Shown here: positions 1 to 32,000 of the stretch, one piece after another
Layout: every line of letters begins with the position of its first letter
How positions within the stretch are numbered: the stretch's first letter is position 1
Origin: Candidatus Saccharimonadota bacterium
GTDB lineage: Bacteria; Patescibacteriota; Gracilibacteria; UBA1369; 2-02-FULL-48-14
Direction: 5' to 3'
DNA length: 32,000 nucleotides
Assembly (NCBI GenBank): GCA_041661045.1
Contig: JBAZVE010000001.1
Coordinates: forward strand, 720,001 to 752,000
Program-made: the position numbers and the translations under genes
Notes under the pieces: model-generated
Seen by the model: the letters and a program-made list of their open reading frames with translations, nothing else
The model's database searches: none
What the model was told of the DNA's origin: nothing

Positions 1-2
1 AC

Positions 3-2099
3 TTGTTTGCCGAAAAAACACTGACGGAATTTTATCCGGATTTTCCGCGGGATGGGAAGGGAATGGCACGATTGATTCATGATTTTAGCTGGCCGCACAC
101 GGCGTTTCCCAGTCATGTGACGCCCGGAGTTCCCGGGTCCATTTTGGAAGGTGGTGAATTGGGTTACAGTTTAGCCACCGCCTTTGGCGCGGTGATGGAT
201 AACCCCAACTTGATTGCAGCAGTGGTGGTTGGAGATGGAGAAGCGGAGACCGGGCCCATCGCGGCGGCTTGGCACAGTAATAAATTTCTCAATCCACGGA
301 CCAGTGGAGCGGTGCTTCCTATTGTGCACATCAATGGTTACAAAATTTCAAACCCCACTATTTTTGGGCGCATGGATGATAAAGAACTTCGATCCTTGTT
401 TGTGGGTTATGGTTATGAGCCTTTTATTGTGGAAGCCCCCAATTTGGAAAGCAAGATGATGGAGGTGATGGAGGAGGCGTATCAACGCATTCGTAAAATT
501 CAAAAGGCTGCACGGAAGAGCAAGAAAGCATTTTTAAAGCCCAAGTGGCCTGTGATTTTGCTTCGGTCTCCCAAGGGCTGGAAGGGGATTCAGAAATTTC
601 ATGGACACAGTATTGAAGGATCTTTTCGTGCGCATGGCGTTCCCGTTGGACATCCCAAGGAAGATCCCACGGCGCTCAAGGCTATTGAGAGCTGGCTCAA
701 GATTTATAAAATTCAAGAATTGGTGGATGCACAGGGGCGGCCCAAGCCGGAGGTTTTGGAGTTTGTGCCCACGGGGGCCAAGCGCATCGGAGCATGCAAG
801 CATGCTATTGGAGGGAATATCATGCAGCCGCTCAAATTGCCGGCGGCGGGGAAGTATGCGCTCAAATTTAAGAAACGGGGACAGGTACAGGCGGGAAGCA
901 CGCCGGTGGGTGCGGAGTTTTTACGAGACCTTACGGTGCTCAATCCTAAGACATTTCGCATCTTTTGTCCCGATGAATTGGAATCGAATTTGTTCAAAGC
1001 CGTGTTTGAAAAAACGGGACGGGGCTTTATGTGGCCACTCAACAAAAATGATGAGCACATGCAGCCCGACGGGCGCATTCTGGAGATGCTTTCGGAGCAC
1101 ACTTTGCAGGGCTGGATGATGGGATACACGCTCACCGGTCGTTTTGGATTCTTCTCCAGTTATGAGGCTTTTCTTACGATTATTGCGAGCATGGTGGATC
1201 AGTATGCCAAGTTTTTAAAACAGAGCTTTAAAGTGAAATGGCGTAAGCCCGTGCCTCCTTTGGTTTATCATTTGGGCAGTGTGGGGTGGAGGCAGGAGCA
1301 CAATGGATATTCGCACCAAAATCCAAGTTTTGTGAGCAATCTTTTGCAAAAGCATGGGGAGTTTTGCCAAGTGTATTACCCCTGTGATGCCAACAGTTTT
1401 TTGGCGGCCATGGAAGAAGCTTTTCAAAAACCCAACACCATTAGTGTGATTGTGGCGGACAAACGCGAAGTGCCTCAGTGGCTCAGTTTGGCGGAGGCCC
1501 GTGAGCAGGCCAAGGCGGGTATTGGAATTTGGGAGTGGGCGACGGGCCGCGAGGCGAGTCGAAATCCGGATGTTGTTTTGGCCAGCGCCGGAGATTACAT
1601 GACGCAGGAAGCCATGCACGCCATTCAACTGTGTAAAGAACTGGTGCCGGAAATGAAGATTCGCATGGTGAATATTTCTGAACTCACCGGGCTGTGTATG
1701 GGAGACTACTGTGGTAGCTCTCACGCATGCATCAACGAAGCCATGGTGGAGAAATATTTTACAAAAGATAAGCCGGTGGTCATCAACTATCATGGGTACA
1801 CCAATGACATGGAGCAGGTGCTTTGGTCCTTTGTGGATGCCAAACGATTCAGTTTGCATGGTTACCAGGAACGCGGATCCACCACCACTCCTTTTGATCT
1901 TAAGGTGGTGAATGAAACGGATTTTTACCACTTGAGTATGGACATGATCCGCTTGGCCTCGCCGCACAATAAAGCGGTTGCCAAAAAACGCGATACACTC
2001 ATCGCGCTTTTGGAGCAAAAGATCCGTGACCATCAATCCACCATTTGTGAGACCGGCGACGATCCCAAAGAAGTGAAAGTGCTCAAGTGGAAGAGCTAA
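3..2099 (+). CDS. xfp: Xylulose-5-phosphate/fructose-6-phosphate phosphoketolase (5' end cut by window edge)
   Basis: The 698-aa ORF is open at the window start. It carries the phosphoketolase/TPP-enzyme hallmarks EGGELGYS and VVGDGEAETGP, and its length and order of conserved blocks fit the XFP family. Confidence 0.93.
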   Translation: MFAEKTLTEFYPDFPRDGKGMARLIHDFSWPHTAFPSHVTPGVPGSILEGGELGYSLATAFGAVMDNPNLIAAVVVGDGEAETGPIAAAWHSNKFLNPRTSGAVLPIVHINGYKISNPTIFGRMDDKELRSLFVGYGYEPFIVEAPNLESKMMEVMEEAYQRIRKIQKAARKSKKAFLKPKWPVILLRSPKGWKGIQKFHGHSIEGSFRAHGVPVGHPKEDPTALKAIESWLKIYKIQELVDAQGRPKPEVLEFVPTGAKRIGACKHAIGGNIMQPLKLPAAGKYALKFKKRGQVQAGSTPVGAEFLRDLTVLNPKTFRIFCPDELESNLFKAVFEKTGRGFMWPLNKNDEHMQPDGRILEMLSEHTLQGWMMGYTLTGRFGFFSSYEAFLTIIASMVDQYAKFLKQSFKVKWRKPVPPLVYHLGSVGWRQEHNGYSHQNPSFVSNLLQKHGEFCQVYYPCDANSFLAAMEEAFQKPNTISVIVADKREVPQWLSLAEAREQAKAGIGIWEWATGREASRNPDVVLASAGDYMTQEAMHAIQLCKELVPEMKIRMVNISELTGLCMGDYCGSSHACINEAMVEKYFTKDKPVVINYHGYTNDMEQVLWSFVDAKRFSLHGYQERGSTTTPFDLKVVNETDFYHLSMDMIRLASPHNKAVAKKRDTLIALLEQKIRDHQSTICETGDDPKEVKVLKWKS

Positions 2100-2291
2100 A
2101 GGCCGCCGTGCGGGGCCCTTGGTGCTGCCAATGCCTCGTGGACTTTGTGGCTCGTGTCGACCCTGGTCTCTGGGCCGGTGCTTTTTTGCCATGCTTCAAA
2201 TCCGCGGTGAGGCATTTCTCCTCTCTTCATTTGTTGGAAAGGATTTTCAGTCAGTCCGGGAAAGTTTCGAGGGGCCATAGAATAGGGGGTT

Positions 2292-2324
2292 AAATATAAA
2301 AACGCCCCGCTTGTGCAAGCGAGG
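2292..2324 (-). terminator. Intrinsic terminator (minus strand): CCTCGCTT-GCAC-AAGCGGGG followed by CGTTTTTATATTT
   Basis: An 8-bp GC-rich stem (one U.G wobble) with a 4-nt loop and a U-rich tail, read on the minus strand. On the plus strand the wobble becomes a C.A mismatch and no T-run follows, so the element is strand specific. Confidence 0.6.
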
Positions 2325-2348
2325 TTTGTGAATAAAAAAACCTCGCTG

Positions 2349-2438
2349 CTAGTTTAGGACTAGAATAATGGCGAGGCTAGACACAGCAAGACCCAATTGG
2401 GCTTCGAACTTGCGGCAATGGGTTGAATGAAGTGTCAT
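2349..2438 (-). CDS. Speculative 29-aa small ORF (MTLHSTHCRKFEAQLGLAVSSLAIILVLN) with a hydrophobic C-terminal half
   Basis: ATG at 2438 and TAG at 2351-2349, hand-translated. It lies between the putative promoter (2449-2476) and the terminator (2292-2324). It is too short for the ORF track, and coding status is unproven. Confidence 0.2.
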   Translation of the reverse strand: MTLHSTHCRKFEAQLGLAVSSLAIILVLN

Positions 2439-2448
2439 AGTAACCTTG

Positions 2449-2476
2449 AGTTTATCAAAAACGGTTTTTTTGTCAA
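2449..2476 (-). promoter_or_regulatory. Sigma-70-like promoter TTGACA-N16-TAAACT (minus strand)
   Basis: -35 TTGACA at 2476-2471 (a perfect consensus that contains the pta TGA stop at 2475-2473). -10 TAAACT at 2454-2449 with a 16-nt spacer. Confidence 0.45.
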
Positions 2477-3408
2477 TATTTCATTTGCGCTTGGACCGTG
2501 GTGAAGGCGGTCAGATGAACGATGTCTTCGACGGAAGCACCGCGAGAGAGTTCGTTGACGGGTTTTTGTAGTCCTTGCAAAATGGGGCCGATGGCCTTGG
2601 CGCCCGCGAGCCGCTCCACTAGTTTATAGGCAATGTTTCCGGCTTCTAAATCTGGGAAGATGAGGATATTGGCATGGCCGGCGAGAGGGGAGCTGGGGTC
2701 TTTGAACTGGCCCACGGCATCGATGAGCGCGGCGTCCACTTGCATGGGGCCCTCAATGCTCAAGGAAGGATTTTGTTGTTTCACCAGTTTGGCGACGGCA
2801 TGCAATTTTTGAGCTTGAGGGGTTTGGCTGTTTTCTCCCGTGGAAAAAGAGAGCAGGGCGATTTTTTGTTCCAAGCCAAACTGCTTCGCGCTTGCCGCGC
2901 TGTCGGAAGCAATTTGAGTCAGTGTCTCCACGGAAGGATCAGTGTTTACGGCACAATCCGCAAAGACGAGGACGCCGCCGTTGGCGGCGTCCGGGTTCGT
3001 ATCCGTAGGGAGCACCATAAAAAAGAGGCCCGAGGCCTTCCATCCTTTTTCTTTTGTTTTTATGATTTCCAGGGCTGGAAGAATGCGTTCACGGGAGGCG
3101 GCGCTCGGGCCGGCAATCATTCCATCCGCTTCCCCTTCGTGTACAAGCATGGTGGCAAAATAGTGGGCCGTTCGCATCTTGCTTCGCGCCTCTTCTTCTC
3201 GTGCGCCACGGAGCTCCATGAATTTTTTAACGAGAGTTTCAAAACGGGGATCTTTACTTGGTTCGCCAAATACAACTGGAATTGCCAAATTCTCTTTGCT
3301 GATGATTTTTATGGCTTCTGCAACGCGGGGCTCAGATCCTTCTGCAAAAACAATCCGCTTGGGATTTTCTTTCGCACGGTCCCAAACTTGCTTTAAAAAG
3401 TCCTCCAT
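2473..3408 (-). CDS. pta: Phosphate acetyltransferase
   Basis: 311-aa ORF. The N-terminus (KRIVFAEGSEPRVAEA) and the C-terminal blocks (ANILIFPDLEAGNIAYK, GPILQGLQKPVNELSRG) are typical of the short-form PTA_PTB family. Confidence 0.92.
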   Translation of the reverse strand: MEDFLKQVWDRAKENPKRIVFAEGSEPRVAEAIKIISKENLAIPVVFGEPSKDPRFETLVKKFMELRGAREEEARSKMRTAHYFATMLVHEGEADGMIAGPSAASRERILPALEIIKTKEKGWKASGLFFMVLPTDTNPDAANGGVLVFADCAVNTDPSVETLTQIASDSAASAKQFGLEQKIALLSFSTGENSQTPQAQKLHAVAKLVKQQNPSLSIEGPMQVDAALIDAVGQFKDPSSPLAGHANILIFPDLEAGNIAYKLVERLAGAKAIGPILQGLQKPVNELSRGASVEDIVHLTAFTTVQAQMKY

Positions 3409-3430
3409 TTTGGGTGCGGATTTATTCGTT

Positions 3431-3670
3431 TTATTCGCCGATTGCCTTGAGATCGCTCACCGCTTCGTTCACGGCACCGGTGGCCTCGACTACTGAATCT
3501 TTAGCCTCATTCACCTGGTCAACCGTTTCCACCACTTCATCCTTTATTTCCACGGCTTCATTTTTAATATTTTCCACCGCTTCCAAAGACTCCTGTGTGG
3601 CCTTTGAGAGCATACTGCAGGCAGGAAGAAGTAAAAGGGTGGCGAGGAGGAGTGGGGTCGGCAATTTCAT
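3431..3670 (-). CDS. Small putative lipoprotein (79 aa from the internal ATG), helical E/V/A-rich
   Basis: The N-terminus MKLPTPLLLATLLLLPAC has a signal peptide plus a lipobox-like LPAC. I chose the start at ATG 3670 rather than the ORF-track start at 3715. There is no recognisable family. Confidence 0.6.
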   Translation of the reverse strand: MKLPTPLLLATLLLLPACSMLSKATQESLEAVENIKNEAVEIKDEVVETVDQVNEAKDSVVEATGAVNEAVSDLKAIGE

Positions 3671-3680
3671 GGCGGCGGCC

Positions 3681-4031
3681 TTAAGAATTCTGATGTTTTT
3701 CTTTGAAGATTTCATCGAAACTTCCGGAGAAGTTCTTAAGAAAGTTGTGCATATCCAAGACTTCGTTGGAGGAAATATATTCCATTCGTGGGGCGCTTCC
3801 TAAACGGATTGGCATATCCTCTTCATCATAGGGGACTCCAGCTATATCGGTGTGTACATGAATCACGGCCTCCATATTGCAGTTTGGGCAAAAAACTTGA
3901 AAGAAACTCTCTTCGCAGCTTGTGATCCCAATAATATCCACATCAAAATCGGTGTATTTCCCGTTGCAGGTTTGGCAACGCATACCTCTTTTGATTTGCC
4001 CCACAATGGCTTTGAGGTCATGAAAATTCAT
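3681..4031 (-). CDS. Hypothetical zinc-ribbon protein (116 aa)
   Basis: Two CxxC pairs (CQTCNG ... CPNCN) are spaced like a C4 zinc ribbon. The gene lies in the same orientation immediately upstream of the lipoprotein gene and pta. Confidence 0.6.
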   Translation of the reverse strand: MNFHDLKAIVGQIKRGMRCQTCNGKYTDFDVDIIGITSCEESFFQVFCPNCNMEAVIHVHTDIAGVPYDEEDMPIRLGSAPRMEYISSNEVLDMHNFLKNFSGSFDEIFKEKHQNS

Positions 4032-4274
4032 ATTGTTCTTTAAGGGGTGCTTCTATTTTAGCGCTTTTCTTCGGCTGCTTCCAGCGAATTTTTGCCGGAG
4101 GGGGTGCTTCAGGGGCGGCGCGGCGGTTGCTTGATGGGGCGCCTCGGTTGAGTGGGCCCACAGGGCAAAGGTGATTACACCCTCACCCATAGCTTTTGTC
4201 ATGGGGGAATGGGGGTTTAAACCTGTTAATGGGGTGGTTTTGTGGTAGAATTAAGATTCAGTAACCCCCTCACT

Positions 4275-5096
4275 ATGACCGATGCCGAACTGTATAGAAA
4301 AGCTAAGTTTTTTGGAAAGAACGCCCTCCTTTGGCGAAGGAAGTTTATGGGCCTCCTCCCGGAAGTGCAGCGAAGGCGGTTGTATGAGAAGCGCGGCTTC
4401 GGGTCTATTTTTGAGTTTTCTTTTAAACTGGCCGGACTGAGTGAAGAACAAGTGAGGCGGGTTTTGCAGCTAGAAAGGAGGTTTCAGGAGCTGCCCACCT
4501 TGAAGGGACTTTTGGAGACTGGCGGGGTGAGTGTGAATAAGTTAGCCCGGGTGGCTTCTATTGCCACAGTGGCGAACCAGGAAGACCTGGCGGAAGCAGT
4601 GAAACTTTTGCCCCAGGCGGCAGTGGAAACTTTGGTGCGAGATGAGCGATTTCAAAAATTAAATGGCTTTCTTAAGCCACAAATTGAAGGAAAATCTGTG
4701 CGCGCGCACAACTTAAACTTGGATGAGAAAGTCACCGCCCGCTTGTTGGAACTACAAGAAAAAGGCCTCAATTTAAATGAAGTCCTCATGGGAATGTTGG
4801 ACAGAAGAGACCAGGAAATAGCAGAAGAAAAAGCAGTCATTGCTGCACATTTGCCTGAAAGGCAATCTCGCCCTGTGCCTGTACGAACCCGCAAAGTCCT
4901 TCAAAAAGAACATGGTAGCAAATGTTCCATCGCCAGCTGCAAACGCCCAGCAGAACAACTGCATCACACGCAAACCTTTGCGCTGAGCCACCGCCACGAT
5001 CCTCACTATCTTGCGCCGCTCTGCAAAGCGCACCATGTTTTGGCGCATTCAGTGAATCTAAAAGTATGGGAGAAAAGGACGCAGGCGGCGATTTAA
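4275..5096 (+). CDS. HNH endonuclease domain protein (DUF222-like N-terminal region)
   Basis: The C-terminus CSIASCKRPAEQLHHTQTFALSHRHDPHYLAPLCKAHHVLAHS is an HNH motif (C..C, HH, H...H). I chose the ATG at 4275 over the GTG at 4242 because a TGnTAGAAT-like -10 (4246-4251) lies between them. Confidence 0.8.
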   Translation: MTDAELYRKAKFFGKNALLWRRKFMGLLPEVQRRRLYEKRGFGSIFEFSFKLAGLSEEQVRRVLQLERRFQELPTLKGLLETGGVSVNKLARVASIATVANQEDLAEAVKLLPQAAVETLVRDERFQKLNGFLKPQIEGKSVRAHNLNLDEKVTARLLELQEKGLNLNEVLMGMLDRRDQEIAEEKAVIAAHLPERQSRPVPVRTRKVLQKEHGSKCSIASCKRPAEQLHHTQTFALSHRHDPHYLAPLCKAHHVLAHSVNLKVWEKRTQAAI

Positions 5097-5148
5097 AAAG
5101 CCCGTCAGGATTTTCCATGACGGGCCTTTGTTTGCCGATTTTTATCAC

Positions 5149-6123
5149 TTACGCGGCTCTCTTGGTTTCGAATGCGGGGCTTGCGTGGAGTGGCGCTGGT
5201 GTTATCCTTTCAGGTGGCCTTCCGGTTGTTGCCTCGAGTGGCTTTGGAGTTATTACTTCAGGTGGCGCTCCGATGTTTTTCTTGAGTGGCGCTCCAGGTG
5301 TTGCATCGAGTGCGACTTCAGGCTGTACGGCGTCTGCCTCAGCGGCATGCTTTGCTTCTTGAGCAGCTTGTACCTGAGCTGCTGCTTCCGCTTCAGCGGC
5401 TCGTTCGGCATTCATGTGTTCACGCACTTTGGGCATCCGTTCCACCACTAGATTTCCCATTGTCACTCCCCTCTGAATAAGTTCACCTGCCTCTGTAGCT
5501 TCTACATGTCCGGTGACCATGCCACCCACTTTGAGAACAGTTCCAGCGGTTTTACTCGTTTTTATGAAGTTTGAGAAAGCTTGATCGGCAGCGGCTGCCA
5601 CTTCCGTTGAAGCAGGAACGATTCCCAAGGAAAACATGGCCGCAACGGTAGGCTTGTTGACCAACATGGAGATGTCACTGATCAAGGGATCCGGGATGAA
5701 TTTTGCGAAGAAATTGCGTTTGAGCCCTCCCCACAGCGCTTCGACTAGCTTTTTCCCTAGCACTGCTCCCGGTGAAAGTACAGCGACGATTTTTTCAAAT
5801 CGACTGAAGGAGAGTCCGGTCAGACCTTTTTCCATTAAGGCCATCTTTTCTTCGTCAGAGAGCTCAGTAAGAATTTGAACCGCTCTTTCATTTCTGCTGG
5901 CAAAGCTGTTGGCGGCAAAGGTGAGGGCCTCGATGTCTGCCCCTGCTGTAGCGTTTTTTTGTAAAATACCGAGAATCTCCATTGGCAGACTGCCTTCGGG
6001 GGCTTCATTAGTTTCTACGGGGGCGCCGTCTTCTCCATCCATATCTACCTCTCCATCCACATCTAAGGGATCGACTTCGACATCATTATCAGGATTTTCT
6101 GGACCGTTTGAATTGTGTGACAT
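5149..6123 (-). CDS. Hypothetical protein (324 aa): acidic N-terminus, A/E-rich helix, Pro-rich C-terminal repeats
   Basis: A long ORF with protein-like composition that fills the gap between flanking genes. I recognise no family motif. Confidence 0.6.
   Translation of the reverse strand: MSHNSNGPENPDNDVEVDPLDVDGEVDMDGEDGAPVETNEAPEGSLPMEILGILQKNATAGADIEALTFAANSFASRNERAVQILTELSDEEKMALMEKGLTGLSFSRFEKIVAVLSPGAVLGKKLVEALWGGLKRNFFAKFIPDPLISDISMLVNKPTVAAMFSLGIVPASTEVAAAADQAFSNFIKTSKTAGTVLKVGGMVTGHVEATEAGELIQRGVTMGNLVVERMPKVREHMNAERAAEAEAAAQVQAAQEAKHAAEADAVQPEVALDATPGAPLKKNIGAPPEVITPKPLEATTGRPPERITPAPLHASPAFETKRAA
5176..5324 (-). repeat. Three tandem 48-nt (16-aa) degenerate repeats inside the 324-aa ORF
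   Basis: The plus-strand anchor GAGTGG recurs at 5188, 5236 and 5284 (period 48), and TTCAGG(T/C)TG recurs at a similar spacing. The repeats encode PL....PPE(V/R)ITP(K/A) units. Confidence 0.6.
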
Positions 6124-6164
6124 AGGAGCTTGGGGTTAAAAAGCCTTATATCAGAATAAGCCAG

Positions 6165-7583
6165 CTATCTAATTTTGTCAAGGGCTCTTTTTACCCTTTT
6201 AATACTGAGTTCTTTGCCCAAGAGTTTGACCAGTTCGAAGACCCCCGGGGAATACTGTTCGTTGCTCAGTGCGATGCGGAGAGGCCAGAGGACTTGGCCG
6301 TTTTTGAGGCCCAATTTTTCGATCACTTCCATGAGGCAAGCTTTGATGGCTTCTTCATCTGCTCCATCAGCTAAATTTTCCAGAGCGGGGATGGAATTTT
6401 CGAGCGCCAAAACTGCGGTAGCCTTGTCCACTTTCATTTTTTCGTTGAGGAAAAGACCAAGGTCATAGTCGAACTCCTCTAGAAGAAGAGGTTTGAGGAG
6501 GGCTGGGGCTTCGGAGAGGGTTTTCATGCGCAGCTGAACGGAGGCCAGAATCTCGGGCTTGAGTTCACCTTTGAACCAGGGTTCATCCTTTAAATAAGGC
6601 AAAATCAGCACCTCTAATTCCGGGAGAGATTTTTGGCGGATGTAGTGACCGTTCAGCCAATCCAACTTTTCCAGATTGAACACGGCGCCGGCTTTTTGAA
6701 CGCGATCGAGGCTGAACCGTTCCACCAATTGTTCAAGAGTGAAGAGCTCTTCCTCCGTTCCCGGGTTCCAGCCTAAAAAGGCAATAAAGTTAACGATGGC
6801 TTCCTTAAGGTAGCCTTTCTTTATATAGTCTTCGGCCGCGACATCGCCTTGGCGCTTGCTGAGTTTGCTGCGGTCCGGATTGAGGAGCAGGGGCAGGTGG
6901 GCAAATTCGGGGGCCTTCCATCCAAAAGCTTTGTAGAGCCAAAGGTGCTTTGGGGTGGAAGGGAGCCATTCCTCACCGCGGATCACATGGGTGATTTCCA
7001 TCTCATGGTCATCCACCACATTGGCCAAGTGGTAAGTGGGGAAGCCGTCGGATTTGATGAGGACTTGATCGTCGATGTCTTTGCCGTGAAACTGAAGATC
7101 GCCACGAACGAGATCATTAAAGAAAAGATCTTCTTGGGGGATTCGTTGACGGATGACATGGGCTTCACCGGCTTCGATGCGTGCTTGTCGTTCGCTGAGG
7201 CTCAAGTGTGTGCAAAGGCCATCGTATTTGGGGGGGAGTTTTTGGGCTTCTTGTGCTTTACGCATTTCATCGAGCCGTTCAGAGGTGCAAAAACAGGGAT
7301 AGGCGTGGCCGTTTTCCACCAATTCTTTGGCGTATTTTGCATAAATCTCGGTTCGTTTGGATTGAAAAATCGGACCCTCGTCCCAGTTCAGATCAAAAAA
7401 ATGAAGGGCGTTTTGCAGGCTTTCCACGGCGCCTTCCACAAAGCGTTTTTGATCCGTGTCTTCGATGCGGAGGGCAAAAATACCTTTGTTTTGCTTGGCA
7501 AACAGGTAGGAATAGAGCGCGGTGCGGAGTCCTCCAATGTGGAGGTAACCGGTTGGAGATGGGGCAAAGCGAGTTTTAATCAT
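6165..7583 (-). CDS. gltX: Glutamate--tRNA ligase
   Basis: MIKTRFAPSPTGYLHIGG (HIGH motif), KLSKR (KMSKS motif) and class I GluRS-type blocks throughout. The start is set at ATG 7583 (MIKTRF) rather than the upstream ORF-track start. Confidence 0.93.
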   Translation of the reverse strand: MIKTRFAPSPTGYLHIGGLRTALYSYLFAKQNKGIFALRIEDTDQKRFVEGAVESLQNALHFFDLNWDEGPIFQSKRTEIYAKYAKELVENGHAYPCFCTSERLDEMRKAQEAQKLPPKYDGLCTHLSLSERQARIEAGEAHVIRQRIPQEDLFFNDLVRGDLQFHGKDIDDQVLIKSDGFPTYHLANVVDDHEMEITHVIRGEEWLPSTPKHLWLYKAFGWKAPEFAHLPLLLNPDRSKLSKRQGDVAAEDYIKKGYLKEAIVNFIAFLGWNPGTEEELFTLEQLVERFSLDRVQKAGAVFNLEKLDWLNGHYIRQKSLPELEVLILPYLKDEPWFKGELKPEILASVQLRMKTLSEAPALLKPLLLEEFDYDLGLFLNEKMKVDKATAVLALENSIPALENLADGADEEAIKACLMEVIEKLGLKNGQVLWPLRIALSNEQYSPGVFELVKLLGKELSIKRVKRALDKIR

Positions 7584-7653
7584 GGCGGCAGTGTAACACA
7601 GGCTTTTCACTTTTAAAATTCAAGAGTAGGCTTTGGGCATCTAACCGCCTTTC

Positions 7654-9414
7654 ATGAATAAACTCCAATCCTTTTTTAAATCTTTGCTCGTACGGACCAA
7701 AGCCTCGTTTTACCGGTTTCCGGTGAGCATGGCCATTATTCTTGCGGCCTTTTCTCTCATGGTCTTGGATCTTTGGACGCCCCATGAATTTAAAGATGAA
7801 AAGATCATGCAACTCATTGTTATTTTTTGGGTGACGCTCCCCATTTTTACGGCGTTTTCTCTCTTCTTTAAAAAGCGTTGGCCCCTGCTTTTGGGTTTGG
7901 GGGCGGCTTTGTTTTTATTCTTCACCACGGAGGATACGATGCGGGAGGAAGACATTCAGGTGTTTATGCTGTGGGGCGGGGCCTTTTATAGCTTGCTCTT
8001 TGTGTTGCCACACTGGAAAAATAATCAAAACAATGGATTTTGGACCTATTGCACGCGGATTCTTTTTATATTGATTTTAGGTTTTGCGTGTAGTGGAATT
8101 TTGGCGGCATCTTTGACCTTGGCTCTTGAGAGTATTCGTACTTTGTTTGAGGTGGATATTGATTATCGTTGGATGGAGACCATGGCAATGTTCGCTTTCT
8201 TTTTTGTCTTACCCATGTTTGTGCATATTGGGCTTCCTCAAGATTGGAAGACTTTGGAAAAGAATACGGAGCACCCTCATTTTTTTAGACCGCTCAGTGC
8301 CTATTTGCTCACCCCCATTTCAGTATTGTTCTTTGGAATCCTGACGGTGTACGCGCTTAAGATTCTTATTACAACAGAATGGCCCAGCGGGCAGGTGGCG
8401 TATCCGGTGCTTTACCTCTCATTGGTGACTTTTGGGTTTTACCTCATTTCTTATCCTTGGAGACAAACTTGGCAACGCTGGTTCTTTGCGGCACTTCTGC
8501 CTTTTCTGGCGATGTATTTCATCGCGCTTGGAATGCGCATTGAACAGTATGGTCTCACGGAAATGCGTTACTTGGGCTTGATCCTTGGCGCATGTCTTGT
8601 TTTGGAGTCTTTTTACTTTGCTTTTATTAAGAGACAACGACTTCAGATGATGCTGATTCCTTTGGCGATTGCTGCCTTTGTGTTTGCGGTTGGGCCTTGG
8701 GGGGCCAATGAACTGCCCATTCGATCTCAAGAAAAACGGCTCGAGGCGGTGCTCATCGAAATCGGTGCCTTGCAGGATGACCGTTTGGTTCTTGTGGAAG
8801 CTTCAACCGTTCCCGATGAGACCGTGGTTCAAATCTCTTCAATCGTTCACTTTTTATCTCGAAGAGATCGTCTGAGTGATTTACAGGAGTGGACCAGTGT
8901 GGATCTTTTTGACGGAAGGTCTGGTGAGGAATTTATGAAGGCCATGGGTCTTGAATATCAGCCGTGGGGTATACGAGATAAGGGGCGACTGCTGAGGTTC
9001 TCTCACTCTTCGCGTTCGTTTGGAACGGAGGATTTTTATCCCATCTCCGGTTTTGATTTTCAGGGGGGCGTTGACCTTTCTTATATCCCTCATCTTCCCG
9101 AGGTCGCCACACAGACCCTGTCTCTTCAGGAGGAAACTCTTGTGCTTGGTCTTTCACCTTCCGGTATGCTTACCCTGGGTCGCCAGGGAGCTATTTTGAG
9201 TTTTGATCTTATGGCCCTGGAAAAAGTTTTGCCGGAGTACACTTCAAAAACCGATCCCACTCGAGATGTTGAGGATTTTGTTTTGAATGCTGAAAACTCC
9301 ACGATGCGAGTGCGTATTTATATCACTCATTTGAGCGGGGGCTATTCGGATGCTTCGGAAACGGTGTTTGAAGATCTTTCCTTGAACGGGGAGATGCTGG
9401 TGGATTTCAAATGA
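7654..9414 (+). CDS. Polytopic membrane protein (about 11 TM helices plus a roughly 230-aa soluble C-terminal domain), possibly DUF4153-like
   Basis: The first 350 aa contain repeated hydrophobic 20-aa segments, followed by a hydrophilic C-terminus. The family assignment is only a recollection of similar architectures. Confidence 0.75.
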   Translation: MNKLQSFFKSLLVRTKASFYRFPVSMAIILAAFSLMVLDLWTPHEFKDEKIMQLIVIFWVTLPIFTAFSLFFKKRWPLLLGLGAALFLFFTTEDTMREEDIQVFMLWGGAFYSLLFVLPHWKNNQNNGFWTYCTRILFILILGFACSGILAASLTLALESIRTLFEVDIDYRWMETMAMFAFFFVLPMFVHIGLPQDWKTLEKNTEHPHFFRPLSAYLLTPISVLFFGILTVYALKILITTEWPSGQVAYPVLYLSLVTFGFYLISYPWRQTWQRWFFAALLPFLAMYFIALGMRIEQYGLTEMRYLGLILGACLVLESFYFAFIKRQRLQMMLIPLAIAAFVFAVGPWGANELPIRSQEKRLEAVLIEIGALQDDRLVLVEASTVPDETVVQISSIVHFLSRRDRLSDLQEWTSVDLFDGRSGEEFMKAMGLEYQPWGIRDKGRLLRFSHSSRSFGTEDFYPISGFDFQGGVDLSYIPHLPEVATQTLSLQEETLVLGLSPSGMLTLGRQGAILSFDLMALEKVLPEYTSKTDPTRDVEDFVLNAENSTMRVRIYITHLSGGYSDASETVFEDLSLNGEMLVDFK

Positions 9415-10313
9415 TTCAAACGAACGACGATAGGCAAGTGATCTGCCGAAAGGCGGTCTGCTGCGTGAAAATCCAAAACTTCCCATCCTGAGCTCAAGAG
9501 AGCGTGGTCGATGGGGAGTTGAAAGAGCAGATTGTGGGCATGCCAGGTTGGAATAAGACCAAAGCCCACACGGGCATCTTGGAGAGAGGCGTTTTTGAGA
9601 AGGTCTATGAAATGCGGGGACCAGGGGGTGGCGTTGAAGTCGCCCATGATGAGGATGGGGACGGGGCTGGCTTTTGTGTAGGCGACCAGGTCTTGGAATT
9701 GAGTGTTTCGCTCTGCAGCCCAAGCGGCGGTGAGGGGGGCCATGGGATGGACCCCCAAAATGTGGTAAGACGCATCTTCCGGAGTGAATTCCAGGCCAAC
9801 TTCCGTGCCCAAGGGGATTTCTTTGAAAGAGCCCGGGATGCGGCTGGCCATGGCGATGCCGTGAACTCCTGTTTTTTGGGTGAGGGCTTGGTGGGGGTAG
9901 TCTTCTTGAAAGAGGGTGAGGCCGGTTTCCCAATCCGCATTGGCTTCGTGAATGATGAAGAGGTCCGGATTTTCCTTTTGAAGCACGGGGAAAAGTTCTT
10001 CAAATTGAGTGTTGGTGTAATAAAAATTGCTGGCCAAAACGGTGAGGTTTTGGTCTTGGGTGGCGACTTCTGTGTGGGCTTGCAGGTAAGGGGCAAGGGT
10101 TCCGGCGTGAATTGAAAAAAATGTGCTGAACAGGAGAGCGAGGGTCCAGTATTTTTTTTGCAGCGTTGCCAGAAGCAGGAGGCCCGTTAGCATCGCGTAA
10201 TAATGTGCGTAATGCGTGAAGAGTTCAAAAAACCAAGAAGCTTGAGCGGAGAAAAGGATGATTTGGAGTAAGACAAAGCCAATAGAACTGATGATGAGAA
10301 GTTTTTTAGTCAT
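9342..10313 (-). CDS. Membrane-anchored endonuclease/exonuclease/phosphatase (EEP) family protein
   Basis: Three N-terminal TM segments are followed by EEP motifs: FIIHEAN, ILIMGDFNATPWS, PIDHALLS and SADHLPIVVRL. Confidence 0.8.
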   Translation of the reverse strand: MTKKLLIISSIGFVLLQIILFSAQASWFFELFTHYAHYYAMLTGLLLLATLQKKYWTLALLFSTFFSIHAGTLAPYLQAHTEVATQDQNLTVLASNFYYTNTQFEELFPVLQKENPDLFIIHEANADWETGLTLFQEDYPHQALTQKTGVHGIAMASRIPGSFKEIPLGTEVGLEFTPEDASYHILGVHPMAPLTAAWAAERNTQFQDLVAYTKASPVPILIMGDFNATPWSPHFIDLLKNASLQDARVGFGLIPTWHAHNLLFQLPIDHALLSSGWEVLDFHAADRLSADHLPIVVRLNHLKSTSISPFKERSSNTVSEASE

Positions 10314-10377
10314 GGCTTGAGTTTAGTCGCTCGGCATAGACTTTTCCAGATTGATTTGCTAGGATTACCAGCGATTT

Positions 10378-12603
10378 ATGGCAAAAAGACGACTCACTCG
10401 ACGGCGCAAGGGCAACCCCATCCTCAATTTTGAGGTGGAGAGTCATATTATGAGGGAAATTTGGGCGGTGGCTTACTTGGCTTTGGCCGCGCTCACCTGG
10501 CTCTCGCTCAATCAACAGTTGGGCGTTTTGGGAGATTTATGGGTTTCCGGCTTACGACCCGTGTTTGGGGTGGGCTTGGAGGCGGTGCCTTTTGTGCTTC
10601 TGTTTATGGGAGCTTCGGTGTTTTTTTCCAAGCAAATTTCTTGGGGGCTTGCGCGGCTGACCGGTGTTTTTGCGCTCGCGGTTTCGATTTTGGGCTTTGT
10701 GCACATGGGGGTTCCGGAGACGGAACTTTTGGAGACGGCACAGATGGGACAAGGGGGTGGTTATATTGGATTTGTGTCCAGCTTTATTTTTACCGCGGCC
10801 TTCGGCCGCGTGGGGGCTTTTGTTCTGCTCGTGGCTTCTTTTTTGATCGGCGTGCTTTTGACCCTGCAGGTGAGCTTGGGCGCGCTTTTGCGTTTCATCA
10901 CCCCTTCGCCCAAAATGGTTCGCAAGGTTATTGACACCGCTACCCCTGAGTTCACCATTCTTCCCAGGGAGGAGGATGAACTCCGCATTGTGAGCCCGGC
11001 CTCCACTGCTCCCGCCAAAGAGTTGCTCAGCATGACGATTAAGGAACTCAGCATGCAGGAAGTGGAAGAACGAATGGCCAAGGCTTTGCCCGAAGATGAC
11101 GACAGTGTTCCGGTGGAGACTGGGGAAGAGGAAGTGGTGGTGACTTCCAAGAAAAAGAAAAAAGGGGAGCCGGAACTAGAAGACAGTGTGGAATGGAGTC
11201 CGCCGCCCATGGATTTGTTGGAGGTGGGCAAAGAATCTTTTGAAATCAATCAAAGCGATTTGAAACGGAAAGCGGATCTTATTAAAACGAAGCTCGAACA
11301 ATTTGGAATTGATGTCTCGATGAATGAAGTGCATGTGGGGCCCACGGTGGTGCAGTACACCTTAAGGCCGGCGGACGGAGTGAAGCTTTCTAAAATCACT
11401 TCTTTAAAGAATGACATTGCGTTGGCACTTGCGGCGCCGGCCGTTCGTATTGAAGCGCCCATCCCGGGTAAATCTCTGGTTGGGATTGAAATTCCAAGTG
11501 CTTCACGGACCACGGTGCACATGCGTGAAATGATGGAAACGGCTGAATATATAAAAGAGAGTTCCAAACTCAAAATTGCGTTGGGGCGGGATGTTTCCGG
11601 CCGGTCCATGGTTGCGGATTTGGCCAAAATGCCCCACTTATTGATTGCCGGAGCCACGGGTTCCGGTAAGTCCGTGGGACTCAACAGTTTCTTGGTCTCT
11701 TTCTTGTACAACAACTCTCCCAAGGAACTAAAGTTTATTATGATTGACCCCAAGCAAGTGGAACTTTCCACTTATAACGGGCTGCCTCATTTGCTCACGC
11801 CGGTGATCACGGATCCTGAAAAAGCGGCCACGGCACTCCGTTGGGCGGTGGCGGAGATGAATCGACGCTACAAGGTTTGTGCGGAGGCCGGGCACCGCAA
11901 TATTGCCGACTACAATGCGGATCGCAAGACGGCTGAAAAGATGGCAAAAATTGTGATTGTGATTGATGAATTGGCGGACCTCATGATGCAGGCACAGAAG
12001 GAGGTGGAGGCTTCGATTTGCCGTATTGCGCAGATGGCGCGCGCCGTGGGCATGCACTTGATTGTGGCGACTCAAAGACCTTCGGTGGATGTTATCACAG
12101 GTTTGATTAAAGCCAATATTCCGGCGCGCATCGCCTTTACGGTGGCGAGTGGAGTGGACAGCCGCACGATTTTGGACACCAATGGCGCGGAAGATTTGTT
12201 GGGAAGTGGAGACATGCTCTACATCTCCGGAACCATGGGTAAGCCGGTGCGCATTCAAGGTATTTTTGTTTCTTCCAAAGAGATCGAAAAAGTCACCAAT
12301 CGGCTCAAGCTCACGCATGAACCCGTTTATCAGCAGGACATTACTTCCAAAGAGACGGCACAAAGATCTGTGCAAGGTGTTCCGGACATTCCGGATGAAG
12401 CCAAGTCTGATGAGGAATTGGTGAACCTGGCCATTGAATGTCTCAAAAAGAACCGTAAAGCGGCATCCACTTCTTCAATGCAACGCTACCTGCGCATTGG
12501 CTATTCGCGTGCCGCACGAATCATCGATTTACTTGAACAGGCTGGAGTTATTGGTCCGGCTCAAGGCAGCAAACCACGGGATGTGTTTGTGGAGAGAGAT
12601 TAA
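10378..12603 (+). CDS. ftsK: DNA translocase FtsK/SpoIIIE
   Basis: N-terminal TM helices, an acidic linker, a motor domain with Walker A GATGSGKS and Walker B VIVIDELADLM, and a C-terminal gamma winged helix (MQRYLRIGYSRAARIIDLLEQAGV). Confidence 0.93.
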   Translation: MAKRRLTRRRKGNPILNFEVESHIMREIWAVAYLALAALTWLSLNQQLGVLGDLWVSGLRPVFGVGLEAVPFVLLFMGASVFFSKQISWGLARLTGVFALAVSILGFVHMGVPETELLETAQMGQGGGYIGFVSSFIFTAAFGRVGAFVLLVASFLIGVLLTLQVSLGALLRFITPSPKMVRKVIDTATPEFTILPREEDELRIVSPASTAPAKELLSMTIKELSMQEVEERMAKALPEDDDSVPVETGEEEVVVTSKKKKKGEPELEDSVEWSPPPMDLLEVGKESFEINQSDLKRKADLIKTKLEQFGIDVSMNEVHVGPTVVQYTLRPADGVKLSKITSLKNDIALALAAPAVRIEAPIPGKSLVGIEIPSASRTTVHMREMMETAEYIKESSKLKIALGRDVSGRSMVADLAKMPHLLIAGATGSGKSVGLNSFLVSFLYNNSPKELKFIMIDPKQVELSTYNGLPHLLTPVITDPEKAATALRWAVAEMNRRYKVCAEAGHRNIADYNADRKTAEKMAKIVIVIDELADLMMQAQKEVEASICRIAQMARAVGMHLIVATQRPSVDVITGLIKANIPARIAFTVASGVDSRTILDTNGAEDLLGSGDMLYISGTMGKPVRIQGIFVSSKEIEKVTNRLKLTHEPVYQQDITSKETAQRSVQGVPDIPDEAKSDEELVNLAIECLKKNRKAASTSSMQRYLRIGYSRAARIIDLLEQAGVIGPAQGSKPRDVFVERD

Positions 12604-12610
12604 TTTTTAT

Positions 12611-13009
12611 ATGACCTTCCAATTCCAAATTCTCAATTCTGCTCATGGGCCTCGTTTTACTCCCACTGTTTTGAAGGAGGCTCGGAAAGTTTTTAAAGAA
12701 GTACGGATGGGGCTTTTGTACTGTGATGAGGAGCTGGATCCCTTTAAGGTGCCAAGCTTTGATGCGATTGAAGAGCTTATTTTCTTTTTGGCCTTGGTGG
12801 GGGATGATGAGTTTTTTAAGAAGGAAGTGGATGCACTTGAGTTTTATGAAGGCAAAAAGCCTCAACTTGGATTTGCATTGAGGGGGGATCGAGAGATGTG
12901 GCTCAGTGAAGAGGGTAAAAAACATTTGGGAGCCCACAAGATTTTTGCTTTCACTCCGCTGTCTTATGTGAAAAAACACATCGGACTATTTTTGAAGGCG
13001 GAAAAATGA
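12611..13009 (+). CDS. Hypothetical protein (132 aa)
   Basis: The ORF-track frame 12434-13009 overlaps ftsK. The first ATG after the ftsK stop is 12611 (MTFQFQIL...). No motif recognised. Confidence 0.5.
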   Translation: MTFQFQILNSAHGPRFTPTVLKEARKVFKEVRMGLLYCDEELDPFKVPSFDAIEELIFFLALVGDDEFFKKEVDALEFYEGKKPQLGFALRGDREMWLSEEGKKHLGAHKIFAFTPLSYVKKHIGLFLKAEK

Positions 13010-13013
13010 GCCG

Positions 13014-15575
13014 TTAGGCGCCGTGGCATTTCTTGAACTTCTTTCCACTTCCACATGGGCAGGGGTCGTTGCGGCCCACTTCGTCGAGATCGATGCTGCC
13101 TTTTTTGGTTGTGGCGATCGCAGATTCTTCGGTGTTTTGATCGATGGCTTGGTCGTTGGTGACCATGGGCATTGGGGTGGGCTTTTGCACCACTTGGACA
13201 TTGATTTTCACATGGAAAAGGCTACGCACGGTGTTTTGATTCATGCTGTCCATGAGCTCTTCAAACAATTGAAAAGCCTTGTTTTGGTATTCAATGAGGG
13301 GATTCCTTTGGCCATACCCGCTTAAGGACACGGCGTCGCGGAGATCTTTGAGCTCGTCGATGTGGCGCATCCAGAGCATGTCCAGGGTACGGAGACTGAT
13401 CATCCGTTCGGCACGGCGCAAAATGTCCGGGGAGGGCAGGGCTTTTTCTTTTTCCAAATATTCTTCGAGCAAATAGTTTTTGATTTTTTCGATGAGGCCT
13501 TCTTGACCCAGAGATTCTAGAGTCTCACGAGCTAGGGGAGTCTTTGGGTCGCGGTGAAGGGCGCTCACGCTCTCGAAGATTTCTTTGGTGTCTCCGGGAT
13601 GTTTGAGCACGATGCGTTCCGCTTCTTCCTCAATGAGCACCAAAATGGAATTTTTAAGATCTTCATTCTCCAGAATTTTTCGTCTGCGGGTGTAAATGAT
13701 GTCGCGGTGTTTGTTGATGACGCTATCGTATTCCACCAAGTGTTTGCGGATATCAAAGTTGTGACCCTCCACTTTTTTTTGCGCGCTTTCAATGCTTCGG
13801 CTGATGAGGCTGTTTTCGATGGGGGTGTCTTCGGGTAGGCCCAGTTTTTCCATGAGACTGCTCATGCGGTCGCCGCCAAAAATACGCATCAAGTCGTCTT
13901 CCATGGACACAAAAAATTGAGTGAGCCCCGGGTCTCCTTGGCGACCGCTTCGTCCGCGGAGCTGGTTGTCGATGCGCCGCGCTTCGTGCCGTTCACTCCC
14001 AATCACACAGAGTCCGCCAAGCTCCTTTACACCCTCGCCAAGTTTGATGTCGGTTCCACGGCCGGCCATGTTCGTGGCAATGGTCACCGCGCCGCGTTCG
14101 CCGGCCTTTGAAATGATTTCCGCTTCCTGCTCGTGGAATTTTGCATTGAGCACATGATGGGGAACGCCCTCGGCCTTGAATAATTTGGACAACGATTCGG
14201 ATTTCTCCACAGAAATCGTGCCCACCAAAACCGGCTGCCCTTTTTCATTCAGCTCTTTCACCACTCGGGCGATGGCTCTGAATTTGGATGCGGTGTTTTT
14301 ATAAATGGCATCCGACTTGTCTTCGCGGGTGACGGGACGGTGGGTGGGAATCTCGTACACGGCCAATCCATAAATGGTTTCGAATTCTTCCTCTTCCGTT
14401 TTTGCGGTTCCCGCCATGCCCGCCAGTTTTTTGTAGAGACGGAAATAGTTTTGAAAAGTAATGGTGGCCAGGGTTCTGCTTTCTCGTTTGATTTCCACTC
14501 CTTCTTTTGCCTCAATCGCCTGGTGAAGTCCTTGTCCAAAACGGCGACCCGGCATGAGGCGGCCGGTGAACTCATCCACAATCATAATCTGTCCATCTTT
14601 CACCAAATAATCCACATCGGCTTTGTAGACGGCGTGGGCGCGGAGCGCTTGTTCAATGTGATGCACCTCTTCAAAGCCTTTTTCTGTATAAATATTCTCT
14701 ATTCCCAAGAGTTCCTCCATTTTTTTGACGCCTTCTTCCGTGAGGGTGACGCTGCGCTGTTTTTCATCGATATTGAAATGAGTGTTTTCATCTAGTAGGC
14801 GAACCAATTTCCCGTATTGATCGTACTTTTGTGTGGACTCCTCTGCAGGGGCGGAAATAATGAGCGGAGTGCGAGCTTCATCGATCAAAATAGAATCCAC
14901 TTCGTCCACAATGGCGTAATGGAGTGGGCGTTGGACCAAGGCCTCTAAACTTGGAGCCATGTTGTCCCGCAAATAGTCGAAACCAAATTCGTTGTTGGTT
15001 CCGTAGGTGATGTCTGCGGCGTAGGCTGCTTTTTTCTCATCTCGATTTTGTCCATGCACCACCACGCCCACGCTGAGTCCCAAAAACCGGTAGAGGCCTC
15101 CCATCCATTCGGCATCGCGTTGAGCCAAATAATCATTCACGGTCACGATGTGTACGCCTTTGCCTTCCAGGGCGTTGAGGTAAACCGGCAAAGTACAGAC
15201 TAAAGTTTTACCTTCTCCCGTTTTCATCTCCGCAATTTTGCCTTCGTGCAGCACGATTCCTCCCACCATTTGGACATCAAAAGGCACCATGTCCCAGGTG
15301 TAATCGTAACCGCGGATCTTCCAGGAAGCTCCTTGCAAGTGTCGACATGCGTTTTTAAGCAAAGCAAAGGCCTCGGGGAGCAAATCTTCCACCGTTTCTC
15401 CTTTTGCAATTCTCTCTTTGAACTCCGATGTCTTCTTAGGAATATCCTCGGCGGTGAGTTTGCTTTGGTAGTCCACCTCAATGGCGTTGATCTTTTCCAC
15501 TACTTTGGCCACGCGCTTCAGCTCCTTGTTTTGAGGATCCCCGAAAATTTTATTGAGTGTTTGAATGACCGACAT
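13014..15575 (-). CDS. secA: Preprotein translocase ATPase SecA
   Basis: 853 aa with the Walker A region MKTGEGKT, DEAD-like DEVDSILIDEARTPLIIS, and the C-terminal zinc-binding tail CPCGSGKKFKKCHG. Confidence 0.97.
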   Translation of the reverse strand: MSVIQTLNKIFGDPQNKELKRVAKVVEKINAIEVDYQSKLTAEDIPKKTSEFKERIAKGETVEDLLPEAFALLKNACRHLQGASWKIRGYDYTWDMVPFDVQMVGGIVLHEGKIAEMKTGEGKTLVCTLPVYLNALEGKGVHIVTVNDYLAQRDAEWMGGLYRFLGLSVGVVVHGQNRDEKKAAYAADITYGTNNEFGFDYLRDNMAPSLEALVQRPLHYAIVDEVDSILIDEARTPLIISAPAEESTQKYDQYGKLVRLLDENTHFNIDEKQRSVTLTEEGVKKMEELLGIENIYTEKGFEEVHHIEQALRAHAVYKADVDYLVKDGQIMIVDEFTGRLMPGRRFGQGLHQAIEAKEGVEIKRESRTLATITFQNYFRLYKKLAGMAGTAKTEEEEFETIYGLAVYEIPTHRPVTREDKSDAIYKNTASKFRAIARVVKELNEKGQPVLVGTISVEKSESLSKLFKAEGVPHHVLNAKFHEQEAEIISKAGERGAVTIATNMAGRGTDIKLGEGVKELGGLCVIGSERHEARRIDNQLRGRSGRQGDPGLTQFFVSMEDDLMRIFGGDRMSSLMEKLGLPEDTPIENSLISRSIESAQKKVEGHNFDIRKHLVEYDSVINKHRDIIYTRRRKILENEDLKNSILVLIEEEAERIVLKHPGDTKEIFESVSALHRDPKTPLARETLESLGQEGLIEKIKNYLLEEYLEKEKALPSPDILRRAERMISLRTLDMLWMRHIDELKDLRDAVSLSGYGQRNPLIEYQNKAFQLFEELMDSMNQNTVRSLFHVKINVQVVQKPTPMPMVTNDQAIDQNTEESAIATTKKGSIDLDEVGRNDPCPCGSGKKFKKCHGA

Positions 15576-15614
15576 GCGTGCAGAATAACATGGTTTATGG
15601 GCTTCACACTAGGC

Positions 15615-17057
15615 CTAGTCGGCGGCTTTCCCCCTCAACACCACCCAGAAGGTTTTGAGGATGATTTTGAAGTCCATCCAAGGAGACCAGTGTTTGATGT
15701 AGGTGCTGTCCAGGCGCACTTCTTCTTCAAAGTCTAGATCGCTTCGTCCACTGGTCTGACTGAGTCCTGTAATCCCAGGTTTGATGGTGAGCAAAAAATG
15801 GTGCCGTTGTTCGTATTTTTCCACTTCCTCCGGGAGGTGAGGGCGGGGGCCCACCAGGCTCATGTCTCCTTTGAGCACACTCCACAAGTTGGGAAGTTCG
15901 TCCAAGCTGGTTTTACGCAAAAACTTTCCGAAGGGGGTGATGCGAGGGTCGTTTTTAATCTTCATCAAAGGTCCTTTTCTGTGGTTTTTTTCGGCTAAAT
16001 CGCTGTAACGGAGGTGATGCGTGTTGTGTTGCATGGTTCTGAATTTGTAAAACTTGAATCGGTCACCCACCTGTCCGATTCGGTACGCTGGGGAGCCGTC
16101 TTCCAGTTTGCTGAAAATGATGGGACCTTTGGAATCCAGCTTCACTCCAATAGCTATGCCCAAAAAGACGGGACTGAGCAGCAAGAGAGCTACGGAGCTC
16201 AAGGCCAGATCGACACTGCGTTTGTAAATGCGCCCCCAACCGTCCAGCGGCGTGGGTTTGAGGTGAATGATGGGGTAGCCTCCGATGGTTTGAATTTCAA
16301 TATTGCTTCGTTCCACGGCCAAAATGTCCGGGACAAAACGGTATTCCAAGTGATGTTCCTGGCAGAACTGTAGAATTTCGTGATCCTGCACCTCGCTCAG
16401 TTCTTGGCTGGTTTGCAAAATCACTTCTACCTTATTCCGCTTGGTGATGCGCTTCAGTTCTTTGAGCGAGCCCAGCATTTTTGCGTTTTCGATGCGCGCG
16501 CTTCCTTCAGTGAGGTAGCCCACCACTGTGTAGTGGGGGTCTTTCCGGAGTTTTTTAGCCAGTTTATCCGTGATTTTATTGGCCCCAATCAAAAGGATTC
16601 GCCGTCTGCCGATGTCGGCGTTTAGGAACAAGAGTTCGATTTGTCTCAGCACCAGACGGGCCACAATCATGAAAATTACGCTGAGCACTGCCCCAAAAAT
16701 CAGCACCAGGCGGGAGAAAAAAAGCTCACGAGTCAGAAAAAAGTACGCCATGATGAGGAGCATCCAGACCAAAGAGTGGGTGAACACATGTCGTGTTTCG
16801 GTGAGGGCCTTTGCGGTGTTGCGCATGCGATATAGGCCAAAAAAAGCAAAAACGCCCACCAACATGAGACCAAAGAGCAGGCCAAATTCCAAATATTCTT
16901 CCGGGGGAAGAAAGTTTGCGGGCATCACTTCAAAATCTCGTCCGGGGATAAAATCCCCCATCAAACGGAGCTTGTACCCCAACAAAAATCCAAGCACCAC
17001 CATGGTGAAGTCCACGGGGATGCGCAGCAGTCCAAAAGCTATTTCGGAGCGTTTCAT
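15615..17057 (-). CDS. Undecaprenyl-phosphate sugar phosphotransferase (WbaP/bacterial sugar transferase family)
   Basis: N-terminal TM helices plus the C-terminal Bac_transf hallmarks: [26 protein letters not shown] and PGITGLSQ. The start is set at ATG 17057, because the GTG at 17084 lies inside a terminator hairpin. Confidence 0.9.
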
Positions 17058-17070
17058 GTGCGCAGTGTAG

Positions 17071-17097
17071 CAAAAAGAAAACACTCTTTCGAGTGTT
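17071..17097 (-). terminator. Intrinsic terminator after rnpB: AACACTC-GAAA-GAGTGTT followed by TTCTTTTTG
   Basis: A 7-bp stem with a GNRA-type GAAA loop and a U-rich tail on the minus strand, immediately 3' of the RNase P RNA P1 helix. Confidence 0.55.
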
Positions 17098-17100
17098 CCT

Positions 17101-17484
17101 TCTTACTCCCTATAAGCCGAGTTCTGTCTTGCAACGAGTTTAGTGTTGCAAGTGTGACCATTTCTCTGGGCCTTCTATTGCTAGAGGGCTCAAGCGGTGG
17201 GCGCACGGGGGTCTTAGGCTGACCGGGTCCCGCACTCCATTCCCACCTTGCAAGGAAAAGGGTTTACCTAGCCGACTCTCTCTCGAGAGGGCTCCCCATA
17301 TTCCACCACCACTTGCGTGGGGCTAAACAGAGGGGGCGTTTCATGTTGGTGCGTCTCTGTGGCACTTTCCCTACTGCGCGTTTTTGAGATCGCGCGGCGG
17401 CCGCCGTTAGCGGCTTTCCTGCCTACCTTGCTCGGACTTTCCTCACCCTTTCTCCGAAGAGTAAAGAGCGCGGTCACAAGGAGC
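17101..17484 (-). ncRNA. rnpB: RNase P RNA, bacterial class A
   Basis: The minus strand reads GAGGAAAGUCCGAGC (CR-I), GUGCCACAGAGACGCACC, GGCUAGGUAAACCC, CUUGAGCC...GGCCCAGAGAAAUGGUCACA and ACAGAACUCGGCUUAUAGGGAG, colinear with the E. coli M1 RNA blocks. P1 (GCUCCUU/AGGGAGU) and P2 (GUGACC/GGUCAC) pair the two ends, and there is a P3 UUCG hairpin. End coordinates are accurate to about 5 nt. Confidence 0.9.
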
Positions 17485-17490
17485 TGAACT

Positions 17491-17519
17491 AGTATGCGAG
17501 CTTTTCAGCTCTGCGTCAA
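17491..17519 (-). promoter_or_regulatory. Sigma-70-like promoter of rnpB: TTGACG-N17-CATACT
   Basis: -35 at 17519-17514 and -10 at 17496-17491. The predicted TSS, about 7 nt downstream (near 17484), coincides with the first nucleotide of the P1 helix. Confidence 0.6.
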
Positions 17520-17821
17520 GCGCGTGGGCGTGATCTTTGTGCAGCTCTGATCAAGTTCGCATAAATTACCTGTTGCTCCTCTACTGAGAGAGAGCTGAGG
17601 TCTATACGCCTTCCTTCTGTCGGACGGGCGTTGAGAACTGGAACTCCGCGCAGTTCCGGGGCCTGCATTGGAAATTGTGCAAGACCTTTACCTTCAATCG
17701 GTGTGAATCCCCATGCCTGCGAATCTTCTCCAGGTGTTGTCTCTCTAGAACCATCTTTTGTTGGGATGCGGTCCATAATGATAATGGTCGGTTCTTCTCC
17801 TGATGGTGTTTCTGGTGACAT
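17516..17821 (-). CDS. Hypothetical protein (101 aa)
   Basis: The ORF sits tightly between the 66-aa ORF and rnpB. Its C-terminal segment GRRIDLSSLSVEEQQVIYANLIRAAQ loosely resembles the GRVSLPPEVRTAIRRV segment of the neighbouring ORF. No family recognised. Confidence 0.5.
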   Translation of the reverse strand: MSPETPSGEEPTIIIMDRIPTKDGSRETTPGEDSQAWGFTPIEGKGLAQFPMQAPELRGVPVLNARPTEGRRIDLSSLSVEEQQVIYANLIRAAQRSRPRA

Positions 17822-17840
17822 AAGCTTTGGGGTTAAAGGT

Positions 17841-18041
17841 TTAAGAGTTTAAAGTGTTGCGTGCGGCGGCTGCGGCACGGTTTTGTTCTGTGATGAGGTC
17901 ACGGCCACTTAGCTTGCTTTCCATACGAACCCGACGAATTGCTGTGCGGACTTCTGGAGGAAGAGATACGCGACCTTGTCTTAGAATAATGGGAGAGGGG
18001 GTTTGATCTGGGTCTTCCAGAGCTTCTTCTGAATGGGTCAT
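17841..18041 (-). CDS. Small protein (66 aa), possible ribbon-helix-helix (CopG/Arc-like) fold
   Basis: GRVSLPPEVRTAIRRVRMESKLSGRDLITEQNRAAAAA resembles the RHH pattern: a beta strand with alternating residues, helix 1, then an S/G-R-x-x-I helix 2. This is judged by eye only. Confidence 0.45.
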   Translation of the reverse strand: MTHSEEALEDPDQTPSPIILRQGRVSLPPEVRTAIRRVRMESKLSGRDLITEQNRAAAAARNTLNS

Positions 18042-18053
18042 ATTACTTGAGGT

Positions 18054-18086
18054 AAAAAATAAAAAATCCCCGCTTTGTGGGCGAGG
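18054..18086 (-). terminator. Intrinsic terminator (minus strand): CCTCGC-CCACAAA-GCGGGG followed by ATTTTTTATTTTTT
   Basis: A 6-bp GC stem (one U.G wobble) with a 7-nt loop and a long U tract. Its sequence is related to the terminator at 2292-2324. Confidence 0.55.
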
Positions 18087-18217
18087 AGTGAGGTTTAATG
18101 TTGAGAATCAAACCCTATAGAACTCCTCGCTTTGCCCAAATTACAAAGCAATACTTTGTAAGGTGAGTGAGGCGAAGTGTTGTTGCGGATTGATTCATAA
18201 ATTTGAAAACAAACCCC

Positions 18218-18246
18218 ACAATACAGAACAAGATTTAGTTTGTCAA
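18218..18246 (-). promoter_or_regulatory. Sigma-70-like promoter TTGACA-N17-TATTGT (minus strand)
   Basis: A perfect -35 at 18246-18241, 18 nt after the TPR gene stop, and a -10 at 18223-18218. Confidence 0.4.
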
Positions 18247-18263
18247 AGTGCTTTTTTTAGCAC

Positions 18264-18851
18264 CTATTTCTGCTCTTTGAGCTTCTTGAATTCGTGTCGG
18301 AAGAATTTCGCGGTTTCGAGGCAGTCTTTTGCCTTTTCGTTGTTGGGTTCCAGTTGTAGGGCGGTTTCTAACAGGGCGATGGTGGTTTCGAATTGGCGGT
18401 CATTGAGATAGCAGACGGCGAGATCACACATGATGAGGGTATCGCTGGGAGCCATGGCTTTTGCCCGTTCCAAGATCACGAGACCCCGTTTGCGGTCTCC
18501 ACCGTGGAAGATGGACCAGCCGAGGCAGCGCAAAATTTCCGGATGGTGGGGTTGAACTTGATTGGCGAGTTCCAAAGTTTCGATGGATTTTCCGAAATCT
18601 CCCAAAGAAGAATAAAGGAATCCGAGCAAATAGAGAGCGTTTGGACTCTTGGGTTTGAGTTTGAGGGCATGTTTAAGCGCCTTCATGGATTTATCGTATT
18701 CTCGTAAGCTGAGGTAGTTGTCTCCGATTTCCTCGTAAGCCTCTACAAACTCAAGATCCATGAGGATCATCTTGTTTGCCAGCTGGATGGCTTCTTCGTG
18801 TTTTCCAGAGAGCTTGAGGCTATCCGCCTGTTTGAGGAGATCGTCGTACAT
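18264..18851 (-). CDS. Tetratricopeptide repeat (TPR) protein
   Basis: 195 aa built from about five 34-aa units with the TPR signature (A..Y..LG..Y...G.....A...A..L.P). Confidence 0.85.
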   Translation of the reverse strand: MYDDLLKQADSLKLSGKHEEAIQLANKMILMDLEFVEAYEEIGDNYLSLREYDKSMKALKHALKLKPKSPNALYLLGFLYSSLGDFGKSIETLELANQVQPHHPEILRCLGWSIFHGGDRKRGLVILERAKAMAPSDTLIMCDLAVCYLNDRQFETTIALLETALQLEPNNEKAKDCLETAKFFRHEFKKLKEQK

Positions 18852-18944
18852 TTGTTTTTGTTTTTATGTATCTTGTCATTATAGCAAAAAATCCGAGTTT
18901 CTTCAAGCCGGGTAGACTTGTTAAACGGAATAATTGTGGTGAAT

Positions 18945-19787
18945 TCACGGCTCGAGGTCGGGGGTCTTTTTTGCGAAGGCAATATTGGCTTCCAGAAGCC
19001 CTTGTGGGGTGCCGGTGTCGTAGCGAGTTCCCTCCACTTCCAGGGCAAAAATGGCTTCTCCTTGCGCCAAAAGTGTCATCAGACCGTCGATGAGGCGAAT
19101 TTCCCCGTCCGGATGGCTGGATTGGCTCTTGCTCAGGGCCTTAAGGACTTCCGGTGTACAGATGTATTTCCCAATGATGCCCAGGTTGGAGGGGGCCTCT
19201 TCGGGGCTTGGTTTTTCCACCAAACCTTTCACTTCTATAATGCGGCCTTCTGTTTTACCCGGGGCAATGACTCCATACGCACTGATTCGTTCTTTGGGCA
19301 CGCGCTCGGTGCAGAGCACAGAAGTTCCCTTTTCCTTATATACGGTGAGAAGTTGGGCAAGCGCCGGTACCGGGGCATCGATGATGTCGTCGCCAAAAAG
19401 CACGGCAAAAGGCTCGTCTCCAATCAGATCTTTGGCACAGAGCAGGGCGTGACCGTCTCCGTTCGGTTCATTTTGTCTCACAAACACAAATTGGGCGGAT
19501 TTCTCTATTTTCTGCACTTCCGCCAAGAGATCTTGCTTCCCCCGTTTAAGGAGTTCATGTTCCAGTTCATAGGAAGGGTCGAAATGCTCTTCGATGGCGC
19601 GTTTTCCGATTCCCGTTACAATAATGATTTCTTCGATCCCGCTGGCCACCGCTTCTTCGGCCAAATACTGGATGACCGGTTTATTGAGAATGGGGAGCAT
19701 GGCTTTGGGGATCACTTTGGTCATGGGCAAAAAACGGGTCCCAAGGCCCGCTGCTAAAATGACGGCTTTTCGAACAGGTTTATTCAT
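18945..19787 (-). CDS. galU: UTP--glucose-1-phosphate uridylyltransferase
   Basis: KAVILAAGLGTRFLPMTKVIPKAMLPI, plus VEKP and the LIDG block. With the start at ATG 19787, it overlaps the hsp20 stop by 8 nt. Confidence 0.9.
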   Translation of the reverse strand: MNKPVRKAVILAAGLGTRFLPMTKVIPKAMLPILNKPVIQYLAEEAVASGIEEIIIVTGIGKRAIEEHFDPSYELEHELLKRGKQDLLAEVQKIEKSAQFVFVRQNEPNGDGHALLCAKDLIGDEPFAVLFGDDIIDAPVPALAQLLTVYKEKGTSVLCTERVPKERISAYGVIAPGKTEGRIIEVKGLVEKPSPEEAPSNLGIIGKYICTPEVLKALSKSQSSHPDGEIRLIDGLMTLLAQGEAIFALEVEGTRYDTGTPQGLLEANIAFAKKTPDLEP

Positions 19788-20265
19788 GGGCACGGGCGTC
19801 GTCTTCTATATGAATGATTCGCGACTTAAAATCTTCCGTTTTTGGAATAGTGATGATGAGCATGTGTTCGTGGACCCTGGCATTGATGTTTTTTCGATCG
19901 ATGTGATCGGGGAGCACGATGGATCTGGAGAAAACTCCCCAGAAGAGCTCTTGGACCAAGGCATCTTTTTTAGGCATGTCCTCCACTTCTTTTCGTTCGC
20001 CTCGAATGGTGAGCACATCATCTTGAATGGATACCTTGATGTCGGGCTTCTCTACTCCTGCGATGGGACAAATGATGATCATTCGATCTTCTCGTTGCAA
20101 AATATCCACCGAAAGCTTCCCCTCTTGATTGGCTTCGCCCGCTCCTTTTGGACTTTGCTGAGGGCGTGCATTCAATTTGACCGGCACTTTATTTTTACCG
20201 AGGGCCCCGGCTGGAGCCTCCGTCTTGTTTGCGTACTTGAGTTGTCCAATCCCGACTTGGTTCAT
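19780..20265 (-). CDS. Hsp20/alpha-crystallin family small heat-shock protein
   Basis: Alpha-crystallin domain pattern: VDILQRED..., PDIKVSIQDDVLTIRGERK, F.RSIVLPDHIDRKNINARVHEHMLIITIPK. Confidence 0.88.
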   Translation of the reverse strand: MNQVGIGQLKYANKTEAPAGALGKNKVPVKLNARPQQSPKGAGEANQEGKLSVDILQREDRMIIICPIAGVEKPDIKVSIQDDVLTIRGERKEVEDMPKKDALVQELFWGVFSRSIVLPDHIDRKNINARVHEHMLIITIPKTEDFKSRIIHIEDDARAHE

Positions 20266-20314
20266 GAGAGCAGTTTAAAACCTTATTTAATAAAACGCCA
20301 GGGTTAAGGAGCCG

Positions 20315-22174
20315 TTAAGCCTTCTTTTTGGAATCCGCTCCACTGTGTTTCGCAGTGTCTTCAAAAATTTCAATGAATTCCTCACGGGTGAGGGTTTCTT
20401 TATCGATGAGGGTTTTGGCCACGCGCTCAAGGCCTTTTTTGTGTGTGGTGAGCGTTTCTTTGGCGGTTTTGTAGGCCTTTTGAACCAAGGCCTCCACTTC
20501 TTTATCGATTTGAGCGGCCACTTCTTCGGAATAGTTTTTGGTGTGTCCGTAGTCACGACCCAGGAAGACTTCATGGCTCTTTTCACCAAACACGGTGGGG
20601 CCGATTTTTGCGCTCATTCCATACTCGGTGACCATGCGGCGGGCGATGCTGCTGGCGCGTTCCAAATCGTTGGAGGGGCCTGTGGAGACCTGTCCATAGA
20701 TCATTTCTTCGGCCACGAATCCTCCAAGCAGGGAGGCCATTTCGTGTTCAAACTTTTGTTGAGTGACCATGTGTTTGTCTTCGTCCGGCATGAACCAAGT
20801 GGACCCCAGGGACATCCCACGAGAGATGATGGTGATTTTACGGAGTGGGTCGCAATCTTCCATCAAATGGCCCACGATGGCGTGACCGGTTTCGTGGTAA
20901 GCGGTGACTTCCTTTTCCTTTTTGGACAGCACATGGGATTTTCGCTCAGGCCCCATTTGTACTTTTTCAACGGACATTTCGATGTCGCGCTGAGTGACTT
21001 CTTTTTGATTTTTCTTGGCGGCCAAAATGGCGGCTTCGTTCATGAGGTTTTCCAGATCTGCTCCGGAGAAACCGGGCGTTTGTTTGGCGATGTGGCCCAG
21101 GTCCACGCTCTTGGCCAGGGGCTTGTTTTTGGAGTGCACTTTGAGGATTTCTTCGCGATCTTCCATGTTGGGGCTGTCCACCACCACGCGGCGGTCGAAA
21201 CGACCGGGACGGAGCAGGGCGGGATCCAAAACATCCGGACGGTTGGTCGCGGCCATCACAATGACATTGGTGTTGGTTTCAAAGCCATCCATCTCTGTGA
21301 GGATTTGATTGAGGGTCTGTTCTCGTTCATCGTGACCTCCGCCGAGTCCGGTTCCCCTTTGGCGGCCCACCGCGTCAATTTCATCAATAAAAATGATGCA
21401 GGGCGCATTCCGTTTTGCCTTTTTAAAGAGGTCCCGCACGCGGCTGGCTCCCACTCCCACAAACATTTCCACAAACTCGCTTCCACTGATATTAAAGAAA
21501 GGGACATCGGCTTCGCCGGCCACCGCTCGAGCGAGCAGGGTTTTACCGGTTCCCGGACCTCCCACCAGCATCACTCCTTTTGGAATTTTTGCGCCCATGG
21601 AGGTGTACTTGCTGGGGTTTTTTAAGAAATCCACAATTTCAACCAACTCTTCTTTGGCCTCTCGCACTCCGGCCACGGCATCAAAGGTTGTTTTCTCTTT
21701 TTCTTTATCGTGCAGTCGGGCGTTGGATTTACCAAACGACATGGCTTGGTTGTTGCTGCTGGCCGCTCCGCGCATCATAAAAAACAGAAAACCGATGATG
21801 AGCATGAATGGGATCACGGCGAGTCCAATATTCAGCCATACCCCCTTGCTTGAGGTGTCCACCACTTCGATTTCGAGCTTGCCCACAATGGTTTTATCCA
21901 CCTCTTGAAGCAGTTCGTTCACCGTTTCTCCCGCCTCTTTGTAGGCATATTTTTGAGTGCCATCGATCAAGGTGTAGTCCATTCGAGTGTCTCGAACTTC
22001 CACCGTTTCCACCGTTCCATTTTTAATGTCCTCCGTGAATTGGCTGATGGACACTTGTTCGCTGCTCTTTTGCTCGCCCGAATTCCACATGGAATAGACT
22101 GCGGAAATGAGCAGAGTGGCTACGAGCAAGGTCACTAAAGGATTGGGTCGTTTTCTTTGAAGAATATTTGCCAT
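20315..22174 (-). CDS. ftsH: ATP-dependent zinc metalloprotease FtsH
   Basis: Two TM helices, AAA Walker A GPGTGKT, Walker B IIFIDEID, the SRH region, and the HETGHAIV zinc site. Confidence 0.97.
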
Positions 22175-22242
22175 GCGTGAGTTTTAAAAAGCTCGGCCAT
22201 TTTACGCTGTGCGGGGGCGCGAGTAAAGCTAGCTTGGAGTGC

Positions 22243-22656
22243 TCAGGGGGCGGTGACCGCGAGAACCTGCTCATGTACTACACTTAGGCTGTCCTCATCA
22301 AGTGGGCCATCCACATCCCCTCCCAATTCATCTTTTGTGGGTGAAATGAGCCGTAGGGCGAACAAGGCGGCTATCTCCTCTGAGAGGTCTGTCTTCTTGA
22401 ATTTCCTTTTTTCTCCCTCTGTTAATGGACATTGGTAACCGAATTGTACGCATGCTCTCAAAGCTCGATCGGTGAGGTCTTGCAGGGTTGGATTTTGTGG
22501 TGTTCTACTGAGTAGATCGGCGAGAGTGCGTAGTATTTCCCCAGCGATTTCCCTACTGTAGGATTCTCTACTTTCAAATGTATTAAGTTTTTCAGTAAGC
22601 CCCTCTAAATCTAGGTCTATCTCTTCCGCTGCAGCGTTTTCTTCGGGACCCTCCAT
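22243..22656 (-). CDS. Hypothetical acidic protein (137 aa)
   Basis: The ORF is divergent from the TGase-vWA gene across a 130-nt spacer. No motif recognised, and coding status rests on ORF length and placement only. Confidence 0.5.
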   Translation of the reverse strand: MEGPEENAAAEEIDLDLEGLTEKLNTFESRESYSREIAGEILRTLADLLSRTPQNPTLQDLTDRALRACVQFGYQCPLTEGEKRKFKKTDLSEEIAALFALRLISPTKDELGGDVDGPLDEDSLSVVHEQVLAVTAP

Positions 22657-22786
22657 GCTTGGGTGTGTTAAAGGATGGCATTAATAAAGACCTGAAGAGA
22701 GTGTATGTCAAGAGGCGAGGGGTTCAAATGTGCACAGTGCAGGTCAAACATTGGCATGATCAAGTAGTTTGTGCTAAAATGGAAGG

Positions 22787-25291
22787 ATGTCAAATTCGGA
22801 TTCCAGCACAGGAGTAGAAAGCACTTTAGCCGGTACCGAGGTCAAAGGTGCTAAAGAGCGTGCCCATGCACACATGGAAATAGCCCTAAGAAAGGCACTT
22901 CAAAAAGAAATGCTAGGGCTGATCACAGACGAGGAACGGGCAAAAGCATTCCGCCCGCATCGTTCAGACCCACTCTTGCCCAAAATCTTTAAATGGCGCG
23001 CTTACCATCGATTGAGAGGTGAGGGCCTCCCTTATGAAGCACCACAAAAAGCAGAATTTTCTCTACTGGAGCAGTTTGATGAAGCCTGTAAACAAGTGCT
23101 GATGACCGGCACGGCGCCGGAACTGCCAGCTGAACTCAAGGCATTGTGGGAAGGCGAAGGTGGGAACTCTGTGGCTGATCGACTGCAATGGGTCACTGGC
23201 AACTATCAACCCAGTCTTTTGCTCGAATTTTGCAGGGAAGTGGAGTCCGTACGAGAGCAAGTTAAACAACTGCAAAAAGCAAAAGCACCCAAGTTTAGCT
23301 ACCGGCCACAAACCGGCTTATCGGATGAAGAGCCCATCAAACCTGAAGACATCGAAGCCAAAGTTACGCCTTTTTACGGAGGCTACTATAGGCAATATGT
23401 TTGCAAGTGGGATCCGATTCAAAAACAGATCGTTCAAGAAGAAACGGACATTCACGAATTCCAAGTTGAGACCGACGAAGCACTCAAAAAATACCACTAT
23501 GAACTGTTGATTAAAAGGTCGGAGCCCATCGCACTGGAACTCCCTTATGATGCGATCCCATTGGTGGAATCTTTAGAACCTGCAACCCACCGTTTGTGTC
23601 GTTCCGAGTCGGGAACTTTTTACCTGGTGCCGAAGAGCCCAGCAGAGTTCGCCAAAGACCTTCCAAAAACCCTGAATTTTGATTTTGTACTCACCAATCT
23701 GCCGGAGAACAGACTCACAGATGGGCCAACGGATGAACCCGAAGTGCCAAGCACCACTTGGGATGAAGAAACCGCTTCATTCCTAAATACACTCCAAAGG
23801 CTACCGGGAGCCTCAGACACGCAAAAAATAAAACGGATCGAAGCTTTTGTACGAAAAAAATTCAAATATCCGGCGGATGTGAACGAACGAGACCAGATGA
23901 ATTCAAATTGCGCCAGTACGACAGATCATTTTAGAGCCCTTTGTGAAGGAGGCGTTGCCGATTGTTACTGGAGCAACCTCTTTGCCGGCGCTCTCGCACA
24001 AACCCTGGGTATCCATCACCGCTTGGTTGCCGGTCGTTTTGTCACCAAAGATCCGCGCTTTGATTTCGCGGCCCTGTCAGGCACGGGACACGCCTGGGGA
24101 GAATGGTGGAATGGGCAAGAATGGGTACGAATGGAGGCCACTCCCGCCAAAGAAAAAGACGATAGGCAAGAAGAGGAAGAAGGCGAGTCTCAGGAAGGGG
24201 ATTTTGGGGAGGCACAGGCTCCAGAGGAAGAAGCTCAGGAAGAACTGGAACTTGAAGAAATCCAAGGAATGTATAAAGATTTGCTCCAGCAAGCGGGCCG
24301 GATTGATCAAGCGCCAACGCCCGAAGTCCTATTCAAAGAAAAAGAAGGGATCTCGTTCCAAGAGTGGCAAAAAGTAGAACGATTCATCGAGGCGGTGAAC
24401 GCCACGCCGGTTTTGGCTGAGCACAGCATCGACGGCCGGGCCTCCACACTGGGAGAGCAGTGGAGAAAACTCTTTGACCTCCTCTTCAAACGAAGAAAAG
24501 TACCAAGACCCGCCTACCGAGGGCCGGTGAGGGCCAGCGAAGGAGATGAGCTCTACGATCCAACGATGGCGGTGATCGATGTTTTAAGTGGTGAAGAGGA
24601 CCCCATGGGCTTCAAACTCCCAAGTCTGAAAACAAGAGAACACATCGATATTTTGGCTTTCGAGGATGACGCGATCATGGATCTCACTACCTCCATGACG
24701 AGCGCGGGAGTGAGTGGAGCCTTGCCCGTGGAAGAGCAGAAAAAGATGATTCTGGCCGGCCTCTACAACCTTATGAAACTCAATGATCGACTCCATCTGG
24801 ATGCCAATCGTAGAGCCATGTGCCATCCGCTCACTTTGCGGAGTCACTTGCAAGCCTTCAAAGGTAAAGAAACGGTGGAACTCTTACACAATCCAAGCAA
24901 AGCTTTGGATAAAAAAGCGCTGGCTCGACTCTTCCAAGCATTGGATCAAACCCAAACTGGAGCTGGAGATCTATTGGGAGCCCTTCAAAATTATGAAGCC
25001 TCGCTCAAACCCGAAACTCTTCAAAAAATCAAAGACAAAAAACTCCTCAAAGTCCTCACCATTGTTTCCGATGGAGAAGTGGCGAATCAAGCGGAATGTG
25101 TACAAATAGTCGCTCAACTACGAGAAAAAGGCATCGTGGTGCAGGGAATTGGATTTGGAGCGCAAGCTCAGTCCATCCGTGTGCTCTGCCACGACGAGGC
25201 GCACAAAGATTCCGCAGTGGTCATTGAAGATGTGCGGCAGGCCTCGTTCACCCGTCATCGTCTTCTCGTTCAGCACTTGAGAAAACTCTGA
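22787..25291 (+). CDS. Large cytoplasmic protein: unknown N-terminal region, transglutaminase-like core, acidic linker, C-terminal vWA (MIDAS) domain
   Basis: TGase-like core: GVADCYWSNLFAGALAQTLGI (Cys393), GTGHAWGEWWNGQEWVRMEATP (His435, Glu450). vWA: AIMDLTTSM (DxTxS MIDAS, aa 632-636), QTGAGDLLGAL, LTIVSDGE, GIVVQGIGFG. No signal peptide or TM segment is visible. Confidence 0.8.
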   Translation: MSNSDSSTGVESTLAGTEVKGAKERAHAHMEIALRKALQKEMLGLITDEERAKAFRPHRSDPLLPKIFKWRAYHRLRGEGLPYEAPQKAEFSLLEQFDEACKQVLMTGTAPELPAELKALWEGEGGNSVADRLQWVTGNYQPSLLLEFCREVESVREQVKQLQKAKAPKFSYRPQTGLSDEEPIKPEDIEAKVTPFYGGYYRQYVCKWDPIQKQIVQEETDIHEFQVETDEALKKYHYELLIKRSEPIALELPYDAIPLVESLEPATHRLCRSESGTFYLVPKSPAEFAKDLPKTLNFDFVLTNLPENRLTDGPTDEPEVPSTTWDEETASFLNTLQRLPGASDTQKIKRIEAFVRKKFKYPADVNERDQMNSNCASTTDHFRALCEGGVADCYWSNLFAGALAQTLGIHHRLVAGRFVTKDPRFDFAALSGTGHAWGEWWNGQEWVRMEATPAKEKDDRQEEEEGESQEGDFGEAQAPEEEAQEELELEEIQGMYKDLLQQAGRIDQAPTPEVLFKEKEGISFQEWQKVERFIEAVNATPVLAEHSIDGRASTLGEQWRKLFDLLFKRRKVPRPAYRGPVRASEGDELYDPTMAVIDVLSGEEDPMGFKLPSLKTREHIDILAFEDDAIMDLTTSMTSAGVSGALPVEEQKKMILAGLYNLMKLNDRLHLDANRRAMCHPLTLRSHLQAFKGKETVELLHNPSKALDKKALARLFQALDQTQTGAGDLLGALQNYEASLKPETLQKIKDKKLLKVLTIVSDGEVANQAECVQIVAQLREKGIVVQGIGFGAQAQSIRVLCHDEAHKDSAVVIEDVRQASFTRHRLLVQHLRKL

Positions 25292-25322
25292 TTTTCAGGT
25301 AGAATAAAAGGAATACAAAACC

Positions 25323-27941
25323 ATGGCAAAAAGAAAACCCACTCTTCCCGGAGCACCCTACGAGCAAAGACAAGTTCCTGGAACAAACGCCGAATCCTGG
25401 CGAGCCCACTTGGCAAATGGAGAAAGTGCCGAATCTATACCTGAAGGCGAAGTCACTGCCTTCACGCATGCTCACGGTTTGCAGGTGCTAAGACTCCTTT
25501 CGGAATATTACGCCGTGGGTGATGAAACGCTTGCCGGTACAGATTATAGAGTGCCCGCAAAACAAGGCTCGGATGCGCTTCTTGAGACACTTCGAGAGGA
25601 TGCGGAGCCCACAAGCTCCACGGAAAACCCGCTCACTCGCAAAGACGCTGTACGGCGTGAACTCATGGGACTCTTGGGTTTGCCCGGAGCGGATCAGGTA
25701 TTTTTTGAGGTCTTGGAAGCGGAAGGAAATCGTTTCAGAGCGGCACTCCCCATACTCAAACAAAAAGCCAAACTGGATGAACTCATACACTTGGCTCGAA
25801 ATAAACAAACAGCGCTCTATCAAAAAGATCGAGCAGATTACGGCACCCTTCAGGCCACTACCGAAGCCAATATCGGCGCACTGGAAGGTGGGGTAACACA
25901 AGCCAAAGAGGATTTCGCAACGAAGACAAGAAGCTTGCCCGAACAAAGCCGGGGTTGGCTCCTCACTCAGGAGCTTTTGGGCTACAAAAATCAAATGGAT
26001 ACAAACGGAGGCTTTGCCCTCACACCGAGTCGGCAGAAAATGATCGATCGTATGCTTCAGGCCATGCTACATGGAGAAAAGGTTCTTGCACTCGGTTCTA
26101 CGGGAACGGGTAAAACGGAACTCGCCATCGCGGTGGCCAAAATCGCTTCGGGTGGCAAAGAACCGATAGTCGTGGAAGTGCACGAAAATATGACGGTGGC
26201 AGACCTGATGGGCCGTTTGGGGATTAAAGCAGTGGGCACGGCTCAGATGGAAACGGAACTCGTCGAAGGCCCAATCCTGCAGGCAAAACGGGAACACCGA
26301 GTGCTTATTTTAGACGAAAAAACCACCGGCCCCAATCGTCTTTTTATGGGGATCAAGGCGACTTTAAACAAACTGGAAAGAGACAGAAGCTTTCCTGGAC
26401 TTATTGCCACGGGGAACATCAAAGATGAGCGCACCAGAGATCGTGAAGAAACGGATCCCGCGGTGCTCCGTATGTACAGAGCAGCGATTCAAGTGCCTTA
26501 CATGAGCGAGGAAGAACACTATAAAGTGGTGCTGGCTCAGCTCATGGATCCGACTGGCCTTTTGCCCTTCCCAAAAACCGAACTGCTTTTTTTAAGAAAG
26601 TTGACGAAAGCCGGTAGACTCATGCAGATGTGTCACGATCGGTCGGTTGGAGCACTCACAACAGACTTGCCCGAAGCAAATCGAAAAATGCTCGCGGACT
26701 GTTTTGGAGGCGAACTGGATCAGATCCACTTGGATAAAAACTTCTTGGACACGGGAACGCTCCTTTCTCTTTTTAAAGGCTGGTCCAATGAGCGAGCAAA
26801 AGGAAAGCCCTTCAAGGCCTACTTGAAAGACGAACTGGTCAACTTTTTAGACAGCGCCAAATTCAGCATGGATGAAGATGAACGCAAACTGGCACGGACG
26901 ATTATGGAACTCACGGGCGTGCTCAGTGGGGGTGAGCCGGATGGGCCGAAGGTGGTTTCAAACGAAAATCCCTACCTACTCCCATCCGAAGTGGGGGAAT
27001 TGTTTTCACTTGCTCCTTCAGATGATGATCCCCGTGGAAAGGGAAAATCTGGAGGTGAGGATGACACTCCCAAGCCTCCAGAAGACGACCCCATTCCCCC
27101 CGAACTCACCCGTGAAAACTTCGAATGGGTAGAGAACAAGCTACGGGTGGACTATTATTTTTCCAAAGAAGCCATTGAAAAACACTTCTTAAGAGAAGGA
27201 GACCGCCCCGTGCCCGCCAAGGCTGATATTATAGACGCCGTACGCGAAAAGCTTACCAATGCTCAGGTCAATCACCTGCGAGCCTTGGAAGTGGCCGGCC
27301 GTGAGATCCGTTTTTTTCTCACCCCTATGGTCTCCGGAGCTCGTTTCAAAGAAGTGCTGAGCAAACCAGAGTTAATGCCTTTCTTTCAGCACCAAGGTGG
27401 CCAAGTGGATCCTTTTATGCATAGCAACTATGAAGTAGCAATCAACGCCTGTCGTACACCAAACTCACGGCAAACGGAATCCATCACGGAATATGCCTGG
27501 ACATTGGGAGATTCTTCAGATGACTCCACGGCCAAAGCAGGTGATCCTGACGATTCTTACAATCAGGCCGATCACATGACACTGGGGTTTCGAAGCGATG
27601 CTTTCAACACTCACCATCAGGTTTGGAAAACTGGCCTTTCCAGTATGGACAGCGCGGAATACGCCATGCTCCAGGTTTTGAAGGCAATGGAAGGTAAGTA
27701 CTGTGACGATATCAATAGAGAGCTCACTAGTAGCGATGGAACCCTTGGCACCTACACGGTTTTACCGGCAAAGAATGATGGAATCACCGGCAAAGCTACT
27801 ATGCATAGGAACGGAAATACTGTGTGCCTGGGCTTTCTAGATTCAGGCAGTGGTCGTCAGAGGCTGGACTTGAGCGAAGAGCCTCTGAGCACTCGGGGTC
27901 GTAAGGCGCGTCTTCGTTCCCGGGTAATGCATAAAATTTAG
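25323..27941 (+). CDS. Oversized AAA+ ATPase (AAA_5/MoxR-like core at about aa 235-410) with unknown N- and C-terminal regions
   Basis: Walker A LGSTGTGKT (aa 257-265), Walker B RVLILDE (aa 326-332) and sensor-1-like IATGN. It starts 31 nt after the vWA gene and is preceded by AAAGGAA. aa 411-872 have no motif I recognise. Confidence 0.8.
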   Translation: MAKRKPTLPGAPYEQRQVPGTNAESWRAHLANGESAESIPEGEVTAFTHAHGLQVLRLLSEYYAVGDETLAGTDYRVPAKQGSDALLETLREDAEPTSSTENPLTRKDAVRRELMGLLGLPGADQVFFEVLEAEGNRFRAALPILKQKAKLDELIHLARNKQTALYQKDRADYGTLQATTEANIGALEGGVTQAKEDFATKTRSLPEQSRGWLLTQELLGYKNQMDTNGGFALTPSRQKMIDRMLQAMLHGEKVLALGSTGTGKTELAIAVAKIASGGKEPIVVEVHENMTVADLMGRLGIKAVGTAQMETELVEGPILQAKREHRVLILDEKTTGPNRLFMGIKATLNKLERDRSFPGLIATGNIKDERTRDREETDPAVLRMYRAAIQVPYMSEEEHYKVVLAQLMDPTGLLPFPKTELLFLRKLTKAGRLMQMCHDRSVGALTTDLPEANRKMLADCFGGELDQIHLDKNFLDTGTLLSLFKGWSNERAKGKPFKAYLKDELVNFLDSAKFSMDEDERKLARTIMELTGVLSGGEPDGPKVVSNENPYLLPSEVGELFSLAPSDDDPRGKGKSGGEDDTPKPPEDDPIPPELTRENFEWVENKLRVDYYFSKEAIEKHFLREGDRPVPAKADIIDAVREKLTNAQVNHLRALEVAGREIRFFLTPMVSGARFKEVLSKPELMPFFQHQGGQVDPFMHSNYEVAINACRTPNSRQTESITEYAWTLGDSSDDSTAKAGDPDDSYNQADHMTLGFRSDAFNTHHQVWKTGLSSMDSAEYAMLQVLKAMEGKYCDDINRELTSSDGTLGTYTVLPAKNDGITGKATMHRNGNTVCLGFLDSGSGRQRLDLSEEPLSTRGRKARLRSRVMHKI

Positions 27942-27964
27942 CCCACAAATCTTGGGAGGGGGGC

Positions 27965-28897
27965 TTACTGCAGTTTTGCCCGTTCTTTGGTGAGGAGGAG
28001 GAATTTTTGGCCTTTTTTGCCGAGAGGGTCCCATTCGGTTTTTTTGCGGGGATCCAGGGTGCGGATGGCTTCGTCCCAACGGTCTAAGGTGGCGTTGTCG
28101 GGGATGCGTTTGCCCGTGCTTTCCAAGTACCAGAGTTCCAAGACTGTGGTGCGGGTTGGATAGGGGAGTTTGGTGAAGGCGCTTCGGTGAAGGCCTTCTT
28201 TGGGGTCCAGATTTTCTTCCATAAATGTGAGGGCTTCTTTTTCGAGCATCACTTGAAGTTCATTCCAATAATGCTTCTGTTTTTGCCAACGGTCGGCCAG
28301 GCCAGGGTACACATGATTGAGCACGGGGATGATTTTGTGACGGAGGAAGTTGCGCATGTAGCGCTCGTCTTCGTTGGTGGGGTCGTTGCGGTAGGGGATT
28401 TGGTGAGCTTCGGCGTACGCGTTGATCTCGCTGCGGGAAGTGTAGAGGAGTGGACGGACCAATTTCCCGCGCACGGGAGCCATACCGGCCAAGCCTTTAA
28501 CACGGGTTCCACGGAGCACATGGAGGAGCATGGTTTCAAAATCGTCGTCTTGGTGGTGGGCGGTGAAAATGAAATCGGCGTGGTGTTTTTTAAACAGTTT
28601 TTCAAAAAATTCGTAGCGTTTTTCTCGGCCCCATTCTTCGATATTGCCGGTTTCGGGCGGGCGGGGTTTAAAAAATTCACAGGAAAGTTCCCATCGTTGC
28701 ATCATTCCTTTGGTGAAAGCAGCATCGTCTTCGGCGGAGGGTCTGAGACCGTGATTGACATGGGCGGGGATGACTTTAAGATCCGGGCGCTGGTGGATGA
28801 GTGCGTGCACCAAAGCCATCGAGTCTCGGCCCCCCGAAACGCCCACAATAACCGTGGATTCTTTGGGGACCGACTTTAAGTCGAGTTTGAGTTTCAT
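27965..28897 (-). CDS. tilS: tRNA(Ile)-lysidine synthase
   Basis: N-terminal PP-loop VGVSGGRDSMAL, then AHVNHGLR and HHQDD blocks typical of TilS. Confidence 0.9.
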   Translation of the reverse strand: MKLKLDLKSVPKESTVIVGVSGGRDSMALVHALIHQRPDLKVIPAHVNHGLRPSAEDDAAFTKGMMQRWELSCEFFKPRPPETGNIEEWGREKRYEFFEKLFKKHHADFIFTAHHQDDDFETMLLHVLRGTRVKGLAGMAPVRGKLVRPLLYTSRSEINAYAEAHQIPYRNDPTNEDERYMRNFLRHKIIPVLNHVYPGLADRWQKQKHYWNELQVMLEKEALTFMEENLDPKEGLHRSAFTKLPYPTRTTVLELWYLESTGKRIPDNATLDRWDEAIRTLDPRKKTEWDPLGKKGQKFLLLTKERAKLQ

Positions 28898-28911
28898 TAG
28901 ATGGGGTCGGC

Positions 28912-29220
28912 TCAGGTTGGATTTGTACTGAGACGAGCGGCGAGCACCATATTATCATCATTCGCCATTTTATTGCGAATAGTTACAGAACATTTTGTGC
29001 ATTCGTGCAAGAGAATCCACCCTTTTTTGCCCGACTGCGTCACGCCAATTGGCTTCATTAAGCCCTTGCAGTTTGAGGCGCGGTCGCCCGGGAATGCGGC
29101 ATCCACATGCAAGGAATAGAGGCACTCGGTGCAGTGGTTGCGGCAGCTGCCCCTTTGAGGAGCGACCGCGCTGCCACAGTTTCCGCATTGAAAACCTTCG
29201 TTGATAACAGTAAAATTCAT
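28912..29220 (-). CDS. RNHCP domain-containing protein (Cys-rich, 102 aa)
   Basis: CGNCG ... CRNHCTECLYSLHVD ... PGDRASNCKGLMKP ... CTKC matches the RNHCP-domain pattern. It lies directly upstream of tilS on the same strand. Confidence 0.8.
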   Translation of the reverse strand: MNFTVINEGFQCGNCGSAVAPQRGSCRNHCTECLYSLHVDAAFPGDRASNCKGLMKPIGVTQSGKKGWILLHECTKCSVTIRNKMANDDNMVLAARLSTNPT

Positions 29221-29249
29221 CCGATCTATATTACACGCCTCCGTTCAAA

Positions 29250-29756
29250 ATGGATACTCCTTACGAAGCCCCTCGGGGCCGACTTCTGTCAACGCTGGCT
29301 TTCTTCCTTTTTGTGCTCACCGCGCTCTTTGTTTTATTTTTGTTTTTTCAGCAATTGAGCCTTAAGGGAGCTGTCCGTGATTTGGACGCGCGAAAGGTGG
29401 AAGTGGAGGCTCAAATGGAAGAGCTCCGTGCGCAGGAGATTGAAGAACTTTTTGTTGCCGAACAACTACGGGATCGTCTGGAAGCAGACACCGTGCTTTG
29501 GTCCAAAGTGGTCCGTTCTCTTCAAGATTTGACGCCGGTGACTGTTTTTTTGACTTCTTATAGCTTGAGTGAACTGGGAGAGGTGCAGGTGAGTGGACTT
29601 GGAGATAGTTTTGGATCGGTGGCGGATGCGATTTTAAGTTTGGAAAAATCGCCCGATTTTTTACATGTTTTTGTACCGTCTGTGACTGCGGGAAAAACTT
29701 CCGATGGTCAGCCGGTGGTGTCTTTTACTCTTCAACTTGACCTCCTTCCTCAGTGA
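29250..29756 (+). CDS. PilN-like type IV pilus assembly protein
   Basis: A short cytoplasmic N-terminus, one TM helix (LSTLAFFLFVLTALFVLFLFF), a coiled coil and a small alpha/beta C-terminal domain. It sits directly upstream of the PilO-like gene and pilC. The architecture fits, but sequence motifs are weak. Confidence 0.6.
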   Translation: MDTPYEAPRGRLLSTLAFFLFVLTALFVLFLFFQQLSLKGAVRDLDARKVEVEAQMEELRAQEIEELFVAEQLRDRLEADTVLWSKVVRSLQDLTPVTVFLTSYSLSELGEVQVSGLGDSFGSVADAILSLEKSPDFLHVFVPSVTAGKTSDGQPVVSFTLQLDLLPQ

Positions 29757-30271
29757 AATCCAACTCTTTTTCTCAACTCGTTTCCATTGTTCTGCTCTTC
29801 CTTATTCTGGTGTGCAGTGTGGTTTTTGTTTTGCCCATGCGCAAAAAAGTGGAGGAACTTCGAGCCAGCCGGGATCTTAGGGTCACCGAGGTGGAAGCTT
29901 TGGAGGGTGACTACACCGAACTCAAGGCGCTTTCCGAGGAAGTGGTGAAGAGCGAGAGCACTCGAGAGGCTTTGAAGACCGCCGTTCCCGTGGGGTACGA
30001 CCAGGATGCTTTGCTTTTGGAACTTTCCGAACTTGCCAAGGACTTGGGCTTTGCCTTGAACGCGGTGAACTTTTCGGACTCGGTGAGCCAGGATTATGGA
30101 AAGACGATTGGAATTTCCGCAAACTTTACCGGGACTTATGAGGATTTGGTTGGATTTTTGCAAAAACTGGAGGGGGCGGATCGTTTGCTTCGAGTCACCA
30201 ACATGAGTGTTCAAAGAGTTTCTTCTGCGGACATTTCGTTTAGTGTGAATATTGAGGCCTATTACCAGTAA
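29753..30271 (+). CDS. PilO-like type IV pilus assembly protein
   Basis: The GTG start overlaps the upstream TGA (GTGA). There is a single TM helix, a coiled coil and a C-terminal LRVTNMSV...FSVNIEAYY block, as in PilO proteins. Confidence 0.6.
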   Translation: MKSNSFSQLVSIVLLFLILVCSVVFVLPMRKKVEELRASRDLRVTEVEALEGDYTELKALSEEVVKSESTREALKTAVPVGYDQDALLLELSELAKDLGFALNAVNFSDSVSQDYGKTIGISANFTGTYEDLVGFLQKLEGADRLLRVTNMSVQRVSSADISFSVNIEAYYQ

Positions 30272-30276
30272 GGATC

Positions 30277-31404
30277 ATGAAAGAAACCAGCGTCGTTTAC
30301 GGAGTTTATAGTAATATCGATCAGCCGATTTTGGTGCGAGTACAGGATTTTTTTATCGATCGTAAAAGGGTTGGGGTAAAAGAAAAATCTTATTTTTTCC
30401 ATTTGCTGGCGGTGATGATTGATGCGGGGATCCCCATCATGAAGGCGCTCAAAGTGCTTTCAAAAAAAACGGAAAATCCACGGTTTGCACGGATCCTCAA
30501 TACCTTGGCTTATGATGTGGAACGGGGAAAGCTAGTGAGCCAATCCATGCTCAAGTTCCCCGATGTGTTTAAGGATTCGGAAGTGGGCATTGTGCGCAGC
30601 GGTGAAAGCATTGGAAACTTGGCCTTGTTGCTTTTTAAGTTGGCGGAGCAGAGCGAACGCACACATGCTCTTACGCTCAAGGTGCGCGGTGCTTTGATTT
30701 ATCCCGCCACGGTTTTGATCGCTCTTTTGATTTCCGGCGCTATTGTGGTTTCTTTTGTGATTCCTCGTATTGAGGAATTTTTTACGCAGGCGAATTTTGA
30801 ACTGCCCTTTTTGACTCGGGTGGTTTTGACCGCGGGCTCTTTCTTCATTCAGTTTTCCTGGCTTTTTGTGATTTTGGTTTTCTTTTTGCTTCTTTTGGGA
30901 AGTTTTTTTGTGGGCACGGAGAATGGAAAGCGCAAAGTGGACACTTGGTCTTTGTCTTTTTATTTTGTGGGCGACACGGTGCGAAAACTCAATGTTTCCC
31001 GGTTCATTCAACTGTTGAGTTTGCTGGTGGAGGCGGGCGTTCCCATTCATGAAGCCATTCGTATTTCCAGCGGAGCGGTGAGCAATGTGCTCTATAAAGA
31101 TTTTTTGAATACGCTGAGGAGTGGCGTGGAACGGGGAGAAAAAATTGCAGACAATTTGGCCAAGGCTCCGTTCTTGTTTCCTGAGACGGTGGTGGCGATG
31201 GTTTCGGTGGGAGAGGGCAGTGGACAGCTTGGAAAAATTGCAGAAAAACTGGCCCGACATTATGAACAAGAAGTGGAGCATTCCTTAAATAATTTCACAA
31301 CCATTTTGGAACCTCTGGTGATTGTTTTGGTCGGGCTCAGTGTGGGAGTGATGGCCCTCGCTTTGCTCGGGCCCATCTTTTCGCTCTCAACCCTTGTCTC
31401 ATGA
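30277..31404 (+). CDS. pilC: Type IV pilus platform protein PilC (GspF/T2SSF family)
   Basis: 375 aa with two T2SSF-type repeats (GIPI..AL, SGE.SG.L...L, and a repeated TM pattern) and three TM helices. Confidence 0.9.
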   Translation: MKETSVVYGVYSNIDQPILVRVQDFFIDRKRVGVKEKSYFFHLLAVMIDAGIPIMKALKVLSKKTENPRFARILNTLAYDVERGKLVSQSMLKFPDVFKDSEVGIVRSGESIGNLALLLFKLAEQSERTHALTLKVRGALIYPATVLIALLISGAIVVSFVIPRIEEFFTQANFELPFLTRVVLTAGSFFIQFSWLFVILVFFLLLLGSFFVGTENGKRKVDTWSLSFYFVGDTVRKLNVSRFIQLLSLLVEAGVPIHEAIRISSGAVSNVLYKDFLNTLRSGVERGEKIADNLAKAPFLFPETVVAMVSVGEGSGQLGKIAEKLARHYEQEVEHSLNNFTTILEPLVIVLVGLSVGVMALALLGPIFSLSTLVS

Positions 31405-31985
31405 GTTTGTCCTCTCTTCAGCCAAAGCCCGCATTCACTCTTATTGAGCTTTTGGTGGTGATCACCATTATTGGGGTGCTTACGGGCGTTTTGATTCTGG
31501 ATTTTTCCGGCATTAAACAGCGGCAGGAGCTTTCCTTTATGGCGGACCAAAGCCTGGCCATGCTTCAACAAGCACGGGCGGAAGTTCAGGCGGGAAAGCT
31601 GCGGAGGGAAGATGGAATCTTTTTGTGTGAAGGCGTTTTTTTTAAACAGGGACAGGCCCCGGAATCGGCCGTGGCGGATTACAATGGAGAAGCAGGCGTT
31701 TGCGAGGGGGATTCTTTTGAACTTTTGCCCTATGGACTCAGCACCGGCACCGCTTTTATTGAGGAAATTACCGTGGGCGCCGCCGGGCAGGACGAATTGT
31801 GGGCCTTTTATAGCCCTCCCGAAGGAGAGGTGTTTTTATTTTCATCGGACGGGGAATTTTTGGAGGGAGATGCTACACTTGTTTTTGCTGCTGCAACCGA
31901 AATTCCACTTCAAGTGTTTCTGCAGATTTCCACTCAGACCGATTTAGCCTCTTTATCGCTTGGCAATGAAGAAAATGAAGAATAA
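31401..31985 (+). CDS. Prepilin-type N-terminal cleavage/methylation domain protein (pilin or pseudopilin, 194 aa)
   Basis: MSLSSLQPKPAFTLIELLVVITIIGVL is a class III signal peptide with Glu+5. The ATGA overlaps the pilC stop. Confidence 0.8.
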   Translation: MSLSSLQPKPAFTLIELLVVITIIGVLTGVLILDFSGIKQRQELSFMADQSLAMLQQARAEVQAGKLRREDGIFLCEGVFFKQGQAPESAVADYNGEAGVCEGDSFELLPYGLSTGTAFIEEITVGAAGQDELWAFYSPPEGEVFLFSSDGEFLEGDATLVFAAATEIPLQVFLQISTQTDLASLSLGNEENEE

Positions 31986-32000
31986 GTCCTCCGCATTCAC
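31966..32000 (+). CDS. Start of a second prepilin-like gene (cut by the window edge)
   Basis: ATG at 31966 reads MKKMKNKSSAFT..., the same x-A-F-T prepilin junction as the upstream gene. Only 11 codons are visible. Confidence 0.4.
   Translation, partial: MKKMKNKSSAF

Follow-up and report, generated by a model that had tools for sequence, protein, structure and literature searches.

The locus examined here poses the question of what is specified by two adjacent genes, one encoding a transglutaminase (TGase)-vWA fusion protein and the other an oversized AAA_5 ATPase, that lie in a 32-kb stretch of DNA (the window, meaning the whole of the stretch that was analysed). A first-pass annotation of this stretch had regarded the pair as a candidate for an undescribed system, possibly a conflict system.

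Organization of the locus

The two ORFs, 22787..25291 and 25323..27941, are both on the + strand, encode proteins of 834 and 872 aa (proteins 1 and 2) and are 31 nt apart, as the first-pass annotation had described. It had seen no TM segment or signal peptide, and we likewise found neither in either protein, the maximum 19-aa Kyte-Doolittle hydropathy being 1.15 for protein 1 and 1.05 for protein 2. Immediately 5' of gene 1 a consensus scan identified a promoter-like site (TTGGCA-18-TAAAAT with an extended -10 TG; 22751..22780, + strand), a candidate by consensus match alone, with 10 of the 12 consensus positions matched.

The pair is placed among housekeeping genes and not in a defence island. 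The left flank, which is context outside the module, is ftsH (20315..22174, - strand), its ORF translation being an FtsH protein. The right flank is a tilS-like gene (27965..28897, - strand) recognized from its ORF and a match to PF01171 (ATP_bind_3). This gene is convergent with gene 2 and only 23 nt from it, so that there is no space at this position for a template repeat (TR), Avd or RT. Neither the 32-kb window nor the 10 kb past its right end was found to contain phage genes. The window copy was 100% identical to an independent assembly over 10.8 kb. A 14-nt inverted repeat around the module (22593-22606 and 27957-27970) was considered as an insertion boundary and rejected as being at chance level, our own estimate of the expectation for such inverted pairs being ~4.

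Domain structure of protein 1

The ORF, Pfam, AlphaFold and Foldseek data divide gene 1 (22787..25291, + strand) into segments for a TgpA-like transglutaminase-fold domain, an acidic linker, a helical region and a vWA-MIDAS domain. The AlphaFold model of the protein had a pLDDT of 76.8. Its N-terminal portion (22847..23692, + strand), delimited by secondary structure in the model, invariant columns and Foldseek, consists of a helical domain (aa 21-165) and a beta-sandwich (aa 190-302), and it contains an invariant PFYGGYY motif (aa 195-201). The TGase core follows at aa 327-453 (23765..24145, + strand), as defined by Pfam and by invariant residues. Residues 342-451 matched Pfam Transglut_core with E=5e-9, over the curated cut-off, and Cys393 (23963-23965) and His435 (24089-24091) were invariant in 21 aligned sequences, which upheld the Cys-His core proposed earlier. 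Of the 21 aligned sequences, the window copy alone has Glu at the third triad position (Glu450; 24134-24136), and the 20 others have Asp. Foldseek aligned the model with TgpA (6g49) over 291 columns (E=3e-7), covering both the beta-sandwich and the Cys-His core.

The poly-acidic linker of ~40 aa noted at first pass was also borne out. On the basis of composition and pLDDT it was assigned to aa 456-495 (24152..24271, + strand) and is predicted to be disordered; 18 D/E occur in 40 aa (aa 449-488), and aa 458-487 of the model are disordered, with pLDDT <50. A GDFGE motif lies within this linker (aa 471-475; nt 24197-24211). Its residues G471, D472 and F473 were invariant, and G474 and E475 nearly so, in sequences down to 22% identity. 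Conservation of this motif bears on the first-pass idea that the linker could occupy the MIDAS site in cis.

A C-terminal vWA domain with a DxTxS MIDAS motif had been proposed as well, and several lines of evidence agree with it. The domain (aa 624-831; 24656..25279, + strand) was delimited by strands and helices of the model, Foldseek, profile comparison and invariant residues. The MIDAS residues are D632-x-T634-x-S636 (24680-24694) and D762; D632, S636 and D762, together with G763, were invariant across 21 homologues, and a middle-loop Thr of the MIDAS could not be identified in the window clade. Foldseek matches to NorD, TRAP and Rea1-MIDAS were at E of ~4e-7 (NorD 9qhd_G, E=3.6e-7; Rea1-MIDAS 6qt8, E=6e-7), and integrin I domains were matched too. 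Pfam VWA gave no match on the window protein itself, Pfam VWA or VWA_2 matched ~20 of its homologues, and a profile of the family matched PDB vWA domains with E ~1e-4. The homologues number 55, all of them Patescibacteria-type. A BFVD fold search returned matches to the vWA domain only and no full-length analogue; phage vWA/CobT-like proteins were seen among these matches. We conclude that protein 1 consists of a TgpA-like transglutaminase/cysteine-protease fold linked to a NorD/Rea1-like vWA-MIDAS domain by a long acidic stretch.

Domain structure of protein 2

As judged from the ORF, Pfam, profile and Foldseek data, the product of gene 2 (25323..27941, + strand) has long helices in its N-terminal part, followed by one AAA_5 module of the MoxR/NorQ class, a lid with further helices, and a C-terminal domain that terminates in a homologue of variable regions (VRs). 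The earlier assignment of a MoxR/AAA_5 core inside an oversized protein was confirmed. Residues 254-342 matched Pfam AAA_5 with E=3.7e-9 (37.1 bits versus a cut-off of 22). A profile of the family compared with the PDB matched midasin (2e-33, summed over its AAA domains) and NorQ (1.8e-10), as well as CobS and CbbQ, and Foldseek matched NorQ (2e-9) and CbbQ (2.5e-8). The AAA+ core (aa 231-400; 26013..26522, + strand), delimited by invariant columns and sequence, contains the Walker A motif GSTGTGKT (aa 258-265; nt 26094-26117) and Walker B residues D331/E332 (26313-26318). Both motifs were invariant in the alignments, as were N365 (sensor 1), R374 and R383. Between Walker B and sensor 1, the ATPases of the window and of a related copy, L009, are without ~13 aa that are present in orthologues linked to a diversity-generating retroelement (DGR). 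We conclude that protein 2 is a NorQ/CbbQ/midasin-class AAA+ ATPase.

The first-pass annotation left about 700 aa of this protein unassigned, a description that no longer holds. The sequence outside the core resolves into an N-terminal long-helix region (aa 123-228), the AAA+ lid and a helical region (aa 401-530), and the C-terminal domain with its VR-homologous end. The model of the C-terminal domain had a pLDDT <50 at aa 730-870, and a profile of 17 such domains gave no match to a C-type lectin or FGE-sulfatase fold in PDB or Pfam; Wu et al. 2018 likewise assigned no fold to the UVR4-class variable domain (PMC5758913). In some lineages the ATPases end in ...GGxxxxxW...IGFRVAVV, which is similar to canonical CLec VRs.

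The size of the ATPase family has to be determined by exhaustive profile search, which gave 346 clusters (50% identity) of relatives at E<=1e-30. A word-prefiltered search gave only 8 proteins, its prefilter having been overwhelmed by generic P-loop words.

Most orthologues of gene 2 are DGR targets

Protein 2 aligned with VR-bearing orthologues at ~30-33% identity over 95-96% of its length (E=3.6e-105 to 4.8e-98). These orthologues have the same size of ~850 aa, the AAA_5 module and the C-terminal ...ARLRxxVM end found in protein 2. In DGR-linked loci the AAA_5 gene has the VR at its 3' end, where it takes up the last ~40 codons. RT and bAvd adjoin the pair in L001, L003-5 and L006, where 93-100% of the TR/VR mismatches fall at template adenines, and VRs were proven in L001, L003, L006 and others. 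Another ~20 distinct loci had this arrangement, their genes following one of two fixed orders.

Conservation of the gene pair, a check proposed with the first-pass annotation, was assessed in related loci, the sources of which were without exception Patescibacteria-type MAGs, phages or mobile elements. Genes 1 and 2 were neighbours in 24 of the 25 assessable distinct loci, and a DGR (RT, Avd and TR) adjoined the pair in ~22 of the 25. No conserved third gene was found beside the pair in the related loci that were inspected. In L042 separate genes encode the ATPase (555 aa) and the VR domain, the latter present as two 361-aa proteins, and this supports the VR domain being a modular sensor domain.

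The window copy lacks a nearby retroelement

The segment of the window that corresponds to the VR (aa ~826-868; 27798..27926, + strand) was located by alignment with the adenine-mutagenised VRs of orthologues, in which the window reads ..KARLRSRVMHKI and the VR of L001 reads ..ARLRASVMGEIKT. In this segment 21 of the 26 mismatches between the window and L009 have A in one of the two copies, compared with 51% elsewhere in the gene. The differences include AAT codons replaced by TTT, CCT or GGT, and there is also a 6-nt indel.

A TR-like copy was not found in the 32-kb window, where the best local alignment scored 26-28 and the shuffled controls averaged 28.1. An 18-nt direct match with TR-like spacing (27901-27918 and 28358-28375) was at chance level, and no extended match to the VR was present in the window. 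Searches by tblastn with three RTs and two Avds detected nothing in the window or in the 10 kb past its right end; the same queries recovered both genes in most related loci. When metagenome contigs were scanned with the pattern GCANTCGGNNTCNTAANGCGCGNCTTCG, i.e. the positions common to the window and L009 VRs, the sole match was in an unrelated contig (L039), a result that is uninformative as the collection is without the contig of the window. Taken over 22 kb upstream and 14 kb downstream of the module, neither RT nor Avd nor template was found, and within these limits the window module is a DGR-less orphan. With no RT, Avd or TR within reach, gene 2 of the window is not demonstrably a current DGR target. 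It is, as judged by orthology, a member of a DGR variable protein family, and its specificity appears to be frozen since no retroelement is nearby.

Genomic context and selection

Several related loci are on phages or mobile elements. In L044 the cassette separates the terminase, portal and minor capsid genes from those for the major capsid and tail completion. In L043/L045, an IMG/VR viral contig, it lies 3' of tail genes and adjoins GmrSD and Thoeris. ParB-methyltransferase and TerL are close by in L001, L019 and L022, and L006 is an integrative conjugative element (ICE). As to the defence-island context that was suggested for checking, the window pair sits among housekeeping genes. This IMG/VR contig was the only one to carry the family. 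PHROGs contained nothing beyond generic ATPase families for either protein. A PADLOC 2.0 search identified no known defence family; protein 1 had no matches, and protein 2 had weak generic P-loop matches with E>=0.004. The L009 copy, 81% identical to that of the window, has a wholly different neighbourhood, homology between the two starting at 22771, 16 nt ahead of the gene 1 start codon. Among other DGR-less loci, L012 contains a second intact pair, and some are visibly degraded, such as L030 with its fragmented ATPase. We conclude from these comparisons that a two-protein module is conserved in Patescibacteria/CPR genomes, phages and mobile elements, and that the window pair is a chromosomal, orphan copy of it.

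Selection was estimated from dN/dS against L009. Gene 1 gave a value of 0.17 and gene 2 one of 0.21, with 0.06 for the AAA+ core, 0.10 for the vWA domain and 0.13 for the TGase core; the last 72 codons of gene 2 gave 0.81. Both window genes are under purifying selection (dN/dS about 0.2).

Proposed function and alternative explanations

The explanation that we consider probable combines the orphan-copy identity with a conflict module in which the two proteins would act as sensor, motor and effector, a mechanism drawn by analogy from MoxR-vWA and DGR-linked precedents. The ATPase would assemble into a ring of six subunits, each exposing its C-terminal ligand-binding domain, and the vWA domain of protein 1 would dock onto this ring. 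Capture of a ligand by the C-terminal domains would gate ATP-driven remodelling of protein 1 via its charged linker. This remodelling would switch on or redirect the Cys-His enzyme domain, such that a target is cleaved or cross-linked. The likely role would be in inter-genomic conflict, with a phage, a mobile element or the host as a party and with the module serving either the cell or the mobile element, and the DGR would provide new sensor specificities. The window copy may work differently from its DGR-linked relatives, given the Glu in place of the triad Asp and the AAA+ module shortened by ~13 aa. A conflict system as suggested at first pass stays the best reading, but the DGR link, which is the defining trait of the module, had been missed.

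A more far-reaching proposal, which we offer tentatively and consider rather doubtful, is that the module is a compact retroelement-programmable intracellular recognition system of Patescibacteria and their phages, the window copy having been domesticated with a fixed specificity and a stable cellular role. Hypervariable C-terminal domains on the AAA+ ring would then capture an invader or host protein, and ATP together with the vWA-MIDAS adaptor would free the transglutaminase-fold protease or cross-linker from autoinhibition. In this scheme the MIDAS site would have the invariant GDFGE motif of the linker as its pseudo-ligand in cis, or else the motif would be what the ring pulls on.

It is unlikely, in our judgement, that the pair is instead a housekeeping MoxR-vWA maturation chaperone of the NorQ/NorD, CbbQ/CbbO or CoxD/CoxE type, carrying out cofactor insertion or remodelling of one fixed cellular client, in which the C-terminal domain of the ATPase would be an adaptor for the client, and the TGase fold would have either no catalytic role or one in processing. 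Such a function would be consistent with NorQ and NorD as the closest solved structures and with a copy that lies between ftsH and tilS, has no DGR and is under purifying selection. However, the client-binding end is hypermutated by the DGR in orthologues, which is a poor fit to a fixed client. Moreover, the catalytic Cys and His are invariant, the module occurs on phages and an ICE with no conserved metabolic neighbour, and the 81%-identical L009 copy is in an unrelated neighbourhood.

The position of the cassette within phage structural or packaging regions (L044, L043/L045, L001, L019 and L022) raises the alternative that the module serves a phage or mobile element in virion assembly, host recognition, host takeover or anti-defence, the window copy being the leftover of an integrated element; the p618 MoxR and p892 vWA tail-development pair of ATV would be a parallel. 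Phage DGRs classically diversify receptor-binding proteins, which fits this alternative. MoxR-vWA pairs occur in viruses (PMC7159879), and phage vWA/CobT-like matches were observed. We nevertheless regard it as quite improbable: the window and the 10 kb past its right end contain no phage gene, PHROG matches are to generic ATPases only, a single IMG/VR contig carries the family, structural-protein features are absent and the AAA+ ATPase requires cytoplasmic ATP, while purifying selection acts on both genes in their chromosomal setting.

Absence of RT, Avd and TR nearby, the change of the triad Asp to Glu, the 13-aa AAA+ deletion and the 6-nt VR indel relative to L009 might indicate that the window copy is a decaying relic, i.e. 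a former DGR cassette without current function, as some other DGR-less loci are visibly degraded (e.g. the fragmented ATPase of L030). This is very unlikely, as the ORFs of 834 and 872 aa are intact, dN/dS amounts to 0.17 and 0.21 for the whole genes and to 0.06-0.13 for the catalytic cores, the independent assembly is 100% identical over 10.8 kb, and L012 is a second intact DGR-less pair. Surface adhesion, in which the variable protein attaches to host cells as is usually assumed for DGR targets of episymbiotic CPR bacteria and generally stated in reviews (PMC10221324), is highly improbable: signal peptides and TM segments are absent from both proteins, an AAA+ ATPase requires cytoplasmic ATP, and CPR DGR targets are typically without TM domains (Roux et al., PMC8144416).

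The conflict-module reading bears on a wider problem. CPR DGR targets are numerous and are usually guessed to be surface adhesins, a guess unsuited to the AAA_5 class because this class is cytoplasmic and ATP-dependent. The commonest CPR DGR target pairs with a TGase-fold/vWA partner (24/25 loci), often on phages and near defence genes, and this pairing and context turn an unannotated gene pair into a testable sensor, motor and effector hypothesis. Orphan copies, with frozen specificity and intact genes under selection, are a convenient entry to the biochemistry and could reveal how a diversifying system becomes domesticated.

Comparison with known systems

Among CPR DGR variable proteins, an AAA ATPase with a variable C-terminus is the commonest target architecture, according to Paul et al. 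2017 as cited in PMC10907252, and the 'UVR4/Midasin' DGR targets of Wu et al. 2018 are the same ATPase class (PMC5758913). Protein 2 is a full-length orthologue of these proteins, and the window gene differs from them in having no RT, Avd or TR within reach. The ATPase class was therefore already described as a DGR target, and in this respect the system is not undescribed, contrary to what the first-pass annotation had suggested. As to the partner, the accessible literature on these DGR targets, which here excludes Paul et al. 2017 and the supplements of Wu et al. 2018, contains no mention of a conserved TGase-vWA protein.

TgpA of Pseudomonas aeruginosa (PDB 6g49), the top Foldseek match of protein 1, is membrane-bound, has its TGase domain in the periplasm and lacks a vWA domain, whereas protein 1 is soluble and has Glu in place of the triad Asp in the window. 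Midasin/Rea1 provides the best sequence-profile match to the AAA_5 module and has a D/E-rich region directly before the MIDAS, as does protein 1. This eukaryotic ribosome-assembly factor carries six tandem AAA modules and the MIDAS on one polypeptide of ~5000 aa; the window module has a single AAA module, presumably forming a homo-hexamer, and its D/E-MIDAS part is on a separate protein. NorQ/NorD and CbbQ/CbbO are the best structural matches, and the order of N-terminal domain, linker and vWA in their partner proteins is found in protein 1 as well. The NorQ ring remodels the NorD linker via vWA-ring contacts (PMC13036017). In contrast to the 872 aa of protein 2, NorQ/CbbQ ATPases are ~260-270 aa, without N- or C-terminal extensions and with a fixed client; NorD/CbbO partners have no TGase fold, and these systems have no DGR association.

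DGR-diversified sensors are known to couple to MoxR-vWA systems (Kaur et al. 2020, PMC7159879; Dore et al. 2024, PMC10907252). Like the window-type module, the vWA-MoxR-VMAP conflict systems combine a MoxR-class ATPase with a vWA protein, an effector of the peptidase type that in rare cases is TGase-like, and a ligand-binding domain diversified by a DGR (PMC7159879, PMC10907252); both are cytoplasmic and associated with other conflict genes. The VMAP systems consist of three proteins and the window-type module of two, and neither of the latter matched the VMAP family at E<=1. The variable domain is fused to the ATPase in the window-type module and to the vWA protein (FGS) in the VMAP ternary systems, and the TGase-fold domain is on the vWA protein in the former and on the VMAP protein in the latter. 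Finally, the vWA-MoxR-VMAP systems are found in multicellular bacteria, whereas the hosts of the window-type module are unicellular Patescibacteria with reduced genomes, together with phages. If our reading is correct, the idea of a hypermutated antigen sensor coupled to MoxR-vWA would apply not to multicellular bacteria alone but also to the smallest bacteria known and the viruses that infect them.

Domain composition of the gene pair

Gene 1 (22787..25291, + strand, 834 aa) and gene 2 (25323..27941, + strand, 872 aa) have the same orientation and are separated by 31 nt, so the ORFs bear out the layout proposed in the first-pass annotation. Its reading that both products lack transmembrane segments also held, as no hydrophobic segment was found in protein 1 or protein 2 (maximum 19-residue Kyte-Doolittle values of 1.15 and 1.05, respectively).

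Pfam identified a Transglut_core domain at aa 342-451 of protein 1 (E=5e-9, above the cut-off). The vWA domain of this protein was not detected by Pfam in the window; precomputed VWA or VWA_2 hits were present in ~20 of 55 homologues, and a family profile of 21 members hit vWA domains of PDB entries, namely those of PTMP1, TRAP and MIC2 (E=1e-4 to 1e-3). An AlphaFold model built on the 21-member family alignment (mean pLDDT 76.8) consisted of a helical domain (aa 21-165), a beta-sandwich (aa 190-302), the TGase core (aa 327-450), a disordered acidic linker (aa 458-487), a helical region (aa 489-570) and the vWA domain (aa 624-831). This model matched the TgpA periplasmic domain (6g49, 3e-7) and NorD of the NorQD complex (9qhd_G, 3.6e-7), as well as TRAP and the Rea1 MIDAS domain (6qt8). 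The TGase core that had been predicted from sequence is thus supported by both Pfam and the TgpA structural match, and the predicted vWA domain, in which the DxTxS MIDAS motif is present, by the homologue hits, the family profile and the model.

Residues Cys393, His435, D632 and S636 of the MIDAS, and D762 were invariant in aligned homologues down to 22% identity. The third triad residue is Glu450 (nt 24134-24136) in the window's protein 1 and Asp in the other 20 of 21 aligned sequences, including a homologue that is 85% identical. The disordered, otherwise low-complexity acidic linker carries a GDFGE motif (aa 471-475, nt 24197-24211) at its middle. Across 21 sequences reaching down to 22% identity, G471, D472 and F473 did not vary, and G474 and E475 hardly did. 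This motif could be a MIDAS pseudo-ligand or a segment engaged by the AAA+ ring.

Protein 2 contains a single AAA+ module, with AAA_5 at aa 254-342 (Pfam, E=3.7e-9, above the cut-off), Walker A (GSTGTGKT, aa 258-265), Walker B (DE, aa 331-332) and the further AAA+ residues N365, R374 and R383. The family profile matched the AAA domains of midasin (2e-33) and NorQ (1.8e-10), as well as CobS and CbbQ, and the protein 2 model matched NorQ (2e-9) and CbbQ (2.5e-8). The Pfam hit and the NorQ/CbbQ matches agree with the MoxR/AAA_5 Walker core assigned earlier. The stretch from Walker B to sensor 1 (window about 26330-26400, protein 2 aa ~337-360) is shorter by approximately 13 residues in the ATPases of the window and of L009, a second copy of the module, than in DGR-linked orthologues, where the consensus reads IPGFNGxxFEVKEGxGE. 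The missing residues may constitute the pre-sensor-1 insert through which MoxR ATPases contact their partners. The ATPase family is large, since an exhaustive profile search returned 346 clusters (50% identity) at E<=1e-30, typically of 800-950 aa.

Diversity-generating retroelements in related loci

All homologues were found in Patescibacteria-type assemblies, labelled Gracilibacteria, Peribacteria, Doudna-, Roizman-, Pace-, Uhr-, Falkow- and Saccharibacteria. An RVT_1 reverse transcriptase (RT) gene and a bAvd gene adjoin the pair in the three related loci inspected first. Repeat searches identified a repeat pair of ~105-135 nt in each of these loci, with one copy located in the intergenic region beside Avd and the other constituting the 3' end of the AAA_5 gene. 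Of the differences between the template repeat (TR), which is the intergenic copy, and the variable region (VR), 21 of 21, 22 of 22 and 13 of 14 fell at TR adenines. As this concentration at adenines is the signature of a DGR, the C-terminus of the ATPase is a DGR target in these relatives. From these sequence comparisons we conclude that the ATPase is the variable protein of the element.

One genome per species was scanned, yielding 29 loci; together with loci from protein look-ups, about 25 distinct loci had enough flanking sequence to be judged. The first-pass annotation had asked whether the two genes stay neighbours in relatives, and the ATPase gene adjoined the TGase-vWA gene in 24 of these 25 loci. 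About 22 of the 25 had RT plus Avd, a TR/VR pair with adenine bias, or both features. Two gene orders recurred: TGase-vWA (TG), ATPase(VR), TR, Avd, RT; and ATPase(VR), TR, Avd, RT, TG. Some loci encode the variable domain on its own as a small protein (~315-360 aa), and in certain cases a single template targets every one of several such copies. Examples are a 555-aa ATPase with two 361-aa VR proteins (L042 4221-8118) and separate ~315-aa VR proteins (L028 11144-12103; L031 11886-14936); L028 also has a TGase-vWA gene without an adjoining ATPase gene. Two contigs (L015, L018) from MAGs labelled 'uncultured Gammaproteobacteria' carry a Patescibacteria-type cassette with 27-37% identity and are probably misbinned or phage-derived.

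Status of the window copy

Window protein 2 is a full-length orthologue of proven variable proteins (30-33% identity over 95% of its length), and its C-terminus (...KARLRSRVMHKI) aligns with the VRs of the orthologues (...ARLRASVMGEIKT). Using three RTs and two Avds as tblastn queries, neither gene was found in the window, nor was either found in a further 10 kb rightward read from an independent assembly. No repeat of at least 40 nt involving the end of gene 2 was present in the window. When a TR for the VR-equivalent was sought, the best local alignment in the rest of the window scored 26-28, compared to a mean score of 28.1 for shuffled controls. Moreover, only 23 nt separate the end of gene 2 from a convergent tilS-like gene, indicating that there is no space for a template. 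We conclude that the window pair is DGR-less within the 32-kb window and 10 kb to its right, and that it belongs to the DGR-target family that is commonest among candidate-phyla bacteria.

The L009 copy is 81% identical to the window at the nucleotide level. Within the VR, 21 of 26 mismatches between the two have A in one copy, compared to 51% in the rest of the gene, and the changes include AAT codons replaced by TTT, CCT and GGT. This bias is a remnant of earlier DGR activity. Between the window and L009, purifying selection acts on both genes, with overall dN/dS values of 0.17 for gene 1 and 0.21 for gene 2. The corresponding values were 0.06 for the AAA+ core, 0.10 for the vWA domain, 0.13 for the TGase core and 0.81 for the last 72 codons of gene 2. 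Other DGR-less pairs are intact (L012), degraded (L030) or retain the TR after loss of the RT (L034), indicating that the pair has repeatedly persisted where the retroelement was lost.

Genomic context and mobility

The neighbours in the window are housekeeping genes (phosphoketolase, Pta, GltX, FtsK, SecA, RNase P RNA, Hsp20, FtsH, TilS and type IV pilus genes). The left end (3-3408) holds the phosphoketolase (XFP) and phosphotransacetylase genes, and the RNase P RNA is of bacterial class A (17102-17483, - strand; 140.7 bits, E=1.8e-43). Two tandem 48-nt copies with 73% identity (5181-5276) lie within a 324-aa ORF (5149-6123, - strand) that had no Pfam match. All window ORFs read through in the standard code, arguing that UGA recoding is absent from this lineage, unlike some Gracilibacteria.

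The genes ftsH and tilS are commonly neighbours in bacteria. In the window, the module is situated between ftsH and the tilS-like gene, on the opposite strand to both (20315-28897), a layout that looks like an insertion. Around the module, neither a target-site duplication nor above-chance end repeats could be identified. Homology between the window and L009 sets in 16 nt ahead of the start codon of gene 1, and the 7 kb upstream of the L009 copy contained no match to the window; hence, the two-gene unit moved as a block. A 137-aa acidic ORF between ftsH and gene 1 (22243-22656, - strand) had no significant Pfam, NCBIfam, PADLOC or PHROG match, its best hit being a Pfam one below threshold (E=0.07). 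This ORF recurs in an identical Logan assembly and is absent beside the L009 copy. Beyond the right end of the window, about 10-14 kb past gene 2, T4SS-pilin-like genes and a DUF87/TrwB ATPase gene form a cluster (L040 16157-20585) that is separated from the module by pilus genes and a tRNA synthetase gene. This cluster may represent a T4SS-like apparatus of Patescibacteria or a conjugative element.

Outside the window the cassette is often carried on mobile DNA. In L044 one of its flanks carries terminase, SPP1 portal and minor capsid genes, and the opposite flank carries major capsid, HK97-gp10 and tail-completion genes. In L043, which is the same as L045 (an IMG/VR viral contig), it follows tail tube and Dit genes and precedes GmrSD and Thoeris genes; directly after it come genes for an HTH protein, an EcoRI-type methylase, GmrSD, a PD-(D/E)XK protein and Thoeris ThsB/ThsA (L043 17329-22697). 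The cassette adjoins ParB-methyltransferase and TerL homologues in L001, L019/L042 and L022, and the element that contains it in L006 encodes a T4SS, a relaxase and a recombinase.

Proposed mechanism and comparison with known systems

MoxR-class ATPases assemble into hexamers that engage a vWA partner. In the NorQD complex, an extension of the vWA domain inserts into the pore, and a linker in NorD is remodelled by the ring (PMC13036017); Kaur et al. (PMC7159879, section 8) described conformational change that is transmitted via helical and charged linker regions. Protein 1 shares this layout, with an N-terminal functional domain, a charged linker containing the invariant GDFGE, a helical region and vWA. 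By analogy, a MoxR-class hexamer of protein 2 may engage protein 1 as its vWA partner. The hypervariable C-terminal domains of the ATPase, six per ring, would be natural ligand sensors, and the invariant Cys-His domain of protein 1, a putative enzyme, would be the natural output. The cytoplasmic location, the DGR diversification and neighbours such as Thoeris and GmrSD suggest a role in inter-genomic conflict, which could benefit either the cell or the mobile element. We are highly confident in the identity of the module; the sensor-motor-effector mechanism is a tentative proposal, somewhat more apt to be wrong than right. Taken as a single statement, identity and mechanism together are reasonably probable.

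Although the earlier observation on the gene pair is confirmed in every part, the suggestion of an undescribed system does not stand, as the literature already lists this ATPase class as a DGR target (PMC10907252, citing Paul et al. 2017). The pair is more interesting than a generic MoxR-vWA pair, yet it is no undescribed class. Wu et al. reported Midasin-domain matches for CPR 'UVR4' targets and left the VR fold unassigned (PMC5758913); a C-type-lectin fold of the variable domain was not confirmed here. The conserved TGase-vWA partner was not mentioned in the accessible literature, which did not cover Paul et al. 2017, and PADLOC did not recognise the pair as a defence family. DGR-diversified sensors coupled to MoxR-vWA systems are known in cyanobacteria, gammaproteobacteria and purple sulfur bacteria (PMC7159879, PMC10907252). 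The known DGR-linked systems comprise three proteins, including a VMAP protein, and carry the variable domain on the vWA protein; TGase-like peptidases are rare in them and are carried by the VMAP protein (PMC7159879, PMC10907252). No VMAP domain was found in protein 1 or protein 2, and the module has the same parts divided differently over two proteins. With its conserved TGase-vWA partner, the module as a whole is a compact version of the vWA-MoxR conflict systems already known to be linked to DGRs.
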